Shown here: positions 1-64,000 of the stretch, one piece after another
Position numbering within the stretch: the first letter of the stretch is position 1
How the letters are laid out: each line of letters begins with the position of its first letter
DNA from: a phage
DNA: 64,000 nt
NCBI GenBank assembly: GCA_018509705.1
Contig: GCA_018509705.1_3630.1
Direction: 5' to 3' (one strand)
The notes under the pieces: model-generated
What the model was told of the DNA's origin: nothing
Seen by the model: only the letters and a program-made list of their open reading frames with translations
Databases searched by the model: none
Position numbers and translations under genes: made by a program

Positions 1-165
1 ATCTCTCTTAACCATATTTTTGTTTCTACGAGATCCACCCTTCCTGTAGTACATATAGCATTCCTTGCATGTACCTGAGTATCCATCCTTGCTCTTAGAT
101 GATAAAAAGAAATCATCAATAGGTAGAACTCTTTGGCAATCCATACATTTTTTAGTATTACACAT
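1..165 (-). CDS. Cys-rich zinc-ribbon protein, N-terminal part; gene runs off the window start; possible homing-endonuclease-like ORF
   Basis: Minus-strand ATG at 165 after GGGAGGG RBS; open to position 1; CxxC...CKEC pattern like the N-terminus of the HNH protein at 63156-63734. Confidence 0.3.
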   Translation of the reverse strand, partial: MCNTKKCMDCQRVLPIDDFFLSSKSKDGYSGTCKECYMYYRKGGSRRNKNMVKRD

Positions 166-380
166 TCACCCTCCCGTTTCGAATCGCTTGATTCTACGTC
201 TTTCGACTAGTCGTTGAACGTTCATCCTCTCGGATGCTTCGCTGCGGATTATCTAAATTAACACACTGTTACCATACCTTCGATCTCTCTTCGAAGCCTC
301 TATCATGTTACCATGACAGGTTGGTGGTGTCAATAATAAAGATTTCCCCGCAATTAGGGAGGTTTTACGAGAGCTACAAA

Positions 381-809
381 TTAACCCTCATCGAAGCAAA
401 CCATGGTGTACTCAAGCCCTTGATGGTTAAGCTTATCTTGTACATACTCCATGTGACAGTATTTTACAACAGCTCCCTTTTTGCTTCTATCCCACTTGCC
501 AGTGTTCGGATCAAACCGTGGAAAAATGAACTTATGATCCTTCTCTCTGAACTTTGGCTTAATGTTTTCAGGCAGATCACTGTAAATAGCTACTGCTTTA
601 GGCCATAGTCCACCCTCACCTTCCAACTGTGGGGTTGTTCTTCGGAACATAACCACAGAGCTGTGGGGGTCATCAATAATTTTAAGTGGCATCAACTGCA
701 AGAGGAACGACTTGCCAGACCCTGCGGCACCGCCGATTACCAAAATATCTGCATCGTTTTCTAGGATCATCTTCTGCTTTTCAGAACACGGTCCGTAAAT
801 CTTAGACAT
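381..809 (-). CDS. P-loop ATPase fragment resembling a terminase large subunit N-terminal domain, ending right after a Walker-B-like FDEG
   Basis: Walker A GGAAGSGKS preceded by Q-rich motif, C-terminus MVCFDEG then stop; only 142 aa. Confidence 0.4.
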   Translation of the reverse strand: MSKIYGPCSEKQKMILENDADILVIGGAAGSGKSFLLQLMPLKIIDDPHSSVVMFRRTTPQLEGEGGLWPKAVAIYSDLPENIKPKFREKDHKFIFPRFDPNTGKWDRSKKGAVVKYCHMEYVQDKLNHQGLEYTMVCFDEG

Positions 810-1096
810 TAACCTCTCTCCTTTGGAAACAGTGTTCTAATATAGTCTTGCAAAATGATCAATTTAGCTCTATCATTGCTACAAGACAGATTATTATCCC
901 TCATAATGCCAGAATTCACTGCATCTGGCGCACCTTTCTTCAAAGGCATAGCTTTAGCAGGTGGTTTCATGGCACCTTCCGGGGGTTTAACAATCAACCT
1001 TCCTACATCCGGAGGGTCAATCTTGTATTCTCTCTCAACGCTGGTTGCACACCCACATAATAACAAGCACACAATAAACAGTGTAGCAACTCTCAT
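809..1096 (-). CDS. o-spanin-like outer-membrane lipoprotein
   Basis: Signal peptide with lipobox LLLCGC, proline-rich, overlaps upstream gene by 4 nt. Confidence 0.55.
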   Translation of the reverse strand: MRVATLFIVCLLLCGCATSVEREYKIDPPDVGRLIVKPPEGAMKPPAKAMPLKKGAPDAVNSGIMRDNNLSCSNDRAKLIILQDYIRTLFPKERG

Positions 1097-1491
1097 CTAC
1101 CCTCCTGATTAATACTCTCATTATAAATATCTATAAGCTGATCAGGGAGTGTTGACTTCTTACCCTCAGGTGACTGGAGGTAAATAATCTGCTTTTCTTT
1201 ACCTGCCTTCTCAGCCATATTTAATTTATCCTGTAGATCAGAAAGGGATTTTTCAAGGTTTTTAACCTCCTCTGCGTGGCCCATTTTAATTTTGTCGGCC
1301 TGCTTTTGTTGCTGATCAAGGATCCGTTCCCACTTTAACTCTGTTGCTGACACACCTTCTTGGTAGGCATCATTAAGCTTAGAGTTAAACCAATACACGG
1401 CCCCAAGATAAGCTGTACCTATCGCAGCTGCAAAAACTAAACCTTTTATGATCCCTCTATACCTGCTCAGCCATGTTAAAACTGAAATCAT
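1093..1491 (-). CDS. i-spanin-like protein (N-terminal TM helix, coiled coil)
   Basis: TM segment GLVFAAAIGTAYLGAVYWF then charged helical region; overlaps the lipoprotein gene. Confidence 0.55.
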   Translation of the reverse strand: MISVLTWLSRYRGIIKGLVFAAAIGTAYLGAVYWFNSKLNDAYQEGVSATELKWERILDQQQKQADKIKMGHAEEVKNLEKSLSDLQDKLNMAEKAGKEKQIIYLQSPEGKKSTLPDQLIDIYNESINQEGR

Positions 1492-1508
1492 TTTAAGGCT
1501 CCAGAAAC

Positions 1509-1546
1509 GAAAAAACCCCGCAGCTATACAGCTAACGGGGCGGGTT
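1509..1546 (-). terminator. Rho-independent terminator (minus strand)
   Basis: Hairpin CCCCG-N15-CGGGG followed by T-run on minus strand, downstream of gene 1597-1866. Confidence 0.5.
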
Positions 1547-1596
1547 AAAATTGAGTAACCTAAATAGATCGAAACTAACTAAAAGGAGACTAATAC

Positions 1597-1866
1597 TTAT
1601 CGAGGCACTCGGTGGATGATTCTAACAGTAACTGCATTTTCATTCATCAAGTATGCATCTACATCTCTGTAAATATAAAACTTCTGCTCACTATCAACAA
1701 CACAAGCTACCGCCCCTTCAGAGTTGTCTTCAAAAAAGACCACCACTGCATCGCAGCTGAGTTCATGATATGACTCTCGAAGATTTACAGCCAGAGGATT
1801 GAAATCGTCACGAAAATCTACGGTATGGGTTGGATTTACACGCTCTACAATTTTAAGTGTATACAT
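1597..1866 (-). CDS. hypothetical protein
   Basis: ORF with AAGGAA RBS before ATG at 1866; longer track ORF would overlap tRNA-Pro. Confidence 0.45.
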   Translation of the reverse strand: MYTLKIVERVNPTHTVDFRDDFNPLAVNLRESYHELSCDAVVVFFEDNSEGAVACVVDSEQKFYIYRDVDAYLMNENAVTVRIIHRVPR

Positions 1867-1912
1867 TTTAAAGGTTCCTTTTGTTTGTATATGTTTAAAG
1901 TATAACTGAAAG

Positions 1913-1989
1913 TGGTCTCCACGGAGTGATTCGAACACTCGACCTCCTGATCCCAAATCAGGCGCTCTACCAAGCTGAGCTACGCGGAG
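1913..1989 (-). tRNA. tRNA-Pro (anticodon UGG)
   Basis: Cloverleaf readable on minus strand: 7-bp acceptor, T-loop GTTCGAATC, anticodon loop TTTGGGA, CCA encoded. Confidence 0.7.
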
Positions 1990-2000
1990 TATTTATTATT

Positions 2001-2076
2001 TGGTGGCCCTGGGTGGAATTGAACCACCGTCTGGCGATTATGAGTCGCTTGCTTGAACCTTCCAGCTACAGGGCCA
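2001..2076 (-). tRNA. tRNA-Met or Ile2 (anticodon CAU)
   Basis: Minus strand; T-arm GGTGGTTCAATTCCACC, anticodon loop CTCATAA, CCA encoded. Confidence 0.6.
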
Positions 2077-2153
2077 TGGTGCTGATGGCAGGACTTGAAC
2101 CTGCAACCTATTGATTACAAATCAATTGCACTACCAATTGTGCTACATCAGCA
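2077..2153 (-). tRNA. tRNA-Thr (anticodon UGU)
   Basis: Minus strand; D-arm GCACAATTGGTAGTGC, anticodon loop TTTGTAA, T-arm GCAGGTTCAAGTCCTGC, CCA encoded. Confidence 0.65.
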
Positions 2154-2157
2154 AAAA

Positions 2158-2256
2158 GGTGCTAGGTGATGGAATCGAACCACCTATGTATTCAACGACT
2201 ACCTCGTCTATTTTCAGGATTAAAAATCCTCGCCCTTGCCAAAGGGCTTACCTAGC
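2158..2256 (-). tRNA. Aberrant tRNA-like element (good acceptor/D/T arms, irregular anticodon arm, over-long variable region); possible pseudo-tRNA
   Basis: Acceptor GCTAGGT/ACCTAGC pair, T-arm GGTGGTTCGATTCCATC, but anticodon stem does not close canonically and about 30 nt lie between anticodon arm and T-arm. Confidence 0.25.
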
Positions 2257-2354
2257 TCAGTATGTTGACCATGTTGCTAGTCGGCGATGACGACTGTAAC
2301 ATTTGATAATCCGGTTCTGCTTCCGGCTTTCGCTTAATTACAAGGTCAACAATA

Positions 2355-2445
2355 TGGCTGAGGGTAATGGAATCGAACCATCATCAAGTCATCCTCAACG
2401 GGACGGTTTTCAAGACCGCTTGAGCACCATTGCTCCCTACCCTCA
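2355..2445 (-). tRNA. tRNA-Ser (anticodon UGA), type II with long variable arm
   Basis: Minus strand; acceptor TGAGGGT/ACCCTCA, anticodon loop CTTGAAA, long variable arm, T-loop TTCGATT, CCA encoded. Confidence 0.6.
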
Positions 2446-2559
2446 TTTATAAACAATACTGATAATGACACTGATTTTCGAGCAGTTAGTGACTAGTATA
2501 AACGACGATAAATATCAATGCCATTATCTGTATGATTTATGCATTTAAAACTATAAATT

Positions 2560-2646
2560 TGGTGGGGAGTGGTGGAGTCGAACCACCCGAGTCGCAATGA
2601 CAATAGATTTACAGTCTACACCGCTACCCCTACGGGATAACTCCCC
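2560..2646 (-). tRNA. tRNA-Tyr (anticodon GUA), long variable arm
   Basis: Minus strand; acceptor GGGGAGT/ACTCCCC, anticodon loop CTGTAAA, T-arm GGTGGTTCGACTCCACC, CCA encoded. Confidence 0.6.
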
Positions 2647-2650
2647 AATT

Positions 2651-2725
2651 TGGCACCCCGTACTGGACTCGAACCAGTGTCAACGGCTTAGAAGGCCGCT
2701 GCTTTATCCACTAAGCTAACAGGGC
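2651..2725 (-). tRNA. tRNA-Arg (anticodon UCU)
   Basis: Minus strand; D-arm GCTTAGTGGATAAAGC, anticodon stem-loop GCGGC-CTTCTAA-GCCGT, T-arm ACTGGTTCGAGTCCAGT, CCA encoded. Confidence 0.65.
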
Positions 2726-2821
2726 ACTGGGTGGCTTTCTTTTACACCTTAGCCGCCAGAAAAGGTGGGAGACCATGTTTACAATATTACACTGTTAAGC
2801 AAAGTTTGTCAAGAAAATATT

Positions 2822-3160
2822 TTAGCTATTGCTAACAGGTTGTATTTCTGTGGTAAATGGCATAAAAGGTGCTGGTTTTTCAGCCTCTTCTACTACCACC
2901 TCTTCCTCTTCACCAAACATCTCATCATATTCTTCCTGCATTCGGTCTGCCTTATCAAGAACATACTCTGCAATGCTTTGACGAATATTTTGTTTGGTTT
3001 TCGGGTCCAACATCAGCTCTCTTAAAACTTTGTGAGCTTCTGGAACCATCGCTATAAAAGATTCCTTCATATCAAGGATGTTCTTCTCTAGCTGAATGGC
3101 GTTGGACTCCTCTTTCAGAGGTCTGCCTCTACGGCGACGCTTTTTAGTTGTATCCGCCAT
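2822..3160 (-). CDS. hypothetical basic/acidic protein with AT-hook-like RGRP motif
   Basis: ATG at 3160 after GGAGG RBS; KKRRRRGRPLKE N-terminus, acidic C-terminus. Confidence 0.45.
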   Translation of the reverse strand: MADTTKKRRRRGRPLKEESNAIQLEKNILDMKESFIAMVPEAHKVLRELMLDPKTKQNIRQSIAEYVLDKADRMQEEYDEMFGEEEEVVVEEAEKPAPFMPFTTEIQPVSNS

Positions 3161-3504
3161 GTTTCCTCCATTATCACGTGATAGGTGGATTTTATCATAG
3201 CAAATACTGATTGTCAAGTTCGCCGCAGGGTGGTATTCCCTGCGACTTGTCCAGCGTCCTGGACCAGCAAGACCCAACAAGTGGGTTACCAGAGCCCATT
3301 ACCGCACTTTGGCTCGACCTTATTACAGGTTGGCTGGGGTCACATCGTCATGTGCTGGCTGCCCCTACCATTTTAAGTGTGGTGCACTATCAAGCCCTCT
3401 AAGGGGAACTCAGCCTTCTCCGAACCCTGTTTCAAAGCATCCGGAGATAAAGCCATCAAATTCATCTTTAAATTGGATATTCATCATGATACACGAAAAC
3501 AACC

Positions 3505-3747
3505 TCATTGTAAAGCACAAATAAATAAAACATACTTAATTTGTTTGTTATCAGGCTCAGGGTAGAAGTAGAAGATCTTGCTATCACCGATCTGAACACC
3601 ACCATCCCAACAGCATAGCCCATAACCCGTATTCATACAAGCTAAGTCGTTGGCAAAATCTATTGCATCATCCAGTGCACGAAATTCACCTTCATCTTCT
3701 AAATAATCCTCATTCATGGAACGAAAAACGAGCTTAACCTTAAACAT
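3505..3747 (-). CDS. hypothetical small acidic protein
   Basis: ORF track; coding-dense minus-strand context. Confidence 0.35.
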   Translation of the reverse strand: MFKVKLVFRSMNEDYLEDEGEFRALDDAIDFANDLACMNTGYGLCCWDGGVQIGDSKIFYFYPEPDNKQIKYVLFICALQ

Positions 3748-3823
3748 AGCATTACCTGTAGACCTCGTAAGTTAAAATTGCATCACATCATATTGCAGAT
3801 CTTATCAGGTAACACTATTTTTG

Positions 3824-4033
3824 TCAACAGATTCCGGCCTTATCCTTCCTGTCTGCGTATTCTTTAATCGCAACCTCATCTGCATTAGTGACCAGGTCTT
3901 CAAAGTAACTCTCAAGCTCCTCGTCAATGTCAGGAGACCAGCTCTTTTTCCTGTCAGTGTGAATTGCAGACTTGTTGAACTTATTACAGTTCTTTGCTAC
4001 CGGGTTGTTCATTAAGCGCTCCTCAGCGTTCAT
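3824..4033 (-). CDS. hypothetical protein
   Basis: ORF track; overlaps start of next gene by about 10 nt. Confidence 0.35.
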   Translation of the reverse strand: MNAEERLMNNPVAKNCNKFNKSAIHTDRKKSWSPDIDEELESYFEDLVTNADEVAIKEYADRKDKAGIC

Positions 4034-4601
4034 AGTAAATCTTATTTAACATTACCTCATCCTTTGCAGAAAGGATATCAAGATATGCATCACCAAATCT
4101 TCCTGCAACAACCTCTGCATGATACATCACTTCGTTAACATCGTCAAGAGTGATAACCGGATGACCATATCTTTCTGAATATTGTCTCAGGGTGCGATGT
4201 AACGAGTCGTCATCATATGCAGACTTTTTAATATCACAAACACGACGAATAGCCTTGATGTCGAAAAAACCTGTGCGATACCACCCAAGAAAAAGGTTTC
4301 GTGCAGTGTCAACATCTACATTGATACCATCAAGAACCTTATCTACAAGATAGCTGTCATCCTTTGGACCAGCGTCCTTAGTGCGAATGTAGTTGCCATC
4401 TTTTCCAGGCGACATCTCCTTCTCATCCCCAACCTGAATGCCATCATTTGGCGGTGTTAGCCACTTATCCGGATGCTTACGATCACGAGCGTTAGAATGA
4501 TTACGCTGGAAACCGGGCTTCCACTTGAAAGTTTTCTCCATCTGTTCTTCATTCTGATAACGTTTTGCAATCTTTTCACGGTCATCTTTGCGTGAACCCA
4601 T
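4023..4601 (-). CDS. hypothetical protein (192 aa)
   Basis: ORF track; no recognisable motif. Confidence 0.45.
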   Translation of the reverse strand: MGSRKDDREKIAKRYQNEEQMEKTFKWKPGFQRNHSNARDRKHPDKWLTPPNDGIQVGDEKEMSPGKDGNYIRTKDAGPKDDSYLVDKVLDGINVDVDTARNLFLGWYRTGFFDIKAIRRVCDIKKSAYDDDSLHRTLRQYSERYGHPVITLDDVNEVMYHAEVVAGRFGDAYLDILSAKDEVMLNKIYYER

Positions 4602-4699
4602 AGCTGCCTCCTCTTCAAGTTATAGAAAAACTAACTGTATCGCTTTGTAACGAGCTTTTCTATCAAACTGGTGCGATTGCATTACCTGGTATAGTTTAT

Positions 4700-4975
4700 A
4701 TAGCTGTGGAGCGATTTAGGTGCCTTCTTGTCCGTTTCCACACATAAACTTCATCCAAGCTCGCGCGGGAGACTCTCAACCGACTCCTTCCGGCGCTGGC
4801 AAGCTTTCGTCGGTGGTCCACATCAGTGCTCGGCCTTTGGCCTGCGCTATCGCTTCGCTCTCACACATGTTAACAGACCTGCATGTATGCACTTCTGTTA
4901 TTGTGTGCACCAGGGAGGCCCGGCATCTCGCCCCTCGTAGGCGAGTGCCAATGAAGGGCCGACACTACCCATAGT
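4700..4975. other. GC-rich structured island without convincing ORF; candidate stable non-coding RNA next to the tRNA cluster
   Basis: Local GC clearly higher than flanks, many short complementary GC stems, track ORFs here have no RBS and odd composition. Confidence 0.25.
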
Positions 4976-5104
4976 AAGTAATAAATTTAAAACATGGTAC
5001 TTAGGATCTAATATATTCTACATAAGTTAAGTATATGTACTTAGTACCATAAGTACTAGATCTTTTGTTTTTTATTATTTAGTTATTTTAGTTATATTCT
5101 TTAT

Positions 5105-5148
5105 GTGTCCGTATCACGGACAGTTAGTGTCCGTATTACGGACAGTTA
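5105..5148. repeat. Tandem 22-bp direct repeat, each copy an inverted repeat GTCCGT-N3-ACGGAC (operator-like)
   Basis: GTGTCCGTATCACGGACAGTTA followed immediately by GTGTCCGTATTACGGACAGTTA. Confidence 0.6.
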
Positions 5149-5219
5149 CTAACCTCTGTTCCAGAGCGAACATAAAACATACGAATCCTTATAGTACAGA
5201 TATTTAAGTTTTTACTGGT

Positions 5220-5570
5220 CTAACCAGTTGTTGACATTCGAATAACTTCTTCTGGTGGCAAAACTTTGGAAAATGTGCATCTTTTACCTCTCCCTTGTGT
5301 GGATATTTCAACCACTCCCGCACATTCTAAAGTTTTAACGCACGCTGCTGCTTTTGTTTTCTTTATTCCAACATCTGCTGCAATTTTCCTTGTGCTGGGT
5401 GTGAAGCGTGAACTTCCTCCAAGCTTATACCAGTTGTGCAGGTAGCAGTATACGATCTTGTCATACAAGTCAAGAACAACAACCTCCCCAGTTGTGTCAT
5501 TCAAAACTTTTGACATAGATAGTATTTCAAGGGGGACTTTAAGATATAGCAGCTTATCCCCATCTTTCAT
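5220..5570 (-). CDS. putative helix-turn-helix DNA-binding protein
   Basis: Segment TRKIAADVGIKKTKAAACVKTLE resembles an HTH; sits beside the palindromic tandem repeat. Confidence 0.35.
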   Translation of the reverse strand: MKDGDKLLYLKVPLEILSMSKVLNDTTGEVVVLDLYDKIVYCYLHNWYKLGGSSRFTPSTRKIAADVGIKKTKAAACVKTLECAGVVEISTQGRGKRCTFSKVLPPEEVIRMSTTG

Positions 5571-5617
5571 ATCTCCTGATTCTCCTTGTGTGGCAATTTT
5601 CTTTAAAATAGCAGGGA

Positions 5618-6172
5618 TTACTCCCCGCTGTCAATAGCAAAACTCATTGCAATACGGTATGCCTCTTCTAATGGTAAGAGTCTCCCCCACACATCCCAAC
5701 CGACATCAAACTGTCTGCCAAACAACTGTTGTGTGGTTCCGTGAGCATGACCGAACAGTTGGACTGATCCGTGAGGCTTTCTGTTCCACTTTGCAAACTG
5801 GTAATGGCTCATACAGATCAAATTCTTGTTGTGGCGAAGCTCGTAATAATCTACAACCTCATGACCGAACTCTTTCATAATTCTGACAGTCGTCCTTGTG
5901 TCATGGTTACCACGAACAAGAATAATATGTCCGTTCAACATATTTAGAACATCTGGGAGCAATTTGTTGATATTCTTATCATTAGTGCACGCAATATCTC
6001 CCAAGTGAAACACAGTGTCTGCAGGTGACACAACAGAGTTCCACTTGGTGATGATTCCCGCATTCATACTGTCAAGATTGTGATCATACTGAGATCTGTG
6101 TTTTTGACATGAGTCGAACTCCATGACCCGCTGGTGGAGAAAGTGTGTGTCGCTTGTTACAAAGTATTTCAT
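5618..6172 (-). CDS. calcineurin-like metallophosphoesterase (Ser/Thr-phosphatase fold)
   Basis: Motifs SDTH(F), LGDI, GNHD in order; start at MKYF with GAGGA RBS, 7 nt after stop of upstream kinase gene. Confidence 0.7.
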   Translation of the reverse strand: MKYFVTSDTHFLHQRVMEFDSCQKHRSQYDHNLDSMNAGIITKWNSVVSPADTVFHLGDIACTNDKNINKLLPDVLNMLNGHIILVRGNHDTRTTVRIMKEFGHEVVDYYELRHNKNLICMSHYQFAKWNRKPHGSVQLFGHAHGTTQQLFGRQFDVGWDVWGRLLPLEEAYRIAMSFAIDSGE

Positions 6173-6179
6173 ACATTCC

Positions 6180-6590
6180 TCATTTAAGTTTAATGCAGTT
6201 TTTAAGCTGGCGTTCCATACGATCCACAACCCTGTCTGGAACATCATGAATGCTTTTATTACCATGGCGGTTTTCAACCACGATCACGGTATAACTATAC
6301 CCATGACTGATCGCCATGTCAATATATTCTTGCACATATTTTTCTTTTGTAAACGTATTACTTACCACGATACGGTCGTATCCCATACGCATCATATCTT
6401 CTACGTTATCTTTGCACCATTTTGCTGCAAGTGTTACTTTACTTGCATCCCAGTTGTAATTTCCATCATCGTCGTACCAGAACATGTCGTTCTCAAAATG
6501 TGGATACAGACCTTCTAAAGATAGCGCATTTGCCAGTGTTGATTTGCCAGACCCTGGTAGACCACGCACGATATATAGCATTTTAGACAT
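6180..6590 (-). CDS. P-loop kinase, polynucleotide-kinase-like
   Basis: Walker A GLPGSGKST near N-terminus; GGAGG RBS before ATG at 6590; directly upstream of the phosphatase. Confidence 0.55.
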   Translation of the reverse strand: MSKMLYIVRGLPGSGKSTLANALSLEGLYPHFENDMFWYDDDGNYNWDASKVTLAAKWCKDNVEDMMRMGYDRIVVSNTFTKEKYVQEYIDMAISHGYSYTVIVVENRHGNKSIHDVPDRVVDRMERQLKNCIKLK

Positions 6591-6711
6591 AGTAATCCTC
6601 CGTTTTAATTTCAACGATAGTATACCCAACTGTTTTGTTAATTTCAAGTGTTGACACTAGGTTATTTGTGTGGCAGGATAGACTGACAAAATGACAAATG
6701 AGGAATGTATA

Positions 6712-7626
6712 ATGAAGTATTTTAATGCAGACGACCTAGTTGACAAAGGTCTTGTAACCAGCAGATATTACCCAGATCTTGGGTTAAAGATCTATAAATA
6801 TGCCAGAAAAGTATTCTACAACAACTTATGGCATTTGTCTCCTCGATTACTGGAGTGCCGAGGCATTGTTGTCGGTAATGAAGGAAATGTTGTGGCATGG
6901 CCCTTCACAAAAGTGTTTAACTTGGGAGAAAACTCCACCAACCTGCCTGACAATAAGCTTGTGACGGCGGTAGAGAAAAAGAACGGATTCCTTGGTGTGG
7001 TGTCATCTCATAAAGGTGAACTATTGTTCTCAACAACCGGGTCTCTTGATTCTCCATATTGTAACCTTGCAAAGGAAACCATCCAGGAGCAATGCAGTAA
7101 TTTAGATCTTATCAAGAAGGTTATGGGCAATGAAAACATGACATTCATGTTTGAAATTTGTCACCCTTCAGATCCGCATATTGTTCAGGAAGATCATGGT
7201 GCATATTTGATAGGTTGCAGATATAATGATTCTGGAATAATGCTACCAGAAGCAGCTTTAGATGGGATTGCCAAATACCTTGGTGCAAAACGTCCTCACA
7301 CTGTGCGTGAAATTCCGTTCAGTTATGCAAAAGAATTGGCTGCAGAAACAAGAGGTGAAGGGTATATGATTCGTAAGCCTTACTACCCTTATGATCTGCA
7401 GCTGAAGATTAAGTCTCCATACTATCTGGCACGGAAGGCCGTAATGAGGGGTAAAGCTTGGAAGATTTGGGATGATGATATCTTTAAACGTGTTGACGAA
7501 GAGTTTTACGGCATGGTAAACTTCATTCGTAACAACTACACAGAGGATGTATGGAACTGCCTCCTGGAGCAGGAACGCCGTGAGATACTTGATTACTATT
7601 TCCACAACGAGAACTATATGCAATGA
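6712..7626 (+). CDS. RNA ligase (covalent nucleotidyltransferase superfamily)
   Basis: Motif I KKNGF (KxNG), motif IV EGYMIRK, motif V LKIK; AGGAA RBS before ATG 6712 (alternative start 6691). Confidence 0.6.
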   Translation: MKYFNADDLVDKGLVTSRYYPDLGLKIYKYARKVFYNNLWHLSPRLLECRGIVVGNEGNVVAWPFTKVFNLGENSTNLPDNKLVTAVEKKNGFLGVVSSHKGELLFSTTGSLDSPYCNLAKETIQEQCSNLDLIKKVMGNENMTFMFEICHPSDPHIVQEDHGAYLIGCRYNDSGIMLPEAALDGIAKYLGAKRPHTVREIPFSYAKELAAETRGEGYMIRKPYYPYDLQLKIKSPYYLARKAVMRGKAWKIWDDDIFKRVDEEFYGMVNFIRNNYTEDVWNCLLEQERREILDYYFHNENYMQ

Positions 7627-7973
7627 AGAAGTTGATTGTGTGGCTAGATGACTTGAGAGATCCGTCAAATTATGGGCTCCCAGACGCTATTTGGCTAAAG
7701 AATTCCTCCGAGTTTATGGATTTTATTAACGATAATAAAAAGCTCTACAGACGCGTTTCTGAGTGGCATATGGACAACGACCTTGGAGAGGTATTCGAAG
7801 GGTACGATTGCCTATCCATGTTGGAGGAAAAGTTTGTATTTGGTAAGCCTCCTGTAGTTGACAACGTGAAGATTTTCGTGCATACTTCTAACCCATCAGC
7901 GGCTCGTAAATTCATGCTTGCGACTGACTCGTTTAAAAAGTTTGGAATAGAGATTAAACAAAACATCTACTGA
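7623..7973 (+). CDS. small receiver-domain-like protein
   Basis: IVWLDDLRDP ... HMDNDLG ... HTSNP spacing resembles a REC-fold acidic pocket; overlaps stop of RNA ligase. Confidence 0.3.
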   Translation: MKKLIVWLDDLRDPSNYGLPDAIWLKNSSEFMDFINDNKKLYRRVSEWHMDNDLGEVFEGYDCLSMLEEKFVFGKPPVVDNVKIFVHTSNPSAARKFMLATDSFKKFGIEIKQNIY

Positions 7974-7981
7974 GGACACTT

Positions 7982-8743
7982 ATGCGACGACTGATTGTTA
8001 TCTCCGGTGCTGGTTTGAGTGCTGAATCTGGTATTCCCACTTTCCGATCTGGTAGCACTGCAATGTGGGAGAATTTCAGCATCGATGAGGTGTGCAACAT
8101 CCACACCTTTGCCAAGAACTACTATAAGGTGCATGACTTTTACAATGCACGTCGTGTAGCTTTAGGCAGTGTTGAGCCTAACCTTGCACATCTTCGGATC
8201 GCTGAGTGGTATTCCCGCTGGTCTGGTCGTGTGATCAACCTTACCACCAATGTAGATGATTTGCTGGAGCGTGCTGGTGTAAAACATGAAGATATTTTAC
8301 ATGTCCACGGGTATTTGCCAGAAATAGTCTATGAGGACGATGAAGGAAGTGACGTCATTAAGGACATTGGATACTCTGAGGTAGACGCAGGAAAGTATAC
8401 CTGGGTTAAGCCTAATGTGGTGTTCTTCGGAGAAGTAGCTCCGAAGTATACAGACATGTATGACCTGTTGACTTCTCTTACGAGCAATGATATGGTTATC
8501 CTTGTAGGGTGCTCCAACACAGTTATCAATTTTAACTGGGAGCTATTCCCTGCCTGCAATAAGGGAACCAAACTACTGATCGTTAATAAATACGACTCAC
8601 AGCATCTAGAGGAGAATGGCATTTCACGTAGTGATATTTACCAGTATGAGGATCGCGGCATCCCAGTTTGGTTTAACGGTGCGGTTGATGCCTTCTCTGA
8701 TAAAACATTCATTGAGACTGTAGAAAACTTTATGGAACTTTAA
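7982..8743 (+). CDS. Sir2-family (sirtuin-like) NAD-dependent protein
   Basis: ISGAGLSAESGIPTFR matches sirtuin GAGISxxSGIPxFR; TTNVDDLLERAG and HG motifs follow. Confidence 0.7.
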   Translation: MRRLIVISGAGLSAESGIPTFRSGSTAMWENFSIDEVCNIHTFAKNYYKVHDFYNARRVALGSVEPNLAHLRIAEWYSRWSGRVINLTTNVDDLLERAGVKHEDILHVHGYLPEIVYEDDEGSDVIKDIGYSEVDAGKYTWVKPNVVFFGEVAPKYTDMYDLLTSLTSNDMVILVGCSNTVINFNWELFPACNKGTKLLIVNKYDSQHLEENGISRSDIYQYEDRGIPVWFNGAVDAFSDKTFIETVENFMEL

Positions 8744-8756
8744 AAGGAGACCTTTA

Positions 8757-9470
8757 ATGCTGAATACTAAATTAATTGACAACCTGGAAAAACTATCCCA
8801 ACCTGAAAACTACCTTTGGTCTGCCAACTGGGTGGAAAACTGGAACCGTGTGGCAGCTAAAGTGAAAAAATCATACACACCATTCGAATTACAGCTTAGC
8901 TTCATTGAGGAAGAGTTCAATGAAGTTTTGGAAGAGCTGGAGAAAGGTGATGGTGGAGATCACCTGCTAAAAGAGGCCTGCGATCTTCACGTTGTCACAA
9001 GTTATGCAGCTTATCTTGTTAATGACAATCACGAAAAGTGGTCAAACCTGTTTGATAATCCACGAGGTCTTAAGTTCAAGATCGGTGAGTTCTATGACAC
9101 ACTGATCGCTGCGAAAAACACATCCAAGCAAAGAGCGTCAGCTTACCGTTTAGCGGAGTTGTCAACAGCTTTGCTGTTCCAGCTTCGCGGCGATGTGTGC
9201 GGGATGATGCGTAAGGTTCTCAAATCGAATGACAGCAAGTTTGCACGGGTCAACCATCTACGGTATTCACACGGTGCCAGTGCAGATATGCCTGCTGAAC
9301 AACTCATCGAGTTGGAGATTAAAGATCTTGAGCGACGCTTTGATGGTCGATATGAAGGTTTTGTTGCTAAGGAAGAATTCTACAACGGTAATAAAGTTAT
9401 CATATTCCTCGACAGTAAAGGTAAGATTATGAAGCCTTCAAGCTTCAAGGATGTAACAGAATATATTTAA
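8757..9470 (+). CDS. hypothetical protein, possible MazG/HisE-like all-alpha NTP pyrophosphatase
   Basis: FIEEEFNEVLEELEK ... EACDL resembles EExxE...D motif; weak. Confidence 0.3.
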   Translation: MLNTKLIDNLEKLSQPENYLWSANWVENWNRVAAKVKKSYTPFELQLSFIEEEFNEVLEELEKGDGGDHLLKEACDLHVVTSYAAYLVNDNHEKWSNLFDNPRGLKFKIGEFYDTLIAAKNTSKQRASAYRLAELSTALLFQLRGDVCGMMRKVLKSNDSKFARVNHLRYSHGASADMPAEQLIELEIKDLERRFDGRYEGFVAKEEFYNGNKVIIFLDSKGKIMKPSSFKDVTEYI

Positions 9471-9476
9471 TAATAT

Positions 9477-9500
9477 AGCCGGGGCGATCCCGGCTTTACT
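9477..9500 (+). terminator. Rho-independent terminator
   Basis: Hairpin AGCCGGG-GCGAT-CCCGGCT followed by T-rich stretch. Confidence 0.5.
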
Positions 9501-9534
9501 TGTTTCGGAAAGTATGCAAGTGAGGTAGAAAGTT

Positions 9535-9843
9535 ATGTACAAGCACTCCAGAGATCTTGAAAACGATGCTGTGTTTGGGGATCAGATGAAAGAATTGGTT
9601 AAACTTATAGGTAGGATAGAGGATAAGTTTGACACTAAGATCTACATCGACAGCAAAGTATTCAACCACAAAATATGGACAAATCTGTGTGTTGGACTAC
9701 ATGGAGATAAAGATGTGGTAAATTTAGTTGTAATTAAGTTCATAGTGTGGCAGAATAAAACTATAAATTATTACGATCCACACCTGCTTGTTTACCCGAT
9801 AAAAGACCTATTAGAGAAGGAGGACTGCAATGCCGTTATTTAA
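9535..9843 (+). CDS. hypothetical protein
   Basis: ORF track with AGGTAGAAAG upstream. Confidence 0.4.
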   Translation: MYKHSRDLENDAVFGDQMKELVKLIGRIEDKFDTKIYIDSKVFNHKIWTNLCVGLHGDKDVVNLVVIKFIVWQNKTINYYDPHLLVYPIKDLLEKEDCNAVI

Positions 9844-10099
9844 TCTTGCTAAACCTGTAGAAGCACACCAGTTTGACGGAAGCTCTTCATCAGTATCTGA
9901 TCTGCAACGGTGGATTGATACAGGTGTGTTTACATCGTCACCTGTTCGGACCAGAGATCTTCGTCGTATGTGTGAGCTTGTAGAGCCGTTTGGTAACCTA
10001 GTCTTGTACCAGGGTGATTGGCTTGTTGATTTTATGGGTGACTGGTTGGTAATGAGTAAAGAAGAGATGTTTAAAATTTTTAAGGAAGAGGTAGAGTAA
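9830..10099 (+). CDS. hypothetical protein
   Basis: ORF track; overlaps neighbours by a few nt (operon-like). Confidence 0.4.
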   Translation: MPLFNLAKPVEAHQFDGSSSSVSDLQRWIDTGVFTSSPVRTRDLRRMCELVEPFGNLVLYQGDWLVDFMGDWLVMSKEEMFKIFKEEVE

Positions 10100-11364
10100 T
10101 GCATCAATTCAAAACAACACTTTATGCTCGCAATAAAGACGGGTCCATCCAGATGTGGAAAGTAGATACAAGCGGCAACGAGGTTATTGTTGTGTTCGGC
10201 AGGGTTGGTGGCGCTGTACAATCAAAAACCACAAAATGTGAAGCCAAAAACATCGGGCGATCCAACGAAACTACAGCAGAAGAACAAGCTGTTTTAGAGG
10301 CGCAGTCTAAATGGGAAAAGCAAGTCCGGCTGGGTTACAAAGAAAATGTCGAAGACCTTGAGGCCATTGACATTTCACCTATGCTGGCGCAAGATGCTTC
10401 GAAAAAACCACACGCTATTGTGTATCCATGCCACCTGCAACACAAACTTGACGGGAACCGTTGCTTTGTCAAATTCGTAGACGGTGTACCTAAATTCATC
10501 TCTCGCGGTAACAAAGTGTATGAGCCGAAAGGTAACATCCTCCGTGAGCTACAAGACCTGCATGAAGAAACAGGCTTTGATGAATTTGATGGGGAGTTCT
10601 ACATTCACGGTTTACCGTTGCAGAAAATAACCTCCCTCGTTAAGAAATGGCGTAGTCTGGAAGACATTGAGAAAGAAATTGATAAGGATTTCATGGCAGA
10701 CATAAAACGCCGTGAGAAAGCGATCAAGGCCGGAGAGGAGACATGGAAAGACTTCAACAAGGTTGATCATCCGGTTTATGAAGAACCTGTCCGTGATTCT
10801 GATCGGTATGGAGGTTACTGCTCTTATGACCTGAAACTGATGGTGTTCGATGTTCCTGATTGCATCCATCGCTGGGAAGATCGGGCCACAAATCTTCAGG
10901 AAGTTATTGATTATTGTGAAGTTAACCATCTCACAAACGTCGAGGGTGTTCCTTTCAAGATCGCCTACAACGAGGAAGAGGTTCGCAACTCCATCGGACA
11001 GTACATGCAGGAAGGTTATGAAGGATCTATTATTCGTAACTTCTGTGGCACCTACGAATACGGTCAACGCTCTACTGATCTGCTCAAGTGGAAACTGTTC
11101 ACCGATGTTGAAGCAAAAGTGATCGGTGTTGAAAAAGATAAAAACGGGGAAGGTGTTCTTATCTGCGAAGAGAAAGATGGGACACAATGCAAATGCAAAA
11201 TGAAAGGCACTTTTGCCGTAAGGAACTACGAAAAATGCTGCTCATATGTTGGCAAATTTATCACGATAAAATTCCAACAGCGTACGGTGGACGGTGTGCC
11301 TCAATTCCCTGTGGGTATCGCATTCCGCAATCTTAATCCAGAAACTTGGGAGGTGCTGGAATAA
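10099..11364 (+). CDS. ATP-dependent DNA ligase
   Basis: Motif I KLDGNR, EGSIIRN (motif IV-like), C-terminal OB-like VPQFPVGIAFR. Confidence 0.7.
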   Translation: MHQFKTTLYARNKDGSIQMWKVDTSGNEVIVVFGRVGGAVQSKTTKCEAKNIGRSNETTAEEQAVLEAQSKWEKQVRLGYKENVEDLEAIDISPMLAQDASKKPHAIVYPCHLQHKLDGNRCFVKFVDGVPKFISRGNKVYEPKGNILRELQDLHEETGFDEFDGEFYIHGLPLQKITSLVKKWRSLEDIEKEIDKDFMADIKRREKAIKAGEETWKDFNKVDHPVYEEPVRDSDRYGGYCSYDLKLMVFDVPDCIHRWEDRATNLQEVIDYCEVNHLTNVEGVPFKIAYNEEEVRNSIGQYMQEGYEGSIIRNFCGTYEYGQRSTDLLKWKLFTDVEAKVIGVEKDKNGEGVLICEEKDGTQCKCKMKGTFAVRNYEKCCSYVGKFITIKFQQRTVDGVPQFPVGIAFRNLNPETWEVLE

Positions 11365-11487
11365 TGTAGGAAGGTCTAGTAGGTAACGGTAACCAATTGA
11401 ATGATGGTTTTCAATTGGCACCTACATAACCACACTATGCAGTGTTGTTGATCGGGTTAGTTATGAGTAAACTGGAGAGTATGAAAA

Positions 11488-11976
11488 ATGAAACTTGATA
11501 AAAATGTTCAACGAAAAGCTTTCTTGGATATGATCGCATATTCGGAAGGAACAGATAATGGTAGACAACCTACCAAGGATCGGGGGTACGATGTCATAGT
11601 CGGCGGCAAGCTGTTCAGCGATTACAGCAAGCATCCCGGTGTTTACGTTAAGCTAAATGCTAAACTTACCTCCTCCGCTGCTGGGCGTTACCAGGTTTTG
11701 GAGAAGTTTGCTAAACACTACATGAAACAGTTAGGATTACCAGATTTTGGCCCTGCCAGTCAGGACAAGATTGCGTTGCAACTGATCCGTGAGTGCAAGG
11801 CTCTCGCCGACATTGATGAAGGGCGTATTCATCAGGCCATTTATAAATGCCGCAGCCGCTGGGCAAGCTTCCCACCACCGCCAGGGGCTGGAAAGCTGTA
11901 CAATCAGCGAGCAGAAAGTATAGACAAGATGCTGGAGATCTTTAAGAGGGCAGGTGGAGTTGTTACAGATGAGTAA
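11488..11976 (+). CDS. endolysin, lambda R-like lytic transglycosylase/lysozyme
   Basis: RKAFLDMIAYSEGTDNGRQ and GAGRYQ motifs typical of this lysozyme family. Confidence 0.8.
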   Translation: MKLDKNVQRKAFLDMIAYSEGTDNGRQPTKDRGYDVIVGGKLFSDYSKHPGVYVKLNAKLTSSAAGRYQVLEKFAKHYMKQLGLPDFGPASQDKIALQLIRECKALADIDEGRIHQAIYKCRSRWASFPPPPGAGKLYNQRAESIDKMLEIFKRAGGVVTDE

Positions 11977-12649
11977 CGGGATTGACTGGTGGAGTGTCTT
12001 TAGATACGATACAGGCACTGGAAGGTTGTTTTGGAAGTCCCCACCAAAAAACAAACCTCAACTAATGGGAAAGGAGGCTGGATGTACTAACAACGGGTAC
12101 AGGGATATAGTCTATCGTGGCGTGCATTACTACAGGCATAGATTGGTGTGGGAGATGCATTATGGACCAATCCCAGAAGGGTACGAAGTTGATCACATAA
12201 AGCCACTTTTCTATTCCGACGGTGTTGCGGATGATAGGGTAGAAAACCTACAACTGTTAACACCAGAAGAAAATGCAAAAAAGGCGGCAGATGACGGATG
12301 CCTGGCACGCAAGATACCTAAATCCAATACTGGACATTTGGGTGTATATTTTCATGCTAGATCTGGAAGGTATGCTGCTTTTGGTAAGGTAGGTCATTAC
12401 TATAAGAAAGACCTAGGAGAATACGATACCTTAGAAGAGGCCATTGCTGCTCAAAAGTCTTTTGAAAGTGGCACGTTTGTCAGGGAATATCGTGGACAGC
12501 CTTTAGGGAGGGATAAATCTAGAGGTGTCAGATTTGAAGCAGATAGGGGCAAATGGAAAGTAACTTTCAGAGGAAAAACGCTAGGCAGGTTTGACACCAA
12601 AGAGTCTGCTGAAGCGTGTTACGCAAAGGCTCTTACTGAAAGCTTGTAA
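11954..12649 (+). CDS. HNH homing endonuclease with AP2-like DNA-binding region
   Basis: YEVDHIKP ... ENLQLLTPEEN HNH motif; C-terminal basic repeats. Confidence 0.65.
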   Translation: MELLQMSNGIDWWSVFRYDTGTGRLFWKSPPKNKPQLMGKEAGCTNNGYRDIVYRGVHYYRHRLVWEMHYGPIPEGYEVDHIKPLFYSDGVADDRVENLQLLTPEENAKKAADDGCLARKIPKSNTGHLGVYFHARSGRYAAFGKVGHYYKKDLGEYDTLEEAIAAQKSFESGTFVREYRGQPLGRDKSRGVRFEADRGKWKVTFRGKTLGRFDTKESAEACYAKALTESL

Positions 12650-12657
12650 CAGTATCA

Positions 12658-12686
12658 TTGACATAACCACACGGACGTGGTATTGT
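12658..12686 (+). promoter_or_regulatory. sigma70-like promoter
   Basis: TTGACA-17nt-TATTGT upstream of gene 12718. Confidence 0.35.
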
Positions 12687-12717
12687 CACCTCATAAAATG
12701 TTTGAGAGGGTTTAACC

Positions 12718-12924
12718 ATGAAAGATTTTCTGTTGGCAATTTTGTTCATGGCGGCATGTCTGGCCTGTGGTGTAGTGTTTGCAGGTGAAACAGCGTATCT
12801 TGTCGATGTATATCGGGACAATGGTAAACGTATTTGCCTTTATGAGACAAGCCAAGGTGAGCTCTACGAACTTGTGAAACAAGGAGAGGCAGGTTCCTGC
12901 CCTCGTACCCATTTCTTTGAATGA
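12718..12924 (+). CDS. small secreted protein
   Basis: N-terminal signal-peptide-like LLAILFMAACLACG. Confidence 0.4.
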   Translation: MKDFLLAILFMAACLACGVVFAGETAYLVDVYRDNGKRICLYETSQGELYELVKQGEAGSCPRTHFFE

Positions 12925-12933
12925 GGAGGATAC

Positions 12934-13398
12934 GTGGAAGACGGACGTTTAATGAAGTCTGAACGCAGGCTTATTGTGCAACTGATCCCAGAAACAGCTT
13001 GGTATAATAACCTCCGAAACGCTGTAAAGAAGAGTGAGTGGGATAAGATCCGCAAGAAGTGCTATAGAGAAGCCAACTACACCTGTGAGGTGTGCGGCGG
13101 TAAAGGCAGCAAACACCCAGTGGAGTGTCATGAACTTTACACTTTCGAAGAGGGAGTGATCCGGCTTGTCGGACTGATAGCGTTGTGCCCAGATTGTCAC
13201 ACATCGGTGCATCCTGGGTTAGCAAATATTCGTGGAAAGTATGCTCAGGCAGTTAATCAGTTGGCTAAGGTGAATAAGATCACCAGAGGTATGGCAGAGG
13301 CGTATTACCGAGACTGCTTTGCAGAGTGGCGCGAGCTTAGTAAAGTTCCAGAATGGAAGACTGACTTTTCGTGGATAGAGGATTACCTTGATGGCTAA
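12934..13398 (+). CDS. Cys/His-rich putative His-Me-finger nuclease
   Basis: CEVCGG ... ECHELY ... CPDCH arrangement. Confidence 0.35.
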   Translation: MEDGRLMKSERRLIVQLIPETAWYNNLRNAVKKSEWDKIRKKCYREANYTCEVCGGKGSKHPVECHELYTFEEGVIRLVGLIALCPDCHTSVHPGLANIRGKYAQAVNQLAKVNKITRGMAEAYYRDCFAEWRELSKVPEWKTDFSWIEDYLDG

Positions 13399-13681
13399 GA
13401 GATCTGTAAAAGAGAAATTCGATAAGACAGCTTTTGTATTCGATACACCTCTGGACGATATCATCAGAGGTATGCAAGCCTTGTATCGGAAGGCTGAATC
13501 TGAGCAGTTGTCTGAATCAGAACTTTACTGGCTTGGTTGGTGGGAGTTAAACCTGCCTAGAGCTGAAAGTTCTTGTCTGAGAACTGTTAAAACGTGCGCC
13601 CAAGAAAACGCTGCACTTGGAATCTACCACAAAAGGAAAAGATCAACAAAAAGCTCTCCAAGAAAGACTAAAAAGTCTTGA
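13388..13681 (+). CDS. hypothetical protein, basic C-terminus
   Basis: ORF track. Confidence 0.35.
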   Translation: MMAKRSVKEKFDKTAFVFDTPLDDIIRGMQALYRKAESEQLSESELYWLGWWELNLPRAESSCLRTVKTCAQENAALGIYHKRKRSTKSSPRKTKKS

Positions 13682-13707
13682 CAAAAGTGTTATTAATCTG
13701 ATATTAT
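13678..13707 (+). promoter_or_regulatory. sigma70-like promoter
   Basis: TTGACA-18nt-TATTAT, followed by AGGAGAA RBS and ATG 13741. Confidence 0.5.
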
Positions 13708-13740
13708 CGGTCAGATATCTATAAACTAGGAGAACTAGAT

Positions 13741-14049
13741 ATGCTTAAAATTTTTATTGTTGAAGATAAAGATATTGTCCAGTTGTATGCAAACGAGAAT
13801 CATAAAGGTATGATTCTGAAGAAGGCAAGCAACCTTCATGAAAACACAATTCAACCTGGCGATGTAATTAAGATCTGTGGTTATATGATACCAGACTCCT
13901 TGATGAAAATAACCCACCACTGGGGGTCTAATCCGTTCCTTTTTGAAAAGTATTGGGATGTTGAGTCACTTATTGCAGAGAGTGATGATGCATTCCATTA
14001 CAGCATCCAACCATCTTGCAGAATAACTAACAGGAGGGTCTTTGAGTAG
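13741..14049 (+). CDS. hypothetical protein
   Basis: ORF track, good RBS. Confidence 0.45.
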   Translation: MLKIFIVEDKDIVQLYANENHKGMILKKASNLHENTIQPGDVIKICGYMIPDSLMKITHHWGSNPFLFEKYWDVESLIAESDDAFHYSIQPSCRITNRRVFE

Positions 14050-15181
14050 AGAATATCCACTTATTGAGTCCATAGATTGTCTGGCTGATCTTCTTGAACC
14101 TGACGCTATAGTTTATTATGACTTCGATCAGGTTGCATATCAAGCTGCAGCAAGTTGTGAAAAAAGGACAATTGAGGTAACACACAAAGCCTCCGGACGT
14201 AAGAAGATGTTTAAAACACGAACAGAGTTCTGGGGGCGGCAGAAGAACACCGTTGGTGGTTGGTTAAAAGCTGAGAATACCAACCGTGAAGCTGCATGTA
14301 AAAAGGCTGGCAAGGAGTTTATTCCGTGGACACGAGAAGATTTCGATGTCTTGGATATCCAAACCCCTGATCCTGTAGAGAACTGCTTGCACACAATTAA
14401 GTGTAAAGCTAATGCAGTCCTTAATTATCTCGGTATTCCGGAAGATCGGTGCGTGGGGGTACTTGGAGGCACAGGTAATTTCAGACTAGATCTTCCCATG
14501 CCGGAAAGATATAAAGCCAACCGTAACAATACTCTTCGACCACTGCTGCTTGGAGATGCAAGACAGTATCTCCAAAAGCAGTATAATGCTCAAGTGATCA
14601 ACGGTATCGAGGCTGACGACTGGTTAGCTATCCAGCAATTTGAAGGTTGGAATCACTACCAAAAAACAGGTAAGTTCAACAAGTTTATTATCTCTATTGA
14701 TAAGGACCAAAGAACACTACCGGGGCTTGTGTTCGATCCCATGCGAAACGATAAGGGAGATTTTGTAAGAGAAACCCCTATGCTGATCGATAACGGTATG
14801 GGGAACATCTTCATGAAGCCTAATGGAGAGGTTGGTGGTTACGGAATGCTGTTCTTCGGATACCAAATGCTGTGTGGTGACTCTGCTGACAACATCAAGC
14901 CGTATCAGGGACTTATCGGTAAGGGTAAGTTCGGAGATGCCTCAGCATTCTACCTACTGTCTCAGTGCAGCACTCCAAAGGAGATGTGGATGGCTATTAT
15001 TGATCAGTACAAGAAGTGGTTCCCGAAAGGTGTTGTTAAGTATACTGACTTCAATGGTATTGATCGTAGAATTTCCGTAGGTCAATGGATGAGTATAATT
15101 TTTGACTGTTTGTATATGAAGCGAACATTCAATGATCAAACAAAACTTGTTAACGTTCTTAGAAATGTTGGAGCAATTTGA
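14042..15181 (+). CDS. flap endonuclease / 5'-3' exonuclease (FEN family)
   Basis: H3TH-like motif GDSADNIKPYQGLIGKG and acidic clusters typical of this fold. Confidence 0.65.
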   Translation: MSREYPLIESIDCLADLLEPDAIVYYDFDQVAYQAAASCEKRTIEVTHKASGRKKMFKTRTEFWGRQKNTVGGWLKAENTNREAACKKAGKEFIPWTREDFDVLDIQTPDPVENCLHTIKCKANAVLNYLGIPEDRCVGVLGGTGNFRLDLPMPERYKANRNNTLRPLLLGDARQYLQKQYNAQVINGIEADDWLAIQQFEGWNHYQKTGKFNKFIISIDKDQRTLPGLVFDPMRNDKGDFVRETPMLIDNGMGNIFMKPNGEVGGYGMLFFGYQMLCGDSADNIKPYQGLIGKGKFGDASAFYLLSQCSTPKEMWMAIIDQYKKWFPKGVVKYTDFNGIDRRISVGQWMSIIFDCLYMKRTFNDQTKLVNVLRNVGAI

Positions 15182-15513
15182 TGACTAAAAATTCTGTAGA
15201 TAACGCAATTATGGAAGCTGTTTTTGAGGATGATCACACAACAGGGACACTTAAAACAAAAAATACATTCGTTGTTGCCACAGGTATGTGGCGGTTGTAT
15301 GAAGATGACACCATTTCATACATCCTGTACACGGATGATTACGCAGATGACCGTGTATGGTCTGCTGTTTTAAAAGAGGATTGTGAGCTGATTGAGGGCG
15401 AGCGGTTATGCATGTTCACCAGTGTGGAAACAGATGTTAAGCTTTGCTCTCTCGTATTGTTCAAAGATAAGGCTTATGCTCCTGATGAAGGAGAGGAGGA
15501 TGAGGAAGCATGA
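15178..15513 (+). CDS. hypothetical acidic protein
   Basis: ORF track; start overlaps previous stop. Confidence 0.4.
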   Translation: MMTKNSVDNAIMEAVFEDDHTTGTLKTKNTFVVATGMWRLYEDDTISYILYTDDYADDRVWSAVLKEDCELIEGERLCMFTSVETDVKLCSLVLFKDKAYAPDEGEEDEEA

Positions 15514-16139
15514 GAGAGCGTCTATTATCCATAGACCAGTCGTTGACACACACAGCTTGCGTTGTATGGGACGATGGAAAGCCTGTTCATAAGGTTGTGT
15601 TACGAACTCAAAGCTCATCTGCAAAAGAGAAGAAACCAGGGACGGTTTCTTTTGCAACAGCTGCTGAGCGTATTGACTGGATCTGCAAACAGGTCAGATA
15701 TTATATCCACACGCACGGCGTTGACACCGTAGTTATGGAAGGGCTTTCCTTTGGATCACGCGGGGATGCCACACGTGAACTGGCTGGGTTGTTTTACGGT
15801 CTTGAAGTTATGCTTTGGGATGCCTTAGCTGATTGTGAAAATGACGGCCTGTTTAAGGTCCACACAGTGACACCAACAACTGCCAAAAAGTTTGCTCGTA
15901 GTCATCTTCCTGAGGAACTTGCTTTCGAGGAGAAGAAAAAGCTTGACAAAAAGACAGGTAAAGAGCATACTGTGAAGAAACCTGTTACGATGGATAAAAA
16001 GTTGATGGTTAAGGCCTGCGAAGTATCTGAACCTGGGTTCCTAGATGGGGTCAATTTGGTACAAGGTAAGGCCGATCTCGCAGATGCTTATTGGATAGGC
16101 AGGGCGCATCTGGAGGGATTATCGCAAAGCGTAAAATAA
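15510..16139 (+). CDS. RuvC-like Holliday junction resolvase (RNase H fold)
   Basis: N-terminal LSIDQSLTHTACVVWD resembles RuvC motif I; acidic residues downstream. Confidence 0.45.
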   Translation: MRERLLSIDQSLTHTACVVWDDGKPVHKVVLRTQSSSAKEKKPGTVSFATAAERIDWICKQVRYYIHTHGVDTVVMEGLSFGSRGDATRELAGLFYGLEVMLWDALADCENDGLFKVHTVTPTTAKKFARSHLPEELAFEEKKKLDKKTGKEHTVKKPVTMDKKLMVKACEVSEPGFLDGVNLVQGKADLADAYWIGRAHLEGLSQSVK

Positions 16140-16696
16140 GAAAGAAAGCTGTCAAAGCCCCCGTTCATAACGGGTGGTTAAAAGATTCTAAGGACATAGC
16201 CAACTTTCGAAAAGAATTGTCAGAGGAGCAGGATGGTCTTGATCCGATCTTGTGCGAGCCACTTCGTAAGCCTTGTTTGGATCATGACCATCTGACTGGT
16301 CGTTGCAGGGGTGTTTTGTCACAATGCACTAATACCTTTGAGGGGTATGTGCTTAAATACTGGATGAAATACTGTAACGAGTATACAGATTGCAGTTTAT
16401 CAGAGGCGTTGCGCCGGATGGCTGACTATTTGGAGAAAGACTACAGCGACTTCCCGCTCCACAAAAACTACAGAGATGATATGACAAAGTTCTTGAGGAG
16501 ATGCTCTAAAGCTACGATCATTGCACGAGCAGAATCAGATCTCAATATTGTCATTAATCCAGAGTGCACCAAGCATGAGGCTATTGAGTTCTACATGCAA
16601 GAGTTTATAAAGAAAACTGAGGAGAGAGATTTCTATGGGGATGAAAAAGGTATTCAATCCTTGCGACTCAGTCCTGATCAGGATGAAATACCGTAA
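16091..16696 (+). CDS. endonuclease VII-like protein
   Basis: CLDHDHLTGRCRGVLSQCTN matches the endo VII zinc motif; true start uncertain (overlaps upstream gene). Confidence 0.55.
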   Translation: MDRQGASGGIIAKRKIRKKAVKAPVHNGWLKDSKDIANFRKELSEEQDGLDPILCEPLRKPCLDHDHLTGRCRGVLSQCTNTFEGYVLKYWMKYCNEYTDCSLSEALRRMADYLEKDYSDFPLHKNYRDDMTKFLRRCSKATIIARAESDLNIVINPECTKHEAIEFYMQEFIKKTEERDFYGDEKGIQSLRLSPDQDEIP

Positions 16697-16856
16697 CTGG
16701 AAAGGTGTTGTTGCAGATCGCTGCGTTACTGAGCCTAATTTATGGTTTGGCTCTACAGAGTATCATAAAGAAGAGCAGTGGTTGATGCGTGCCTTCGATG
16801 TAGACAAGGGCGAATATCGTGACTTCGCTTTAAAAGACATTCTTCAGTTTTACTAA
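16635..16856 (+). CDS. hypothetical protein
   Basis: ORF track. Confidence 0.35.
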   Translation: MGMKKVFNPCDSVLIRMKYRNWKGVVADRCVTEPNLWFGSTEYHKEEQWLMRAFDVDKGEYRDFALKDILQFY

Positions 16857-16868
16857 GGAATCTTAACG

Positions 16869-17852
16869 ATGATGACAAAGTTAACTCTTGAGCAAATTTT
16901 AACACTAAAGCAACAGGGATACACTAATAGACAAATTGCTCGTGAATTTTTAGGCCGTGAGTCACGTGAGAGCTGGATCCGACTACAGCTTAAACGTGCA
17001 CAAGAGAATATGTCAGAGATTGTAGGAGAAGCAACGGAGCGCTTCCTTGAAGAGCACAAAGGTGCTAAAGTTTGGGTGTATGATACAGAAACATCCCCAA
17101 CAAACGGCTGGTTCTTTGGGCACTATAAGACCAACATTCAAACCTGTGGTATTGAAGTTATGCCCTATATGCTAACTTTCGCAGGTAAGTGGTTAGACAG
17201 CCCTAGTGTGGTTGACTGCGCTCTTCCCGATTACAAAATGTGGGATGAGGATATTCACAATGATCTCGAATTGATTCAGGATTTGTGGTATTATCTGGAT
17301 AAATGTGATGTCGCAGTAGCCCACAATTCAGGTTTTGACTGTGGGTGGGCCAACCAACGATTTGCATTTCACGGGTTGCCTCCAACAAGCCCCTACAAAG
17401 AGGTTGACACCCTTAAAATGATCAAGAAGGCATTCCGTTTGAATGCAAACACTTTGGAGTATGCATGCAAATACTTCCAACTTGCCCGACAGAAACTAAT
17501 TGACCACACATTTGAAATGTGGATCAAGTGTGTTCACGGTGATCTTGAGGCGTTTAAACAGATGCGGGAGTACAATGTTGGTGATATCCTATCTCTGGAA
17601 GGCCTGTATTTGCTGGCTCGACCGTTTGCTAAGCAGCACCCCAACATGTCATTGTACTACCAGGACGAGGAGCCAAAAGTTCGTTGCCCACGCTGTGGTG
17701 GAGAACACCTTCACGAGGAAGAAGCTTTGGCGTATACTCAATTGAGTGCATTTAAAACATACCGCTGCGAAGGTTGTGGATCTGTTGTTCGTGATCGTAA
17801 CAACATCCGTACCAGAGAAGAAATGAAAAACACCCTGATTCAGATAATCTAA
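16869..17852 (+). CDS. DnaQ-like 3'-5' exonuclease with C-terminal zinc ribbon
   Basis: Exo I VYDTETS, exo II HNSGFD, C-terminal CPRCGG ... CEGCG. Confidence 0.5.
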   Translation: MMTKLTLEQILTLKQQGYTNRQIAREFLGRESRESWIRLQLKRAQENMSEIVGEATERFLEEHKGAKVWVYDTETSPTNGWFFGHYKTNIQTCGIEVMPYMLTFAGKWLDSPSVVDCALPDYKMWDEDIHNDLELIQDLWYYLDKCDVAVAHNSGFDCGWANQRFAFHGLPPTSPYKEVDTLKMIKKAFRLNANTLEYACKYFQLARQKLIDHTFEMWIKCVHGDLEAFKQMREYNVGDILSLEGLYLLARPFAKQHPNMSLYYQDEEPKVRCPRCGGEHLHEEEALAYTQLSAFKTYRCEGCGSVVRDRNNIRTREEMKNTLIQII

Positions 17853-17860
17853 CAATTATA

Positions 17861-17888
17861 GGGAGGCTTGCGCCTCCCTTTTCCTTTT
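17861..17888 (+). terminator. Rho-independent terminator
   Basis: GGGAGGCTTGCGCCTCCC hairpin plus T-run. Confidence 0.6.
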
Positions 17889-17897
17889 GGAGGCACT

Positions 17898-18704
17898 TTG
17901 AGCAAGAAAGAGTCCAACGACAAATATTACACAAACCCTGAGTATGCAGAATATCTTGTTGGTAAAGTAAAAGATAAGTATGGGAATTGTGCATACGTTG
18001 AGCCTTCTGCTGGAAGGGGTTCTTTTTCAAAACTATTTTCAGAGATACTGTCGTACGATTTAGTACCAGATCCTGAATTTGAAGGACCAACACCGTGCAT
18101 TCAGGCAAACTTCTTGGAGGTGCATCCCAAGGCAGATGTCTTCATAGGTAACCCACCATTTGGCAAGAATTCATCCTTAGCTTGCAAATTCTTTAACCAT
18201 TGTGCATCATTGCTAGAGATTGGAGGAGCTATAGCCTTCATCTTGCCACGGACATTTGAAAAAATATTTTTTGCAAACAAACTGGACATGTCGATGCATC
18301 TTGTCTACAGCGAAAGGTGCCCTAAGAACTCGTTTTTACTTAATGGCAAACCTTATGACGTGCCATGTGTTTTCCAAATTTGGGAGAAAAAGGCGTGCAA
18401 TAGGGATCCTGTAGAGGTTGGAGAGAATAAGTTATTTTCTTTTAGCACACCAGATGACTACGACTTCTGTGTAAGACGTGTTGGGTATAATGCTGGAAAA
18501 GTACTGGGGGATGATGATCCAAAATCTGAAGAATCTACATATTTCATAAAATCTTTAGTTGACGGTGTTGACAGAGTGTTTGCTGAATGCTATTCTTCTT
18601 TTCAAGAAGAAGCAGGTAAGACTGCTGGAATGAAGAGTATAGGCAAGAAAGAACTACAATACATTTTGGAGACCAGGTATGATCAAAAGCATAGATTTGA
18701 CTAA
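17898..18704 (+). CDS. N6-adenine DNA methyltransferase
   Basis: Motif I EPSAGRGSF and motif IV IGNPPFG; probable TTG start after GGAGG. Confidence 0.6.
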   Translation: MSKKESNDKYYTNPEYAEYLVGKVKDKYGNCAYVEPSAGRGSFSKLFSEILSYDLVPDPEFEGPTPCIQANFLEVHPKADVFIGNPPFGKNSSLACKFFNHCASLLEIGGAIAFILPRTFEKIFFANKLDMSMHLVYSERCPKNSFLLNGKPYDVPCVFQIWEKKACNRDPVEVGENKLFSFSTPDDYDFCVRRVGYNAGKVLGDDDPKSEESTYFIKSLVDGVDRVFAECYSSFQEEAGKTAGMKSIGKKELQYILETRYDQKHRFD

Positions 18705-19137
18705 AGAACTTACTGATGCAAAAGCTTTTGGTGAGACAGCGGTACAAAGGGGGCAGGCGATGGGACTGGCACTACCTTTCGTCTTAAAAGAGCACTTTAC
18801 CGATTTTCAACTTATCAAGGGTGATAAGGGAATGCTTATCCTGGAGCATAAGTTGAGTAAGAAACGCTATAAAGTTGTTTTTAATTCTAAAGCTCCAACA
18901 AAACTGGGATTCAGAACTTACAATCTTAACCCATCCTACACTAAGGGTGTTGGAAGGGTAGAACAACAGCATTTCAGTGCCAGAGCTTCTTTAGCCCCTT
19001 TGATGCTAAATTTCTCAGGGGTGGCTTTAGGATACCTTGATAAGAAAAGAGTTCTTCATGTCCGTTTCACAGACTTTGTAACGCTTTTAGCTAACAACGA
19101 GGTTGATGAAAAGGGACGTGTAAAAACAAACTTCTAA
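18679..19137 (+). CDS. hypothetical protein
   Basis: ORF track; overlaps methyltransferase 3' end. Confidence 0.4.
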   Translation: MIKSIDLTKELTDAKAFGETAVQRGQAMGLALPFVLKEHFTDFQLIKGDKGMLILEHKLSKKRYKVVFNSKAPTKLGFRTYNLNPSYTKGVGRVEQQHFSARASLAPLMLNFSGVALGYLDKKRVLHVRFTDFVTLLANNEVDEKGRVKTNF

Positions 19138-19164
19138 TAACGCATAGTATGATTGGAGGCCACA

Positions 19165-19356
19165 ATGACACTAAAGTTAACAATTCCAGACAGCTTTTCA
19201 GAAAACTTTATCCCAGAAATGATGGGTAAGATGCGATCATTGCTTGATCAGATTGAGGAAGCTGTTTGGGAAGACGATGCTGTAGTGGCTAACGAGCTGG
19301 TAGATAAGTGTAAAAGTATTATTGATGCAGTTGAAGAATACCACGGAGGTTTTTGA
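19165..19356 (+). CDS. hypothetical small acidic protein
   Basis: GGAGG RBS before ATG 19165. Confidence 0.4.
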   Translation: MTLKLTIPDSFSENFIPEMMGKMRSLLDQIEEAVWEDDAVVANELVDKCKSIIDAVEEYHGGF

Positions 19357-19970
19357 TGGATATTATTGTTCTTAACGCCCCACCTAGCAGTGGCAAGGAT
19401 CACATTGCAGATCTCTTGTTGGAAGCTATTCCTAACTCACACCACCGTGAGGTTAAGGAAATGCTCTTCAGTGTGGCAATTAAGGCAGCTGGTGTAACCC
19501 CTCAACTCTGGAGTGCACTTTATGACCGCCACTACAAGGAAGAGCCTTGCCCTTTCTTAATGATGGACGGCAAGCATGTTTCTCCGCGAGAATGGATGAT
19601 CCATTGTAGTGAAAATCTGATTAAACCTATCTTTGGTGAAGATGCTTTCGGTAAAGCCGCAGTCGCATCTTTGAAGAAAGATTTCCCTGAAGGTAAAGGG
19701 GTTGTTGTTTACTCCGATGGTGGATTCAAAGAGGAGCTGGCATGCCTTAGTGAGTACGCATACAGCACAGGTGGAGATCTGTTGTTGTTCCGTATTCACC
19801 GTGTCGGATATGACTGGGGAAATGATTCCAGAACCTATCTAAGTCTGGAAAAGAACGGAATAAAAGGGATTGAGTTTGATGTTGTAAACCCTGAAGGTGC
19901 ACCTTGGGAATGTGCATCGGAGATTGTGTGCAAGTATATTGATGCTAAAGAGGCCCAAGAAGAATGTTAA
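19356..19970 (+). CDS. P-loop nucleotide kinase, possible dNMP kinase
   Basis: N-terminal LNAPPSSGKD P-loop; context with nucleotide-metabolism genes. Confidence 0.4.
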   Translation: MDIIVLNAPPSSGKDHIADLLLEAIPNSHHREVKEMLFSVAIKAAGVTPQLWSALYDRHYKEEPCPFLMMDGKHVSPREWMIHCSENLIKPIFGEDAFGKAAVASLKKDFPEGKGVVVYSDGGFKEELACLSEYAYSTGGDLLLFRIHRVGYDWGNDSRTYLSLEKNGIKGIEFDVVNPEGAPWECASEIVCKYIDAKEAQEEC

Positions 19971-20557
19971 TCGGAATTGATGTAGATTTGACACTGGTAG
20001 ATTCAGGAACAGCATGGTGGGAGTGGTTGGAGCGTTTGTATGGTCCAGCCAGTAAGACAGTCGCTAAACCTTCTAACGGGCTGATGTATTACGATCTGTC
20101 AAAGTATTGGCCTGATCGCCCCAAAGAAAACATCATAGGGCCTTTTGATTTCTGGAGTGACCCGTTCCTTTACGACTTTCTTAAGCCTGAAGAGGGGGCT
20201 ATTGAGGTTATGAAAGATTTGGTGGCTCGTGGTCACAAGCTTGCGTTTATCTCGGTATGCAAGAAAGGTCACCTTGCATCTAAATCAAGGTTCTTAAAGC
20301 GTTGGACCAGTGATTTTATGGATCTGGACGATCACACCCAGGGCCACGGATTCTACGCCACACATTTCAAAGGGAATGTGGCTGTAGATGTTATAATTGA
20401 CGACAGGCATGAATACCTGAACCAATTCGCTTCACGACCTGAAGTTATTAAAATCCTAAAAGATACGCCTTATGAGCAATTCGAGGAGTTAAAGGTCAGT
20501 ATTGACTATACCGCTAATAGCTGGTATAAAATAGGAAAGTTTTTAGAAGGTATTTGA
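19964..20557 (+). CDS. HAD-superfamily hydrolase, likely 5'-deoxynucleotidase
   Basis: N-terminal IGIDVDLTLVD (DxD motif), C-terminal VIIDDR. Confidence 0.55.
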   Translation: MLIGIDVDLTLVDSGTAWWEWLERLYGPASKTVAKPSNGLMYYDLSKYWPDRPKENIIGPFDFWSDPFLYDFLKPEEGAIEVMKDLVARGHKLAFISVCKKGHLASKSRFLKRWTSDFMDLDDHTQGHGFYATHFKGNVAVDVIIDDRHEYLNQFASRPEVIKILKDTPYEQFEELKVSIDYTANSWYKIGKFLEGI

Positions 20558-20558
20558 A

Positions 20559-20759
20559 ATGGGCAGATGTTCTAAAGGTGGCGATCCTGTAGTCAGATAC
20601 GGAGACTGGCTAGAGGTATATAATCTGGAGGGAAAGCTAGTGTATGCTTCCAGGATCACCCAGGATATGTGCTCTGATATGTTTAACAGGTACCTTGCAT
20701 TTAAGGCCAACATAAACCCAGACGAAATTTCCAAAATTAAAACAAGGAGAGCTAAATAA
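20559..20759 (+). CDS. hypothetical small protein
   Basis: ORF track. Confidence 0.35.
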   Translation: MGRCSKGGDPVVRYGDWLEVYNLEGKLVYASRITQDMCSDMFNRYLAFKANINPDEISKIKTRRAK

Positions 20760-21742
20760 TGCTAAAACTGTGCACTGCAAAGATTATTGCTGACAGCATT
20801 TCCGAGAAAGGTAAGTGTATAACCACTTTTGAGCTAGAGTATCCTAGAATCATTCACTCTGAACTCATGACACACCGAGTTTTCAGCAGAAACGCCATGT
20901 CCTCTCGTGCAGTACCTGTTAACAAAATGCTGCAGCAGGTTATGGAAAATCCTGCAATGCCAGTTCGTTTTGGTGTAAACCAGCGAGGTATGGAGGATGG
21001 TGGCGATCACGATCAGAAGATCCGTGTAGAGTATACTGATCTTGAGTTCTCTCCTGAAGAGTTCTGGAAAGAAGCTGCCAAAAATGCAGCCTGGCACGCT
21101 GAGAAGTTTGCTCTTGCTGGATACCATAAGCAGGTGTGTAACCGCTTAGTAGAGCCGTTTCAGCGCATGAAAACAGTTGTAACAAGCACCGAGTGGAATA
21201 ATTTTTTCCACCTCCGTTGCTGGCACGATGCAGATCCTACGATTCAGATGTTGGCTAATTGTATGTGGGAGGCTATGACTAATAGCACTCCTGAAATCCT
21301 TAAACCTGGTCAATGGCACACCCCATATGTAGAGCACATTTATTTGGACGGTGAGTTTAACTATGCTGTACGGGATGCAGAAGGAAAGCTCTGCGTTCTC
21401 AATACTGAAGAAGCTCTATCTATTAGTGCGAGCTGTTGTGCACAAGTATCTTATCGCAATATTGACAGCACGTTTGAAAAGGCAGACAATGTGGCTAAAA
21501 AATTGATTGGTGGGGATCGTATTCATGCAAGCCCTTACGAGCACCAGGCAACACCTATGGATCACGATAACGCAATGGAACGTTTAAACTACTACCTGTC
21601 TTCATGTGAGATCACACAAGACATCAGTACTTGGCAGGAAGGTGTAACCCATCAAGACCGTGATGGTAAATTCTGGTCTGCTAACTTTTGTGGGTGGGTT
21701 CAGCACAGACAACTGCTTAATAACCACTTCGTGAAAGGTTAA
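20759..21742 (+). CDS. thyX: FAD-dependent thymidylate synthase ThyX
   Basis: ThyX signature THRVFSRNAMSSR (RHRxxSxxxxSxR-like). Confidence 0.8.
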   Translation: MLKLCTAKIIADSISEKGKCITTFELEYPRIIHSELMTHRVFSRNAMSSRAVPVNKMLQQVMENPAMPVRFGVNQRGMEDGGDHDQKIRVEYTDLEFSPEEFWKEAAKNAAWHAEKFALAGYHKQVCNRLVEPFQRMKTVVTSTEWNNFFHLRCWHDADPTIQMLANCMWEAMTNSTPEILKPGQWHTPYVEHIYLDGEFNYAVRDAEGKLCVLNTEEALSISASCCAQVSYRNIDSTFEKADNVAKKLIGGDRIHASPYEHQATPMDHDNAMERLNYYLSSCEITQDISTWQEGVTHQDRDGKFWSANFCGWVQHRQLLNNHFVKG

Positions 21743-21771
21743 TCCTATCACAGCGATAGGTAACTTTTGTG

Positions 21772-21800
21772 TTGACTAATAGTATTAGATAATCTATAAT
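21772..21800 (+). promoter_or_regulatory. sigma70-like promoter followed by leader hairpin
   Basis: TTGACT-17nt-TATAAT; hairpin GCTCAC-N8-GTGAGC at 21805-21824 before RBS. Confidence 0.55.
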
Positions 21801-21840
21801 AATGGCTCACTTTGTTAGTGAGCCAGAAATGGAGACAGAT

Positions 21841-22302
21841 ATGAGTAATGTTATGATTCCTAAAAAGACATTTATTTCAGTTACTTTGGATTTCCTATCT
21901 ACCGTTCCCGGGTTTAACGTTCGCACACGAAACGGTCTCCGAGCTGCACTCTTTGCCGTAGGGTTTGATTTAAAAAGTATTGATGTTCTTCGTGGAAAAA
22001 ACGTTCGATGCAAAAATAAGCCAACACATTATCGAAAGGCAGATGTATTTGCTGGTGTTATGCGTGCAGACTTTAGATACCCGCAAATGTATAACGGTGT
22101 AGATATTTTAGATGTAGATAAAGCACCTGGTGAGGCAATGCTTGTTCAAGATCTTCCGTATGATATTCCTGTAGAGGATCGTGTTAATGTAAGAAAGTAT
22201 ACAAAACAATCTGAAAAGGCTGAAGATATTCATATTGTTGATGAACCTTTCAATTTTGAAGATCTGCATCGCCTGGAAAAATTATTCGGTATTGAAAGCT
22301 AA
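21841..22302 (+). CDS. hypothetical protein
   Basis: Start chosen downstream of promoter (GGAGA RBS); longer ORF from 21802 unlikely. Confidence 0.4.
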   Translation: MSNVMIPKKTFISVTLDFLSTVPGFNVRTRNGLRAALFAVGFDLKSIDVLRGKNVRCKNKPTHYRKADVFAGVMRADFRYPQMYNGVDILDVDKAPGEAMLVQDLPYDIPVEDRVNVRKYTKQSEKAEDIHIVDEPFNFEDLHRLEKLFGIES

Positions 22303-22313
22303 GGTGGTGAAGA

Positions 22314-22543
22314 TGAGTCATAACTCCAAGTGGAAGGATCTTGGTTTTGCAAGTCGGGCAGAATATGTTGGTTGGCTTTGGTTCAACGGTCTGACAAACG
22401 ATATTAAAATGTATGATGATGTTTATTATGACGAGTATACAGGTAAAATTATAAATATCTCTGTAGAAGAGGATACCTTTATCCAGCAAGATACTGATAC
22501 CTGCCTTGATAAATACGTTAATGAAGTGGAGGAAGCAAATTGA
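22314..22543 (+). CDS. hypothetical small protein
   Basis: AAGGTGGTGAAG RBS before ATG. Confidence 0.4.
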
Positions 22544-24855
22544 TCACCAAGGTAATTAAAAGTAACGGATGTGAAGTGGCATTCGATCCAGAACGTTTAA
22601 ATAAGGCAGCTATTTTCGGTGACGACGGTAACGGCAATTGGTCACATATTGCACTAGATGCATACAAACGACTGTATGATGGATGTACAACCAAAGAAGT
22701 TAACCAAGCTATCATAGACTCCTGTGTTAGCCGTAAAGACGAAGCACATTCTCGTATGGCTGGTCGTGTTCTTATTGGTCAGATTTATAAAGAGGCTTTT
22801 GGAGGGTTTACAAAGATCCCTTCCTTACCATCATTTTACAATACCATGGTTGAGAAAGGGTATTGGGAGGATATGGGTTATAGCTTTACCGAGCTAAACA
22901 CTTTAGACGCTGTTATTGACCACAGTAAAGATCTCGGTTATGGCTATGCAGTCCTTAAACAGTTTCGCGACAAATACGGGATCAAGGATACTCTTAAAGA
23001 CACCCTGTTTGAATCCCCCCAGATGATGTTTATGGGGATAGCAATGGCTGTCATGAAGAATATGCCGAAAGAACGTCGTATCAACGATGTTGTAAAATTA
23101 TACACTTATCTGTCCGACTTAAAGATCAATGCCCCGACACCGTACTTAAACGGGCTGCGCACAGGTAAGACAGGGTATGCATCTTGTTGTGTAATAAAAG
23201 CTGACGATACAGCAAAATCTATTGGTGTGGCACGTGAAGTTGCGTACACAATGACGGTTAACCAAGCAGGTATCGGCTACTACTTATCCTCAAGATCTGC
23301 AGGCGATGGTGTTCGTGGTAACACTATTAAACATATGGGTAAGATTCCATATTATCGAGGTATTGATGCTGGTGTTAAGGAGAACAGACAACAATCACGT
23401 GGCGGTTCTGCAACAGTATCATTCCTTGCACTGGACCCGCAGATTGATGAGCTAATCCGTTTGAGAAACCCTATGACTGTTGCTTCAAAAAGAATCAACA
23501 CCATGGACTACTCCATCGGTATTAATAGGTCGTTTATCAACCGTGTGGCTAAGAATTTAGATTGGATGCTTGTTTCTTATAAGCACGCTCCTCAACTGCA
23601 TGAGGGTATCTTCACCATGTCTATGGAGGAGTTTGATGCAGAGGTTGATCGTATTGCTAAAGATGACAGTATTCCTAAAACATGGATCCGAGCCAGAGAT
23701 CTTGCTGTTGAACTGATCACGCAGCGTACTGAGGTGGGAAGGCTGTATGTATACTGGACAGATGAGATGAATAGACATACACCTTTTAAAGATGTGATCT
23801 ATTCAAGTAACCTGTGTGCAGAAATAGCCCTCCCTACAAAAGGCTATTCAGATATGCGTAATATCTTCAAGTACGATGCTGATGATGGAGAGGTTGCATT
23901 GTGCTTCCTGTCATCTCTTGTAGCTGGAAGGGTTACTCCAGAGGAGTATGAGGATGTTGCATACTACACGGTGCTTATGATTGACAATGTTATGGAAATC
24001 ATGACATATCCGTATGAAAATATGGAAAGCACAGTTAAAAAACGCAGATCCATCGGGGTTGGCCTTACCAATGTTGCACATTTTATTGCCAGCCACAAGG
24101 TTACTTACGGGTCTCCTGAAAGTAAACAGCTCGTTCACGATCTTGCAGAACTTCACAGCTACAGCTTGCATAAGGCAAGTTTACGGTTGGCAAAAGAGCG
24201 TGGTGTCTGCGAGTGGATGCATAAAACAAAATATCCAGAAGGTTGGTTACCAATCGACACCTATAACAAAGAGGTCGATAGCGTGGTGAAAGATCCTTCT
24301 CTTAAGCAGGATTGGGAAGGGTTACGTAAAGAAATCATTGAAAATGGTGGGCTACGTAATAGCGTTCTTGAAGCATATATGCCTAATGAAAGCTCTTCGC
24401 TGGCAACAAACACCACTAACGGGGTCTATCCTGTCCGTGAGCACATTATCTTTAAAAAGTCGCCACAAGGGCAGGTGCTGTTTATCGTTCCTGACTATGA
24501 TGAGTTGAAAGAGTATTACACTTCGGCTTGGGACGTTGATACTAACGACATGATCGATATGTATGCTGTGATTCAAAAATTCACAGGTCAGGCAATCAGC
24601 GCGGATTTATACATAGACTACACCAAGTTGAAAGATGGTAAAATTTCAATGAAGGAGCAGCTAGGTTACCTTATCCGTGCCACTAAATTCGGGATGAAGA
24701 CATGGTATTATTTAAACTCCCGGGTTGGTGCTGGTGACTCCTTGGCAGAGGAACTTCATGCCAAGAAACAGGCTGAAGATGAAACCAGAAAGAACTATCC
24801 TTTGATTGCAGATAGTTCAGTTGAAGATCAGTATTGCGAAAGTTGTGCACTATAA
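22540..24855 (+). CDS. nrdA: ribonucleotide reductase class Ia alpha subunit
   Basis: 771 aa; active-site region SSNLCAEIALP, ATP-cone-like N-terminus. Confidence 0.9.
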   Translation: MITKVIKSNGCEVAFDPERLNKAAIFGDDGNGNWSHIALDAYKRLYDGCTTKEVNQAIIDSCVSRKDEAHSRMAGRVLIGQIYKEAFGGFTKIPSLPSFYNTMVEKGYWEDMGYSFTELNTLDAVIDHSKDLGYGYAVLKQFRDKYGIKDTLKDTLFESPQMMFMGIAMAVMKNMPKERRINDVVKLYTYLSDLKINAPTPYLNGLRTGKTGYASCCVIKADDTAKSIGVAREVAYTMTVNQAGIGYYLSSRSAGDGVRGNTIKHMGKIPYYRGIDAGVKENRQQSRGGSATVSFLALDPQIDELIRLRNPMTVASKRINTMDYSIGINRSFINRVAKNLDWMLVSYKHAPQLHEGIFTMSMEEFDAEVDRIAKDDSIPKTWIRARDLAVELITQRTEVGRLYVYWTDEMNRHTPFKDVIYSSNLCAEIALPTKGYSDMRNIFKYDADDGEVALCFLSSLVAGRVTPEEYEDVAYYTVLMIDNVMEIMTYPYENMESTVKKRRSIGVGLTNVAHFIASHKVTYGSPESKQLVHDLAELHSYSLHKASLRLAKERGVCEWMHKTKYPEGWLPIDTYNKEVDSVVKDPSLKQDWEGLRKEIIENGGLRNSVLEAYMPNESSSLATNTTNGVYPVREHIIFKKSPQGQVLFIVPDYDELKEYYTSAWDVDTNDMIDMYAVIQKFTGQAISADLYIDYTKLKDGKISMKEQLGYLIRATKFGMKTWYYLNSRVGAGDSLAEELHAKKQAEDETRKNYPLIADSSVEDQYCESCAL

Positions 24856-24859
24856 TTTT

Positions 24860-24883
24860 AAAGGGGCTTCGGCCCCATTTTAG
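24860..24883 (+). terminator. hairpin terminator/attenuator between nrdA and nrdB
   Basis: GGGGCTTCGGCCCC plus T-rich tail. Confidence 0.5.
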
Positions 24884-24894
24884 AGGTTAGAATA

Positions 24895-25983
24895 ATGGCT
24901 GTATTTAATGCTGAGAACACCGCTCATAAAACTGGTGACTATCCGCTGTTTCTAGGACAGCAAATGGGTATGTACGACTCTATCAACAAAAAATATCCAC
25001 AACTGTTTGAACTGTACAAAAAACAAAAAGAACAAGATTGGGCAGAGGATGAAGTGGATTTGTCGCAATCTATTTCAGATTTTGTAACATGCTCAAAGTC
25101 AACTTATGACGTGATGGTGCAGACCTTGATGTGGCAATGGGAGGCTGATAGCGTTGCGGCAAGATCGATCATCTGCCTCTTTTCACCATTCATCACTAAT
25201 AGTGAGCTTTTCACCCTATTGATGAAACAGTCGGAGATTGAAGTTCTTCACGCACTAACTTACTCAGAGATTGTTAGACAATGCCTCCCCAATGCCCGTG
25301 AGATTATAGAAGAGATCCAGGAAAACCAAAACGTTCTGAGCAGATCCGGCGTTATTGTCAAATACATGCAGGAACTCGAGGTTATTGGTGCAAAATACCG
25401 ACTGGATCCTTCTAGTGTTGAAGAAGATGTTGTGCGGAAATGCATTCTTAGAGCGCTTTTTGCACTTTTGGCTCTGGAAAGTATTGAGTTTATTGCAAGT
25501 TTTGCATGCACTTTCGCAGTGGCTGAACAGGGTATCTTTGTTCAGGTGGCGCAGCTTGTTCAAAAAATCATGCTTGACGAAATGCTACATTCGAAAGGTG
25601 ATTTTGCCATCATTGATATCCTGCTTAACGATCCCGCATGGGAGAAAAGCTTCCTTGAGATAAAGGGAGAGTTAAAAGAGATTCTTGATGAAGTACGAAC
25701 CAAGGAGTACGGTTGGAGCGACTATATTTTCAGCGAAGGAAGAGCGATTATAGGTCTTAACTCACCGTTGCTTAAAGAATGGGTTGACTATAACTGTTCA
25801 CCGATTTATGATTACTACGACATCGACAAAGACTTTGTGCCGCCAACAAAGGACCCGCTACCGTTTATGCAGGTGTGGATGAAACCTTCATTGCAACAGA
25901 CGGCGAACCAAGAAATGTCGAACACTGACTACCGCGTCAACACAACTGTTAACGACGCTGAAGAAGAAATTTGGGAGTTTTAA
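24895..25983 (+). CDS. nrdB: ribonucleotide reductase class Ia beta subunit
   Basis: 362 aa ferritin-like pattern with conserved E/H spacing; immediately downstream of nrdA. Confidence 0.85.
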   Translation: MAVFNAENTAHKTGDYPLFLGQQMGMYDSINKKYPQLFELYKKQKEQDWAEDEVDLSQSISDFVTCSKSTYDVMVQTLMWQWEADSVAARSIICLFSPFITNSELFTLLMKQSEIEVLHALTYSEIVRQCLPNAREIIEEIQENQNVLSRSGVIVKYMQELEVIGAKYRLDPSSVEEDVVRKCILRALFALLALESIEFIASFACTFAVAEQGIFVQVAQLVQKIMLDEMLHSKGDFAIIDILLNDPAWEKSFLEIKGELKEILDEVRTKEYGWSDYIFSEGRAIIGLNSPLLKEWVDYNCSPIYDYYDIDKDFVPPTKDPLPFMQVWMKPSLQQTANQEMSNTDYRVNTTVNDAEEEIWEF

Positions 25984-25986
25984 TAT

Positions 25987-26265
25987 ATGAGCTGTGAAAA
26001 ATCTTTTTTCTTTATTATTTACGGTAAAGATAACTGCCCACATTGTGTCAGAGCAAAAGAATTTGCAATCAGCAAAGGTCTGCCTTTTGTATATAAGACA
26101 CTTGGCGAGGGATACACAAAAGAAGAGCTTATTGAGAAGTGTAGCCCAATCGTGCCCAGAACGTTGCCGCAGATCTTCTTAGAAAGCAATCTTGAAAGTG
26201 TCCATATAGGCGGTGCCGACGATTTCATCTCTTTTGTTAAGAATGGTTTTGGAGAGAAAAAGTGA
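25987..26265 (+). CDS. glutaredoxin/NrdH-like redoxin
   Basis: CPHC active site near N-terminus; 92 aa. Confidence 0.7.
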   Translation: MSCEKSFFFIIYGKDNCPHCVRAKEFAISKGLPFVYKTLGEGYTKEELIEKCSPIVPRTLPQIFLESNLESVHIGGADDFISFVKNGFGEKK

Positions 26266-27113
26266 AAGTTGTAAAACGGGACGGTAGAGAAGAGTTCTAT
26301 AACGGAATTAAGGTGATCAAGGCGGCAGAGTCCGCCTTACTTGAGTCTGGACATACTGAAGAAGAAGCTTACCGGATCGCCTGCGCGGTTAATGAAGTTG
26401 TTGCTAACAATCTACCAACCGACCAGTGCACGATCTCTGTAAAAAATATCCATATCCTTGTTGAAGACGCTCTTATGGATATGGGTTTAAAATGTGCAGC
26501 CAGAGAATACATCCAGTATAGGCAGACAAGAGATAATAACAGAGAGGCAGGTGGAAAACTGCTTGCAGATATTAGTGGCTTCTTGGATCGCACTTGTGAT
26601 GAATTTACAAAAGAAAACGCAAATAAGCCTACCAATCATGTACACACTCATCGTGACCTGCTTGCAGGCATTCTTAGCAAACACCTTGCATCAACACAGA
26701 TCCTGCCAGACCGTGTCTCTGAAGAGCACAATAAAGGCTTCATCCATGTGCATGATCTTGACTACTTGATCAGTCCGTTAACAAACTGTTGTTTGGTAAA
26801 TTATCCAGATATGCTGGAAAACGGATTCAACATTGGTAACGCTCATGTCAGTAAGCCGAAGTCAATAGGGGTTGCAACAACAATCCTTAGCCAAATCTCT
26901 AGTGCGGTAGCTAGTGCTCAATATGGTGGTCAGACTATGAGCCATATTGATCATTATCTGGCACAGTATGCTGAAGCAACCTATGAGAAGAACCTTAAAT
27001 TTTGCCAGGAACATTGGTTGCCAGATGCTGAGACTGTTGCAATGCAAATGACAGATAAAGACGTATTTGACAGCATGCAGACTTTGCTCTATCAAATCAA
27101 TACGTTAACTTCT
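26262..27113 (+). CDS. nrdD: anaerobic ribonucleotide reductase NrdD, exon 1 (3' boundary approximate)
   Basis: GTG start overlapping grx stop; ATP-cone N-terminus; frame stops at 27123 inside presumed intron. Confidence 0.7.
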
Positions 27114-27370
27114 GTCAACGGTTAACAAACTGGCCGTTTTAAAACTCTGCTAACCTCAGTATGAGGGGTCAGCTGATCGCTGGCTAACGGGGAACGCTAA
27201 GGCGAAAGCTATGCCAATCCCGTGACTAGCTTCACAAGGAGTGAGGCGGTTGTAACGACTAACCTTTTGGTGTAGGGATTATGGAAGATTCCGAAACGCA
27301 GAGGTCTGATTAAGAATCACACGGTGTGATTTCAGGCAAGAGATAGTCTGGCCTTGTGGAAACATAAGGG
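27114..27370 (+). other. putative ORF-less group I intron in nrdD (boundaries within about 10 nt)
   Basis: About 250 nt GC-richer structured spacer between two in-frame NrdD segments; exon 2 frame opens after stop at 27365-27367. Confidence 0.5.
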
Positions 27371-27679
27371 TGGGGACCGCAAACCCCTTTTATCACATTA
27401 AGTTTAGGTCTGGACACCTCAGTATTTGGTAGAATGATTACCAAAAACTACTTGAAAGTCCACAAAATGGGTCTTGGTGAAGAACGTATCACACCTGTGT
27501 TCCCTAAAGTGCTGTTCTTCCTAGAAGAGGGTGTCAACATGAACCCTGGAGATCCTAACTATGATTTGAAACGATTAGCTTTGGAATGCTCTGCAGAGCG
27601 GATTTATCCTGACTTTGTTTCTGTTCCACTAAATCGTAAAGTGACAGGATCGACAGATGGCAAAGTAACGAGCATGGGT
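27371..27679 (+). CDS. nrdD: NrdD exon 2
   Basis: Encodes WGPQTPFITLSLGLDTS...KVTSMG; ends on T before intron. Confidence 0.6.
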
Positions 27680-28441
27680 AAACTATAACTGCTCATGTAA
27701 AATCTATCTAAACGGGGAAACTCCAGAACGGACAATCCCGTGCTAAACGTAACAGAACTCCTGACCAAGAGGAGTCCTGAAATGAGAAAACAAATTCGTG
27801 ATTTTGAAGGTTATGAAATTGACGAGATGGGCAATGTTTATTGCACCCGCTACGAAAATGAAAGAATTATTCATTCGTGGGAAGAGATAAACACAGGTTA
27901 CCGTCTTGTTAGGATACGCAAGAACAAAAAGACTGTTTGCCTAAGGGTTCACAGACTTGTTGCTGAATCGTTCTTACCAAATCCAGACAATTTACCCTAT
28001 GTTAAGCACAAAGGGGACAACAGGAAAGATAACAGTGTATACAACCTTGAGTGGGGAGCTTGCCCAGACAATACGCAAGAAGGATACAACAACAACTGTT
28101 ATGCTTTTTACACAAAATGCCACGGTGTGAAAGCCACCAACAAATTAACTGGTGAGGTTTTCCACTTTAAAAGTCTGAGATGTTGTGCTGATGTTTTAGG
28201 AGTGGATAGAAAAAGAATATCTGCTATCCTGAAACGTGGTGCGCCTAATAACTATGATTACGAGTTCTGTTACGAAATGCCTAACGACTAACCGTGATGA
28301 ATGTAGCGGTGTAGGGTGTAAGCCGATGACACTCGAAATGGTAGACACACTAAGTGTGAAGATATAGTCTGATCTGCATGGGAACATGCAGCAGCACGTA
28401 AAGGTGCGGGGGTGGACTTGCGAACCACCCTGAACATAATG
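27680..28441 (+). mobile_element. putative group I intron in nrdD carrying an HNH homing endonuclease
   Basis: Splitting ...TSMG | CRSFL...; upstream exon ends in T, intron ends in G (28441). Confidence 0.6.
27740..28291 (+). CDS. HNH homing endonuclease (intron-encoded)
   Basis: IDEMGNVYCTRYE ... HRLVAESF ... VKHKGDNRKDNSVYNLEWG typical of intron HNH endonucleases. Confidence 0.65.
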   Translation: MLNVTELLTKRSPEMRKQIRDFEGYEIDEMGNVYCTRYENERIIHSWEEINTGYRLVRIRKNKKTVCLRVHRLVAESFLPNPDNLPYVKHKGDNRKDNSVYNLEWGACPDNTQEGYNNNCYAFYTKCHGVKATNKLTGEVFHFKSLRCCADVLGVDRKRISAILKRGAPNNYDYEFCYEMPND

Positions 28442-29404
28442 TGTAGAAGTTTCTTATCGAAATATAGCGACCCTGTAACAGGCGAGGAGAAATACCTTGG
28501 CAGATTTAACTTAGGCGTTGTTAGCCTTAACCTGCCAATGATTGCGGCAAAAGCTAAAACGGAAGGTGTTGATTTCTTTGCAGTTCTTGACGAATACCTG
28601 GATCTTGCATACGAGGCTCACCTTGTAAGGGTTAACCGTCTAAAAGGAACAAAGGCAGGGCAGAACCCTATCATGTGGTGTGAAGGCGCTCTTGCTCGCC
28701 TGGATCCTGAAGAGAGTATTGATAAACTCTTCTATGACGGGTACGCTTCCATCAGTATTGGGTATATTGGTGTGTATGAAACCTGTCAGATTTTGGGCAG
28801 GGAGGGTGACAAGGCTTTAGCTCTTGGAATACTACAGCACATGAGAGATGCTTGTGAGCGATACAAGAAGGAAAGTAGACTAGCGTTTAGCTTGTACGGC
28901 ACTCCTTCTGAGAGTCTATGCTATAAAGCTGCAACCTGTCTGGATCGTGAATATCCTGAAGTGTTGAAGCACGAGCATGAATATCTCACCAACAGTTTCC
29001 ATCAGCCAGTATGGATCAATAGCTCTCCTTTTGATAAGTGGGAGTATGAAGAAGGTTTTGCTATGATATCCTCTGGTGGCAACATCGGATACGTAGAGAC
29101 ACCAAATCTGAAAAACAACTTAGATGCTTTGGAAGCTCTTGTTGATTTCGGATATAAACACATTATGTATTTTGGTATCAACCAGCCTGTGGATAAATGT
29201 CTTAAGTGTGGTTTCTCTGGTGAGTTCAGTGCAACAGCTAAAGGGTTCTGCTGCCCTGCGTGCGGATGCCACGATGAACAATATATCTCAGTGATCCGAA
29301 GAGTGTCTGGATACCTTTCCAGTCCTAACTCCCGTCCTTACAATAAAGGTAAGCAAGCGGAAGTTATAGAACGGGTTAAGCACTACGGAAGTTGTGGTTG
29401 CTGA
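28442..29404 (+). CDS. nrdD: NrdD exon 3 (glycyl-radical domain and C-terminal zinc site)
   Basis: RRVSGYLSSP glycyl-radical motif; CLKCG...CPACGC zinc cluster. Confidence 0.75.
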   Translation, partial: CRSFLSKYSDPVTGEEKYLGRFNLGVVSLNLPMIAAKAKTEGVDFFAVLDEYLDLAYEAHLVRVNRLKGTKAGQNPIMWCEGALARLDPEESIDKLFYDGYASISIGYIGVYETCQILGREGDKALALGILQHMRDACERYKKESRLAFSLYGTPSESLCYKAATCLDREYPEVLKHEHEYLTNSFHQPVWINSSPFDKWEYEEGFAMISSGGNIGYVETPNLKNNLDALEALVDFGYKHIMYFGINQPVDKCLKCGFSGEFSATAKGFCCPACGCHDEQYISVIRRVSGYLSSPNSRPYNKGKQAEVIERVKHYGSCGC

Positions 29405-29470
29405 TACTTGACAAAAGCCACAAGGATGTGGCACCCTTAGTTCAAAGACGAGAACTAAGAGGATTCAGCA

Positions 29471-30631
29471 GTGAGAAAACTTACAACCGAAGATTTTATA
29501 GAGGGGGCGAAAGCAGTTCATGGTGATAAATATGATTATTCCAAAGTCAAATATGTGGGTGCACACACCAAGATTGTAATTATATGCCCTGAGCATGGAG
29601 AATTTAAGAAAACTCTTGGAGATCACCTCCGTAAAAAACAGGGTTGCCCAAAATGTCAGATTGAAGCAGAAAGAGCGGCTTCTGCTGAAAAATTTAAAGC
29701 GGAGGCCGAGGCTAAGTATAATTATAAATATGATTACTCTAAGGTAGAGTATGTAAATGCTAAAACTAAAGTTGTGATTGTTTGTCCTGTTCACGGCGAG
29801 TTTGAGCAAAAGCCTGATAACCATCTCCGCGAGGGGGGTTGCCGTAAGTGTGGAGGAACTGAGAGAAAGACTACTGAAGAGTGGATCGCTGAGGCAAAAG
29901 CGCTTCATGGCGATAAGTATGATTACTCTCTTGTAAATTATAAAACCGGTAATGATAAAGTGGAGATAATCTGTAATACATGTGGTGCTCACTTCCCACA
30001 AAGACCTCATGACCATGCACCAAGTGGAAAAGGTTGCCCCGAGTGCGGGAAGAAGAAGGTGGCCGAGGTTAGTAGGAAGACGCAGAGAAAGAAAGCATCT
30101 GAGGTAGCTAAAAGGTTTGAGGCAAGAGCCAGAGCTATCCATAAAGATAAATACGATTATTCCAGGGTGGAATATGTTAATAGGGAGACAGAGGTCACTA
30201 TCATCTGTCCGATTCACGGGGAGTTCACACAAAAACCGTTTGTCCACATCAACCAAAAAGCTGGCTGTCAAAAATGTGCTAAAGTCGGCTTCTTATCTCA
30301 TGAACATGGTAGCCTTTATATCATGGTTGACGATCTGGAAGTACCAACTATGATGAAAATTGGTGTGAGTGTCCGGGTAGATGAACGAAGAAAAGATGTG
30401 TTAAAAAGAGCTAAAAAAGCTGGTGCTAGATTCTCTGATCTACATGTTATAAAAACTTGGGAAGGAACAACAGACGACATGCAAACTTTAGAAAAAGCTA
30501 TGCACCAAGCCTTGAGCCAATACAAAATCAACTTCACAGAGAAGTTTGATGGCTGTCGAGAGTTCTTCTACTACAGACCGGAGGTGTTCAGCATAGTGGA
30601 AGCAGCGTATAAAGAGATCTGCGGTAAATGA
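29471..30631 (+). CDS. free-standing homing-endonuclease-like protein: four zinc-ribbon repeats plus C-terminal T5orf172/GIY-YIG-like domain
   Basis: Four repeats of HGDKYDYS-x-V-x-Y...CPxHGEF...GCxxC; C-terminal LYIMVDD...KIGVSVR. Confidence 0.55.
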   Translation: MRKLTTEDFIEGAKAVHGDKYDYSKVKYVGAHTKIVIICPEHGEFKKTLGDHLRKKQGCPKCQIEAERAASAEKFKAEAEAKYNYKYDYSKVEYVNAKTKVVIVCPVHGEFEQKPDNHLREGGCRKCGGTERKTTEEWIAEAKALHGDKYDYSLVNYKTGNDKVEIICNTCGAHFPQRPHDHAPSGKGCPECGKKKVAEVSRKTQRKKASEVAKRFEARARAIHKDKYDYSRVEYVNRETEVTIICPIHGEFTQKPFVHINQKAGCQKCAKVGFLSHEHGSLYIMVDDLEVPTMMKIGVSVRVDERRKDVLKRAKKAGARFSDLHVIKTWEGTTDDMQTLEKAMHQALSQYKINFTEKFDGCREFFYYRPEVFSIVEAAYKEICGK

Positions 30632-30683
30632 TCGTAGAAAGATACACACATCTTAAACATGCTATAAACTAAGGAGGTACAGT

Positions 30684-30800
30684 ATGTCTAAAGGTATTTC
30701 TAAAATTTGCAAGTGTGGTTGTCGTTGCAATCTTCGTTGGTGCAAGGCACTAGATGATTTTATTTGGCATTGCCCTAAATGTGATACGGAGTATCTATGA
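30684..30800 (+). CDS. small zinc-ribbon protein (38 aa)
   Basis: Strong AAGGAGG RBS; CKCGCRC...CPKCD; stop overlaps nrdG start. Confidence 0.35.
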   Translation: MSKGISKICKCGCRCNLRWCKALDDFIWHCPKCDTEYL

Positions 30801-31270
30801 ACATTGTCGGATACACAGAAATATCTTACACAGAAGGGCCAGGTATTAGAACTGCCTTGTGGGTATCTGGGTGCCCACACGCTTGCCCTGGTTGCTTTAA
30901 TCAGGCATTTTGGTCAAAAGATAAGGGGAGGGAGTTCACTGAAGAAGATTTGCAAAAAATCTTGTCAGATTTAGATAACCCGTCTGTGTGCGGTATCTCT
31001 CTGCTGGGTGGAGAACCCTTAGCATACTATAATGAGCCAGATATTATTAGCCTGATGGAGAAAATTAAGGAAAAATTTGGTGACAAGAAAACTATTCTTG
31101 TATATACTGGGTTCACATTTAACCATATCTCTAGTGATGTTCTTAAACTGGCTGATATCATCATTGACGGTAAGTATGTAAAAGATTTACCAACCAAGAA
31201 ACCGTTCCGAGGCAGTGATAATCAAAGAATGTTTAAAAAAGTATCAGGCGGTTGGGTTCAGGTAGACTAG
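30797..31270 (+). CDS. nrdG: anaerobic RNR activating enzyme (radical SAM)
   Basis: N-terminal GPGIRTALWVSGCPHACPGCFN cluster. Confidence 0.8.
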   Translation: MNIVGYTEISYTEGPGIRTALWVSGCPHACPGCFNQAFWSKDKGREFTEEDLQKILSDLDNPSVCGISLLGGEPLAYYNEPDIISLMEKIKEKFGDKKTILVYTGFTFNHISSDVLKLADIIIDGKYVKDLPTKKPFRGSDNQRMFKKVSGGWVQVD

Positions 31271-31273
31271 TTG

Positions 31274-31303
31274 TTGACAAAGCTTTGTTTAGATAGGTAT
31301 AAT
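31274..31303 (+). promoter_or_regulatory. sigma70-like promoter
   Basis: TTGACA-18nt-TATAAT. Confidence 0.55.
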
Positions 31304-31335
31304 TATCGTAAAATGAAAGCAGAGGAGGTGCCAAA

Positions 31336-31449
31336 TGGCTAAAAAAGCCTTGAAGAAGGCGTACAAGAAAGAGATTGCGCTTGAGCTTAAGAAAAAACAC
31401 AAGCGTGAAAAGAAACATCATGAGGATGAAGAGGGGGTGCAACAGTGAC
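31336..31449 (+). CDS. small lysine-rich protein (37 aa)
   Basis: GAGGAGG RBS then ATG; MAKKALKKAYKKEIALELKKKHKREKKHHEDEEGVQQ. Confidence 0.3.
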
Positions 31450-31795
31450 ACAAGAACGTATCGATTTGGCTAATAAGTTTGTAGATCTCATTTTGCCACG
31501 GTTAGTTACTCAACATGCAGACGCTATTTCTACTAATCTTGATGGCTTACGCCTAATGCTGAATCGCACAGATGATCCTCGTATTCGAGCTGATTTAGAA
31601 GCCTCTGCCAACAAACTGGAAAAGTTCTTGCAAGTAGATACGCAAGAAGCCTTACACAAGATTATGGTGGAAGGTTTCTCTAAAGAATTTACCATTAAAG
31701 AGCTTAAGGAGCTGATCCACCAAGAAGAGATGAATATCCGAGTTCAGGCTGTTGCAAGCAGCATGGAAGCGGCTATTGAAAAACTGTTGCAGTAA
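31445..31795 (+). CDS. hypothetical protein
   Basis: ORF track. Confidence 0.4.
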   Translation: MTQERIDLANKFVDLILPRLVTQHADAISTNLDGLRLMLNRTDDPRIRADLEASANKLEKFLQVDTQEALHKIMVEGFSKEFTIKELKELIHQEEMNIRVQAVASSMEAAIEKLLQ

Positions 31796-31833
31796 AAGTA
31801 CTTGGCACATCTCAATCTGAAAGGAGTACCAAC

Positions 31834-32622
31834 ATGGGTCGAGCTAAAGAAACAAAACGCATGCGTGATGAAGCTAGAGAGGCTCGCAAATCTGATCGCC
31901 TGCGTAAGGCTGCTGAGAAATTTGCTGACGAACGAGAGCACACCGCTCCAGCTCTCCGACCGATGAATAAAAAGCAGCAAAAGTATCTTGATTATCTAGG
32001 GTCGCGTAAGATTATTATTGTAAACGGTGTGTTTGGATCCGGTAAGACATTCATGGCATCTGCATATGCAGGTGATCTTCTGCGTAAGAATGAGATTGAT
32101 AAGATCATTGTTGCACGTCCTTATGTACAGACCGGAAAATCAAGCGGATACAAACCGGGAACGTCAATGCAGAAGCTTTGGCCTTACCTTCGCAGTATGA
32201 TGGACACTATTTGTCGTCGTGTTGGCAAAGGTGCTTTTGCCGCAATGCTGGGAGATGGTCAGAACAGCCGTATCGAGATTTGTGAAGTTGAAAGCATTCG
32301 TGGTCGTAGTTTCGATGAGCGATGCTTTGTCCTGATTGACGAGGCACAGCAAACTAACCCTGAAGAAATGTTGTCAATTATCACAAGGATCTCTGATCAG
32401 GCCACACTTGTAATTATGGGAGATAATAGCCAACGCGACATCCCTGGTAAATCTGGCCTTGCATGGGTGACGGATTTCTTTACTCGTCATCCAGATCCTG
32501 AGGTTGGAATGATCAGCTTTGATAGTCCAGACGATGTCGTTCGTTCTGGGTTGGGTCGTCAGATTGCACTCAATCTTATTGAGGATCGTGCAAATCATAT
32601 TTGGACCCCTGTTTCCGAGTAA
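31834..32622 (+). CDS. phoH: PhoH-like ATPase
   Basis: Walker A GVFGSGKTF, Walker B VLIDEAQ, PhoH-like C-terminal region. Confidence 0.8.
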   Translation: MGRAKETKRMRDEAREARKSDRLRKAAEKFADEREHTAPALRPMNKKQQKYLDYLGSRKIIIVNGVFGSGKTFMASAYAGDLLRKNEIDKIIVARPYVQTGKSSGYKPGTSMQKLWPYLRSMMDTICRRVGKGAFAAMLGDGQNSRIEICEVESIRGRSFDERCFVLIDEAQQTNPEEMLSIITRISDQATLVIMGDNSQRDIPGKSGLAWVTDFFTRHPDPEVGMISFDSPDDVVRSGLGRQIALNLIEDRANHIWTPVSE

Positions 32623-32666
32623 TACAGAAGGGTGGTTATTCCACCCTTAAATGTCTAAAACAGTTG

Positions 32667-32695
32667 TTGACAAACAGGTGAGCTTTAGATACTAT
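32667..32695 (+). promoter_or_regulatory. sigma70-like promoter
   Basis: TTGACA-17nt-TACTAT then AAGGAGA RBS. Confidence 0.5.
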
Positions 32696-32725
32696 TATTG
32701 GACAAAACAAGGAGAAGGGCACAGT

Positions 32726-33037
32726 ATGGCTACAATACAAGAGAGACTGAATAAAATATACTGCCTGTTTGTCTATAACGGTGAGACAATTTTGGCAAAT
32801 AAAGGATCCAAGAATGTGTGGACCAAGGATAGTGGTGGTAATATAATCAACTTAGCGTTGCTACGTGAGCGCCGACACAGATTCTTTACCGAGTCTCGGA
32901 TTATTGAAAGCAGCACCTGCTACAGAACAGGCGATAAAGTGATTGTTGACAATGATACGTGGTATGTGGTAGACTGGCAATCATTGAGCTGTGATGCTTC
33001 TGACAATCGTAAGTATTCCATAGTGATTGCTAAATAA
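32726..33037 (+). CDS. hypothetical protein
   Basis: Start placed after promoter/RBS. Confidence 0.45.
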   Translation: MATIQERLNKIYCLFVYNGETILANKGSKNVWTKDSGGNIINLALLRERRHRFFTESRIIESSTCYRTGDKVIVDNDTWYVVDWQSLSCDASDNRKYSIVIAK

Positions 33038-33097
33038 AGGTAAATGTGAATCAGGTTTAAATAAACAGCTTTCAACTTCCAATATTAAGGATTTCTC

Positions 33098-34147
33098 ATG
33101 AATTTAACATATCGCAGCACCATGGTACACGGCATGAAAGAAAAACAGAACGGTTTCGAACCTATGAGTAATAAAATGTTCGGTATGCCGGGTGGTATTA
33201 TGGAAACATACAGCTACCCAACACCAGTTGTTGACCACGTTCTTTATATCGACGATTTGGAAGACTTACAAGATCATATGTCTCGTCTGCAGACGATCCG
33301 TATGGCTCAGCCGGAAGAAAGCATTCGGGTGATCATCAATAGCCCTGGGGGTTGCGTGCACATTGCAATGGCTTATCTGCAGGCATTCCGCGAGTCTCAG
33401 GCAAGCGTTGTTGCACATGCTGAAGGGATGTGCTGCTCTGCTGGAACAATCTTATGGCTTGGTTGCAAAGAACGTACTGTGGCTCCGGACACAGAATTTA
33501 TGTTCCACTACTATCAAGGTGGCACTTATGGTAACGGTGTGAACATGAATACTCAGGTCAGCTACTGGAAAAAACGTTTTGAACGCCTGATCGAAAAATA
33601 CTACGGTGGGGTGCTGACAGAAGATGAGATCGCATCCATCACAGCTGGCGGTGAAGTGTGGTTAGATGGAGAAGAGCTGGCATCTAGAACTGGTGCTATC
33701 ATTCTGGACGATGAAAACATTCAGCGCATTCAGAATGGACAGAAACCGAAAAAGCTTTTGGCAAAAAGTGATGAAGAAGGTGTGCTAGGCGAAGCAGGCC
33801 TGCCAGAGATTCACCAATGCACATCTCTGGACGAGCTGGTTCATGCTGTTGAGTCTGCAAAAGCAAATGGTATGAAAGATGATGTTCACACTGTGTTCCT
33901 GAATCTGCAGATGGAAAGTGGCGAGACCGTCCGGATCGCCCTGGGTGAAATTACTTCAGAAGATCTGCAGCGATTCTCTGTCGTCGAACTTCAGGATATT
34001 CTGTCTCAATTGAAGACTACTCTGAACGGCGGTGAAGAGGTTAAGGTGAAAGACAAGACCCGCAAGCGTCTGATGGACAATATCATTAAAACAGCAAAAG
34101 AGCTCAATGAAAAAATCCTGGGTGCAGGAATTGTCGAAGAAGCTTAA
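33098..34147 (+). CDS. ClpP-fold serine peptidase with long acidic helical C-terminal extension
   Basis: INSPGG, catalytic-Ser context GMCCSAGT, FMFHYYQGG. Confidence 0.5.
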   Translation: MNLTYRSTMVHGMKEKQNGFEPMSNKMFGMPGGIMETYSYPTPVVDHVLYIDDLEDLQDHMSRLQTIRMAQPEESIRVIINSPGGCVHIAMAYLQAFRESQASVVAHAEGMCCSAGTILWLGCKERTVAPDTEFMFHYYQGGTYGNGVNMNTQVSYWKKRFERLIEKYYGGVLTEDEIASITAGGEVWLDGEELASRTGAIILDDENIQRIQNGQKPKKLLAKSDEEGVLGEAGLPEIHQCTSLDELVHAVESAKANGMKDDVHTVFLNLQMESGETVRIALGEITSEDLQRFSVVELQDILSQLKTTLNGGEEVKVKDKTRKRLMDNIIKTAKELNEKILGAGIVEEA

Positions 34148-34159
34148 ACATTAATTCTA

Positions 34160-34184
34160 AAGCCCTCTTCGGAGGGCTTTTATG
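34160..34184 (+). terminator. Rho-independent terminator
   Basis: AAGCCCTC-TTCG-GAGGGCTT plus TTTAT. Confidence 0.6.
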
Positions 34185-34198
34185 ATCTGGAGATTTGC

Positions 34199-34732
34199 AT
34201 GACTTGTGCTAGAAAACCTGATGAACAACGTAACGCATACGATGAGTATGTGACACCGGAGTGGTGTGCAGAAGGGCTGTATGACCTTATTCCGTTCCCA
34301 GAGGGCTGGACCTACTTAGAGCCTTGCAGGAATAGTGCCTCAGGTGTGTTCTACTCCCGTATGCCGTTAGGATCTGCATGGGGAGAAATCCAAGAAGGTG
34401 TTGACTATCTGAATACAGAATACAACCATGTTGACTGTATTATCACCAACCCACCATACAGTTTGGCTCGTGAGTTTGTAGACAAGGCGTTGAAAGATGC
34501 TGACGTAGTTATTATGCTTTTGCGTCTTAATTTTCTGGAAAGCAAAGCCAGATTTGAATGGTGGCTTGATAATGCACCTACCACTGTGATCACAATATCT
34601 AAGCGTCCATCTTTTCAATCAAATGGCAGAACTGACGGGCAAGCATATGCATATTTTGTGTGGGATAAGAAAAACCGTTTAGGCTTGCCGCCATTTATGT
34701 GGTTGGCACCACCAGAGGTAGACCTGAAATGA
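34199..34732 (+). CDS. DNA methyltransferase (N6-adenine or N4-cytosine)
   Basis: Catalytic motif ITNPPY. Confidence 0.55.
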   Translation: MTCARKPDEQRNAYDEYVTPEWCAEGLYDLIPFPEGWTYLEPCRNSASGVFYSRMPLGSAWGEIQEGVDYLNTEYNHVDCIITNPPYSLAREFVDKALKDADVVIMLLRLNFLESKARFEWWLDNAPTTVITISKRPSFQSNGRTDGQAYAYFVWDKKNRLGLPPFMWLAPPEVDLK

Positions 34733-35013
34733 AAATGAGTGCTAAGGACAAATTACACCAGTTAGCGCTAAAACGTCCTGTAACGCTCCCTGACGAGCTT
34801 AACTCCATTTATGATGCGATTGTAGGGGAGATACAAAATAAAGCGTTAGCAGGCTTTCTGGGGTGCGGATTTTCGATAAATCTACCCTCGCATCTCTCAG
34901 ATTACTTCCCGCACATTGTTGGAGATTTAAGGGCAGGAGGTCTGCAGGTAGATGTTGTTGGCATCTCCCCAGAGAAAAATAATACGGTTGCCTACTTGAC
35001 AGTAACCTGGTAG
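34729..35013 (+). CDS. hypothetical protein
   Basis: ATG overlapping methyltransferase stop. Confidence 0.4.
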   Translation: MKMSAKDKLHQLALKRPVTLPDELNSIYDAIVGEIQNKALAGFLGCGFSINLPSHLSDYFPHIVGDLRAGGLQVDVVGISPEKNNTVAYLTVTW

Positions 35014-35050
35014 TTGTGTATTGTTGTTTTCAACAAGAGGGGGGTCATTT

Positions 35051-35290
35051 ATGTACAAGTCATTTTCAATCTACTCAAGACAGGCGAAACACTACACAGA
35101 GATCCTGATCACTCAGAAAAAATCTGTGGAAGGTGAGTGGGAATATCACCATAAAATGTTGCGTCCAGACTGGGTTTTTGATAGACTTATTGCTATGATC
35201 CCTCTCGGAGAAGTATACCCTCTGACAGCCCATCGCGATGCTTGGGATTTAATTGATTACATAGATTCATTTAAGGAGCCTAGATTATGA
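35051..35290 (+). CDS. hypothetical protein
   Basis: GAGGGGGG RBS then ATG 35051. Confidence 0.4.
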   Translation: MYKSFSIYSRQAKHYTEILITQKKSVEGEWEYHHKMLRPDWVFDRLIAMIPLGEVYPLTAHRDAWDLIDYIDSFKEPRL

Positions 35291-35688
35291 AGATTGAGAT
35301 TACTAAAGAAGGTAAGAAAGTGTCCGGCAACTATGCAACAGTAATTCGGGATTTAATGTTTGAAGCCACCAAGATCGGTACATCTAAAGTTGGTCAAACT
35401 GTTAGTGTGCAAAGTAATATCGCCACAGGAGAGAAGGTATTCATTGTGGTCAAAGGGCAGGATCCTGTGGAAGGAACAGTGGGCCGAGGAGGTTACCTGT
35501 GCATTTCTGAAGAGCCTCGTATGCTAGTGGCTGACTCCGCTACTATAGGTGGGAAACGTGTGTGCGAGGCGGATGAGGTAATGATTATCCAGCCTGTTGA
35601 CCCAGATGATCCAGCAACTTGGATGGTAGGAAATGAAATCTTCTCTTTAGAAGAGTTATCCTTCCCAGCCCCGCGCTCTGTTCAGTAA
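35287..35688 (+). CDS. small acidic protein, family-A paralogue
   Basis: MKIEIT... start, acidic tail; resembles other family-A members. Confidence 0.45.
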   Translation: MKIEITKEGKKVSGNYATVIRDLMFEATKIGTSKVGQTVSVQSNIATGEKVFIVVKGQDPVEGTVGRGGYLCISEEPRMLVADSATIGGKRVCEADEVMIIQPVDPDDPATWMVGNEIFSLEELSFPAPRSVQ

Positions 35689-35727
35689 TAATTTATCTTA
35701 CCAGGGACGGTAGAAGCAGGAGGTAGC

Positions 35728-35961
35728 ATGAAAGTTAAATTTCTTACAGATTTAGGGTACCCTTCCTTGGTTGACTGTGTTGGTAAAATTGTGGAAGCAA
35801 AACGGCTATCTGCAAACGAGAATGTTGTCCTGGTTAAAGGGAAGGATTTACTAGCTGCAGGTGCAGAGTCTGGCAGGATCTCTCCTGATTATATGTATTA
35901 CCTATCTTTAAGTAATCTGCCAGAGCGAGGCGGTAAAGGCCTTGAAGTTGTGGAGGAGTGA
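35728..35961 (+). CDS. small acidic protein, family-A paralogue
   Basis: MKVKFLTD...KGKDLLAAGAESG; close to 39392 and 39609 members. Confidence 0.5.
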   Translation: MKVKFLTDLGYPSLVDCVGKIVEAKRLSANENVVLVKGKDLLAAGAESGRISPDYMYYLSLSNLPERGGKGLEVVEE

Positions 35962-36491
35962 CAGGTATGCTTCTGATTAACTGGGAAGACCTCTATGGGG
36001 ACAAAGACCCTGTTGCGTTTGTTGATCGTAGGTGGAGATACACTGAAGAACAACTGGCGGCAAAAAATTTAACTGCAAAACGCAGAAAGATCATCCAGTG
36101 CAAGTACAAATACGCACAGTTTGCTGCAAAAGTGTCTCCACAAATCGAGAGCTTTGTGCTTAAATTGTATGACGAGTACCTCAAATTCAAATTGGATTTT
36201 GTACAGGTGTACCGTGCACAGGTACGACCAGATACCAACATATGTAGATGGAAGGTTGTTTGTGACGGTAAAGATTTGCCGCTCAGCTTGACAATTGAGT
36301 GGCGTTATGGGTATCATGAGTGTGGTCTGTATGATATTTGGGATGTCATTGTAGATCCTGCTAAGCATCTGAACACAGAGGAGCTGGAATATATCAATAA
36401 GGTTATTCTCGATATGTTTTTCAGCTACACCCATGAAAACTCTGAGAAAGAACGGGATAATTTTCTTGACACCCTCAGCTGCCATTTGTAG
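35958..36491 (+). CDS. hypothetical protein (177 aa)
   Basis: ORF track. Confidence 0.45.
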   Translation: MTGMLLINWEDLYGDKDPVAFVDRRWRYTEEQLAAKNLTAKRRKIIQCKYKYAQFAAKVSPQIESFVLKLYDEYLKFKLDFVQVYRAQVRPDTNICRWKVVCDGKDLPLSLTIEWRYGYHECGLYDIWDVIVDPAKHLNTEELEYINKVILDMFFSYTHENSEKERDNFLDTLSCHL

Positions 36492-36521
36492 TATACAATT
36501 TAACCTACAAAGGGAGGACCA

Positions 36522-36758
36522 ATGAGTATAAATGTTGTGCTAATAGGTTACCTGGTAATGTCCGTTATAACAGCGGTATTCTTGACAGGTGTATGCATCG
36601 TGTCCAGACGAAGGGTGAAGTTTGATGATTTTATCACCATCATCACTGCTGCACCTTTTTGGCCTGTTGTTATCTTCATCGTGATAATGTGCCTGGTTGA
36701 TTACTACAAGAATATCCGTAAGGAGAAAAAGGAGGGTAGGGATGGAGACCGCACCTAA
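36522..36758 (+). CDS. small membrane protein (two TM helices)
   Basis: Hydrophobic segments VLIGYLVMSVITAVFLTGVCIV and AAPFWPVVIFIVIMCLV. Confidence 0.45.
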   Translation: MSINVVLIGYLVMSVITAVFLTGVCIVSRRRVKFDDFITIITAAPFWPVVIFIVIMCLVDYYKNIRKEKKEGRDGDRT

Positions 36759-36894
36759 AACTGTTTATACTGTTCTTAAAGAGATTGCGTTCTACGCAGA
36801 TCTTAGCCAGGCACCTTTATGGGAAAAGAGCATGTATTTAAAATGGTGCGTTAATTTAGGGAGGCCTTCCAGTGTTTCAAGCCATGTTTATTGA
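36742..36894 (+). CDS. hypothetical small protein
   Basis: ATG inside track ORF 36697-36894. Confidence 0.3.
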   Translation: METAPKTVYTVLKEIAFYADLSQAPLWEKSMYLKWCVNLGRPSSVSSHVY

Positions 36895-36977
36895 GATGCT
36901 ATCTGGGGTATTGTTACTGGTAGCCATCTTAGGTGGTGCAGTTCTGATGTATAACTATCTTGAAAAAGGAGACAGCA

Positions 36978-37163
36978 ATGGTAAAAAATAAATCTTTAGA
37001 GCAGGCTGAAAACCTTCTCCACGAGCTGGTAAAGGAGTGGAAAGTTGAATACTCAGATTTTAATGCACGAGAGGGTGAAGATTATTGGCCTACTGAGCGC
37101 TCCGAGGGTGAATGGTATCAAGATTTTATAGAGTGGTTATATCAGACGTGCGATGAGGGGTGA
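36978..37163 (+). CDS. hypothetical small acidic protein
   Basis: AAGGAGA RBS then ATG 36978. Confidence 0.4.
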   Translation: MVKNKSLEQAENLLHELVKEWKVEYSDFNAREGEDYWPTERSEGEWYQDFIEWLYQTCDEG

Positions 37164-37633
37164 CGATGTTTGTTAAATATGTAAAAACGTGCCTCAACAG
37201 CCTTGGCAGAGAGCATTGGTACACCTTGCTTGAAAAAGGAGAAATTTTAACAAAATCTGGAAAGATAACTTTGATACCTCTTGATAGTAAAGGTAAAGAC
37301 CCGTCACGACTTGTTATAGATGATTACGTTACAGGTGTGACGTTCGAGGTCTCTGTGGAGAGGTTAATACGCAGAGCTGGCGGCCCTTATGACCGAAGAG
37401 AGTATGTTTTCGATTCCGTTACAGAGATGGGGGAGCATCCGTCTTTAATGTTCAGGATGGTAATCAGAGATATGAGGTCATCTATAGATAGGATCGTAAA
37501 GGACATTAAGGAACCTTTTAGAGTAAAAGTTAAGAAGTTTTTCGATTCTAAGATTAACATACTCGCCGTTGCACTAGGTGTAGTTCAACTTCTGTTAATT
37601 TTGCACTATTTTGAACTACTATTTAAGTGGTAG
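37160..37633 (+). CDS. hypothetical protein with C-terminal TM helix
   Basis: ORF track; C-terminus ILAVALGVVQLLLILHYF. Confidence 0.4.
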   Translation: MTMFVKYVKTCLNSLGREHWYTLLEKGEILTKSGKITLIPLDSKGKDPSRLVIDDYVTGVTFEVSVERLIRRAGGPYDRREYVFDSVTEMGEHPSLMFRMVIRDMRSSIDRIVKDIKEPFRVKVKKFFDSKINILAVALGVVQLLLILHYFELLFKW

Positions 37634-37692
37634 TTGAGATATGGCACAAAGGATGTGCCATAGTGAAATAAACTAAGAAAGAGGTAGAGAGA

Positions 37693-38040
37693 ATGCCAAA
37701 GATTAAAACGTTATTACTGTGGGTAGCTGTTTTAGCTTTTATAGGGTACTGGACTTGGGAAACTGAATTAAAAGATATCGGATATACCAGTCTTGAGAGC
37801 AAGGCGTGCATTGGCATAACCGATGCGTTCAGGCAAAATGCTATGGATCACGAATGTGTTGATGCAGATATAGATGAGAAACTGTCTAAGGACAAAGATT
37901 TTTACCATGGGCATGCTTTACTTGATAGTGGTGACACTGTAGAGTTCTGGTCGTGGTTTCGTGAAGATGGAACAATAAAAACAGCAGTAAAGATCTCTAA
38001 CAAAGAGTTAATGCTGTTGCAGCAAAAGGAGGCTCAATGA
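37693..38040 (+). CDS. hypothetical protein with N-terminal TM/signal segment
   Basis: MPKIKTLLLWVAVLAFIGYW. Confidence 0.4.
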   Translation: MPKIKTLLLWVAVLAFIGYWTWETELKDIGYTSLESKACIGITDAFRQNAMDHECVDADIDEKLSKDKDFYHGHALLDSGDTVEFWSWFREDGTIKTAVKISNKELMLLQQKEAQ

Positions 38041-38324
38041 TCTGGATATCCTATGCTGATGGCACCATGCTGTATACTGCAGGTACCAGATATGAAGTTC
38101 AGGAGAACGATAAAAAATTTATCGTAAAAACATTTGACAAGGACGACAACCTTTTGCTAGAATTGACTTCCAAAGTTGGAGAGGTATCCAATATCCAGTT
38201 GGATTGTGGTCATAAAGATAATCCACTCAAAAAACCTGGAGTAGGTAAGGCTTCAGAAGAACGTCTGTCTCGTATTGCAGAAAGCGTTTCTCCCCAAAAA
38301 TCTAAGAAGAGGACTAGAAAATGA
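38037..38324 (+). CDS. hypothetical protein
   Basis: ORF track. Confidence 0.4.
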   Translation: MIWISYADGTMLYTAGTRYEVQENDKKFIVKTFDKDDNLLLELTSKVGEVSNIQLDCGHKDNPLKKPGVGKASEERLSRIAESVSPQKSKKRTRK

Positions 38325-38515
38325 AAAACTTACGTTTTAACACTTATTACTACAACACATTGAATGATTTGTATTATATTGTTCGAAGTAAAAGTCCTGA
38401 AACAGTCCTATTCTGCCGCGAACCTTTCAAAGGGGAGGAAGTAGAGTCTGAGATGAATGTTAGCCAGATCACCTCTTTGTTGCTCTCAGGCGCAATGGAA
38501 GAAGCAATATTCTAA
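38321..38515 (+). CDS. hypothetical small protein
   Basis: ORF track. Confidence 0.35.
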   Translation: MKNLRFNTYYYNTLNDLYYIVRSKSPETVLFCREPFKGEEVESEMNVSQITSLLLSGAMEEAIF

Positions 38516-38533
38516 ACCAGGCGGGAGGGTTTT

Positions 38534-38719
38534 ATGAAGCACTATTGCCTGTCTGGTAGAATGGGTGCAGATTGTGATTGGGTTTTCTTAAAACTTGTCA
38601 GCATTCGAGAGTTCATCCCAGAGGAAGAGCAAGAAAGCGAGCTGATGTCATGGATCAACCACTACGGTAACACTTTTCGGCATGTTAAGGTAGAAGAGTT
38701 GCCAAGCGAGGCTGATTGA
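38534..38719 (+). CDS. hypothetical small protein
   Basis: GGGAGGG RBS. Confidence 0.4.
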   Translation: MKHYCLSGRMGADCDWVFLKLVSIREFIPEEEQESELMSWINHYGNTFRHVKVEELPSEAD

Positions 38720-38721
38720 CT

Positions 38722-38811
38722 ATGATTGCATCAATATTAACGTTTATGGGTGGCGTGGCATTCGGATTCATTGTTTGCCTGTTTATAGTGATTATGTCTA
38801 TGCGAGGCTGA
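38722..38811 (+). CDS. micro-ORF, 29-aa hydrophobic peptide
   Basis: MIASILTFMGGVAFGFIVCLFIVIMSMRG; packed between flanking genes. Confidence 0.3.
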   Translation: MIASILTFMGGVAFGFIVCLFIVIMSMRG

Positions 38812-38814
38812 ATT

Positions 38815-39111
38815 ATGAAACTTTTTGAGTGGTTTAAAAAGTTTAAATATAAAGCTGTAGCCATCGTGCCGTGGTCCATTCAGTGGGTTGATGAAGGTGG
38901 TCTACCGATACCTGGTGACAAAGATACTGGGTACTGGATTATGATGGAGAACGGGTTTGGAAAGCGAAAGTATACGTGCACAAACTCTACTCGATCTGCA
39001 CTTAATAGAGTACCTGGTTACAAACTTATGGTTGTGTGGAAAATGTCAGGCGTGCCTCCAGCCAATGCTCAATTTCTTACTGACAATCCGACCACGGTAG
39101 AGGGAGATTGA
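38815..39111 (+). CDS. hypothetical protein
   Basis: ORF track. Confidence 0.4.
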   Translation: MKLFEWFKKFKYKAVAIVPWSIQWVDEGGLPIPGDKDTGYWIMMENGFGKRKYTCTNSTRSALNRVPGYKLMVVWKMSGVPPANAQFLTDNPTTVEGD

Positions 39112-39395
39112 TAATGAAAAAGATTAACAGTAGTGAAGTAGAGTTTAAACTTGTCGGAAAAGGCACTTACTGGGAAGTTCGTCAAAAGGTATATTTGTTC
39201 GGTCTTATTCCCTACTGGTCTAAATTCTACTGGGGAGCTAACGAGTTGGGAAGATACGCCACCAAATCAATGGCACTTATTGGTATAGCAGAGTACATTG
39301 CAGCCCGAGACAGGGTTGGAACCACTTATTACTACACTGCTGACGATATTCGTAACAGTGTTTACGTCCCACAACCGCCTGAGGGAGACCGTTGA
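39108..39395 (+). CDS. hypothetical protein
   Basis: ORF track. Confidence 0.4.
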   Translation: MIMKKINSSEVEFKLVGKGTYWEVRQKVYLFGLIPYWSKFYWGANELGRYATKSMALIGIAEYIAARDRVGTTYYYTADDIRNSVYVPQPPEGDR

Positions 39396-39619
39396 TGAAA
39401 GTTAAAGTTTTAGATTCAAGCTTCTATATTGGTCAGGAGCCCTTAGTGGGGAAAGTGTTTACCGCTATCCCTAACGAAGATTATCCTGACCTTTTAAAAA
39501 TAAAAGGTGCAGATCTTATTGCCGCTGGTGCATCTCAGGACTGCTTTGACAGTCAGTGGACCTACAACTTTGCCCTTGGTGAGGATGTAGAGATAGTGGA
39601 GGACGATCATGAAGGTTAA
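39392..39619 (+). CDS. small acidic protein, family-A paralogue
   Basis: MKVKVLDSSFYIGQEPLVGKV...GADLIAAGA. Confidence 0.5.
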   Translation: MMKVKVLDSSFYIGQEPLVGKVFTAIPNEDYPDLLKIKGADLIAAGASQDCFDSQWTYNFALGEDVEIVEDDHEG

Positions 39620-39863
39620 AATTCTTGATTCTAACGTCTACTTGGGACAATCCTTCCTGAAGGGAAAGGTCGTTCCTGCGGTATACTTTGAAGGGTTGCC
39701 GTGGGATGATCCTGTGCGGCAACATCACAGTTATGTAGGCCACAACGTGGTGTTTATCTTGGGATCAGACCTGATCGCTGCTGGTGCACCGGAATATTAT
39801 TTCGGGGAAGAGTCCTATTATGCCTTTGGGGCAGGGTCAGATGCAGATATTGTAGAGCTGTGA
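39609..39863 (+). CDS. small acidic protein, family-A paralogue
   Basis: MKVKILDSNVYLGQSFLKGKV...GSDLIAAGA. Confidence 0.5.
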   Translation: MKVKILDSNVYLGQSFLKGKVVPAVYFEGLPWDDPVRQHHSYVGHNVVFILGSDLIAAGAPEYYFGEESYYAFGAGSDADIVEL

Positions 39864-40274
39864 TTGGTAACCGTTGTGAAAAATAAACTGTTCAAAGTTA
39901 CAATGAAAATTCGCGGAGCTTGGAGCGTAAAGCAAGGGCGTATCCCAGAATTTGAGAAAGACTTCTACGTAGTCTCCACCTCGGAGGAGGCTGCATGCTG
40001 GCAGGCTGGCTATGCCTATGCAAGAACCTGGTACGAAGGATACCAGACCGGGGGATATGACGGAGAAATTATCAGCAAAGGTGTGGAAGAAATTAATGTG
40101 TTGACAAGTGAAAAAGTTTTTGTTATAGTGCACCCAGATTCTAGAGTGAAGCATTACTGGAATGCCAGAACAAAAACTTGGACACCGTTTGCAGATTCTG
40201 CTACACCACTTTTAAACCAGAAAGCTCTTGACTCTGTCCCGAGCTATGGGGTTGTTGAAGAAAAGCTAAACTGA
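39864..40274 (+). CDS. hypothetical protein, family-B paralogue
   Basis: Shares ...HYWNARTKTWTP... with 42081-42476; non-ATG start likely. Confidence 0.45.
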   Translation: MVTVVKNKLFKVTMKIRGAWSVKQGRIPEFEKDFYVVSTSEEAACWQAGYAYARTWYEGYQTGGYDGEIISKGVEEINVLTSEKVFVIVHPDSRVKHYWNARTKTWTPFADSATPLLNQKALDSVPSYGVVEEKLN

Positions 40275-40291
40275 AACGGTGAGGTACTAAC

Positions 40292-40582
40292 ATGATGGAT
40301 TTAGTTCTAGACACTGATAACACCGGAGCGTTTAAAAAGGATGGTGTAACAAGCGTTGACCAATCATTCCCTGCCAAGATTGACTCAAAATGGACCTACA
40401 AGTTTGATGGAGAGATCTTCGCAAATGATGAGAAGGTTGTAGATGCTGCAGCCATTTTGAACGCTCTAGGGTACGACCCTGTGAATTCTTTGATCAAGGA
40501 TCCTGTTGAGTTTGCAGAGTATGTTCGAAAAATGGCAGATCTTGCTGTGGATATTTTAAAAACTATCGACAACAATCTGTAA
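40292..40582 (+). CDS. hypothetical small acidic protein
   Basis: ORF track. Confidence 0.4.
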   Translation: MMDLVLDTDNTGAFKKDGVTSVDQSFPAKIDSKWTYKFDGEIFANDEKVVDAAAILNALGYDPVNSLIKDPVEFAEYVRKMADLAVDILKTIDNNL

Positions 40583-40588
40583 AAACTG

Positions 40589-40617
40589 TTGACACAACGC
40601 TTCAGATTTAGTATCAT
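40589..40617 (+). promoter_or_regulatory. sigma70-like promoter followed by leader hairpin 40626-40646
   Basis: TTGACA-17nt-TATCAT then AGAGGG-TTTGGTT-CCCTCT hairpin. Confidence 0.5.
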
Positions 40618-40664
40618 TGTTTTCAAAGAGGGTTTGGTTCCCTCTTCTTTAAAAGGAACACGTT

Positions 40665-40982
40665 ATGCAAATTGAAATCACTGGCAACGTAGAAATCACT
40701 GAAGGTATGGTGTCTTTCATTTCCCACAAAATGTCTAAGCTGGAGCGTTTGCATCCCTCTGCCAACTATGCACGTGTGAGTGTAAAAGTTGAAAATGATC
40801 ACCAGGAAGTTATGGCGTTCATTTTTGACAATTCTGGAAAAGAAGTTATTGCCAAAGCTAAAGGCAGTGATGCTTACGAGGCAACTGACCGTATGGTAGA
40901 TGTTGCAGCACGTCAACTGGCTAAATGCGGTGGAAAGAAAGGTAAGGGGAAAGGCAAAGTAAAGATTGACTTTAGAGAATGA
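40665..40982 (+). CDS. ribosome hibernation factor homologue (HPF/RaiA/YfiA fold) with Gly/Lys-rich tail
   Basis: MQIEITGNVEITEGM...KLERL...YEATDRMVDVAARQLAK matches HPF/YfiA pattern. Confidence 0.55.
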   Translation: MQIEITGNVEITEGMVSFISHKMSKLERLHPSANYARVSVKVENDHQEVMAFIFDNSGKEVIAKAKGSDAYEATDRMVDVAARQLAKCGGKKGKGKGKVKIDFRE

Positions 40983-40991
40983 GGTGCTACA

Positions 40992-41093
40992 ATGGGTGTG
41001 ATCAAGAAATTAGTCCCAAATGTAGAGATTGCATGCTTTGAAATTATGTTTGCAATCGCAGTTGTAGTTAATGTGTTAGGTTACGGCTATTAA
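40992..41093 (+). CDS. micro-ORF, 33-aa hydrophobic peptide
   Basis: GAGGTG RBS; MGVIKKLVPNVEIACFEIMFAIAVVVNVLGYGY. Confidence 0.3.
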   Translation: MGVIKKLVPNVEIACFEIMFAIAVVVNVLGYGY

Positions 41094-41119
41094 TATCAAA
41101 TAATTGAGGAGACCTCTAA

Positions 41120-41389
41120 ATGAAAATTAAATTATTCAAAACTGAGCTGGCAGACAAAAACTGTGGACTGGTTGAAGGTATGATTGTCGAAGCACAACCA
41201 GTTGACTATATGAAGGTGGTTCGTGATGCCCTGGGTGAAGGTTTTGATCTGATGGAGCCAGCTCTGCGAGAAGATGTTATCGAGATGGCTAAAAAGCACA
41301 CACCTGAAGGCATGGTGGTGTTTGTTGCACCGGGTAACGGAGAAGAGTTGATTGTAACTCCGGATGTGTATGAGATTGTAGAGGAATAA
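41120..41389 (+). CDS. small acidic protein, family-A-like
   Basis: MKIKLFKTEL..., ends EIVEE. Confidence 0.45.
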   Translation: MKIKLFKTELADKNCGLVEGMIVEAQPVDYMKVVRDALGEGFDLMEPALREDVIEMAKKHTPEGMVVFVAPGNGEELIVTPDVYEIVEE

Positions 41390-41480
41390 TCCTGCTTGGA
41401 TTAGCATACTTCCTCGATAAGGAAGGTTTGTAATTATTTGTGGGAAAGGAATCCCAATCTCTTACCAGAGGTGATACTAT

Positions 41481-41744
41481 ATGATTGTTTATTTTAAAAC
41501 TTCAGGTGGATACCCTGATTCTCAAAGCTTGATCGGAAAAACGTGCACAGCATACTCACCTCTTGATGAGGAGGTAGGCGATATTCTACGAAATATGTAT
41601 CGGATTGATCCTCAAGAAGCTTTTGATCAAAACCTTGTATTTGTCAAGGGCTCAGACATGAAGTCTTTGGGAGCATTCCCTGAAGCAGATGATGATGCCG
41701 TTTATTCGTTCATGACCCCTTTTGAAGCTATGGTTGTTGGGTGA
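41481..41744 (+). CDS. small acidic protein, family-A-like
   Basis: ...LVFVKGSDMKSLGA... Confidence 0.45.
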   Translation: MIVYFKTSGGYPDSQSLIGKTCTAYSPLDEEVGDILRNMYRIDPQEAFDQNLVFVKGSDMKSLGAFPEADDDAVYSFMTPFEAMVVG

Positions 41745-41748
41745 TAAT

Positions 41749-42081
41749 ATGAAAGTACGCTTTATTGGTGAAACAATTCCTGTGCATCTCCGGTCGCCTG
41801 AGGATTCTGCAGATCTTGCATCTCAAAAGGCGAGAGGTTATGATAAGAAAGTAACCTCAACTGATGTAGTGCTTGAGGCTACTAGTCTACCTGACCCTGC
41901 TGCATTCTTTAATCATTATGGGTACTATTTCAGCAATCTGATGAATATCGGTGAGCTTGTGTTTATTAGTGGTGGAGAGATTGTTAGCAAGCTTGGCGGC
42001 GATCCGGATGTCTTTCATGAAACCTGTCCTTTTGCATTTGTGGTAGGTTCAGATGTGGAAGTTATTGAGGAGGTGCGGTAA
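41749..42081 (+). CDS. small acidic protein, family-A-like
   Basis: MKVRFIGE..., ends VIEEVR. Confidence 0.45.
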   Translation: MKVRFIGETIPVHLRSPEDSADLASQKARGYDKKVTSTDVVLEATSLPDPAAFFNHYGYYFSNLMNIGELVFISGGEIVSKLGGDPDVFHETCPFAFVVGSDVEVIEEVR

Positions 42082-42476
42082 TGGTAAGCCTATACCGTGT
42101 TGAGTATAGCTCAGATACTGTATACAACGTAAGAAGCAAAGATCGCAGCGACAGAGTGCAAGAAATGTATGTTCTTGCCGACAGTCCGTTATCTGCAGCG
42201 TTCAAGGCAGGGGCTCTTGCATCTCGTTGGAAATTTGAAGGCGGATCTTTCTATGAAGAAACCCTTGAAGATTCTGTTGTTATTTCTTCTGTAGAGGTTT
42301 CAGATGACTACGAAGGGAAAAAGTTCGTAATGCGGCACCCACACAGCAACATTGCGTACTACTGGGATGTTCTGAACAACGAGTGGACCCCAGATCTTCA
42401 GAAGGCTACTGTGCTAACACCGTTTTTGGCAGATAAGTTCCCACCAGAAGGTAATTTATCCGCACTGTTTCAGTAA
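42081..42476 (+). CDS. hypothetical protein, family-B paralogue
   Basis: Shares ...YYWDVLNNEWTP... with 39864-40274. Confidence 0.45.
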   Translation: MVSLYRVEYSSDTVYNVRSKDRSDRVQEMYVLADSPLSAAFKAGALASRWKFEGGSFYEETLEDSVVISSVEVSDDYEGKKFVMRHPHSNIAYYWDVLNNEWTPDLQKATVLTPFLADKFPPEGNLSALFQ

Positions 42477-42494
42477 TTTTCTTGCACACAGGTG

Positions 42495-42525
42495 TTGACA
42501 ACGCCAACCCTGTGTGAAATAATAC
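42495..42525 (+). promoter_or_regulatory. sigma70-like promoter with -35 embedded in inverted repeat
   Basis: CACACAGG-tgTTGACAacgccaac-CCTGTGTG then AATAAT. Confidence 0.45.
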
Positions 42526-42555
42526 CTTCATCTTAACAAGACAGGAGACCGATTG

Positions 42556-42813
42556 ATGAAGATTAAATTGAAAAACCTTGAAACGGCAGAGATTCAGGAC
42601 GGTGTTGATTTCCGTTCTAAAGATGGTGACATCTTAGAGGTAAATATTCCAACCTACGAGCTGATTAAAGGTTTTGGCAACGTTCAGGAAGAGGATATTA
42701 CAGAAATTCTTATGATGTTGATTCTTGACGGAACTGTGTTTGTAGGTGAAGGTGAGAACGCTATTGCAATCCCAGGCCATTTTTATGAAGTAGTTGACGA
42801 AGAGGTGCTGTAA
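42556..42813 (+). CDS. small acidic protein, family-A-like
   Basis: MKIKLKNL..., ends EVVDEEVL. Confidence 0.45.
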   Translation: MKIKLKNLETAEIQDGVDFRSKDGDILEVNIPTYELIKGFGNVQEEDITEILMMLILDGTVFVGEGENAIAIPGHFYEVVDEEVL

Positions 42814-43164
42814 ATGAAAGTAGAAATTACTGGTTTTGATGTTAATGTGGTTCCGGAAGATATTTTAGCTAAACTTCCGGAAGGTTTTGGTAACGGTGTT
42901 GTGGTGGATGCTGTTCCTCCTACTAAAGACATTCTGCTGCAGTATGGTGTAGCAGAGGAAGATGTCGATAAAGTTCTTACAATGATGGCAATCAATCGTG
43001 TTGTCGTTGTTAAAGGTCTCGATAATTTTGAGAGTGATCCACTGATTATTCGTGGAGATGACTACAAAATCATCGATAATGAAGGCCAAGAGTTCTATGA
43101 GCCTTGTGCAGAAGATATTCTTAACTTATTACTGGAAGCAGGCACCGAAGAGGAGGACGAATAA
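42814..43164 (+). CDS. small acidic protein, family-A-like
   Basis: MKVEITGFD..., tail TEEEDE. Confidence 0.45.
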   Translation: MKVEITGFDVNVVPEDILAKLPEGFGNGVVVDAVPPTKDILLQYGVAEEDVDKVLTMMAINRVVVVKGLDNFESDPLIIRGDDYKIIDNEGQEFYEPCAEDILNLLLEAGTEEEDE

Positions 43165-43493
43165 TGAAGATTGACCCGTTACTGAAGGCTCGTGCAGAAA
43201 AAGCGTACACCATTAAGTTGACCAACTTGGTTCCTACTTGTCATCCGGATGTAGGTTGGCCCGAAGGTTTGGTGGAGGGAACTGTAACAGCTGCATACCT
43301 TCCTAACATCAAATACCTCATGGAAATCTTGGAGCTGGATGAGGAAACGGCAGAAGAGTTCCAGTTGGACATGAAACAAAGTGGGACTCTGGTTATTCAC
43401 GGGTGGTACAATACTAAAGATGCAGAAGACCCTCTGGTAACTTCTAATCTGGCATATGAAATCTTAGGGCCTTTGAACCTGGAGGAAGACTAA
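43164..43493 (+). CDS. small acidic protein, family-A-like
   Basis: MKIDPLLK..., tail LNLEED. Confidence 0.4.
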   Translation: MKIDPLLKARAEKAYTIKLTNLVPTCHPDVGWPEGLVEGTVTAAYLPNIKYLMEILELDEETAEEFQLDMKQSGTLVIHGWYNTKDAEDPLVTSNLAYEILGPLNLEED

Positions 43494-43780
43494 TGAAAGA
43501 TCTGGTTAAGATTAAGATTAAAGATACCAATGGAGAACTCAGCCATTTTGGAATTAATGATGGTGACGAGCTGATCGCACACCTGCCTACCAAGGAGGTT
43601 GTAAGCAAAGCAGTTGCCGGAGAAGAAGCTGCAATGCAGGCTGCAGGTGTGGATGAAAACTATGTAGCTATGTGCATGTGCCGAGATCAGGTTGTTCTGT
43701 ATAAAGCGTATCGACCAAACGGAGCCACGGAGTGGCTTGTATTCCGACCCGAAGGATATGAAATCTTAGAGGCACTATGA
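43493..43780 (+). CDS. small protein, family-A-like
   Basis: MKDLVKIKIKD... Confidence 0.4.
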   Translation: MKDLVKIKIKDTNGELSHFGINDGDELIAHLPTKEVVSKAVAGEEAAMQAAGVDENYVAMCMCRDQVVLYKAYRPNGATEWLVFRPEGYEILEAL

Positions 43781-43869
43781 TAAATCTTGCCAAGGTTGCA
43801 ACGGCACTGTTAATTATTTGCTGGTCAGTAACCTTAACACTGTGTCTTGTATTTCAGTGAGGTGCTTGT

Positions 43870-44133
43870 ATGAACATCCTGATGTGGGTTATAGCAGTGG
43901 CGTTTGTTGCATGTTTTTGCTGCTGGGTTGCGGTGAGGATTTCTGTAGCTACCCTTCGGAAGTTGGGGTTCTCAGAATGGGATATTAATATCCTTTCTTT
44001 TCGCAATGAAACAATCTCAGCCGCCCTGCTTTGTAAGAAATTTAAGTGGGAACCTTGTGAGGTCATGAGCTATCTAAGAACAGGCGATATCCCTGAAAGA
44101 TTTAAAAAAGTTCTTGACGGCAAGGATAAATGA
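43870..44133 (+). CDS. small membrane protein
   Basis: N-terminal TM MNILMWVIAVAFVACFCCWVAV. Confidence 0.4.
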   Translation: MNILMWVIAVAFVACFCCWVAVRISVATLRKLGFSEWDINILSFRNETISAALLCKKFKWEPCEVMSYLRTGDIPERFKKVLDGKDK

Positions 44134-44289
44134 CAGTATAGTGACTAACAAGAGGTGAGGGGTGACTGATTTTACTGAAGCTTTAATGACGGCCTTGTCT
44201 GTTTTAGCGCTATCGGTGTGTTTTGGGGCGTTATTCACATCTCTGGTTAAAGTTTTACATACAGTATTATTACCCAAGGAGCGCAGTAA

Positions 44290-44540
44290 TGACGAAGATT
44301 GACTTGAATGCTGGTGATCATGTTGTTGTCAAATGCGTTGGAGATTATCTTGGATTCACAATCGGCAATACTTACGAGGCGGTAGTGGCGAAGGTTTATC
44401 ATGATAAAGTCCTCAGTCTTGTATTTGACTGTGATGATGACGGAGATGACCGTTACGTCTGTGAGGTGCTGGCTCGTGACGATAGTGAAGACCAGAAATT
44501 CCTGGTTATTGAACTGAACGGTATTTTTGTAGAACGTTAA
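44290..44540 (+). CDS. hypothetical small acidic protein
   Basis: AAGGAG RBS then ATG 44290. Confidence 0.4.
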
Positions 44541-44568
44541 TTTAAAACAACATAAGGAGACTCTTACT

Positions 44569-44874
44569 ATGGCTAAATCTAAAGTTGAACTGTTCACCTC
44601 TCTTCCTTCTGACACTGCAGAACGTGATCGCCTTCGCAAAACAATTGAAGAACTGGTGGAACTCCAGCTTCAGATTAAAGATTTGAAAGATGCCATCAAG
44701 GATATCATTCTTGTTGAGAAGCAGGATCATCTGTATTCTCCTAAATTCATCAAATCTCTGGTGGCTACCGAGTTCGATATTCGCTATGAGGCTGAAAAAC
44801 GTCGCGCTAAAATCGAAGAAGAGGTTGAGCACATGTCTGAGGCAGACATTCTGTTCAAACGCTCTGTAGAATAA
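44569..44874 (+). CDS. hypothetical coiled-coil protein
   Basis: AAGGAGA RBS; charged heptad-like sequence. Confidence 0.45.
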   Translation: MAKSKVELFTSLPSDTAERDRLRKTIEELVELQLQIKDLKDAIKDIILVEKQDHLYSPKFIKSLVATEFDIRYEAEKRRAKIEEEVEHMSEADILFKRSVE

Positions 44875-44880
44875 TGACAA

Positions 44881-44907
44881 AGAGGGGGGCTTGGGCCCCT
44901 CTTTTTA
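44881..44907 (+). terminator. Rho-independent terminator
   Basis: GAGGGGGGC-TTG-GGCCCCTCT then TTTTT. Confidence 0.65.
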
Positions 44908-44929
44908 CTATCTATGAAGGAGATTTGAG

Positions 44930-45256
44930 ATGGGTATACCGATTACTGTAAAAGAGCTAAATGAACGTGATGCAGGTGGTCTATGGCCTGCACGAAAAAT
45001 CCGCTGCGTCTATATGAAAGAGAATCTTGAACATCTTGATCAACAGATAAAGGTCGGCGATATTTTCGAGGTCTTCTATTCCAATCGGCGCAACTGGGAA
45101 ACCATTCAGCCTTCTGGTTTTGTTCTTGCCAAACTTGACACTGGAGAAGTGATTATCCCTGGGTTGGATATTGTCTTCGAAATTATCCAGGAGTGGGATC
45201 CGGATAAGATTAGATACGAAGAATTATTCGGTAAAGGTATTATCAAACCTGTGTGA
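44930..45256 (+). CDS. hypothetical protein
   Basis: ORF track; GAAGGAG RBS. Confidence 0.45.
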   Translation: MGIPITVKELNERDAGGLWPARKIRCVYMKENLEHLDQQIKVGDIFEVFYSNRRNWETIQPSGFVLAKLDTGEVIIPGLDIVFEIIQEWDPDKIRYEELFGKGIIKPV

Positions 45257-45274
45257 GGTGGATTATGTCTACAA

Positions 45275-45564
45275 AGGCGGCTAAATACTCCTATATGCCA
45301 TCAACCTCTGCAGAGGTAGACTTTAGTTTCGATGTGTTTCCACTGTTTGAGGTGGTTCTGGCATACCCAACAATACTATCTACTCCTGAATCACTTGTGC
45401 CTGTTAAGTTGCAGAACGCTATGCATTCTATGCACTACAACAATAAATGTAGGCACAGATGGTGTCAGGACGAGGAGAGAGATTTGGATAGTTTGAGAGA
45501 TTTTGACAGTCACCTTTTGACACCTTTCAGCTACTCCAACCTTGATAAGCCTTCATGGGTATAG
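45275..45564 (+). CDS. hypothetical protein
   Basis: ORF track (start at ATG 45275). Confidence 0.4.
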
Positions 45565-45588
45565 CAAAATATCAAATTTAAGACACCT

Positions 45589-45616
45589 AGGACGCTCTGT
45601 GGCGTCCTTTTCTTTA
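45589..45616 (+). terminator. Rho-independent terminator
   Basis: AGGACGC-TCTGTG-GCGTCCT then TTTCTTT. Confidence 0.65.
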
Positions 45617-45777
45617 TATGGTGCACGATTGCATACCTTGGACAAATAATCTCGTTACAGAGCGTTTAAGGACGGTCTACAAACAAATCTCTCTTTCGAG
45701 CGTAGCGAGAACGCACGTCCGTTTTGACCCAAATCACCATACGCTCGGATTTTAACCAAACCCTCGCGGCGTTTCTG

Positions 45778-45806
45778 TTGACACATTACCGCTCCAGTGA
45801 TAGTAT
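45778..45806 (+). promoter_or_regulatory. sigma70-like promoter
   Basis: TTGACA-17nt-TAGTAT. Confidence 0.45.
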
Positions 45807-45838
45807 CCACACATAGTTTGTAGAATATGGAGTACACA

Positions 45839-45928
45839 ATGAGAACATTGTCCGAAGTTTTAGTGGTGATCCTGATGATTATTACGTCCATAGCGGCTGT
45901 TGCCGGAATACTCACGGGTGGAACATGA
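45839..45928 (+). CDS. micro-ORF, 29-aa hydrophobic peptide
   Basis: TGGAG RBS; MRTLSEVLVVILMIITSIAAVAGILTGGT; stop overlaps next ATG. Confidence 0.3.
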   Translation: MRTLSEVLVVILMIITSIAAVAGILTGGT

Positions 45929-46137
45929 TCAACACACATGCATCTGAAGAGACATCCGAAGGAGTGACCATATGTCCCTTGGCTGATCCAGTGAAAGAGG
46001 AAAACTTCGATTCTGAAGATTCTCCATCTTCGCTCCAGGTAGATCCTGAGGCTGATGATCTAACGTGGGAAGACATCGTAGACATCTGGTTCTCTATTAT
46101 GCCTGAGCACGAAGAGTTCAGGGGTGGTAGACTATGA
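45925..46137 (+). CDS. hypothetical small acidic protein
   Basis: ORF track. Confidence 0.35.
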   Translation: MINTHASEETSEGVTICPLADPVKEENFDSEDSPSSLQVDPEADDLTWEDIVDIWFSIMPEHEEFRGGRL

Positions 46138-46258
46138 AGCACCGAGCCCACACAGGTTCCTCATGCTAAAGCATGGCCTGAAGAGGCAAACGTGCATAAT
46201 TCCAGTGCATTGGAACGTATAAAACCCAGTTCACACTCTCATTTCCAGAGGAGATTTC

Positions 46259-46474
46259 ATGAAGATAGAAATATTTGGTGGAGCTGACAACACTCGTGGC
46301 CTGATTTACCTTGAGTTCGATGAATCATACCTGCCAGAGGTGTTAAATATGGACTCTGTTGCTGATGCTTTGGGAGTAAGTCCTAAAGATCTCTACTCTG
46401 GTGCTGAGATTGATGGTTGGGAGGAGACCATGAACATTGATTTCAGTGAAGTAGGTGATGAACCACTGGACTGA
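46259..46474 (+). CDS. small acidic protein, family-A-like; last plus-strand gene before the non-coding hub
   Basis: MKIEIFGG..., GGAGA RBS. Confidence 0.4.
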   Translation: MKIEIFGGADNTRGLIYLEFDESYLPEVLNMDSVADALGVSPKDLYSGAEIDGWEETMNIDFSEVGDEPLD

Positions 46475-47235
46475 CACACAATTAGCTACCCGGCTAAAGT
46501 GCTGGGAGCACCTATAACACATCTTTCAACTAAATTTCCCACCACCACAATCACTTACCTCCCACACATGACTGTTTGCTTGTTTAGTGAGCAGTCATGC
46601 CTTGACATTCTTGCCTATCCTGATAAAATTAAGTTCTTCTCTTTTCTTTTACCGAGTAATTCGGGTTTTCTGTTCTCTTCGGTTTGAAGGGGGTATGGAG
46701 ATACACCTGAGTGAACAGGGTGAACAACCGAACCATTGGCTATGGCATTAGCATGGCGAAGCGGACGGGTGACGAAAGAGGGGCCGGAGGACACCAGTCA
46801 CTGCCATATGATATATGGGTGATAACCTGAAGAATCTGAATAAGTGTTTAAGTACCAGTCAGAGGAAAAGGTGAATGGTAGCTGAAGGGGAGGGGGGTTT
46901 CTTGTATCTTTAATTTGTATATTATGTATACACTTGTAAACCAATTTCATCTGAATCTGTTTACCACACAAAGTGGATAGAGACAAATATTACCTATTAA
47001 ACTTGAATTATTTATAGAAAATACCACAACACCACTTAAGTCTTTGATTTTACACACAAATCCTGCAGATATTCAACCTCCATATTTAACATACTTGTAA
47101 CATATTCCATACTCTACCTGCCTGATCAATTTCCCCAACTACATCCCCCATATTTTCCCTGTCTGTACTACCCCTGCCCCGCCGGGAGTCCCGTCATATC
47201 TGGCTTTCCAGCAAATATCACACCCACAAATATCA

Positions 47236-47290
47236 TTGCCTGAAGAGGGTTTCATCCCATAATACCTGCCTTGCCTGAAGAGGGTTTCAT
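47236..47290. repeat. 20-bp direct repeat x2 (TTGCCTGAAGAGGGTTTCAT), 15-bp spacer
   Basis: Copies at 47236-47255 and 47271-47290. Confidence 0.7.
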
Positions 47291-47957
47291 ACGCCACGTA
47301 AATTTTTTAATTGACCCCTCCCCGCCGCCGGAAAGGTTGGCTTTTCTCGCACAGACCTGAAGAGTCAGCCAGAAATATCTGAATAGGCCCAATTCTACCC
47401 CGATTTTGACCTGACCTACAGGAGCGCTGCCCTGTCAGGAGCCGTAGCGACTGGAGTGCTGCCAGGCGGACGAAATGGGAATACTTCTCATTCTTATAAC
47501 AATTCTCAAATATCGAGGCAGTGAGGCAAATTAATAGGCCAGGCCGTTCACACAGTGGCACAACATTTGCAACCTATCCTGTGGGGATGAATGAGAATAC
47601 CTATCATTGTGAGAACCATTATCATTACGGGCAATTTAACATAATACCCATTATGCGCACCACTGGCGATACATACAGGGATTGATAACATGGGTTACTG
47701 TTTACGCACATAACAATTATATTTCTTACCATTTGTGTGGGATATAGTTAGCAGCCGATAGATTAGATATTAACCTGCAGACTTCTGACCGTCCAGACGT
47801 CTAAACGCCCACACACCAAGGATTATACATACACTCCTGAATGTAAACAGGGCCGCAAAAATGCTACCATACAAGCTTGTAAATTTTTCATGCAGCACTT
47901 GACAAAGAGGAGAAAAACTTGTCTGACATAATGTGACCTAACTGACACAACATGACA

Positions 47958-48048
47958 CTTTTACACACCTATTAGTTTACACACTGGATTGTTTACATTC
48001 CTGATTGTTCACATGCTAACCATTTACATGATTGACTGTTTACACACC
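47958..48048. repeat. Iteron array: six TTTACA/TTCACA-centred repeats with 15-16 bp periodicity
   Basis: Motif recurs at about 47961, 47977, 47993, 48008, 48024, 48040. Confidence 0.6.
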
Positions 48049-48057
48049 GATAATCAG

Positions 48058-48307
48058 CCATGCCATTCGTTTGCATGACAATAATTATACATGACAATAA
48101 TCGCACTGATTATAATTAGCATGACATAATATAAAAGCAGGGCAACTATTAGCAGATCTATAGTTGCCTTGCTTGTCATGTCATGATTAACTAAATACAA
48201 GGCAACTATGATCTGATTAATAGTTTGCAGACAAACTATCACGGGGGTGATGGTTACTGCTTTTATATTATGTCGCGACTCCGTCGCGCCATGCCATTCG
48301 TTTGCAT
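48058..48307. repeat. Composite element: perfect 19-bp direct repeats flanking a 212-bp AT-rich core full of inverted repeats
   Basis: CCATGCCATTCGTTTGCAT at 48058-48076 and 48289-48307; inner palindromes GGCAACTAT-N11-ATAGTTGCC and ACATAATATAAAAGCAG/CTGCTTTTATATTATGT. Confidence 0.6.
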
Positions 48308-48921
48308 AGTTGCCTTATTGTTACAGATAAAATAATTGTATTGTTAATTATTTCTTATCTTTCTATTAGTCATCTAATGATTTCAGTTAATATAGTAACG
48401 TACAGTAAACATTAGACGACTAAAGATTTCTCTGCTTATGGTAACCTAACGTGACAATTCCAGACTGTTTACGAAAAATGTTGACACCTGGGCCGATTTA
48501 TGTTATGCAGTTTACACGAATAATTATTTTATGCAGGTATTGACTATTCCGTTATTCTATGGTTGGAATAAATGCTTAGCAGGCTATAGAATGGCGAGCG
48601 TACGTAAATTCTGAGATCTGGCGGCTATAGTTATACTCGATTTTTCACGTAGAAAACGCTTTTGTAGTTATGTAAGTGTATGACTTATAAAGATTTTTAG
48701 TTGTTGACAAGCTATTGAAGATATGCATCAGGTTAAATTTTGTGCAAATGCTGCATTATGTGCAATTTTGGAAGGAAAAACGTGTAAAAATGGCCCTGCT
48801 ACCACACAATGAAAAATTATGCAATAGTTATTTTATATGTATGTTTGTACAGTGGGGTTAATTGCTGGCTTGTTGATTATTCCATTTGCCAGGCGGGGCC
48901 ATTTGTGGTAGGAAAAGAGGA

Positions 48922-48950
48922 GACAAAAAGAAAGGGGCTTTAAGCCCCTG
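48922..48950 (-). terminator. Rho-independent terminator closing the minus-strand early block
   Basis: AGGGGCTTTAAGCCCCT hairpin followed by T-run on minus strand. Confidence 0.6.
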
Positions 48951-48968
48951 ACCGTGCACCTTGTTGTA

Positions 48969-49233
48969 TTATTTGTTGCTCATCCAGTTTTCCCAAGCTG
49001 CCTGATAATCTGCCTCACTACGGCGGATCTCTTCTTGCTCTTCAAGGCGGATCTCTTCTTCCAGGTACCCCAAGATGTCAGCCTTTTTGGTCTGGCGTAA
49101 CATCCAATCATCTTTTTTACGAGTGAAGATCTTATAAGCTTTCTCGCAAACCTCTTTTTTGCTACCTTTCTGGACTTCAAGAATTCTGTAGGCCATGTAC
49201 TGAACTAATTTAAGCTGATCCAGACGTTTCATG
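48969..49233 (-). CDS. hypothetical protein
   Basis: AAGAGGA RBS before ATG 49233. Confidence 0.45.
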
Positions 49234-49293
49234 ATGTTTTCCTCTTTATGTGGTCCTGGTTTAGTGGGCCTTTTGGCCCGTGTCATTATCTTA

Positions 49294-49566
49294 TTACTTA
49301 TGGCGGCAGAATTCAAGTGTTTTTAATTGATAATCTTCCTCAGCCTGGAGTACGACCGCCTCGATCATTTCGTTGGCATTGTTAAAGCCATAACCTTTAG
49401 CGAACTCATCCGCGCCACCTTCGTGATCATGTTCTGCGTTCATCGCTTCCACAAAATGGAATTCCAAATTGTTGAGGTAGGGGCTTGATGTGCCGTCTTC
49501 TTTTTCGATGAGATCCCAAATAGCATTAAAACGTGATTCGACTTCTTGATTAATCCAGCTTGACAT
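49294..49566 (-). CDS. hypothetical acidic protein
   Basis: ORF track; leader hairpin GGGCAAAAGTGCCC upstream. Confidence 0.45.
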   Translation of the reverse strand: MSSWINQEVESRFNAIWDLIEKEDGTSSPYLNNLEFHFVEAMNAEHDHEGGADEFAKGYGFNNANEMIEAVVLQAEEDYQLKTLEFCRHK

Positions 49567-49777
49567 AGTGTTTTCCTCTCTCCTGGTTATTGTGTGGGCA
49601 CTTTTGCCCCTTCAAGATAAATGTTACCCCACCCCATGGCAGATGTCAACGGTTTTTATAGTTCTTATATGACAGGCAGGCCCGGTGATTGTCTCCACCC
49701 GTCGCCAGGTGCCTGCCGTGAAACAAGTATAACAAAAAACAGGACCATTGCAAGCCCTGTTTTGTAGTTTATAAGGA

Positions 49778-49969
49778 TTATATTTTTTCGCCTATGTAGT
49801 CCGGTCGGTTTTTCTCTGTCATGCGCTTGAGCAATTCTTGCATGTTGCTTATGGCTTGCAGTGTATCCCCTTCCAGACTTGAATCAACATAATCAGGATC
49901 GTCTATAACCTTTCTATGATTATGATAACGCAGTACCGCCAATACCTTTCTAACTTGTTCGATATTCAT
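49778..49969 (-). CDS. hypothetical small protein
   Basis: ORF track. Confidence 0.4.
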   Translation of the reverse strand: MNIEQVRKVLAVLRYHNHRKVIDDPDYVDSSLEGDTLQAISNMQELLKRMTEKNRPDYIGEKI

Positions 49970-49981
49970 TTTTATCGCTCT

Positions 49982-50115
49982 TTAAAACAAGGTGCCAACC
50001 GTTCCCAATAGATCACTGACTACCAGGACAATACTGATCAGCACATACCTAACCATAAGGGGAAAGAGCGCCAGCGATCCAGCCACAATCCCCAAGGTGA
50101 TGATTATCTTTCTCA
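49982..50115 (-). CDS. micro-ORF, 44-aa hydrophobic peptide
   Basis: MRKIIITLGIVAGSLALFPLMV...; start next to upstream stop. Confidence 0.3.
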
Positions 50116-50118
50116 TGG

Positions 50119-50403
50119 TTAACGGTTTACGTAAGCTTTACCGTTTACGGTGATGGGCAGATCTTCCAGGTCTGGATCTTCCTTAAGGTCGCGAGCAAGC
50201 TCACCGCACCGGATACCCTCGAATCCGTAGTACTCTGTTGTGCCGTCATTAAAAGTTTTAGCGGCAAGGCATAAGCGATAAGTAACCCAGATTTGATTGA
50301 CGGCATGGATATCCGTTAGATTAACCTCTTTTGCCAGCTCTTTAGCCATTACAGGCGCATTAAGTCCAACAACCAGGGCAACTACTGCGATCATCTTTTT
50401 CAT
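50119..50403 (-). CDS. small secreted/periplasmic protein
   Basis: Signal peptide MKKMIAVVALVVGLNAPVMA; two Cys in mature part. Confidence 0.45.
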   Translation of the reverse strand: MKKMIAVVALVVGLNAPVMAKELAKEVNLTDIHAVNQIWVTYRLCLAAKTFNDGTTEYYGFEGIRCGELARDLKEDPDLEDLPITVNGKAYVNR

Positions 50404-50494
50404 TGTGTCTAGCCTCTTTCTGCTACGTTTAAGGCGGCGGTAACCGCCTGTTTATGATTTATTGGTTAATTTTCAGGTATCGCTATAAATTAAA

Positions 50495-50719
50495 CTATGC
50501 TGTACGCTCAACTATAACAACGGTTTGAGGGATCTCACCTTCCACCACTATCAAGGCCTTTTTCTGCGTGATGGATATCTTTACCCGTTGCAGCGTGGCG
50601 GTGAAGTCTTTCATTTCGTCACGTGGTGTTTTAGTGCAATGCCAGATCTCAGGCTTACCTATTTGCAAGCCGCGTAAAAATTCTGTTTTACCTGTCTTAT
50701 TCGTGATCATTTGATTCAC
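50495..50719 (-). CDS. hypothetical small protein
   Basis: ORF track. Confidence 0.4.
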   Translation of the reverse strand: MNQMITNKTGKTEFLRGLQIGKPEIWHCTKTPRDEMKDFTATLQRVKISITQKKALIVVEGEIPQTVVIVERTA

Positions 50720-50720
50720 C

Positions 50721-50825
50721 TTAACCGATACCGTGGGAAGATAGGATCATGTTAGCCATAGTTGCAACCACTCCAACCGATAATGCCAGGCCAACTACTA
50801 CAACCGTGAAAATTTTCTCTAACAT
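50721..50825 (-). CDS. micro-ORF, 34-aa hydrophobic peptide
   Basis: GAGGGTAG RBS; MLEKIFTVVVVGLALSVGVVATMANMILSSHGIG. Confidence 0.3.
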   Translation of the reverse strand: MLEKIFTVVVVGLALSVGVVATMANMILSSHGIG

Positions 50826-50908
50826 GATTCTACCCTCATTAATGGGCGTTGCCTTATTGCCCCGCCCTACGAAATACAGTCTATCAAGTAATAAACTATT
50901 GTCAAGAT

Positions 50909-51046
50909 TTATTTTACTTCCCAAACGGAAAATTCACTACCTGGCGGAATCATCTTTTTAATCTTGTTTGCTGCTGCTACCAGATCCACGGCTTGTACTG
51001 TAATAATATAACCAATTGTCGAGGCTGTTGCGTTGAAAGTTTTCAT
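50909..51046 (-). CDS. micro-ORF, 45-aa peptide
   Basis: Downstream of leader hairpin GGCGGGAAGTATTCCCGCG; RBS GAGGGT. Confidence 0.3.
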   Translation of the reverse strand: MKTFNATASTIGYIITVQAVDLVAAANKIKKMIPPGSEFSVWEVK

Positions 51047-51129
51047 TAAATTACCCTCATTAATGGCGGGAAGTATTCCCGCGCTATGTAGTACACTTTA
51101 CCAGATTGTTGACTGTTGTCAAACTATTT

Positions 51130-51307
51130 TAACGATAATCATCATATGCTTTATTGACCTGGCGAATATAACATTCAAAAGCTAGATCAATAGATTTATA
51201 TTCACGGATATATTCACCATAGGAAACCACATACATTTCTATAGCTTCCTCATATGCGAGGAGAATAGAATCTAAGCCTACGATCTCAGTCTTTGCAATA
51301 ATAGCCA
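51130..51307 (-). CDS. hypothetical small protein (59 aa)
   Basis: MAIIAKTEIVGLDSILLAYEEAIEMYVVSYGEYIREYKSIDLAFE...; below track length cutoff. Confidence 0.35.
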
Positions 51308-51383
51308 TGATTTTTATCCTCTTTGTGGTTGGTGGGGCTTGTTGCCCCCTTTGATTTATATTCTACAGTCTTATAAGGTCATG

Positions 51384-51617
51384 TCAACTATTTTCAAAAA
51401 ATTTTTCTGCTGTAATATTTTTCCCGGTAGGGTTCGCTACTTTCAAAATTTTATCATGCACTGGACGCCCAAAAGAATAAGCGCCGTACACAGTGCACCA
51501 ATAATCGCCGTCAGGCTGTACTATTACAGCCGCATAGGGTACGCCTTTTTCGTTTTTGCTGACAAAATAGATCACGTTGCCATTAATAGCCTCGGCGCGT
51601 TTAATTTGTTCCATCAT
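51384..51617 (-). CDS. hypothetical small protein
   Basis: ORF track. Confidence 0.4.
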   Translation of the reverse strand: MMEQIKRAEAINGNVIYFVSKNEKGVPYAAVIVQPDGDYWCTVYGAYSFGRPVHDKILKVANPTGKNITAEKFFENS

Positions 51618-51673
51618 GATGATTTGCCTCTCTTTATTTTCATAATTGGGGGGCCTTTTCGGCCCCGCCAGGT

Positions 51674-51958
51674 TTATTTATTGATAGCGTGCAGCGGGAA
51701 AGGTACGCCAGGTTGATAGATAACTTTTACAACCTCATCAGAGCAAAAGAAATTACAAAATTCACCCTGATAAGCCTCATCCTCTTTTAATTCTTCATCA
51801 ACATACTGGAAAAAGTAGTCAATGCTTGGATAATCCTGACCGGGATTATATTCAACCATGGTTAATAACAATTCTTGATCATTCCGTATGATATGCATAC
51901 CAGCTTTTAAGTATTTGGCTTCCATTTCTACTACATCGCCAACGGTAACAATAGCCAT
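51674..51958 (-). CDS. hypothetical acidic protein
   Basis: ORF track. Confidence 0.4.
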   Translation of the reverse strand: MAIVTVGDVVEMEAKYLKAGMHIIRNDQELLLTMVEYNPGQDYPSIDYFFQYVDEELKEDEAYQGEFCNFFCSDEVVKVIYQPGVPFPLHAINK

Positions 51959-52164
51959 GGTTTTAACTCCTATCTATCCGGTTAATGATTGGAGGCCTCA
52001 CCGCCCCCCGACACCCTTTATTATCCATATTGTAGGACTTGATGCAAGTACTTCTTTAAAAATTTTTTAAGCGCCTTGGGGGCCGCTGTAACGCCAAAAT
52101 AATAAAGGCTATGCAACCGCATAGCCTTTATGTGATTATATCGCTGCAGGCCCTGCCAGGGGCC

Positions 52165-52515
52165 TTATTTTGCATTCTTTCCTATATTGCCGCTACGGTA
52201 CCAGCGTTTACGGTGAAAATGGTAATAATCACCATCGGCATTAAACATCAGATGATTTTCAATAACCAGCTTACGAAGGTGGGCCGGATCTTGTTCCATT
52301 CTTGCCAGATTCTGGCGGCTGTTACGTAAGCGGATAAATTCTATATTCAGGCCGTTGATTGCAGCATGGATGTCAAAGTAACCACCTTTGAGACGTTCAC
52401 GCATGGCGTTAAGCTCAACACAATATACAGATTTCTCACAAATCAAGGTATTAGCCAGGGCGCGGACCTGGGCAAGAGGGTTAAGCTCATTAAGGTAATA
52501 TAGTTTTACTTTCAT
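52165..52515 (-). CDS. hypothetical protein
   Basis: ORF track. Confidence 0.4.
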   Translation of the reverse strand: MKVKLYYLNELNPLAQVRALANTLICEKSVYCVELNAMRERLKGGYFDIHAAINGLNIEFIRLRNSRQNLARMEQDPAHLRKLVIENHLMFNADGDYYHFHRKRWYRSGNIGKNAK

Positions 52516-52532
52516 AAAATCACCTGCTGAAA

Positions 52533-52853
52533 TTAGTTTGAGAAAACATCGTTCACAATAGCGATCACAATGCCGCCCACCTTGTCACGGTCAACAATGC
52601 ACAAATCACCATAGATCATGTGGTAGTCTGGATGATCTTTGACGGAATAGTCGATAAGTGTTTTCTTGTCATCCAGCTTACTAACTTCCATTCTCATAAC
52701 GATATGAGAATCATCAAAGGCATTATTCCGAAAAGTCATAACCTGACCGCCAGGGCACCCGGTGATTTCCACCTCCACGCCGTCTACGATCTGACCATCA
52801 AAGAAATAAAGATTATTAGCCTGGATAAACATGATCATTACTCCTTTTTGCAC
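52533..52853 (-). CDS. hypothetical protein
   Basis: ORF track; AAAAGGAG RBS. Confidence 0.4.
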   Translation of the reverse strand: MQKGVMIMFIQANNLYFFDGQIVDGVEVEITGCPGGQVMTFRNNAFDDSHIVMRMEVSKLDDKKTLIDYSVKDHPDYHMIYGDLCIVDRDKVGGIVIAIVNDVFSN

Positions 52854-52876
52854 TGATTATTTTAACAGGGTTTAAA

Positions 52877-52920
52877 TTTACTTTATTGATGGCCCTGGAG
52901 TCAAGGCCATCTAAAAATAA
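52877..52920 (-). promoter_or_regulatory. 44-bp conserved palindromic terminator-promoter element, copy 1 of 3
   Basis: Minus strand TTATTTTTAGATGGCC-TTGACTCCAG-GGCCATCAATAAAGTAAA directly after upstream stop; TTGACx hexamer in loop. Confidence 0.5.
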
Positions 52921-52923
52921 ATT

Positions 52924-53124
52924 TTACAGGCCTACAATCTCTTTAATTCGTTTTACTGCTGCCTCAGCGCCTTGAGGGTAAAAATTATGGTAACCAATCA
53001 CGCGAGTGATACTAATCGCCGTTTGATGATCTTCATAATCACCTTTAAAGATTTCTTGACCGTCAATCAGCACGGCAATTTTTTCTTCTTTTTTGAAGTT
53101 AATAACGCGGATATTGTTGCTCAT
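52924..53124 (-). CDS. hypothetical small protein
   Basis: ORF track; leader hairpin GGGGAGTGTCTCCCC upstream. Confidence 0.4.
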   Translation of the reverse strand: MSNNIRVINFKKEEKIAVLIDGQEIFKGDYEDHQTAISITRVIGYHNFYPQGAEAAVKRIKEIVGL

Positions 53125-53220
53125 TTTGTTTCTCCTTTTGGAACTTTGTCTATGCGGTGGGGAGTGTCTCCCCGTTGATTGTTATTATCCATATTCTGGA
53201 TCGGATTGCAACACTCAGGG

Positions 53221-53261
53221 AGAAAAAAATTTGAAAAGTTAGGCCCCCATGATCGGGGGCC
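53221..53261 (-). terminator. Rho-independent terminator (minus)
   Basis: GGCCCCCGATCATGGGGGCC hairpin followed by T-rich run on minus strand. Confidence 0.5.
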
Positions 53262-53265
53262 GTTC

Positions 53266-53385
53266 TTAGTTACTTACAGCGATAAAGTACATCCCTACGC
53301 CTAGCAATATTTCAAGGGCGATAATCTCAAGCCATACCATAACGCGGCGCACCTTATCGGTGCATGGCTTATCCTTGGTTGTCAT
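53266..53385 (-). CDS. micro-ORF, 39-aa membrane peptide
   Basis: Strong AAGGGGGAG RBS; MTTKDKPCTDKVRRVMVWLEIIALEILLGVGMYFIAVSN. Confidence 0.35.
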   Translation of the reverse strand: MTTKDKPCTDKVRRVMVWLEIIALEILLGVGMYFIAVSN

Positions 53386-53604
53386 CGTCTCCCCCTTTCC
53401 TTCTGGTAGTAGTGACGCGATCTACAATGGCCCCCAGGAGTCCTATCACGACACACACCACAAGAAAAATTATCTCCGCTGTTGTTCGATCCATTGTTAT
53501 AAAATTCCTCAAGATCAGGCCTGAAAATAAAGCGTTCGTTATTGAATCCATCCCGCCAGGCGGCTGGCTTCAAATCTTCACTAAAGGGGTTAATTAACGT
53601 GGCA

Positions 53605-54009
53605 TTATTTAAACGGCTGGTCCACATATTTTCTATTCCTCTCAAATAGGCGATCCGCCTCAGTTAAACAAATCTCATGGGCGTGATCTCTGGTTTTAGC
53701 TTCATCGAAAACCTGTTGTGCAAGGCTGCAACGTAGGGAGACTGGAAGATCACTATAATAGGCGTTGACAAACGTTTGAGCGTCGTACAGGTCTGAAAAT
53801 ACTTTACCCTTTCTATTATTCCCCTTGTCAACAATTGCAAGGATAACCAATACAATAGTTGCAACCACCCCCAGGAAAATAGATATAATAAACCATAAAA
53901 AGGCGGATCTTCCCATCTTGCCAGCGATCCAGGCGTTAAACAAGGCAACCAATACAGCCAAAATAATAAATTCCATTCTATGTACCTCTTTTACAGTTCT
54001 GATTAACAA
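53605..54009 (-). CDS. membrane protein (two TM helices)
   Basis: MEFIILAVLVALFNAWIAG and FLWFIISIFLGVVATIVLVILAIV. Confidence 0.45.
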   Translation of the reverse strand: MLIRTVKEVHRMEFIILAVLVALFNAWIAGKMGRSAFLWFIISIFLGVVATIVLVILAIVDKGNNRKGKVFSDLYDAQTFVNAYYSDLPVSLRCSLAQQVFDEAKTRDHAHEICLTEADRLFERNRKYVDQPFK

Positions 54010-54040
54010 TAAGGCGGCAAATATGCCGCCTGCTACCTGA

Positions 54041-54421
54041 TTAAAAATTATCGCCGTAAATCTTTCCGCTTTCTACCCATACCACCACGCGAGGCATACT
54101 ATCCCACACGTCTTGTTTTAGATTGAGCGCGTGCAATTCTTCGGTGGTGCTCATACCGGGCACGGGCTGATTGTATACTGCAAAACGACCGCCTGCATAA
54201 TCATAGGCCAGGGTTAAATCACACTGGATCATCTTTTTGATCATGGCATTAAGCATGGCGTTAGCCGCATATTGATCACGTTTTAAAGGCAACTCTTTGA
54301 TTAGTTTGCGATAGTTTTCGATATGGTCGCACACTGTTTCACGAGGAAGATCTTTCATATCTTCACGGAATGTAACCAGGTTAAACATAACGGTGTCAAT
54401 AGCCTTGGTAGTGTTTTTCAT
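54041..54421 (-). CDS. hypothetical protein
   Basis: ORF track. Confidence 0.45.
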   Translation of the reverse strand: MKNTTKAIDTVMFNLVTFREDMKDLPRETVCDHIENYRKLIKELPLKRDQYAANAMLNAMIKKMIQCDLTLAYDYAGGRFAVYNQPVPGMSTTEELHALNLKQDVWDSMPRVVVWVESGKIYGDNF

Positions 54422-54511
54422 GATGTTATCCTCTTTGTTTTGTGTTGGGGCAAACGTCTTGCCACCTTGAGTTTTAATATAGCAGGTTTTTAGGTTATTG
54501 CAACACTTTAT

Positions 54512-54889
54512 TTATGAAAAAGTCATCTCACCATATTCATCGACATCAAACCGCCAATCATTGGCCTCGATAAGGCCGATCAGGTTTTCTGCGGTGAACT
54601 GTTCTAGATAGGCCTCCTCCAGGTCTACGTAAACCTTGCGGGATAGCTCCCGTACCGTCTCGGTGATCAGTTCTTCCAGGTCTTCCACTTTGTTTTCTTG
54701 TTTGGCGGTCAGATCTAGCCAAGTGGTATCAATGTACCCGCTTACAGTGTTTTCATGGCTGTAATGGCTGTACTTGTCGCGTTCAACACTGGCTGATAAC
54801 TCGCCATCGTGCATTGTGCCGAACAAGTGACGAATTGATCGGAACTTGGTCAGGGCCTTTACTTTACGCAAAAATTTTTCTAAATCCAC
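54512..54889 (-). CDS. hypothetical acidic protein
   Basis: ORF track. Confidence 0.45.
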   Translation of the reverse strand: MDLEKFLRKVKALTKFRSIRHLFGTMHDGELSASVERDKYSHYSHENTVSGYIDTTWLDLTAKQENKVEDLEELITETVRELSRKVYVDLEEAYLEQFTAENLIGLIEANDWRFDVDEYGEMTFS

Positions 54890-54946
54890 GTTTTCAGCAC
54901 TGATTGACGCGCCGTCACCCTGGCACCAAAAGCCTGACCAATGTAC

Positions 54947-55135
54947 TTAGGTATCTTCAAGGCCATACTCTGGAAAAACATATTCTTTATAGTATTCAAT
55001 TACACTTTCTGCAAAAAAGTTATCCCCGCTGTGTTCTTCTCTTTCGCGGACCATTTCAACGGCTTTTTCTTTTTGTTCGTCGGTCAGCACGTCGAAAGAT
55101 AAATTGTAACCTGCGGTAATGTTAACGGTGGTCAT
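54947..55135 (-). CDS. hypothetical small acidic protein
   Basis: ORF track; AGGAGAA RBS. Confidence 0.4.
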   Translation of the reverse strand: MTTVNITAGYNLSFDVLTDEQKEKAVEMVREREEHSGDNFFAESVIEYYKEYVFPEYGLEDT

Positions 55136-55163
55136 GATATTTTCTCCTATTTTCTTTGTTAGT

Positions 55164-55220
55164 GGCGGGAAGTTTTCCCGCCTGTGTGTTTAAGTATACT
55201 TATTGAGGCTTACTTGTCAA
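55164..55220 (-). promoter_or_regulatory. promoter (TTGACA-16-TATACT) followed by conserved leader hairpin GGCGGGAAAACTTCCCGCC
   Basis: Read on minus strand; hairpin at 55164-55182. Confidence 0.5.
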
Positions 55221-55470
55221 CACTATTTTTTAAATTATTGTGGCGCAAAATGTTTAAAATCTCCTCAACGTCATCAACACGGCGGCAATTTTTAAACGCT
55301 ACCAATTGCCCCATGATTTTAATCACTGGGCGGCCTTGCCAGTGCCCCTGAAGAAAGCGCGCCCTGACTTTATCGGTGGAACTATCACGCCACCAAATAG
55401 CCTTGTTGTTGCAGTAGTAAAAATTATTCAGGATAACATCAACTTTATCAAAATTTTTTAATTTACGCAT
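55210..55470 (-). CDS. hypothetical protein
   Basis: ORF track; TTGACA-16-TATACT about 40 nt upstream. Confidence 0.4.
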   Translation of the reverse strand: MRKLKNFDKVDVILNNFYYCNNKAIWWRDSSTDKVRARFLQGHWQGRPVIKIMGQLVAFKNCRRVDDVEEILNILRHNNLKNSVDK

Positions 55471-55651
55471 GGCGTTTACTCCTTTCTCTCTTTGATGTGG
55501 TTAGTATAGCTAACCTGTTGACGATGTCAATGATATTTTTAACGCCATGAAACGGCCCTGGGCGATGTTTTCAGGTTAAAGGGGGCGATTGCATAGGTGG
55601 GGGCCTTTTTGGCGCTTACAGGGCCAACCAGGGGCGCTATTCGTAGGATAG

Positions 55652-55681
55652 AAATAAAAAGCCCCGCACAATGGCGGGGCG
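55652..55681 (-). terminator. Rho-independent terminator (minus)
   Basis: GCCCCGCCATTGTGCGGGGC hairpin plus T-run on minus strand. Confidence 0.6.
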
Positions 55682-55688
55682 TTGGTTG

Positions 55689-55886
55689 TTATTTGTCTTT
55701 ATGGCGGTATCGTTCTGCCTGTCGTTCACGTTCCAAAAGTAGGCCGGGCAATTTACGATCATAATGATTACGCCAGATCTTCCCAAACCTTTTTGGCTTA
55801 TTCAGTTTATTGTTACGCTGGCGGCGTTCTGGCAGCTCTTCGGAATCATGAGGGCGCTTTACAATTTTCTCGAAATTAATTTTCAT
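55689..55886 (-). CDS. hypothetical small basic protein
   Basis: Lys/Arg-rich; start uncertain. Confidence 0.3.
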   Translation of the reverse strand: MKINFEKIVKRPHDSEELPERRQRNNKLNKPKRFGKIWRNHYDRKLPGLLLERERQAERYRHKDK

Positions 55887-56229
55887 ATATTCCCCCCTTG
55901 CTAACTTCAATATTGGCCTGAATAGCCCGGATACGGCGCTTTATAACTTCCTGATCTGTGTGGTCGTATCCCCAAAAGTCTACAATTTTTGCGCCCCCCG
56001 CCTCCAGGCGGTATAGTGTTTCCTGCATTTTGTAAGCCGGGATCGGTCGCGGTGTTACTTGGTCACCTTCTTTATTTTTATACTTTATAATATAATCTTC
56101 GTTATCGTTGAATGCCCAAAATGGATATTCTGCAAGGGCGGTACTTCCTCTTTCCTTTTTATCCTGGATCTTATTTACAATTAAAGCCGTAGCAATAGCG
56201 CCAATAATAAAACTTGCCCCGCTGATCAT
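55876..56229 (-). CDS. membrane-anchored protein
   Basis: N-terminal TM ISGASFIIGAIATALIV. Confidence 0.45.
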   Translation of the reverse strand: MISGASFIIGAIATALIVNKIQDKKERGSTALAEYPFWAFNDNEDYIIKYKNKEGDQVTPRPIPAYKMQETLYRLEAGGAKIVDFWGYDHTDQEVIKRRIRAIQANIEVSKGGIYEN

Positions 56230-56303
56230 GTACTTTCTCCTTTCATGGTGTTAATAAATTATCTTTATAGATGGCCCTGCAACCAGGACCACCGAAAAAA
56301 TAA

Positions 56304-56549
56304 CTATTTCACAATGCCTACAAAACAGATCCCGCCTTCACCTATATAAGCAATATCGGTCACTTTATAACTTGTCAAGATCTGCTTATTTAGTTCATTA
56401 ATAAAATCGGTCATTGCGTTGGTGTAGTTGTCTTCCGTGTCTAAGGCATAATCCCAGGTGTACACCTTTTTACGTCCGAAGCCTTTTACCATGATACGGG
56501 CGCTTTTGGTGTTGGTAGGGGCATAATATTTGGTGATTAGTGCTGCCAT
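56304..56549 (-). CDS. hypothetical small protein
   Basis: ORF track; AGGAGTTAAAACC then ATG. Confidence 0.45.
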   Translation of the reverse strand: MAALITKYYAPTNTKSARIMVKGFGRKKVYTWDYALDTEDNYTNAMTDFINELNKQILTSYKVTDIAYIGEGGICFVGIVK

Positions 56550-56592
56550 GGTTTTAACTCCTATGCATTAGTTCAGTGTTAACAGTATAAAG

Positions 56593-56636
56593 TTTACTTT
56601 ATTGATGGCCCTGGTGTCAAGGCCATCTAAAAATAA
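56593..56636 (-). promoter_or_regulatory. 44-bp conserved palindromic terminator-promoter element, copy 2 of 3
   Basis: Identical to copy 3; directly after stop of gene 56639-56980. Confidence 0.5.
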
Positions 56637-56638
56637 GC

Positions 56639-56980
56639 TTACTCGTTTTCTTCCAGCTCCGCAAGCTCTTCTTTTGCTTCTTCTAACTCTGTCTGTAATT
56701 CCTGGTATTCTTCATCGTCCTCAATATCCAGGCTGTCGATGTAGTCGCTAAATCCGCAGCGGTAAGCGATAGGATCTAGCTCCTTGAGGATACGCGACGG
56801 AAGAAAAGAAATGTTTCCGATCATAATTTCGCCGTAGATCTCGTCTAACCATTCATCATAGTTTTCGTCGTACTTGTCCTCGTCGATTTCAAAGTTATCG
56901 ATCTTATTCTCAAGGTCTGCGATCTGTTTTTTCAGTTCAGCGATCTGCATAGCTTTTTCTGAGGCGGTCATAGTAGTCAT
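56639..56980 (-). CDS. hypothetical acidic coiled-coil protein
   Basis: ORF track. Confidence 0.45.
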   Translation of the reverse strand: MTTMTASEKAMQIAELKKQIADLENKIDNFEIDEDKYDENYDEWLDEIYGEIMIGNISFLPSRILKELDPIAYRCGFSDYIDSLDIEDDEEYQELQTELEEAKEELAELEENE

Positions 56981-57006
56981 GGTGTTTTTCTCCTTTTGTG
57001 TGTTCT

Positions 57007-57059
57007 GGGAAGTTTTCCCGTTTATGTGCTTATTATATCGATTTAAGTTAGCTTGTCAA
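57007..57059 (-). promoter_or_regulatory. promoter (TTGACA-16-TATAAT) followed by leader hairpin GGGAAAACTTCCC
   Basis: Read on minus strand. Confidence 0.55.
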
Positions 57060-57112
57060 TTAAAAGTTTAAGAAAAATTTTGCGACACCGTTGGCGCTAC
57101 CCATCAACATTT

Positions 57113-57180
57113 GCGCCAGGATGTACCCAATGATGCAAACGATGATGGTTACCTTTGTGTGCTGGCGTGTAGTGCTCATC
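57113..57180 (-). CDS. micro-ORF, hydrophobic peptide (boundaries approximate)
   Basis: AAGGAGG RBS; MSTTRQHTKVTIIVCIIGYILAQMLMGSANG... Confidence 0.3.
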
Positions 57181-57213
57181 TTTAAGCCTCCTTTTCCGCT
57201 CAACTGTGGTTAG

Positions 57214-57257
57214 TTTACTTTATTGATGGCCCTGGTGTCAAGGCCATCTAAAAATAA
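57214..57257 (-). promoter_or_regulatory. 44-bp conserved palindromic terminator-promoter element, copy 3 of 3
   Basis: TTATTTTTAGATGGCC-TTGACACCAG-GGCCATCAATAAAGTAAA after stop of gene 57260-57655. Confidence 0.5.
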
Positions 57258-57259
57258 AC

Positions 57260-57655
57260 TCAATAAGTTTTTAGTACTTTCCCGTCCAATCTGTCAAGCT
57301 GGATCTCGATAGCTGCAGAAAACCTATTGTAAACCACATCGCCCAGGGAGTCCAGCCAATCTATGACGTTATATACCTGCTCTTTATTCTTGCAAGTCCG
57401 GATCCGTTTCATTACGTAAGACGGATCAATATTAGCGCTCTCGTTGTTGTGGTCCTGCGCCTGGCCTGCTGCGCTAGTTATAGATTTTACAACCACCTGA
57501 AAGGGCTTTAAGGTGCCTTTTGCGTTCATCTCACGCGCTTTTGCGGCGCGGTTGTTATATGTTACACAACGGCGGCAAATGTTGACCAAATGCATATCAA
57601 TAATTTTTTCATCGTTTGCCAGTTCGTTCATGATGCGGCGTACGTTCTTGTTCAT
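57260..57655 (-). CDS. hypothetical protein
   Basis: ORF track; AAAGGAAAAAG RBS. Confidence 0.45.
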   Translation of the reverse strand: MNKNVRRIMNELANDEKIIDMHLVNICRRCVTYNNRAAKAREMNAKGTLKPFQVVVKSITSAAGQAQDHNNESANIDPSYVMKRIRTCKNKEQVYNVIDWLDSLGDVVYNRFSAAIEIQLDRLDGKVLKTY

Positions 57656-57675
57656 GATCTTTTTCCTTTGTGCTG

Positions 57676-57731
57676 GCGGGAAACATTCCCGCCTTTTGTG
57701 TCTAGTTTACTTAAATTTTGCAGCGTGTCAA
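57676..57731 (-). promoter_or_regulatory. promoter (TTGACA-16-TAAACT) followed by leader hairpin GGCGGGAATGTTTCCCGCC
   Basis: Read on minus strand. Confidence 0.5.
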
Positions 57732-57737
57732 TGATTT

Positions 57738-58136
57738 TTATTCGTGGGCGCATGTTACAATGTGTTTTTTATAGCCCAGGTGGTCAGCAAGTGCCGACAA
57801 AAACTCTTCTTCGTAGATCCAGCCGTCGGCAGTGATCCCCATAGCATTTAATGCGCTCTCAAGTGCTGCGTTAGCTTTATCGTAACCGTGACCGCTCGCC
57901 TTGCCGCCAGTATAACCGTACTTATTGTTCTTGTTGTCGTGAATCCAAAACACGCAGTAGTGAGTGTTCCCGCTGGCGGCGGCATAATACCGGATCTCAG
58001 CTACTTCGTGCAAATTATTGTCATCGTCCAGGCCCACCAGATTATAAGCCTTGTAAAATCCACGATCACGGCGGCAGTTCTTGACATCAGAAAAAGAAAA
58101 GTCCGCATTATCAAAATTAAAGGTAGTGGTTTTCAT
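57738..58136 (-). CDS. hypothetical protein
   Basis: ORF track. Confidence 0.45.
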   Translation of the reverse strand: MKTTTFNFDNADFSFSDVKNCRRDRGFYKAYNLVGLDDDNNLHEVAEIRYYAAASGNTHYCVFWIHDNKNNKYGYTGGKASGHGYDKANAALESALNAMGITADGWIYEEEFLSALADHLGYKKHIVTCAHE

Positions 58137-58200
58137 GATTTTATCCTCTTAGTGTCTTTTGTGTTTTTAGTGTATTTGGTGTCGGACTATATGTCAATAC

Positions 58201-58398
58201 TTATTTTTTATTAAACCAGTGGTTGATCTGTCCTTTTGTCAGGGCGCAACGATTAAGCTGTTGCCGGGTATAGCTCTGACCGCGACGGAATTTATAAAGG
58301 CCTTGCCCGTTGTTGATGGTTACGTCCACCTGGCAAACCATTTGATCGGTGACCACCTGGCGAGTGTTGCGACGTACTTTGATCCCGTATGCGTTCAT
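58201..58398 (-). CDS. hypothetical small basic protein
   Basis: AGAGGA RBS before ATG 58398. Confidence 0.4.
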   Translation of the reverse strand: MNAYGIKVRRNTRQVVTDQMVCQVDVTINNGQGLYKFRRGQSYTRQQLNRCALTKGQINHWFNKK

Positions 58399-58481
58399 AA
58401 ATTTATCCTCTTTACTGGTTAGTGCGGTGTTGTTCACCTTGTAGGGTAATAATACCATGATTAACCTTGTTGTCAACGATT

Positions 58482-58622
58482 ATTTTAAATTATTTTTATG
58501 ATAGAATCCACCTGCCGCCCCCGCCAGGTTAACCACCATTTTTTCGTACTCTTCTTTATGTTCCCGCGCTTCTGTATCATTAATCACTACATTTCCCAGG
58601 TGAGTAGCATTACCTTTCATTT
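58482..58622 (-). CDS. hypothetical small protein (46 aa)
   Basis: Strong GAGGAGG RBS; MKGNATHLGNVVINDTEAREHKEEYEKMVVNLAGAAGGFYHK... Confidence 0.35.
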
Positions 58623-58759
58623 TTGTACCTCCTCTTCAATTGTTTACCCTACAGCATGGGCCTACCAGGTTTGCAAGATTTCACCCTCTCCCACCTGGTC
58701 AGTTAGGTCCTGCCAGGTTGCAACGGTTAGCGCATCAGGTTAGAAAAATTTTTTGAAAA

Positions 58760-59030
58760 GGTGTTGACAGCGGCCCCGCCAGGGGGCACAATATACCTAT
58801 CGAAAGGACGGCAGGCACCGGTGACGGGGGAGACAACCACCGGGGATGGGCGCTGCATAAAATGAGAACGGTTATCATTATCATTTAAAAATTTATGCAA
58901 AAAATCCTTGCCTTCTTTGTCCTGTGTGATACTATAATAACAAGCCGGGGCAACAGGGGCCGGGAGACAATCACCGGGCCTGCCCGTTATTCTGCAAACG
59001 AGAATGATTATCATTCAAAATTCTAAATGA
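58760..59030 (+). ncRNA. two tandem homologous GC-rich structured units, each behind a promoter-like sequence; candidate small RNAs
   Basis: Unit 1 ...GGGGGAGACAACCACCGGGGA...AAATGAGAACGGTTATCATTATCATTT; unit 2 ...GGCCGGGAGACAATCACCGGGCC...AAACGAGAATGATTATCATTCAAAATT; TTGACA and TTGCCT-16-TACTAT upstream. Confidence 0.25.
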
Positions 59031-59224
59031 GAACTCCTCGCATTTAATAAATTTAATTAGCATGCTAATTACCCTCCGTAACAATTTCCTATAAAACAGT
59101 ATCCCATAAAATATTCCCATATAGAAATTTTAAAAATCCATTTCTGAAAACGAAAAATCGATTTCGTCCCCAAAAATTTCAGGTCGAGAGCTGGAACGAT
59201 TTCCAGAAAATCCGATTCAGAAAA

Positions 59225-59315
59225 CGAAAAACAGATCGAGTACTTGGAAATTTATCGAGAAAAATTTTCAGAAAATTCAATCTTTGAAACGAAAAACAGA
59301 TCGAGTACTTGGAAA
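59225..59315. repeat. perfect 26-bp direct repeat x2 inside an AT-rich GAAAA-repeat tract
   Basis: CGAAAAACAGATCGAGTACTTGGAAA at 59225-59250 and 59290-59315. Confidence 0.65.
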
Positions 59316-59620
59316 GCTGTACCGCAACTTCAAGATAGTGGCTGGATTATTGCCATAAAAGGCCAAGGGCGAGTGGGAAAGTTCTGGTAGAAGGGTGTGA
59401 GCATACGCGGAAAATCTGGAATGGTAGCCCGGAATATGACGCAAACGATAGGATGAGTGGTTCAGCTCATCGTGTCTACCCTGAAAAATCCATTTTAGTT
59501 TTCGATCCGTTTTCTGATTTTCTAAGAATTTTAAAATATCTGGCCTGGTGAAATATCAAAAAGGAGGAAATCCATTTTAGAAATCCCCCTTATACTTGAT
59601 ATGCCAGAAATTTTCAAGTA

Positions 59621-59950
59621 TCAGCTATCTTTGTTTTTAGGTTTATACATGCGGAGAGGTATAGTCTTTGTAACATTCCACTTCCTCAACCCTTCCCAGC
59701 TCCAATTGTGGGCGTGGTATCCGGTTATGCATGCACTGCTAGAGTGATCGTAAGCATAAGAGAACGCTAAGCGCACCAGGTGAGGCCAGTCCTTCCACGG
59801 TTGTGGCCCGTAAGCTTTTCTCCAACACCGACACAAACTAAATGTCTCAAGGATAGGAAGGATAACAAACCCATACACTGTAACCAAAATAGTCAGTGCA
59901 ATGATTGTCAGGAACACATACCCTGCAGTTGAAATGATGATCTCTGTCAT
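59621..59950 (-). CDS. membrane protein
   Basis: N-terminal TM IIISTAGYVFLTIIALTILVTVYGFVILPIL. Confidence 0.45.
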   Translation of the reverse strand: MTEIIISTAGYVFLTIIALTILVTVYGFVILPILETFSLCRCWRKAYGPQPWKDWPHLVRLAFSYAYDHSSSACITGYHAHNWSWEGLRKWNVTKTIPLRMYKPKNKDS

Positions 59951-60210
59951 TTGTCGTCCCCTTTCTTACGGATATAAATGTGAGAACCTGCCTGTATATA
60001 AATTTCTCGACCATCTTCTGCAAAGATGTGGAATACACGATCACCTTCGTACTCGATACGAGATATCTTCATGATTGTCTTTCCACCTGGGATGCGGATC
60101 TCGTCTCCCACAGCGATGTTCCATGCAGATTTAAGCTTAAACATCCGCACCCTCCTTTGGGAACTCGAATTCTGGCATAGCCATATACGCCACAACAGGG
60201 TTGTAATCAA
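59947..60210 (-). CDS. hypothetical small protein
   Basis: ORF track; overlaps neighbours by 4 nt. Confidence 0.4.
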   Translation of the reverse strand: MITTLLWRIWLCQNSSSQRRVRMFKLKSAWNIAVGDEIRIPGGKTIMKISRIEYEGDRVFHIFAEDGREIYIQAGSHIYIRKKGDDK

Positions 60211-60382
60211 AGTAGAAATGACCGTTAATTATCCCAGTTTTGTGAGCATAGTCACCAGATCCTGCAAGAACAACCTCGCAAACTCCGAAATCCACCTTGC
60301 CATTCTCATCTGCCATGGCTACAATATACTTTCCTAGAGGCATGTTTTTAACGCCGTCTACAAATGTCCACCCTTTGTTCAT
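60137..60382 (-). CDS. hypothetical small protein
   Basis: ORF track. Confidence 0.35.
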   Translation of the reverse strand: MNKGWTFVDGVKNMPLGKYIVAMADENGKVDFGVCEVVLAGSGDYAHKTGIINGHFYFDYNPVVAYMAMPEFEFPKEGADV

Positions 60383-60403
60383 AACTTTATCTCCTGGACT
60401 TTC

Positions 60404-60736
60404 TTAAGGTAACCAGTAAACAATTTCGCCTTTCAGTTCCATGTCGTTACCGACATAGATTTTCCAGCCATCCATTTTAGCCACTGCAGGAGTGAAGTCC
60501 GTAGAACCACTAACCTCTTTCCAAGTCCCGTAGTCAGGTTGCCAGATATAGAATCCACCTTCCTTGTCCCATGCTCCATATACCACATCGAGCAGGTTGC
60601 CCATTGCAACAATAGTGGGCCGTGGGAATAATACATCTACAGATGCGCCACAATTTCGGGTAGATTTTAAATTACAATCCCAAAAGATGTCTGCCAGTGT
60701 AGCGGCAATAGCTTTACGTCTTTCTAATGTTACCAT
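60404..60736 (-). CDS. hypothetical protein
   Basis: ORF track. Confidence 0.45.
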   Translation of the reverse strand: MVTLERRKAIAATLADIFWDCNLKSTRNCGASVDVLFPRPTIVAMGNLLDVVYGAWDKEGGFYIWQPDYGTWKEVSGSTDFTPAVAKMDGWKIYVGNDMELKGEIVYWLP

Positions 60737-60743
60737 ATCATAC

Positions 60744-60935
60744 TCACTTGTTGTTAATAAGTTCTAAAACTTTCTGTCTTACTTTGTCAAGGTCTGTTGA
60801 TTCAAAAACTGTGCGATATTCCCAACTTTGCCCATAGGAGTGACTGCAATCCCCGTAGCACCATTGCTCAATTTGATAGTATTCAAGGAACGGGTGCTGT
60901 CTAACTATGATACCATCCCGGTTAAAAATTACCAT
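60744..60935 (-). CDS. hypothetical small protein
   Basis: ORF track. Confidence 0.4.
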   Translation of the reverse strand: MVIFNRDGIIVRQHPFLEYYQIEQWCYGDCSHSYGQSWEYRTVFESTDLDKVRQKVLELINNK

Positions 60936-60998
60936 AATACATCGCTCTCTGTTAGTTTATGCGTATATTATACACTGCAGTTTTCAGATGTCAACCTC

Positions 60999-61250
60999 TT
61001 ACAGATTGCTCCAGTACAATCGGCATTTACATTTTGGGCAATGAGGTTCTTTTATGTAATAACCGTCAGTCTTTGGAACACTTTTTGGTGCAGTTTTAAT
61101 ATTGTACCTGGTAAAACATCGGAAGCAGGTTACCTCTCCGATCTGTTGATCGTTAATCCACTCGCCAGAGTAAAGCTCTTTCTTGTTTCTCATAATTCTC
61201 TTCAAAATCCTCTGCAATCTTATACCAAAATCTCCAGCCAGAAAGCACAC
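60999..61250 (-). CDS. small zinc-ribbon protein
   Basis: CFRCF ... CPKCKC pairs. Confidence 0.4.
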   Translation of the reverse strand: MCFLAGDFGIRLQRILKRIMRNKKELYSGEWINDQQIGEVTCFRCFTRYNIKTAPKSVPKTDGYYIKEPHCPKCKCRLYWSNL

Positions 61251-61444
61251 GGGAACACTTTGAGGATTGAATCTTTACTTGGCTCGGAAGTTCTTTTTCC
61301 GTATGGTAGGTAGAAATACCCTCCTGCAGATTCGAATATAGCTCCTTCGGTTGTATCTACCACAGCAAGAATTAAGATTTTAGTCTCCACAGTGCTCCCC
61401 TCTCTTAGTTGTTGTGGTGACTATACCATCTCAAAAACCAGCTG

Positions 61445-61942
61445 TCAACACTTTTTGTACTCCACCACGATAATATCCATATCAAAAGTGGCAAGGTTAA
61501 TAACGTCCTCTACGTGCTCCCACTTCAAACCGCCTATGCCGCACCCGATCTTAGGGATGTAGAATGGTAAAGTCGATCCACTGAATACCTCATTGACTAG
61601 CTCAAAGCCTTTCAGGATTGAGAAATATTCAGCATTAGGTCCTGGGTAGAACTGAGTATACAGATTGATTCCGTAGACAATACCTCTCGGAGATAAGTGC
61701 TCCCATCGGGAGAACGCACCCAGTTTACTTAGGCAACCATGTCTGGTCTCTTTGTCAGCTGCCAATGCTTGAGGGAACTCACGGGTAATCTGTTTTGCTA
61801 TCCCCTTGCCCATTGTGTGGAAGCAGTTACAACCGTGGATCAGGTGACCAGCACCACTCTTAAAAAGGGAGATTAAATCTCCCTCTACAGTATCAATAAT
61901 CACGGTATTCCAGCTCCTCTTCTGCAATTTCCAAAAACTCAT
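61445..61942 (-). CDS. macro domain protein of the TARG1/OARD1 type (predicted ADP-ribose hydrolase)
   Basis: GDLISLF, HGCNCFHTMGKGIA, IPKIGCGIGGLKWEHV line up with TARG1 motifs GDLF, HCISEDCRMGAGIA, MPRIGCGLDRLQWENV. Confidence 0.65.
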   Translation of the reverse strand: MSFWKLQKRSWNTVIIDTVEGDLISLFKSGAGHLIHGCNCFHTMGKGIAKQITREFPQALAADKETRHGCLSKLGAFSRWEHLSPRGIVYGINLYTQFYPGPNAEYFSILKGFELVNEVFSGSTLPFYIPKIGCGIGGLKWEHVEDVINLATFDMDIIVVEYKKC

Positions 61943-62318
61943 CCCAACCCTGTGGCATATTTGAGTTGCCGAAGTGGCTTTCGTAGTAGAGATTTTTACC
62001 ACTTGGAAGGTAGAAATCTGTTACCTCATAGAATCCACAATCGTCGCACTCACCTTCTTCAAACTTGGCCTCAACCTTAATACCGAGGAAGGTGAAAAGT
62101 TTATGGATATCTTCAGTTTCGAACTCCCAGTGAATGTTGTTTTCCGCATCGGTGTAGAACTGGATCAGCAGACCATTGTCCAGTTTACCAAAATACTCTG
62201 TGAAGTAACTTCCTTCCCAGAAATCTTTATGACAAATAATATCCATGCGTTTGCCCATAATAATGGTGTGAGCGTTTTGGGCATCGTCACGAATCAGTTT
62301 TGGCATTTCATAGATCAT
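61893..62318 (-). CDS. hypothetical acidic protein
   Basis: ORF track. Confidence 0.4.
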   Translation of the reverse strand: MIYEMPKLIRDDAQNAHTIIMGKRMDIICHKDFWEGSYFTEYFGKLDNGLLIQFYTDAENNIHWEFETEDIHKLFTFLGIKVEAKFEEGECDDCGFYEVTDFYLPSGKNLYYESHFGNSNMPQGWDEFLEIAEEELEYRDY

Positions 62319-62383
62319 CTTAGTTCTCCGGGTTCAACAGGTGGTGCTACAGGAAGATCATAAAACATGGCTATCACAGTCTC

Positions 62384-62581
62384 TTACACAGGAATTGCTT
62401 CAAATAGACCGTTATCTATACCGTCCTTCAGATAGAGATTATATTCTATATCGGTATCTGTATAAAGGGCAGCATCCAGCATTCTATCTGTGAGTCCATC
62501 CATCGGGTGGAGAAACCACCACCCACGCCAGTCAAAGTAACAGCCTGGTGCATCTTCTCTTACACGGATTCGATAAATCAT
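62384..62581 (-). CDS. hypothetical small protein
   Basis: ORF track. Confidence 0.35.
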   Translation of the reverse strand: MIYRIRVREDAPGCYFDWRGWWFLHPMDGLTDRMLDAALYTDTDIEYNLYLKDGIDNGLFEAIPV

Positions 62582-62677
62582 GGGCAGTGGCCTCCTGTTA
62601 GTTATACATCCCAGTTTTCTTCGTTCATCACGTCCTCCCGTTCTATGAAGTTATAATTGCACACCTTTCAACCTGTG

Positions 62678-63094
62678 TCAACAGAAAACTTCAACAAATT
62701 CTTCCACAGTTTTAATGTCGTGGGAAAAAGGTTTACGGCTATAACGGGCAATAGCACTATCAACCACCGCCCGGTACTCCAAATCTTCAGAATATTTCAT
62801 GAAGCATTGCAGCGTCTCTGGGCAGATAGCTAAATAGCTCCACCACCCCTCTTCAGATTGGTAGTCGAATCCCATACTCTCCAACCATGAAGCATATACG
62901 CCTGCACCCTCAAGCCAGTGAGTATTTTCATCCAGAAACTTGTTAATAGACATGTGAGCTTCTAAGCATTTATCCAGCTCTTTTCCGTTAACCAGCCACG
63001 CACTGACCATGGCGCATCCAAGGTCTACAGATTGAGTTGACAGGTTGTATTGGTCATAGTTCTCAGGTTTAACAATGATATCTTCTAATGTCAT
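62678..63094 (-). CDS. hypothetical protein
   Basis: ORF track. Confidence 0.45.
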   Translation of the reverse strand: MTLEDIIVKPENYDQYNLSTQSVDLGCAMVSAWLVNGKELDKCLEAHMSINKFLDENTHWLEGAGVYASWLESMGFDYQSEEGWWSYLAICPETLQCFMKYSEDLEYRAVVDSAIARYSRKPFSHDIKTVEEFVEVFC

Positions 63095-63155
63095 TTTTCA
63101 GATCTCCTTATACAAAAAGCCCCACCCTTTCGGGCAGGGCTATGTTAGTTATGTG

Positions 63156-63734
63156 TTAAAAGTATTCATAGAAGTATCCATCTGGAGCTGGAATTTTTTC
63201 ATGAATGTAGTAACCAATATATATTCCAGTTTCTCTGCTACAAGAGTTGTGGGATACCCATTCTTTAAGAACGTTACCATTCATGTCCAACCTCCTTACA
63301 TTTTTGCACCGTCTACCGCTGGTGCTTCTATGTAACAGAATATCCTCTGTCTGCTTGTCTTTATTTTCTCCCCAAGTCGTTAAACGGATATTATCAAAAG
63401 AGTACCCTTTGAAATCATCTATCCTGTCGCAAGAAGGCTTTTTCCTTTTGTCGTATCCGCTGGCTACCCACTGATCATACAACTCTTTGTAACCGTTTAG
63501 GTATAGCCACTCCTTAAACTCTTTTTTGGTGTAAGTCGGAGGAGGGTGACCTCTTTGCTTGCTGTTGCACTTTTGAGCCTTGTACAACACACGTATTACA
63601 CCTTTTTCTGAAGAGTCTTTAGCAAATTGGTCAGCCTCCCTGCTGGCCTTCTTGCAACACTCTTTGCACGTTGATTTGTTACTGGTGTAGAAGTCGGAGG
63701 CCTCCTTGTCCTCTCCACAACGTTTGCATTTCAT
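63156..63734 (-). CDS. HNH homing endonuclease with N-terminal zinc ribbon
   Basis: MKCKRCG...CKECC then SCDRIDDFKGYSFDNIRLTTWGEN HNH core. Confidence 0.6.
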   Translation of the reverse strand: MKCKRCGEDKEASDFYTSNKSTCKECCKKASREADQFAKDSSEKGVIRVLYKAQKCNSKQRGHPPPTYTKKEFKEWLYLNGYKELYDQWVASGYDKRKKPSCDRIDDFKGYSFDNIRLTTWGENKDKQTEDILLHRSTSGRRCKNVRRLDMNGNVLKEWVSHNSCSRETGIYIGYYIHEKIPAPDGYFYEYF

Positions 63735-63742
63735 AACTGACC

Positions 63743-64000
63743 TCAGAAAGGGATCGAGTCATCGAACTCATACTGTGCTGGATTCTGGCCCATCGGGTCA
63801 TCTTCCTCGTCATTTACAGGAGGAGCGTCTACAGTGTTTTGCTGTGGAGCGGCTTCCTGTTTGGCAGTTTGAGGTTCTTGATGGTCAGTTGACCCAGCCC
63901 CGTTCTTGATCCAATCGTACAACGGCTCAGCCAGATTAGTCAAGACATCTTTTGCTTCTGTAGTAATTGCCACTGCAAAATCATCAACTTTCGTTTTCTT
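63743..64000 (-). CDS. ssb: single-stranded DNA-binding protein, C-terminal part (gene starts beyond window end)
   Basis: Gln/Pro-rich linker ending in acidic tail EFDDSIPF, like bacterial SSB DDDIPF. Confidence 0.5.
   Translation of the reverse strand, partial: KKTKVDDFAVAITTEAKDVLTNLAEPLYDWIKNGAGSTDHQEPQTAKQEAAPQQNTVDAPPVNDEEDDPMGQNPAQYEFDDSIPF

Follow-up and report, generated by a model that had tools for sequence, protein, structure and literature searches.

The first 809 nt of this DNA raise the question of why a terminase-like ATPase gene stops directly after its Walker B motif. The window (the whole stretch of DNA that was analysed, 64,000 nt) carries on its minus strand an ORF of 142 aa (381-809) with the Walker A motif GGAAGSGKS and the Walker B motif MVCFDE, ending in ...MVCFDEG and then TAA. 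No long ORF is present in the ~215 bp that follow (380-166). A Cys-rich ORF (MCNTKKCMDCQ...TCKEC...) then begins at an ATG at 165 (-), with a strong ribosome binding site (GGGAGG, 175-170), and runs off the window past position 1. The original prediction described these three elements as we find them, and offered two explanations: a terminase gene split by an intron with a homing endonuclease, or a stand-alone small P-loop protein.

We identify the source phage from its sequence as an rV5-like (Vequintavirus) coliphage, with the window start predicted to fall within terL, the large terminase gene, transcribed from the minus strand. Searches with window positions 1-1500 found about 120 records of Vequintavirus (rV5-like) E. 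coli myophages at 98-99.6 % identity, the closest of which is HdK5 (6 mismatches in 1500). The two genes upstream of terL exon 1 encode o-spanin and i-spanin (PHROGs). The downstream terL exons and the 3' 500 nt of the intron lie past window position 1, and were read from relatives. In the collection searched, 745 blocks list the exact 142-aa protein. Eight loci with the identical protein were examined, and none (0/8) has 100 % identity to the window. Contigs from metagenomes with the identical product include both intron-bearing forms described below, and one of them also has a second terL intron.

The 142-aa product is assigned to the PHROGs family 'terminase large subunit' (E 5e-76) and matches positions 2-104 of the 215 positions of the Pfam Terminase_6N profile. 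Downstream exons of relatives match Terminase_6N positions 111-162 (exon 2) and Terminase_6C, and thus resume where exon 1 stops. The gene order in phage nomo is the 142-aa ORF, then a 196-aa 'recombinase endonuclease', then a 349-aa 'terminase large subunit'. In HdK5 the downstream part of terL is split again by a second insertion with a 228-aa HNH_3 protein. The spliced-equivalent TerL of 515 aa matches Terminase_6N almost throughout (positions 2-211 of 215, E 6e-20) and Terminase_6C (E 5e-6). By Pfam, this protein has an N-terminal ATPase domain with Walker A and Walker B motifs and a C-terminal RNaseH-like nuclease domain. A sequence search of full-length TerL against the PDB gave no match, so Walker B was placed from its motif and from the coordinates of the Pfam profile.

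The 5' splice site was set from P1, after GAGGGU, and the 3' site from the reading frame and the terminal G, after ...AAACG. A predicted spliced query, with 200 nt from each exon, was searched against the phage collection. It matches A51.2, AlexBoehm, Murica and many other phages in one stretch without gaps, at identities of up to 99.5 %. The predicted join of exon 1 and exon 2 corresponds to the base to contiguous DNA of these intronless sister phages; in spliced RNA it would read GATGAGGGT-ACACAG. Removal of the intron gives back an uninterrupted terL reading frame; in A51.2 the uninterrupted 515-aa TerL reads ...MVCFDEGTQFEWEQ... / ...MVCFDEGTQFEWEQIDYLMSRL.... From the contiguous intronless match it follows that the intron is 883 nt long, that TAA (383-381) constitutes its first bases, and that exon 1 ends at 384, at the U of GGU. 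The suggested alignment to intact terminase genes of relatives therefore located the break. It lies three bases past the Asp-Glu of Walker B, between Gly142 and Thr143, inside the ATPase fold and between Walker B and the C-motif.

These comparisons bear directly on the possibility that the 142 aa form a small P-loop ATPase in their own right, next to an unrelated, free-standing nuclease gene. Gene callers do call the TAA-ended ORF, the protein recurs throughout the collection, and several GenBank records give separate entries ('hypothetical protein' or 'terminase large subunit'). However, the same 142 codons run without a stop into the 515-aa TerL in intronless sister phages, where they form its N-terminus, the ORF covers just half of the Terminase_6N ATPase profile, and the 215-nt 'spacer' consists of covarying ribozyme core. 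We regard this alternative as refuted for practical purposes, with a probability close to nil.

The interruption of terL is identified here as a group I intron of IA type, as predicted from its sequence and structure (Table 1). The Rfam Intron_gpI model (RF00028) matches the window at 393..92 (-), covering the 380-166 region, as a full-model match with 42.5 bits and E 1e-8. The complete copy in HdK5 (locus L002, 5383..4501) gives 47.0 bits and E 4e-10, also over the full model, and its alignment places the entire 591-nt ORF inside P8. At Rfam gathering thresholds no intron is reported in the window or in relatives, and the matches were found in E-value mode only. Both scores are narrowly below the RF00028 gathering score of 50, because P2 is missing, the P5 extension is long, and there is a 591-nt insert in P8. 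The intron elements identified are P1, P3 to P9.1, and P7.1/P7.2, with no P2. The core strings AAUUGCGGG, AAUCCGCAGC, UUCAACGACUA and AAGAUAUAGUCU are present. The elements P8 3', J8/7, P7 3', P9, P9.1 and the terminal G were read in HdK5, and the 3' part as predicted from relatives is ...CACAUUCAUAAGAUAUAGUCU, P9, P9.1, ...AAACG, then ACACA(G/A)TTCGAATGGGAG. The gap that follows the ATPase ORF was thus positioned correctly in the original prediction, but is not a spacer: it is ribozyme core, and the intron starts at 383.

Table 1. Predicted features of the interrupted terL gene and its intron, in window coordinates
Feature	Position	Strand	Basis
terL exon 1, 142 codons	384..809	-	ORF, Pfam, PHROGs; end set by comparison with intronless alleles
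Intron, 5' 383 nt of 883; other 500 nt beyond window start	1..383	-	Rfam Intron_gpI, covariation
In-frame stop TAA, intron nucleotides 1-3	381..383	-	sequence
Internal guide sequence GCUCUC; pairs with exon end GAGGGU as P1, U.G wobble at 5' splice site	369..374	-	sequence and CM alignment
P3 5' strand CCUCCC	357..362	-	CM alignment, covariation
P4-P5 domain; P4 UGCGGG/UCCGCA; long P5 extension	243..352	-	covariation
Two hairpins in P5 extension	318-301 and 296-278	-	structure
P6/P6a hairpin GCG..CAUCC-GAGA-GGAUG..CGU	218..242	-	covariation
P7 5' strand GACUA; partner UAGUC past window, after ORF	208..212	-	CM alignment, covariation
P7.1 GUC-GAAA-GAC and P7.2 GAAUC-AAGC-GAUUC	181..207	-	covariation
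GGGAGG, both P3 3' strand and endonuclease Shine-Dalgarno	170..175	-	sequence, covariation
P8 5' strand GUGAAUGUG, with AUG at 165-163 inside	161..169	-	CM alignment
P8 3' partner CACAUUCAU, last codons of ORF	outside window		HdK5 reading
Endonuclease, first 55 codons of 196 aa; first Cys4 zinc-ribbon-like repeat	1..165	-	ORF; full protein from relatives

Support for the structure comes from an alignment of six related introns, in which five found by BLAST were added to the window-type core. These are the ORF-less allele of magaca, a diverged intron at the same site in Avunavirus Av-05, an intron of a phiKZ-like Pseudomonas phage, the nrdE intron of Bacillus phage TimeGriffin, and an intron of Vibrio phage D148. 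The Av-05 record has an exon-2 segment inverted between two introns; this rules out its use as a full-length divergent homologue, and only the 5' part up to P9 was aligned. Across the six introns, 94.6 % of cells pair in the drawn structure vs 35-41 % with partners slid, a measure somewhat favoured by the fact that the structure was drawn by hand from one of the aligned sequences. Compensatory changes occur in 33 of 69 pairs vs 4-9 when slid, and 0 of 500 shuffles reach the observed covariation values. The 69 counted pairs span P3, P4, P5, P6, P7, P7.1, P7.2, P8, P9 and P9.1. All of the core helices from P3 to P8, including the P3/P7 pseudoknot, are present with covariation support. P7 is invariant across the six introns, as expected of the guanosine-binding helix. 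One hairpin of the P5 extension (318-301) shows a C-G to U-A compensatory change between the allele that contains the homing endonuclease gene and the ORF-less allele.

P7.1 and P7.2, located between P7 and P3', show compensatory changes in relatives; these two helices define subgroup IA (PMC3984707). An intein or a group II intron was considered as well, and is ruled out by the in-frame stop right at the break and by the group I model match. Searches for an endonuclease-specific internal promoter or terminator found consensus sites no more commonly than in shuffled sequence; one sigma-70-like site (10/12) is located at 333-305 (-), inside the P5 extension.

A second alternative is that the gene is split but not spliced, with a decayed ribozyme and with TerL assembled post-translationally from two or three polypeptides. 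Aeromonas phage Aeh1 nrdA/mobE is an example of such a split, unspliced gene. The Rfam score under the gathering threshold would fit this idea, as would the in-frame ATG in exon 2 that has been used by annotators, and an HNH-associated insertion without splicing is described in the CB7 paper (PMC7344957). Against it, every core helix is intact and covarying, and all ten copies examined have both the U.G wobble at the 5' splice site (GAGGGU/UAA..., where the slash marks the splice site) and the terminal G (omega-G; ...AACG/). The break is inside the ATPase fold, and translation from the annotated exon-2 ATG loses 24 conserved residues (TQFEWEQIDYLMSRLRSQSKYPSR); a second annotated start is further in. 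In addition, the ORF-less 319-nt form of the intron is kept at 98-99 % identity across 23 records, which suggests selection for splicing. Production of TerL in unspliced pieces is thus very improbable.

The 591-nt gene within the P8 loop is predicted to encode a protein of the Endonuclease VII branch of the His-Me/HNH superfamily, a putative homing endonuclease. The window has residues 1-55 only, and the nuclease domain was identified in the full 196-aa protein of relatives, in which residues 110-192 match Pfam PF02945 (Endonuclease_7, E 2e-21). Two CxxC...CxxC repeats are N-terminal in this protein. In the PDB it is matched best by Hpy99I (E 1e-5) and T4 endonuclease VII (E 6e-4), both beta-beta-alpha-metal enzymes. 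The copies examined, among them 8 independent contigs, have an intact ORF. A likeness between the N-terminus of the Cys-rich ORF and the zinc ribbon of a supposed HNH endonuclease encoded at 63156-63734 had been proposed. The likeness is weak by BLASTP (13/31 identical over the CxxC..DF..CKEC motif, E 0.005), and is upheld by the match of both ORFs to phrog_1035 'endonuclease VII' (E 2e-32 and 4e-28). The HNH label finds no backing in Pfam, where the 63156 ORF has no HNH match, and no hit at all.

The endonuclease gene is indeed carried by the intron, as proposed, but sits inside the ribozyme rather than beside it. Both ends of the gene are built into ribozyme elements: the last three sense codons constitute the P8 3' strand, and the UAG is within AAGAUAUAGUCU (J8/7-P7'). 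The Shine-Dalgarno would likewise be part of the P3 3' strand, with the AUG in the P8 5' strand. As start and stop signals fall within ribozyme helices, translation is expected from the unfolded precursor only. In T4 td/I-TevI, ribozyme structure sequesters the start of the endonuclease ORF, and the folded intron blocks ORF translation. By analogy, we infer that the folded intron may block translation of the endonuclease ORF here.

Taken together, we consider it very probable that terL of this rV5-like phage is cut after Walker B by a group I intron of subgroup IA with an endonuclease gene nested in P8, that splicing would restore TerL, and that the endonuclease would act in homing. The intron with a homing endonuclease foreseen in the original prediction is borne out by the Rfam match and covariation, by the exons of relatives, and by the exact join in intronless phages. 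In the mechanism we propose, the primary transcript would fold and GCUCUC would pair with the exon end GAGGGU. The guanosine cofactor would then attack after the U of GAGGGU, and the freed exon would attack past the terminal G of ...AAACG. This would join GGU to ACA, giving the 515-aa TerL with its ATPase and RNaseH-like nuclease domains. On unspliced mRNA, translation would end at the TAA with which the intron opens. When relatives co-infect, the endonuclease would cleave their intronless terL alleles, which would acquire the intron through repair.

Three allele states were distinguished in public phage records, using searches with the intron and with the junction, all at the same base. The 883-nt intron with the endonuclease ORF, the type present in the window, occurs in 30 records. 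An ORF-less intron of 316-319 nt occurs in 23 records (including V5/rV5 and LL12), and about 65 records (including A51.2, AlexBoehm and Murica) have no intron at the site. The ORF-less form has a simple hairpin as its P8, UAAGCG-GUUGUUGU-CGCUUA. The intron is therefore polymorphic for presence and absence at one exact site among close relatives. The flanking sequence differs as well: the intronless target is GAGGGCACGCAG (...GATGAGGGCACGCAG...) vs GAGGGTACACAG for the spliced type. The junction is GGT/ACA in 10/10 intron-bearing alleles sampled and GG(C/A)ACG in 6/6 empty alleles. These synonymous differences track intron presence without exception in a small sample of 10 + 6 alleles. A U at -1 is needed for the P1 wobble. 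The pattern is consistent with co-conversion or with resistant target variants, a mechanism suggested by a small sample of alleles.

The endonuclease could instead be a degenerate passenger, or could be recruited for a role other than homing, for example as an aid to DNA packaging. Stimulation of terminase by HNH proteins has precedent (Kala et al. 2014, as cited in PMC7344957), the ORF is located inside terL, and the intron exists also without the ORF. Nevertheless, an insertion that is either present or absent at one exact base, with flanks that differ synonymously, is a classic signature of homing, about 75 % of related phages are without the ORF yet viable, so that it is not needed for packaging, and the reading frame has remained intact in the copies examined. 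We consider a role other than homing unlikely. For the homing endonuclease, a more elaborate possibility is that the three allele states and flank changes reflect an ongoing homing cycle in wild Vequintavirus, with empty alleles resistant to cleavage and ribozyme folding gating endonuclease translation. We offer this only tentatively, and think it doubtful overall. If true, the site would lend itself well, as a natural system, to studies of how intron, endonuclease and host gene co-evolve; none of the components is new, and novelty would be confined to the population-level detail.

The value of these results is primarily for annotation. The locus is best described as one joined terL CDS with an intron-encoded homing endonuclease, rather than as a 142-aa 'terminase' and a 'recombination endonuclease VII'; many public records still give separate genes or hypothetical proteins. 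The case also illustrates that a window edge can conceal the remainder of a split gene.

The splitting of terL in rV5-like phages is already known, and the structure, the P8 placement and the allele survey presented here are routine elaborations. The rV5 paper, in a section entitled 'Introns in terminase', describes terL in three segments, one with a homing endonuclease, and thanks D. Shub for intron definition (Kropinski et al. 2013, PMC3606486). The LL12 announcement reports introns that disrupt terL and the DNA polymerase gene (PMC6658697). Records of the BASEL collection (e.g., DrSchubert, MZ501060) join terL as one CDS from two pieces and nest a 'putative homing endonuclease' within it, and the BASEL authors set intron boundaries by comparative alignment. 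The DrSchubert coordinates agree with an 883-nt intron flanked by exons of 426 and 1122 nt. In the literature on rV5-like terL we found no published secondary structure, splice-site detail, P8 placement or allele survey. The locus is a clean, already-reported example of mobile introns that aim at the catalytic centre of the phage packaging ATPase, and opens no new question.

The phages rV5/V5, LL12 and DrSchubert resemble the window in genus, gene and insertion base, and have a 98-99 % identical intron core. DrSchubert has the identical 883-nt form with the endonuclease, and its record places that gene within the joined CDS. In contrast, rV5/V5 and LL12 have the 319-nt ORF-less form at this site, and the rV5 endonuclease is in a second, downstream intron. 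Pectobacterium phages CB7 and phiTE (Certrevirus, Vequintavirinae) are from the same subfamily, and also have a nuclease ORF in the Walker B region of terL. The CB7 terL intron splices, as determined by RT-PCR (PMC7344957). However, the insertion in CB7/phiTE, as read in phiTE, is 6 nt upstream (VD/EG vs DEG/T), with another ribozyme and with the ORF outside P8. The encoded endonuclease is of the HNH_3 type and resembles the ORF of the rV5 second intron.

Like the introns of T4 td, nrdB and nrdD (sunY), which are IA2 introns with I-TevI/II/III, the terL intron is a phage IA intron in a conserved gene for DNA metabolism or packaging, with an in-frame stop shortly after the 5' splice site. Stretches of the window-type core have 72-82 % nucleotide identity to the T4 nrdB and td intron cores. 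The T4 introns differ in their host genes and in the location of the ORF, which is in P6 or P9.1 rather than in P8, and their nucleases are GIY-YIG or classical HNH enzymes, whereas the one here is of Endonuclease VII type. More generally, terminases are typical targets of phage introns (review, PMC3984707). A group I intron is present in terL of Lactobacillus phage LL-H (Mikkonen & Alatossava 1995, as cited in PMC3606486), and self-splicing of the terL intron of Bacillus phage SIOphi was shown experimentally (PMC11878797). In both, as here, a group I intron interrupts the large-terminase gene, but these phages are unrelated and the introns occupy other insertion sites.

The association between intron presence and the sequence at the terL exon junction was evaluated by comparing L004 and L020-L024 with L001-L003 and L011-L019 (loci of relatives in the phage collection), with window position 384 as the -1 base. 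GGT|ACA spans the junction in all intron-bearing alleles sampled (10/10), whereas the six intronless alleles sampled all carry GG(C/A)ACG. These synonymous differences track the presence of the intron perfectly across the alleles sampled. They may reflect co-conversion, a requirement of splicing (U at -1), or targets that are resistant to the endonuclease.

A same-site copy of the terL intron, 74% identical, is present in Escherichia phage Av-05 (NC_025830; loci L006 and L008). Exon 1 of this TerL also has an intein-like insertion within the Walker A loop, which runs from CLSKDHEV to VVVTGN and is flanked by GGAAG and SGKS. The exon-2 segment is inverted in the GenBank record, with breakpoints at palindromic P9 hairpins (CTGCATG-N-CATGCAG) that are common to both terL introns. 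The inversion is either real or an artefact of assembly. Some relatives, including HdK5 (the closest relative; L002), have another group I intron in terL, located after ...GATI and encoding a 228-aa HNH_3 and HTH endonuclease.

The intron also has a counterpart in Pseudomonas phage fnug (phiKZ-like; L007), where a group I intron lacking an ORF lies between homologues of PHIKZ071 and PHIKZ073. The two share 73% identity over the 3' two-thirds of the terL intron, and their P7, J8/7 and P9 sequences are identical. From this likeness in sequence, we infer that one intron lineage is common to, and spans, unrelated phage families and hosts. Database records from 18 "Campylobacter phages" (host C. 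jejuni; MG065644-MG065690) match genomes of E. coli Vequintavirus phages at 98-99% identity, as compared in the terL region at the window start only; this suggests that the isolates are mislabelled or contaminants.

Seven tRNA genes (Pro, Met, Thr, Ser, Tyr, Arg) are clustered at 1913-2725. One, reported by ARAGORN as "tRNA-???" with the four-base anticodon atcc, scores only 35.5 bits against the Rfam tRNA model and is annotated as "tRNA-OTHER" in relatives.

Coordinates of the features discussed (window positions unless a locus is named)
Feature	Position	Strand	Details
Second terL intron, HdK5	L002 4176..3190 (outside window)	-	Rfam 34.9 and 24.3 bits
fnug intron	L007 1905-2241		no ORF
"tRNA-???" gene	2158-2256	-	99 nt
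nrdD piece 1	26262-27125	+	Pfam NRDD profile 1-154
Apparent nrdD intron	~27123-27430	+	no ORF; starts GGT|TAACAA
nrdD piece 2	27434-27688	+	Pfam NRDD profile 180-263
Apparent nrdD intron	~27687-28441	+	ORF at 27740-28291
nrdD piece 3	28412-29404	+	Pfam NRDD profile 263-562
386-aa ORF	29471-30631	+	directly 3' of nrdD

The anaerobic ribonucleotide reductase gene, nrdD (26262-29404, + strand), is in three pieces, apparently split by two group I introns, one of which carries an ORF for a 183-aa I-HmuI/NUMOD-like protein. The introns match Rfam Intron_gpI at 29.2 bits (E 0.0017) and 35.3 bits (E 2.5e-5), both below the gathering score. The 386-aa ORF that follows combines several DUF723/treble-clef zinc-finger repeats with a T5orf172/MUG113 (GIY-YIG-like) domain at the C-terminus, and is probably a free-standing, homing-type endonuclease. 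The nrdD layout is reminiscent of that of T4, with its nrdD (sunY) intron.

What the first reader, a model, noticed from the sequence alone, without database searches (positions are those of the whole stretch)
1913..2725. tRNA cluster with one aberrant tRNA-like element
Six convincing tRNAs (Pro-UGG, Met/Ile-CAU, Thr-UGU, Ser-UGA, Tyr-GUA, Arg-UCU) are packed head to tail on the minus strand, all with encoded CCA. One further element (2158-2256) has good acceptor, D and T arms but an irregular anticodon arm and about 30 nt between anticodon and T arms. It may be a decaying tRNA, a tRNA with an insertion, or a tRNA-derived regulatory RNA. The set is enriched for anticodons that known host anticodon nucleases target or that read rare codons, tying in with the RNA-repair module.
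Basis: seen in the sequence. Interest (0 to 1): 0.45.

Follow-up and report, generated by a model that had tools for sequence, protein, structure and literature searches.

The report
Conserved tRNA mimic in phage cluster
Beside six ordinary tRNA genes, this rV5-like coliphage carries a seventh, oddly built tRNA-like RNA that is kept and structurally maintained across a whole phage subfamily, so it is a working tRNA mimic of unknown role rather than a dying gene.

Summary
The window is an rV5-like coliphage (Vequintavirus). ARAGORN finds six clean minus-strand tRNAs, all with encoded CCA: Pro-UGG, CAU (really Ile2), Thr-UGU, Ser-UGA, Tyr-GUA and Arg-UCU. It also finds one unassignable element at 2158-2256.

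The element is not decaying. Homologues lie in the tRNA clusters of five Vequintavirinae genera and related metagenomic contigs, giving 27 distinct sequences. In these, 95% of cloverleaf pair cells are paired and 18 of 27 pairs show compensatory changes. The elbow pair G19:C56 switches to U19:A56. The element is at least as conserved as the neighbouring true tRNAs.

It is not a canonical decoder either. The anticodon arm is always 15-16 nt, never 17, and its loop is not conserved. An extra arm sits between invariant GAAAA and AUACAUA segments.

In this window's lineage the loop was replaced by a tRNA-Lys(UUU)-like GAUUUUUAAUC, with A73. This sequence carries the PARIS AriB site with the cleavage-inhibiting C41.

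My best reading is a processed, non-decoding tRNA mimic, probably a decoy or ligand for a tRNA-binding factor such as a defence nuclease. That function is inferred, not shown. I found no description of it.

Two further unannotated structured elements sit in the same operon. One is shared with phage lambda.

The parts
2158..2256 (-). Non-canonical tRNA-like RNA, the 'aberrant element'. Sub-parts: acceptor 5' strand 2250-2256; A8 A9 2248-2249; D arm 2232-2247; G26 2231; 15-nt anticodon-like arm AGGA-UUUUUAA-UCCU 2216-2230; invariant linker GAAAAUA 2209-2215; extra hairpin GACGA-GGUAG-UCGUU 2194-2208; invariant linker GAAUACAUA 2185-2193; T arm 2168-2184; acceptor 3' strand 2161-2167; A73 at 2160; CC 2158-2159.
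   Evidence: ARAGORN reports tRNA-???. Rfam tRNA scores 35.5 bits with a 26-nt insertion. Family model R1 scores 99.5 bits, with a single copy in the window. Covariation across 17 and 27 homologues.
1913..1989 (-). tRNA-Pro(UGG), CCA encoded
   Evidence: (66.4 bits)
2001..2075 (-). tRNA with CAU anticodon. Most likely tRNA-Ile2 (AUA, lysidine), not Met.
   Evidence: 60 bits. Best E. coli matches are tRNA-Ile. Annotated tRNA-Ile/ATA in phage MaxTheCat.
2077..2152 (-). tRNA-Thr(UGU). It starts 5 nt after the tRNA-like element.
   Evidence: 79.5 bits
2355..2445 (-). tRNA-Ser(UGA), class II, G73, CCA encoded
   Evidence: A homologous tRNA-Ser occurs in P1-like phage D6.
2560..2646 (-). tRNA-Tyr(GUA), class II
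2651..2725 (-). tRNA-Arg(UCU)
   Evidence: 67.8 bits
2784..2812 (-). Sigma-70-type promoter TTGACA-17-TAATAT upstream of tRNA-Arg. It is the likely start of the polycistronic tRNA transcript.
   Evidence: The same site is annotated P(tRNA) in rV5.
2257..2354 (-). Second unannotated structured element, directly 3' of tRNA-Ser. The closing stem is GUUGACC (2344-2350) paired with GGUCAAC (2264-2270). It encloses a conserved core (about 2272-2339) with hairpins CCGG-AAGCAGAA-CCGG and AGUCG-UCAUCGC-CGACU. The core is shared with lambda, P1-like phages and prophages.
2446..2559 (-). Tyr-Ser spacer that folds into a long 15-bp hairpin (GAUAAUGGCAUUGAU / AUCAGUGUCAUUAUC) around a conserved 40-nt apical region.
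   Evidence: z = -4.2. Compensatory C-G to U-A and G.U to G-C/A-U changes in two divergent contigs. A weak promoter-like site lies at 2495-2524.
5618..8743 (.). Context: RNA break-repair module. Metallophosphoesterase 5618-6277(-), P-loop polynucleotide-kinase-like 6180-6647(-), Rnl1-type RNA ligase 6691-7626(+), cREC_REC 7623-7973(+), SIR2 7982-8743(+).
   Evidence: Pfam. Annotation of MaxTheCat.

Best explanation
The element at 2158-2256 is a functional, non-canonical tRNA-like RNA. It belongs to a family conserved in the tRNA clusters of Vequintavirinae phages.

Shown:
- It keeps a tRNA acceptor stem, D arm, T arm and the D-loop/T-loop elbow pair under selection.
- Its anticodon arm is one to two nucleotides too short in every member.
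- Its loop sequence is not conserved between genera.
- It carries an extra arm flanked by invariant single-stranded GAAAA and AUACAUA segments.

Inferred:
- It is transcribed from the sigma-70 promoter upstream of tRNA-Arg as part of the polycistronic tRNA precursor.
- It is cut out by RNase P and the 3'-trimming and CCA-adding enzymes like its neighbours.
- It folds into an L shape with a free acceptor end.
- It does not decode codons in the normal way.

I propose that it works as a tRNA mimic that occupies a tRNA-binding factor. For the lineage in this window, the anticodon stem-loop was replaced wholesale by a tRNA-Lys(UUU)-like sequence (GAUUUUUAAUC, with A73). For that lineage the most likely partner is a host tRNA-Lys-directed defence enzyme of the PARIS AriB or PrrC type. 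The RNA would bind it as a poorly cleavable decoy.

Rough probabilities: a selected functional tRNA-like RNA, about 0.9. Non-decoding, about 0.65. Specifically an anti-defence decoy, about 0.3.
For: Distribution and synteny:
- Homologues lie beside tRNA-Thr/Ile in Vequintavirus, Avunavirus, Seunavirus, Mydovirus and Henunavirus phages.
- They also occur in IMG/VR and metagenome contigs.
- The invariant 22-mer was absent from one genome each of 185,579 bacterial and archaeal species.

Structure:
- On 17 MAFFT-aligned sequences, 93.7% of cells are paired and 14 pairs show double changes. The covariation score is 0.40, against 0.15 in shuffles (0 of 500 reach it) and at most 0.11 when partners are slid.
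- On 27 distinct model-aligned sequences, 95% are paired, 18 of 27 pairs are compensatory, and the score is 0.53 against 0.19.
- The tertiary pair G19:C56 becomes U19:A56 in 7 of 17 sequences, with no exception.

Selection:
- Identity between the window and other genera is 67-71% overall and 73-80% without the extra arm. Orthologous Thr, Arg and Tyr tRNAs are 58-79% identical.

Against canonical decoding:
- The anticodon arm is 15-16 nt in all members. The loops are UUUUUAA, UUUAUAA, CAUCCA, CCUCAA, CAGCCA, CUUCCA, YAUCAAA and AAUCAAG.
- The 7-nt UCA loops have A33.
- Phages with large tRNA sets keep canonical tRNA-Gly(UCC), Lys(UUU) and Ser alongside the element.

Lys mimicry:
- The loop plus two closing pairs matches E. 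coli tRNA-Lys at 10 of 11 positions, differing only by C32U. The E. coli sequence was verified.
- The discriminator is A73, where all other genera have U73.
- U36-A-A-U-C40|C41 is the AriB site with the A41C change that 'substantially inhibits' cleavage (PMC12409363).
- An Rnl1/kinase/phosphoesterase tRNA-repair module lies 3-5 kb away.
Against: - No expression, processing, aminoacylation or phenotype data exist for this RNA.
- The decoy idea rests on sequence resemblance only.
- In the sister genera the loop does not copy any 7-nt host anticodon loop, so a decoy role cannot be the family-wide explanation in any simple form.
- The Av-05 lineage has U35A (UUUAUAA) and no CCA, yet it still maintains the fold. 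This argues that the function does not depend on Lys mimicry.
- The phage's own tRNA-Thr(UGU) keeps the cleavable UAAUC|A site, so the cluster is not uniformly 'hardened' against AriB.
- Phage V18 has deleted the 5' half of the element together with Tyr and Ser, so it is dispensable at least in culture.
- The sequences are related, so the shuffle statistics overstate independence. Alignment A4 was fitted to the model.
Confidence: 0.4

Rival explanations
1. In the Vequintavirus lineage the element is a working, structurally unusual tRNA-Lys(UUU). It would be charged by LysRS (anticodon UUU, A73) and would replace host tRNA-Lys when a defence nuclease destroys it, as T5 tRNA-Lys does. The odd body and C41 would make it nuclease-resistant.
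For: - The 7-nt loop UUUUUAA has U33 and A37.
- If the flanking G.G is counted as pair 27:43, the stem-loop is 17 nt and only nucleotide 26 is missing (alignment).
- A73 is specific to this lineage.
- Rfam tRNA scores above threshold.
- Several GenBank records call it tRNA-Lys.
- rV5-like phages carry no other tRNA-Lys.
- T5 provides a precedent (PMC11464382, PMC12409363).
Against: - The helix from the D stem to the loop is one stacked layer shorter than in any canonical tRNA.
- The minimum-free-energy fold closes the loop to 3-5 nt.
- The homologous RNA in every other genus cannot decode (6-nt loops or A33), yet it is equally conserved.
- Av-05 carries U35A, which removes the main LysRS determinant, yet it keeps compensatory changes elsewhere.
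- CCA is not encoded, unlike in all six true tRNAs.
Confidence: 0.2
2. It is a tRNA-shaped scaffold with some other role. The conserved extra arm and linkers would bind a phage or host protein, or the RNA would be charged by an anticodon-independent synthetase for a non-ribosomal use. Alternatively it acts in cis as a processing or stability element of the tRNA operon. The anticodon loop would be largely irrelevant.
For: - The invariant GAAAA and AUACAUA linkers.
- A conserved 12-nt loop, GAAYUAACAGUA, carried on four different covarying stems (GCC/GGC, GUC/GAC, AGCG/CGCU, UUCC/GGAA).
- CCA is encoded in most genera.
- T4 provides a precedent: rnaC and rnaD are stable RNAs in its tRNA cluster, annotated without a function.
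Against: - No partner was identified.
- The linker complement shows no enrichment of targets in the window: 18 matches against 18.3 expected.
- The loop consensus NNUC(A/C)A is conserved over several genera, so the loop is not free to drift.
- The window's own extra arm is the short variable type and lacks the conserved loop.
Confidence: 0.27
3. It is a decaying tRNA pseudogene, for example a former class II tRNA, or a chance tRNA-like sequence with no function.
For: - Irregular anticodon arm.
- Missing CCA in this lineage.
- Inconsistent calls by annotation tools, including 'tRNA-Pseudo'.
- Deleted in phage V18.
Against: - All four cloverleaf stems plus a tertiary pair are maintained by compensatory changes across five genera.
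- Conservation is equal to or above that of true tRNAs.
- The unpaired segments are invariant.
Confidence: 0.03

Closest known systems
Class II (long-variable-arm) tRNAs: tRNA-Ser, -Leu, bacterial -Tyr, and tRNA-Sec
   Same: - 7/5 acceptor/T helices, a D arm with GG, and T loop UUCGAUU.
- A base-paired extra arm between the anticodon and T arms.
- A 3' CCA in most members.
- A D region that could form a 6-bp stem with a 4-nt loop, as in tRNA-Sec.
- Some members have UCA in the loop and were annotated tRNA-sup(tca).
   Different: - The anticodon arm is 15-16 nt, not 17.
- No anticodon is conserved.
- 7 and 9 nt of invariant single strand flank the extra arm, instead of 1-2 nt.
- A8 and U14 replace U8 and A14.
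- The discriminator is U73 (A73 here), not G73.
- Acceptor/T is 7/5, not 8/5.
- The Rfam tRNA-Sec score is 37-39 bits against a threshold of 47.
T4 rnaC and rnaD (species 1 and 2 stable RNAs in the T4 tRNA cluster)
   Same: - Small stable RNAs encoded inside a phage tRNA cluster next to tRNA-Arg.
- rnaC ends in a tRNA-like T arm (CCGGG-UUCGAAU-CCCGG) and an acceptor-like helix.
- Function unknown.
   Different: - No detectable homology. Family model R1 scores 8.4 bits, E 0.19, on rnaC and nothing on rnaD.
- The T4 RNAs are longer (119-139 nt) and lack a full cloverleaf.
Nuclease-resistant phage tRNAs, for example T5 tRNA-Lys(UUU), which neutralises PARIS
   Same: - Phage-encoded, with a Lys UUU loop.
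- A change at position 41 (A to C) of the AriB cleavage site.
- Sits in a phage that also carries tRNA-Thr(UGU) and a tRNA-repair module.
   Different: - The T5 tRNA is a canonical cloverleaf that decodes.
- This RNA has a shortened anticodon helix and a 31-nt variable region.
- Its orthologues in other genera have no Lys-like loop.
- U39 is retained, whereas T5 has A39.
allo-tRNAs and other non-canonical bacterial or phage tRNAs (8/4, 9/3 structures; Mukai et al., PMC5389517)
   Same: - Long variable arm and varied anticodons.
- Suggested to act as suppressors or as regulatory non-coding RNAs.
- Found partly in phages (abstract).
   Different: - allo-tRNAs are defined by 8/4 or 9/3 acceptor/T helices with normal anticodon arms.
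- This family is 7/5 with an abnormal anticodon arm.
YrlA / bacterial Y RNA tRNA-like domain
   Same: A non-decoding RNA that preserves the tRNA elbow and is linked to RNA repair or decay genes.
   Different: - In YrlA the ends lie in the Ro-binding stem and the acceptor-like helix is closed.
- Here the ends form the acceptor stem, with CCA.
- Rfam YrlA gives only spurious 15-25 bit matches spanning neighbouring tRNAs, against a threshold of 69.

Membership tests
Canonical elongator tRNA (Rfam RF00005) | 7-bp acceptor stem, D arm with G18 G19, and a 5-bp T stem with a 7-nt T loop | tested here: met
   All are maintained by covariation.
Canonical elongator tRNA (Rfam RF00005) | 17-nt anticodon arm: a 5-bp stem and a 7-nt loop with U33 | tested here: not met
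   The arm is 15 nt here and 15-16 nt in all 27 homologues. Loops are 5-7 nt. The 7-nt UCA-type loops have A33. Rfam needs a deletion at position 27.
Canonical elongator tRNA (Rfam RF00005) | The same anticodon in orthologues | tested here: not met
   At least eight different loop sequences occur across genera.
Canonical elongator tRNA (Rfam RF00005) | Score at or above Rfam's gathering threshold (29 bits) | tested here: inconclusive
   The window copy scores 35.5 bits. The Klebsiella and L161 homologues get no tRNA-clan match at E <= 0.01, and the Erwinia copies match only tRNA-Sec below threshold. ARAGORN fails on every homologue tested outside Vequintavirus; the rV5-like contig L163 gets the same tRNA-???(atcc) call as the window.
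Canonical elongator tRNA (Rfam RF00005) | Aminoacylation and ribosomal decoding | not testable with these tools
   Needs charging assays and translation assays.
tRNA-Sec / class II tRNA | 8/5 acceptor/T helices, UCA anticodon, G73, and an extra arm joined by 1-2 nt (for Sec) | tested here: not met
   Helices are 7/5. The loop here is UUUUUAA. The discriminator is A73 or U73. Linkers are 7 and 9 nt. tRNA-Sec model scores are below threshold.
tRNA pseudogene | Absence of purifying selection: stems decay and there are no compensatory changes | tested here: not met
   95% of cells are paired and 18 pairs are compensatory. Conservation is at least that of true tRNAs.
T4 rnaC/rnaD stable RNAs | Sequence or structure homology to the T4 RNAs | tested here: not met
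   Model R1, with filters off, scores 8.4 bits, E 0.19.
Nuclease-resistant phage tRNA (T5 tRNA-Lys type) | Anticodon of the targeted host tRNA plus substitutions at the nuclease site | tested here: met
   The sequence is UUU with U36AAUC|C41, against the host's U36AAUC|A41.
Nuclease-resistant phage tRNA (T5 tRNA-Lys type) | A canonical, translation-competent tRNA body that rescues infection | not testable with these tools
   The body is non-canonical by sequence. Rescue needs experiments.

The most novel reading that the evidence does not exclude
Vequintavirinae phages encode a dedicated family of tRNA-shaped decoy RNAs. These are processed like tRNAs but built so that they cannot decode. Their anticodon-like loop and extra arm are tuned, lineage by lineage, to trap or block host tRNA-directed immune enzymes. 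In rV5-like coliphages the target would be tRNA-Lys-specific nucleases such as PARIS AriB or PrrC. This would be an RNA-based anti-defence mechanism distinct from supplying replacement tRNAs.
Probability: 0.25. Interest if true: 0.8.

Novelty: new variant of a known kind. Interest (0 to 1): 0.55.

Why it matters
Phage tRNA genes have recently been recast as counter-measures against tRNA-cleaving immune systems. A conserved RNA that keeps the tRNA shape but gives up canonical decoding points to a second strategy, mimicry rather than replacement. At the least, it is a new class of phage non-coding RNA to test.

It also matters for annotation. The same gene is currently labelled tRNA-Lys, tRNA-TERM/suppressor, tRNA-OTHER or pseudo-tRNA. 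In other records it is overlapped by spurious small ORFs or left blank, across about 200 genomes of phages used in therapy and biocontrol. A 'suppressor tRNA' label can wrongly raise concerns.

The family is compact (about 100-110 nt), occurs in easily handled coliphages of the BASEL collection, and sits beside a tRNA-repair module. The question is therefore directly testable.

Tried and rejected
1. **sRNA seed idea.** The complement of the invariant linker (TATGTATTC, 1 mismatch allowed) occurs 18 times in the window against 18.3 expected, with no start-codon pattern. Rejected.

2. **Host origin or prophage copies.** The invariant 22-mer is absent from the genome collection. Rejected.

3. **Homology to T4 rnaC/rnaD.** None found.

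4. **tRNA-Sec or opal-suppressor reading,** prompted by 'tRNA-sup(tca)' annotations. The scores equal those of ordinary class II tRNAs and fall below threshold. The helices are 7/5, position 33 is A, and the loop is not conserved. Rejected as a family-wide function.

5. **tRNA-Gly(UCC) reading of the CAUCCA loop,** with U73, G1:C72 and C2:G71. The same phages carry a canonical tRNA-Gly(UCC) and the loop has only 6 nt. Not supported.

6. **Loop-loop 'kissing' between the anticodon loop and the extra arm.** UCCA/UGGA occurs in most type-A members and GCCA/UGGC in 4MG. It is absent in type B and in the window, and the motif is sometimes buried in the stem. Left as unexplained.

7. **Splicing of the extra 24-31 nt by the phage ligase to give a normal tRNA.** No excision restores a canonical arm, judged by reading the sequence. 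Rejected.

8. **Exclusive co-occurrence with the Rnl1 ligase.** The ligase is much more widespread.

9. **Recombination with a phage tRNA-Lys as the source of the Lys-like loop.** The one phage tRNA-Lys examined (L113) has a different stem. No support.

10. **Literature searches** found no description of the element. The rV5 genome paper lists six tRNAs only.

11. **D-arm pattern scan of IMG/VR**. It gave mostly chance matches and was not used further.
Full report
**Where the window comes from**

Bases 1500-3200 are 100% identical to Escherichia phages I29 and A51.2, and 98.8% identical to the type phage rV5 (Vequintavirus, Vequintavirinae).

In the rV5 record six tRNAs and a sigma-70 promoter 'P(tRNA)' are annotated here. 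Nothing is annotated at the position of the seventh element. The rV5 genome paper likewise reports six tRNAs (PMC3606486).

**Check of the observation**

The odd one is called 'tRNA-???' with a four-base anticodon.

- Rfam's tRNA model scores Thr, Arg, Pro and the CAU tRNA at 60-79.5 bits.
- Ser and Tyr are class II tRNAs. Within the tRNA clan their best match is the tRNA-Sec model, below its threshold. ARAGORN assigns both cleanly.
- All six end in an encoded CCA.
- The CAU tRNA is best read as tRNA-Ile2. Its closest E. coli relatives are annotated tRNA-Ile, and a BASEL phage record calls it Ile/ATA.

A promoter-like site, TTGACA-17-TAATAT, lies at 2812-2784 just upstream of tRNA-Arg. The seven genes are therefore probably one transcript. 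This is an inference.

**Anatomy of the aberrant element (2158-2256, minus strand)**

Read 5' to 3', the element is:

- GCUAGGU (acceptor 5' strand)
- AA
- GCCC-UUUGGCAA-GGGC (D arm)
- G
- AGGA-UUUUUAA-UCCU (anticodon-like arm)
- GAAAAUA (linker)
- GACGA-GGUAG-UCGUU (extra hairpin)
- GAAUACAUA (linker)
- GGUGG-UUCGAUU-CCAUC (T arm)
- ACCUAGC (acceptor 3' strand)
- A-CC

Rfam aligns it to the tRNA model at 35.5 bits, against a threshold of 29. This needs one anticodon-stem position deleted and 26 nt inserted in the variable region. The thermodynamic fold gives the same cloverleaf plus the extra hairpin, z = -3.7.

The anticodon arm is 15 nt, where a canonical arm has 17.

**It is conserved, not decaying**

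BLAST against 50,697 phage records finds the element in about 200 records. Every full-length match that I fetched belongs to Vequintavirinae:

| Genus | Example phages |
|---|---|
| Vequintavirus | rV5-like coliphages |
| Avunavirus | Av-05 |
| Seunavirus | SSE121, GEC_vB_MG, NINP13076, KE22, EspYZU12/15, GAP31, FENT2, LNA4 |
| Mydovirus | KpS8, VLCpiM5b, K18PH07C1 |
| Henunavirus | Hena1, pEp_SNUABM_01 |

In all of them it lies in the tRNA cluster next to tRNA-Thr or tRNA-Ile. Scans of IMG/VR and of metagenomes with the invariant 22-mer added further variants. The same 22-mer is absent from one genome each of 185,579 bacterial and archaeal species.

GenBank annotators have called this one gene tRNA-Lys, tRNA-TERM/suppressor (tca), tRNA-OTHER, tRNA-Pseudo or tRNA-???(atcc). 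Others have placed small hypothetical ORFs over it, or annotated nothing.

**Covariation**

| Alignment | Cells paired | Pairs with changes on both sides | Covariation score | Shuffled mean | Slid controls |
|---|---|---|---|---|---|
| 17 sequences, MAFFT | 93.7% | 14 | 0.40 | 0.15 (0 of 500 reach it) | at most 0.11 |
| 27 distinct sequences, aligned to family model R1 | 95% | 18 of 27 | 0.53 | 0.19 (0 of 500 reach it) | at most 0.12 |

In the 17-sequence alignment, every stem of the cloverleaf contains compensatory pairs:

- Acceptor stem: 2 pairs. Position 3:70 occurs as C-G, A-U and U-A.
- D stem: 3 of 4 pairs.
- Anticodon stem: 3 of 5 pairs.
- T stem: 1 pair.

The tertiary elbow pair is the most telling. 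All ten sequences with D-loop UUUGGCAA have T-loop UUCGAUU. All seven with UUUGUCAA have UUAGAUU. So G19:C56 has become U19:A56 without exception. This means the L-shaped fold itself is under selection.

Two caveats apply. The sequences are phylogenetically related, and alignment A4 was fitted to the model. Even so, the slid-partner controls and the MAFFT alignment agree.

Between this window and the other genera the element is 67-71% identical, or 73-80% without the extra arm. The orthologous Thr, Arg and Tyr tRNAs of the same clusters are 58-79% identical.

A8 and U14-U16 are invariant. This suggests that the usual U8-A14 and R15-Y48 contacts are swapped. That is an inference.

**It is not a canonical decoder**

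In all members the anticodon arm is 15 or 16 nt. The loops are:

| Loop | Where |
|---|---|
| UUUUUAA | Vequintavirus, this window |
| UUUAUAA | Avunavirus |
| CAUCCA, CCUCCA, CAGCCA, CUUCCA, CCUCAA | Seunavirus, Mydovirus |
| CAUCAAA, UAUCAAA, AAUCAAG | Henunavirus and metagenomic lineages |

The six-nucleotide loops cannot present a normal anticodon. The seven-nucleotide UCA loops have A at position 33 in place of the universal U.

Phages with large tRNA sets carry canonical tRNA-Gly(UCC), tRNA-Lys(UUU) and several tRNA-Ser alongside the element. It therefore does not stand in for a missing isoacceptor.

**The extra arm**

GAAAA after the anticodon stem and AUACAUA before the T stem are invariant. 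The arm between them comes in two kinds:

- Type A is a hairpin of variable sequence. This window has it.
- Type B is a short stem that covaries (GCC/GGC, GUC/GAC, AGCG/CGCU, UUCC/GGAA) and carries a conserved loop, GAAYUAACAGUA.

**What is special about this window's lineage**

The central nine nucleotides of the anticodon arm differ wholesale from those of the other genera. Together with the two closing pairs they read GAUUUUUAAUC. E. coli tRNA-Lys(UUU) reads GACUUUUAAUC. I checked that tRNA sequence against 5,426 E. coli genomes.

The discriminator is A73 here and U73 in all other genera. A73 and the UUU anticodon are the LysRS identity elements. That last point is from my own knowledge.

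[quoted passage not shown] An A41-to-C change 'substantially inhibits' cleavage, and T5's resistant tRNA-Lys carries it (PMC12409363; PMC11464382). The element reads U36-A-A-U-C40|C41.

A repair module lies 3-5 kb away (annotation):

- a T4 Rnl1-family RNA ligase (PF09511)
- a P-loop kinase
- a metallophosphoesterase
- a cyclic-phosphate-processing cREC domain
- a SIR2 protein

These are the enzyme activities used to repair anticodon-nuclease damage. [quoted passage not shown]

**Interpretation**

Shown: a selected, tRNA-shaped RNA family with an abnormal anticodon arm and a conserved extra domain.

Inferred: co-transcription, processing at tRNA-like ends, and lack of normal decoding.

My preferred mechanism is that the RNA occupies a tRNA-binding factor as a mimic. 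In rV5-like phages it would act as a poorly cleavable look-alike of tRNA-Lys for a defence nuclease.

The main rival for this lineage is a real but odd tRNA-Lys that replaces the host's. Several points argue against that rival:

- The helix is one stacked layer too short.
- The loop tends to close.
- CCA is not encoded.
- The Avunavirus lineage has U35A and no CCA, yet it shows fresh compensatory changes in the hairpin (GACGA/UCGUU to GACGG/CCGUU) and in the acceptor stem.

A third possibility is a scaffold or regulatory RNA that works through the conserved linkers and extra arm. The pseudogene reading is essentially excluded.

The element is not essential in culture. Phage V18 carries a deletion that joins the 5' half of tRNA-Tyr to the 3' part of the element.

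**Comparison with known things**

- T4's rnaC and rnaD are the classical stable RNAs in a phage tRNA cluster and are annotated without a function. rnaC has a tRNA-like T arm, but model R1 finds no homology.
- Class II tRNAs and tRNA-Sec share the extra arm but fail on the other defining features.
- allo-tRNAs differ in helix arrangement.
- YrlA has the opposite topology.

I found no paper that describes this family. Subscription journals are not covered, so this is absence of evidence only.

**By-products**

The operon holds two more conserved, unannotated structured regions.

1. *2257-2354, directly 3' of tRNA-Ser.*
   - It has a core of about 68 nt that is 83-90% identical to three other places: lambda 44866-44952 (between orf-64/tR' and S), P1-like phages D6 and P7 (in D6 also 3' of a homologous tRNA-Ser), and a Salmonella siphophage.
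   - The core occurs in 426 of 5,426 complete E. coli genomes, with nothing annotated under any listed match. It lies in lambdoid prophages between Q and the holin gene, and in P1-like plasmids.
   - The closing helix differs completely between lineages but always pairs: GUUGACC/GGUCAAC, GGAUCAU/(G)UGAUCC, GUUGUGCUG/CAGCACAAC, GUUGUGGUG/CACCACA, and a 14-bp helix in P1-like phages. One inner hairpin covaries.
   - Rfam has no match.

2. *The Tyr-Ser spacer (2446-2559).* It forms a 15-bp hairpin, z = -4.2, with compensatory changes in divergent contigs.

**Verdict**

The 'decaying tRNA' reading is rejected. The element is a member of an undescribed, subfamily-wide family of tRNA mimics whose function remains to be shown.

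Noticed in passing
window 2257-2354 (-); lambda J02459 44866-44952 (L167 501-587); D6 (L168 501-566); ST1UNAM (L169 501-568); E. coli prophages L187/L189 1501-1569; P1-like plasmid L188 1201-1266: An unannotated three-way-junction RNA motif with a core of about 68 nt: AAUUAAGCGAA..CCGG-AAGCAGAA-CCGG..CAAAUG..AGGCG-UCAUCGC-CGCCY-AGC. It is shared by rV5-like phages, lambda (late-operon leader between Q/tR' and S), P1-like phages and plasmids (3' of tRNA-Ser) and a Salmonella siphophage. It occurs in 426 of 5,426 E. coli genomes, and at least 120 IMG/VR contigs match its core pattern. The closing helix has at least five unrelated sequences that all pair. There is no Rfam match and no annotation. 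This may be more novel than the finding itself.
   Followed up: partly
window 2446-2559 (-): The spacer between tRNA-Tyr and tRNA-Ser folds into a long hairpin (15-bp stem, z = -4.2) around a highly conserved 40-nt apical region. Two divergent contigs show compensatory changes (C-G to U-A; G.U to G-C or A-U). A weak promoter-like site overlaps it. It could be an RNase III or processing site, or another small RNA.
   Followed up: partly
L011 (phage V18) about 1455-1545: Natural deletion of roughly 400 bp that fuses the 5' half of tRNA-Tyr to the 3' part of the tRNA-like element. It removes tRNA-Ser and the lambda-like motif. All four are therefore dispensable in that isolate.
   Followed up: partly
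L003 1602-1800, L010 1535-1735, L002 1601-1790, L142 506-695: In the other genera, the spacer of about 180-190 nt downstream of the tRNA-like element is conserved in two types. These types travel with the two types of extra arm, as one recombination block. It may hold yet another structured RNA or a small ORF.
   Followed up: no
window 2001-2075 (-): The 'tRNA-Met(CAT)' of ARAGORN and of many GenBank records is most similar to E. coli tRNA-Ile (the CAU, lysidine type). It most likely reads AUA, a rare codon in E. coli.
   Followed up: yes
window 5618-8743: The repair module is richer than ligase plus kinase. It also includes a metallophosphoesterase, a cyclic-phosphate-processing receiver (cREC_REC, PF20274) protein and a SIR2-family protein.
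   Followed up: partly
GenBank MG0656xx records: About 18-23 records named 'Campylobacter phage' are 99-100% identical to rV5-like coliphages over this region. They are probably mislabelled or come from contaminating coliphages.
   Followed up: no
Genome-contig loci L190, L203, L207 and others: Low-coverage contigs of about 48.4-48.5 kb in assemblies of unrelated bacteria (Pseudomonas, Shewanella, others) contain the lambda motif. They look like lambda DNA contamination of sequencing libraries.
   Followed up: no
L155 7862-7934: ARAGORN calls a tRNA with a CUA (amber) anticodon, labelled 'tRNA-Pyl', at the end of a metagenomic Vequintavirinae-like contig. It is a possible amber suppressor.
   Followed up: no

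Follow-up and report, generated by a model that had tools for sequence, protein, structure and literature searches.

The stretch of DNA analysed here, referred to throughout as the window, is 64 kb long and is assigned on its sequence to the genome of a Vequintavirus, an rV5-like E. coli myovirus. Positions 4600-5220 gave full-length matches by BLAST to 119 phage records with 87-97% identity; all of these are Vequintavirus, and 18 of the 119 carry the label 'Campylobacter phage'. The genome size of Vequintavirus is about 137 kb. Two minus-strand genes, homologous to ORF77 and ORF79 of rV5, border a non-coding gap of ∼620 bp (618 bp) that holds a GC-rich island, an AT-rich tract and a set of tandem repeats. 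The gene after the repeats encodes a helix-turn-helix (HTH) protein. The features of the locus, in their order along the window, are as follows.

4023-4601, minus strand: homologue of rV5 ORF77, one border of the gap
4669-4688, no strand assigned: 20-nt motif TGGTGCGATTGCATTACCTG; the plasmids described below carry its reverse complement, equally far from block 1
4700-4975: GC island, containing the following parts
4701-4755, minus strand: left edge of the island, less conserved (90.6% identity), with a CCTAAAT motif common to the plasmids
4756-4850, minus strand: core of block 1, found in all Vequintavirus and in all of the 13-kb plasmids
4771-4773/4816-4818, minus strand: outer 3-bp helix of block 1
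4779-4784/4809-4814, minus strand: 6-bp stem of block 1, closing an invariant 24-nt loop (4785-4808)
4851-4911, minus strand: variable hairpin, with arms 4864-4884/4887-4907
4912-4966, minus strand: block 2, a 15-bp interrupted hairpin with 87% identity to plasmid NZ_CP020521
4917-4921/4956-4960, 4922-4925/4946-4949 and 4927-4932/4940-4945, minus strand: stems of block 2
4976-5104, no strand assigned: AT-rich tract (19.4% GC), proposed DNA-unwinding element
5105-5148, no strand assigned: two tandem 22-bp units (TRF period 22, 2.0 copies, 95% matches, score 81)
5220-5570, minus strand: homologue of rV5 ORF79 (the HTH gene), other border of the gap
5605-5634, minus strand: sigma-70-like promoter of the HTH gene (TTGACA-18-TATTTT, 10/12, with TG)

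The GC-richest and AT-richest stretches of the 64 kb thus directly adjoin each other. All of the genes at the locus are on the minus strand, with no terminator between the HTH gene and ORF77, and the ∼100 nt separating the island from the start of ORF77 are highly conserved, also in L010, a divergent relative considered below. The locus lies in the early region, ∼2 kb from a cluster of seven tRNA genes (1913-2725) and ∼4 kb from the large terminase gene. Three protein genes and another island lie between the island and the tRNA genes, and the island is not contiguous with the cluster.

The island spans 276 nt with 56.2% GC, compared with a window mean of 42.5% (s.d. 3.3% per 276-nt window, z = 4.1). 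Only 0.009% of 276-nt windows are as GC-rich, and all of these overlap the island locus. A preliminary description of this DNA had reported a GC-rich block of ∼270 bp without a credible open reading frame, and both observations hold. The longest open reading frame in the island (plus strand, 4720-4974, 84 amino acids) has its substitutions spread 16/16/16 over the codon positions among 13 relatives; in-frame stops interrupt it in four relatives and a frameshift in one, and most have no start codon. A minus-strand reading frame of 41 amino acids changes mainly at second codon positions when the alignment is read by eye. Given the codon-position counts, the stops and the frameshifts, we regard the island as non-coding.

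Among the phages, the two cores of the island (4756-4850 and 4912-4966) have 96.5-97% identity, and across the 119 genomes they are better conserved than their flanks. The hairpin between them has 83.5% identity, with 46% of its columns variable among 13 phages; three phages (rV5, Murica and typing phage 5) have a version that is 18 nt shorter, and the plasmids have other hairpin modules in its place. Block 1 has a conserved 3' extension that includes a GGCC-AAA-GGCC hairpin. A covariance model of this block finds one copy per replicon and no extra copies. In a search of 50,697 phage records, Microviridae included, the island has no match outside Vequintavirus, and among plasmids it has no similarity beyond the 13-kb family. 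A metagenome motif scan gave 32 loci, six of which are true (four phage-like and two plasmid-like), and the sole return of a block-2 pattern scan was L010. Two further matches were discarded as chance: that of the first 19-mer island motif, which fell inside a tape-measure gene of the collection, and the single match from an island motif scan of the genome-contig collection. The island has no match in E. coli chromosomes, with only four plasmids being matched, and the pseudogene remnant of a host sequence that the preliminary description had entertained is thus left without a source.

Pairing is retained in both of the conserved blocks. In the block 1 stem 100% of the cells are paired, and three of the six pairs are changed on both sides between phage and plasmid; read on the minus strand, the stem is ACCGAC/GUCGGU in the phages and GCUGCC/GGCAGC in the plasmids. 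In the block 2 hairpin 99% of the cells are paired, and 2/15 pairs are compensatory, with G-C becoming U-A from phage to plasmid. Slid controls for the two hairpins are 22-48% paired. Both island hairpins are thus conserved in the alignments, with five compensatory pair changes in total, although the covariation rests on about three independent lineages and its statistics are thin. Five double changes of the transversion type are hard to explain without selection for pairing, and they suggest that the island acts as a folded single strand, either RNA or single-stranded DNA. The block 1 stem has G-U pairs on the minus strand in two phage lineages, where the plus strand would give A-C; occurring in two sequences only, these point to the minus strand as the one that folds. 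The structured character that the preliminary description had attributed to the island is in keeping with these compensatory changes. The fold energy of the island is modestly below that of shuffled controls (z-scores of -1.8 and -2.4) and does not distinguish between the strands.

No sigma-70-like promoter or intrinsic terminator was detected around 4700-4975 in a scan for signals of these two kinds. An SP6-promoter-like sequence at 4714 (ATTTAGGTG) was dismissed, as its essential downstream part is missing and the phage has no such polymerase. DnaA-box-like, CsrA-type GGA and guanidine-II-like ACGR motifs were looked for by eye, and none is enriched or conserved. A minus-strand transcript of the island would be G-rich (GC skew of ∼+0.15 on that strand); G-richness favours RNA-DNA hybrids. 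The preliminary description had suggested a covariance scan as a check on a small RNA. Using the covariance models of 4227 Rfam families at the gathering threshold, only tRNAs pass in the window. When the limit is relaxed to E < 10, the only match of the island is a spurious, AT-rich one to rli43 (23 bits, the threshold being 100), and the plasmid copy of the island has no Rfam match.

The AT-rich tract has the lowest GC content of any 129-nt stretch in the window and a mean pairwise identity of 98.5% among 13 phages. Three to four copies of TTTTAGTTA lie at 5063-5095, beside the repeats, and the tract also holds an inverted repeat (4994-5004/5040-5050) and two GATC sites. It has no sigma-70-like promoter on either strand; the candidate TTTAAA-17-TAATAT scores only 8/12 and was rejected.

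The tandem 22-bp palindromic unit of the preliminary description was recovered by TRF with the same period. Each unit contains a perfect palindrome, TGTCCG-N5-CGGACA (5106-5122 and 5128-5144), and no further copy with at most one mismatch occurs within the 64-kb window. The repeats lie ∼70 bp 3' of the stop codon of the HTH gene, and the units are two helical turns apart and hence in helical phase. Across 13 aligned Vequintavirus spacers the number of units varies from two to four, with a period of 21-22 bp. Most genomes carry four units (GTGTCCGTATCACGGACAGTTA, GTGTCCGTATTACGGGCAGAT, GTGTCCGCGTGACGGACAGTA and GTGTCCGTATCACGGACAGTTAC), V18 and nomine have three, and the window and navn have two. 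The unit adjoining the AT-rich tract is present in every relative aligned. The half-sites of the palindrome are conserved and its central 5 nt are variable. Dimers of the winged-HTH protein encoded next to them very probably bind at the palindromes.

If the island were a horizontally acquired leftover and the repeats a slippage-prone duplication, both without a role, a GC content atypical for the phage and an unstable repeat copy number would be expected, and both are seen. This explanation is nevertheless exceedingly improbable in our view: conservation is higher in the island cores than in their flanks, compensatory substitutions keep the pairing, the half-sites are kept around a variable centre and there is no E. 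coli chromosomal source.

The HTH gene encodes a winged-helix protein of 116 amino acids. Its matches to the Pfam families HTH_36 (E = 8e-5) and DUF6945 (E = 2e-5) are both below the cut-off. The match to PHROG 12838 is strong (E = 8.5e-80), with weaker matches to three other 'replication initiation protein' PHROGs, and CodY, LexA and MarR-type HTH models also match weakly. The designation of 5220-5570 as an HTH gene in the preliminary description agrees with the HTH_36 and PHROG 12838 matches. The annotations of the gene are in conflict: GenBank has 'putative transcriptional regulator' and RefSeq has 'replication initiation protein'. The 'replication initiation' label of the PHROGs derives from a generic winged helix, and the family assignment is soft. 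No match to Phage_rep_O and no second domain were found in the protein, and there is no P-like or helicase-loader gene beside it. Homologue searches with the protein returned Vequintavirus only (119 records), and a sequence search of the PDB returned only an uncharacterized protein (PDB entry 4ro3). An AlphaFold model from the single sequence had a pLDDT of 43 and was unusable.

The preliminary description had taken the tandem palindrome to be a dimeric-repressor operator pair beside the HTH gene. The part of this claim that concerns binding by HTH dimers survives, as a very probable one, and the part that makes the repeats the operator of the HTH gene does not. The annotation of rV5 has only one promoter for this gene block, located upstream of the HTH gene, and there is no copy of the palindrome at the promoter of the gene in the window (5634-5605). 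As the sites are downstream of the gene and its promoter is without one, an autoregulatory operator is unsupported; the two to four copies and their position abutting the AT-rich tract are further points against it.

The divergent relative L010, a metagenomic contig of 137 kb, keeps ORF77 and the island. Its homologue of the HTH protein is 143 amino acids long with 27% identity (E = 5e-7) and has matches to HTH_36 and to PHROGs 8102 and 12838. The repeats of L010 differ from those of the window, being palindromic ATCTGATGCA / TGATACAAATATGTATCA, and its tract is different and AT/T-rich, with no motif in common with the AT-rich tract of the window. Since L010 pairs another homologue with other palindromic repeats, the protein and its sites change together, like cognate partners, and it is from this joint change that we infer binding of the repeats by the HTH protein.

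These results bear on the other proposal of the preliminary description, a small stable RNA as in T4. Taken together with the operator, it would make the island the gene of an RNA resembling the species 1 and 2 RNAs of T4 and the palindrome an autoregulatory operator of the HTH gene. The island is indeed folded, conserved and non-coding, and, within the early region, it is separated by 2 kb from the seven tRNA genes. Against this, it belongs to no Rfam family, has no flanking promoter or terminator, is not contiguous with the tRNA genes and has a fold energy that is only modestly low. The palindromes are 3' of the HTH gene with none at its promoter, and in L010 the island persists beside another HTH gene and other sites. 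We thus consider a T4-style RNA combined with autoregulation to be highly improbable.

Outside phages, both island cores are matched only in circular E. coli 'plasmids' of 13.2-13.7 kb, with 85-87% identity. The family and the features of one of its members, NZ_CP020521, are listed below.

Plasmid family: NZ_CP020521, NZ_CP035869, NZ_CP178698, CP148565 and NZ_CP043822, with two metagenome contigs
NZ_CP020521, 12381-12688: island
NZ_CP020521, 12960-13140: AT-rich tract (23-27% GC) with three 36-nt repeats
NZ_CP020521, 13235-13515: dyad-symmetric units CGGAAATATTTACCG, at least six, with 23-bp spacing

In NZ_CP020521 the island, the AT-rich tract and the iterons are in the same order and orientation as in the phage. 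In the sister plasmids block 1 is kept, other hairpin modules occur and block 2 is absent, as it is in most of the family; the palindromic core of the iterons in these sisters is another one (GGAAATTCC, GTAAAAATATTTTAC or GAGAAATTCTC). The plasmids encode an HTH protein of 303 amino acids that weakly matches 'replication initiation O-like' PHROGs and, compared directly, has no significant similarity to the HTH protein of the phage. The plasmids and the window have no proteins in common, and the genes downstream of the island are unrelated in phage and plasmid. The plasmid island is located upstream of a strong sigma-70-like promoter of the neighbouring operon and is thus not the leader of that operon. 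Both replicon families show the same pattern: the island is constant and the initiator and iterons vary, with the same side and orientation being kept. This is what would be expected of an origin accessory that is read by a common factor, either general or from the host.

The plasmids are phage-like in content: major head, tape-measure-like and neck proteins are encoded, and no terminase or portal was detected. One record, NZ_CP043822, is a head-to-tail trimer of 39.6 kb. Searched against the 50,697 phage records, the 1.7-kb non-coding region of the plasmid matches only the island blocks, in Vequintavirus. These properties, together with the large terminase gene ∼4 kb from the phage island, would fit a site recognized by a Vequintavirus protein, for packaging (pac) or late activation, that the plasmids copy in order to parasitize the phage. 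We think this improbable. The compensatory changes in the hairpins favour a folded single strand over a duplex terminase site, most of the plasmids lack block 2, and the constant place of the island beside iterons fits replication better. A literature search on Vequintavirus transcriptomes or satellites found nothing useful.

A role in transcriptional control needs closer consideration. Here, the winged-HTH protein would be a repressor or activator, and the array would be an operator that controls or roadblocks transcription into the island and ORF77-76, whether this starts at the HTH gene or within the AT-rich tract at a phage-specific promoter. The island would then be a structured leader or intercistronic RNA, serving as a processing, stability or antitermination element. 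The palindromes are typical of dimeric winged-HTH regulators, and the weak CodY, LexA and MarR-type matches are in line with this. The island is probably transcribed, as all of the genes are on the minus strand with no terminator from the HTH gene to ORF77, and the only promoter annotated for the rV5 block lies upstream of the HTH gene. Similarly, the G-U pairs favour the transcribed minus strand, and the 100 nt leading from the island to the start of ORF77 are highly conserved, even in L010. However, the AT-rich tract has no sigma-70-like promoter on either strand and has no motif in common with that of L010. The plasmid island precedes the promoter of its operon and so cannot be its leader, and the genes downstream are unrelated between phage and plasmid. 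Four in-phase sites beside the most AT-rich tract would also be an unusual geometry for an operator. On balance, transcriptional control is a possible but doubtful explanation of the locus.

The reading that we put forward, tentatively and as one that falls just short of probable, is that the locus is an origin module of the lambda type accompanied by a folded accessory element whose action, as a priming site or an RNA, is independent of the initiator. An origin is favoured over an operator because a dyad-symmetric array of two to four copies abuts the most AT-rich DNA, as in lambda. In this model the sigma-70-like promoter at 5634-5605 would drive early production of the 116-amino-acid winged-helix protein, dimers of which would occupy the dyad-symmetric iterons of 21-22 bp a short way downstream of its own gene. 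The resulting nucleoprotein complex would destabilize the adjoining 129-bp tract with 19% GC, which would be the unwinding element. The island would be a separate cis element, independent of the initiator, with one of its strands folding into two hairpins that have invariant loops. Its minus strand would be the lagging-strand template of a leftward fork, and we prefer a role as a single-strand initiation signal, for priming or for entry of the helicase or primosome; a primer placed at the island would be extended rightwards across the origin. Alternatively, the island may be a structured part of an origin transcript, with the G-rich minus-strand RNA acting as a primer or forming an R-loop. In either role, a replication factor of the host or of a general kind would recognize it, which would explain how the island has stayed unchanged while the initiator and iterons were swapped, in the phages as well as in the unrelated 13-kb E. 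coli plasmids with iterons of their own. The sequences themselves show the layout, the conservation, the covariation, the linked change of the HTH protein with its repeats and the matching order in the plasmids; the function given to each of these steps is our reading of them. A point against an origin is that the 116-amino-acid protein lacks a domain with which to recruit a helicase or a loader.

Strand composition is compatible with an origin here and is equally explained by gene orientation: the cumulative GC skew of the window reaches its minimum at 6630, which is ∼1.5 kb away from the array and near the point of divergent transcription. The paper on the rV5 genome reported that the skew shifts only at switches in the direction of transcription, so that the two are inseparable, and an origin was not found (PMC3606486). 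One of the switch points of skew and transcription in rV5 (PMC3606486) corresponds to ∼6.6 kb in the window.

The plasmids allow a broader, and distinctly more speculative, proposal. The island may be a portable origin accessory that serves any pair of iteron and initiator, as a priming site or as a primer or R-loop RNA, and that a virulent myovirus genus has in common with a family of capsid-encoding E. coli plasmids of 13 kb. The latter may be satellites that draw on the replication apparatus of the phage, or on the one that the phage itself relies upon.

The locus provides a concrete and testable origin candidate for the rV5-like phages, a large group with uses in phage therapy and O157 typing. 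A role as an origin, if true, would settle whether 'transcriptional regulator' or 'replication initiation protein' is the correct annotation of the HTH gene. The island itself is an uncatalogued structured element with covariation that links a virulent phage genus to small phage-like plasmids. Were it a true initiator-independent signal for priming or loading, it would be a new portable component of origins and would also hint at a relationship of helper and satellite or at a shared host factor.

Among known systems, operators of the MarR, GntR and LexA types resemble the repeats in having perfect 6-N5-6 palindromes and an adjacent winged-HTH gene. They differ in that the sites here are 3' of the gene, away from any recognizable promoter, and number two to four in helical phase beside the most AT-rich tract. 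The species 1 and 2 RNAs of T4 (rnaC and rnaD) are phage-encoded and non-coding and come from the same broad region as tRNA genes, as the island does; the island, however, is apart from the tRNA cluster, carries no signals for transcription and has neither an Rfam match nor a match in sequence. The RNAs of primer or R-loop origins (RNA II of ColE1, oriF and oriG of T4 and the primary origin of T7) offer a parallel, in which an AT-rich region for unwinding adjoins a structured transcript. In contrast to these systems, no promoter was found at the island; they also lack an iteron-binding initiator and have no sequence similarity to the locus.

The role that we propose for the island is modelled on the single-strand initiation (ssi) and primosome signals, namely those of the G4 and phiX174 types, Frpo of F and the minus-strand origin of M13. 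These are hairpin-rich, as the island is, and 100-300 nt in length, and they act in one strand and one orientation beside an origin, as the island would. Such signals use host factors and are hence portable between unrelated replicons. The likeness of the island to them, as to primer RNAs, is one of logic: no ssi or primosome site matched it in sequence, phage records outside Vequintavirus (Microviridae included) being without similarity to it, and its 24-nt loop has no known counterpart.

The system closest to the locus as a whole is ori-lambda. Lambda has four iterons and Stx phages have six; these are imperfect inverted repeats of 19 bp that are bound by dimers of O and adjoin an AT-rich tract, and two iterons combined with this AT-rich tract are enough for unwinding (PMC7466680). 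HTH_36 has been reported in the N-terminus of lambda O (PMC5509034) and in proteins of the replication region of Stx phages (PMC8951638). Several differences should be kept in mind. The lambda iterons lie inside the O gene, whereas those found here are downstream of the HTH gene; the protein here has 116 amino acids, lacks the C-terminal P-binding domain, has no neighbouring gene for P or another helicase loader and has no detectable sequence similarity to O. The host of the module is a virulent myovirus of 137 kb, and a conserved GC-rich hairpin element adjoins the AT-rich tract. As the protein did not come out as a member of the O family, we would say that the locus 'works like' ori-lambda and not that it 'is' of the lambda type, with the two initiators having only the type of fold in common. 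The resemblance extends over a winged helix of the HTH_36 type, inverted-repeat iterons of ∼19-22 bp, an AT-rich tract beside the array, a variable number of iterons, and an initiator and iterons that are exchanged together among relatives (PMC7466680, PMC5509034, PMC8951638).

The 100 nt between island A, the GC-rich folded non-coding element, and the start codon of the ORF77 homologue (window 4602-4700) are 96% conserved and are nearly identical even in L010, a divergent but related metagenomic contig of 137 kb. This spacer contains an inverted repeat, which is listed here with the other features described below.

Features of the window and of L010
Window 4622-4632/4653-4663: inverted repeat of 11 nt in the 4602-4700 spacer, just upstream of the ribosome-binding site
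L010 157-1020, minus strand: Bro-N/ANT anti-repressor-like gene, directly downstream of the ORF77 homologue
Window 2158-2256, minus strand: tRNA-like gene of 99 nt with a four-base anticodon, atcc (ARAGORN)
Window 3185-3430, core 3295-3337: second GC-rich island, non-coding, 52% GC

The same spacer carries a sequence shared with plasmids. In the 13-kb plasmids a 20-nt motif, CAGGTAATGCAATTGCACCA (12289-12308 in L007, the capsid-encoding E. coli plasmid NZ_CP020521), lies ∼125-135 nt to the left of block 1, one of the two conserved cores of island A, and window 4669-4688 is the reverse complement of the motif with one mismatch, at the same distance from block 1; the position is equal in phage and plasmid but the orientation is reversed. 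A second motif, CCCACACA (plus strand), is repeated at the borders of the hairpin modules in the plasmids (L007 12380-12700), and the modules that it borders vary among sister plasmids. It is present twice in island A of the window, at 4738-4745 and 4860-4866.

These circular E. coli 'plasmids' of 13.2-13.9 kb form one family (L007, L008, L019-L021, L029 and L034), and one record of 39.6 kb is a head-to-tail trimer. They encode a major head protein, a tape-measure-like protein and a neck protein, with neither a terminase nor a portal detectable in the family, and ∼2.9 kb is non-coding and filled with repeats. They may be satellites or mini-phages. Within a 303-amino-acid HTH/Rep-like gene of L007, 57 nt (10882-10938) are 82% identical to window 45944-46000, a stretch that overlaps a small acidic ORF (45925-46137, plus strand).

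The anti-repressor-like gene of L010 has no counterpart downstream of the ORF77 homologue in the window. Over the island A locus, 18 GenBank records (MG0656xx, e.g. MG065658) titled 'Campylobacter phage', with C. jejuni as the stated host, show 90-95% identity to E. coli Vequintavirus, and this sequence similarity suggests mislabelling or contamination.

The tRNA-like gene scores 35.5 bits against the Rfam tRNA model, barely over the threshold, and is annotated as tRNA-OTHER in relatives. The second GC-rich island is flanked by the ORF75 homologue and a sigma-70-like promoter (3217-3189), and its sequence bears no relation to that of island A. Its core of 43 nt matches a site in ∼870 records of T4-like phages at 93-95% identity; the counterpart in T4 (64,860-64,902) falls within the annotated 5' end of vs.8, and that in phage G50 in an intergenic gap of 140 nt.
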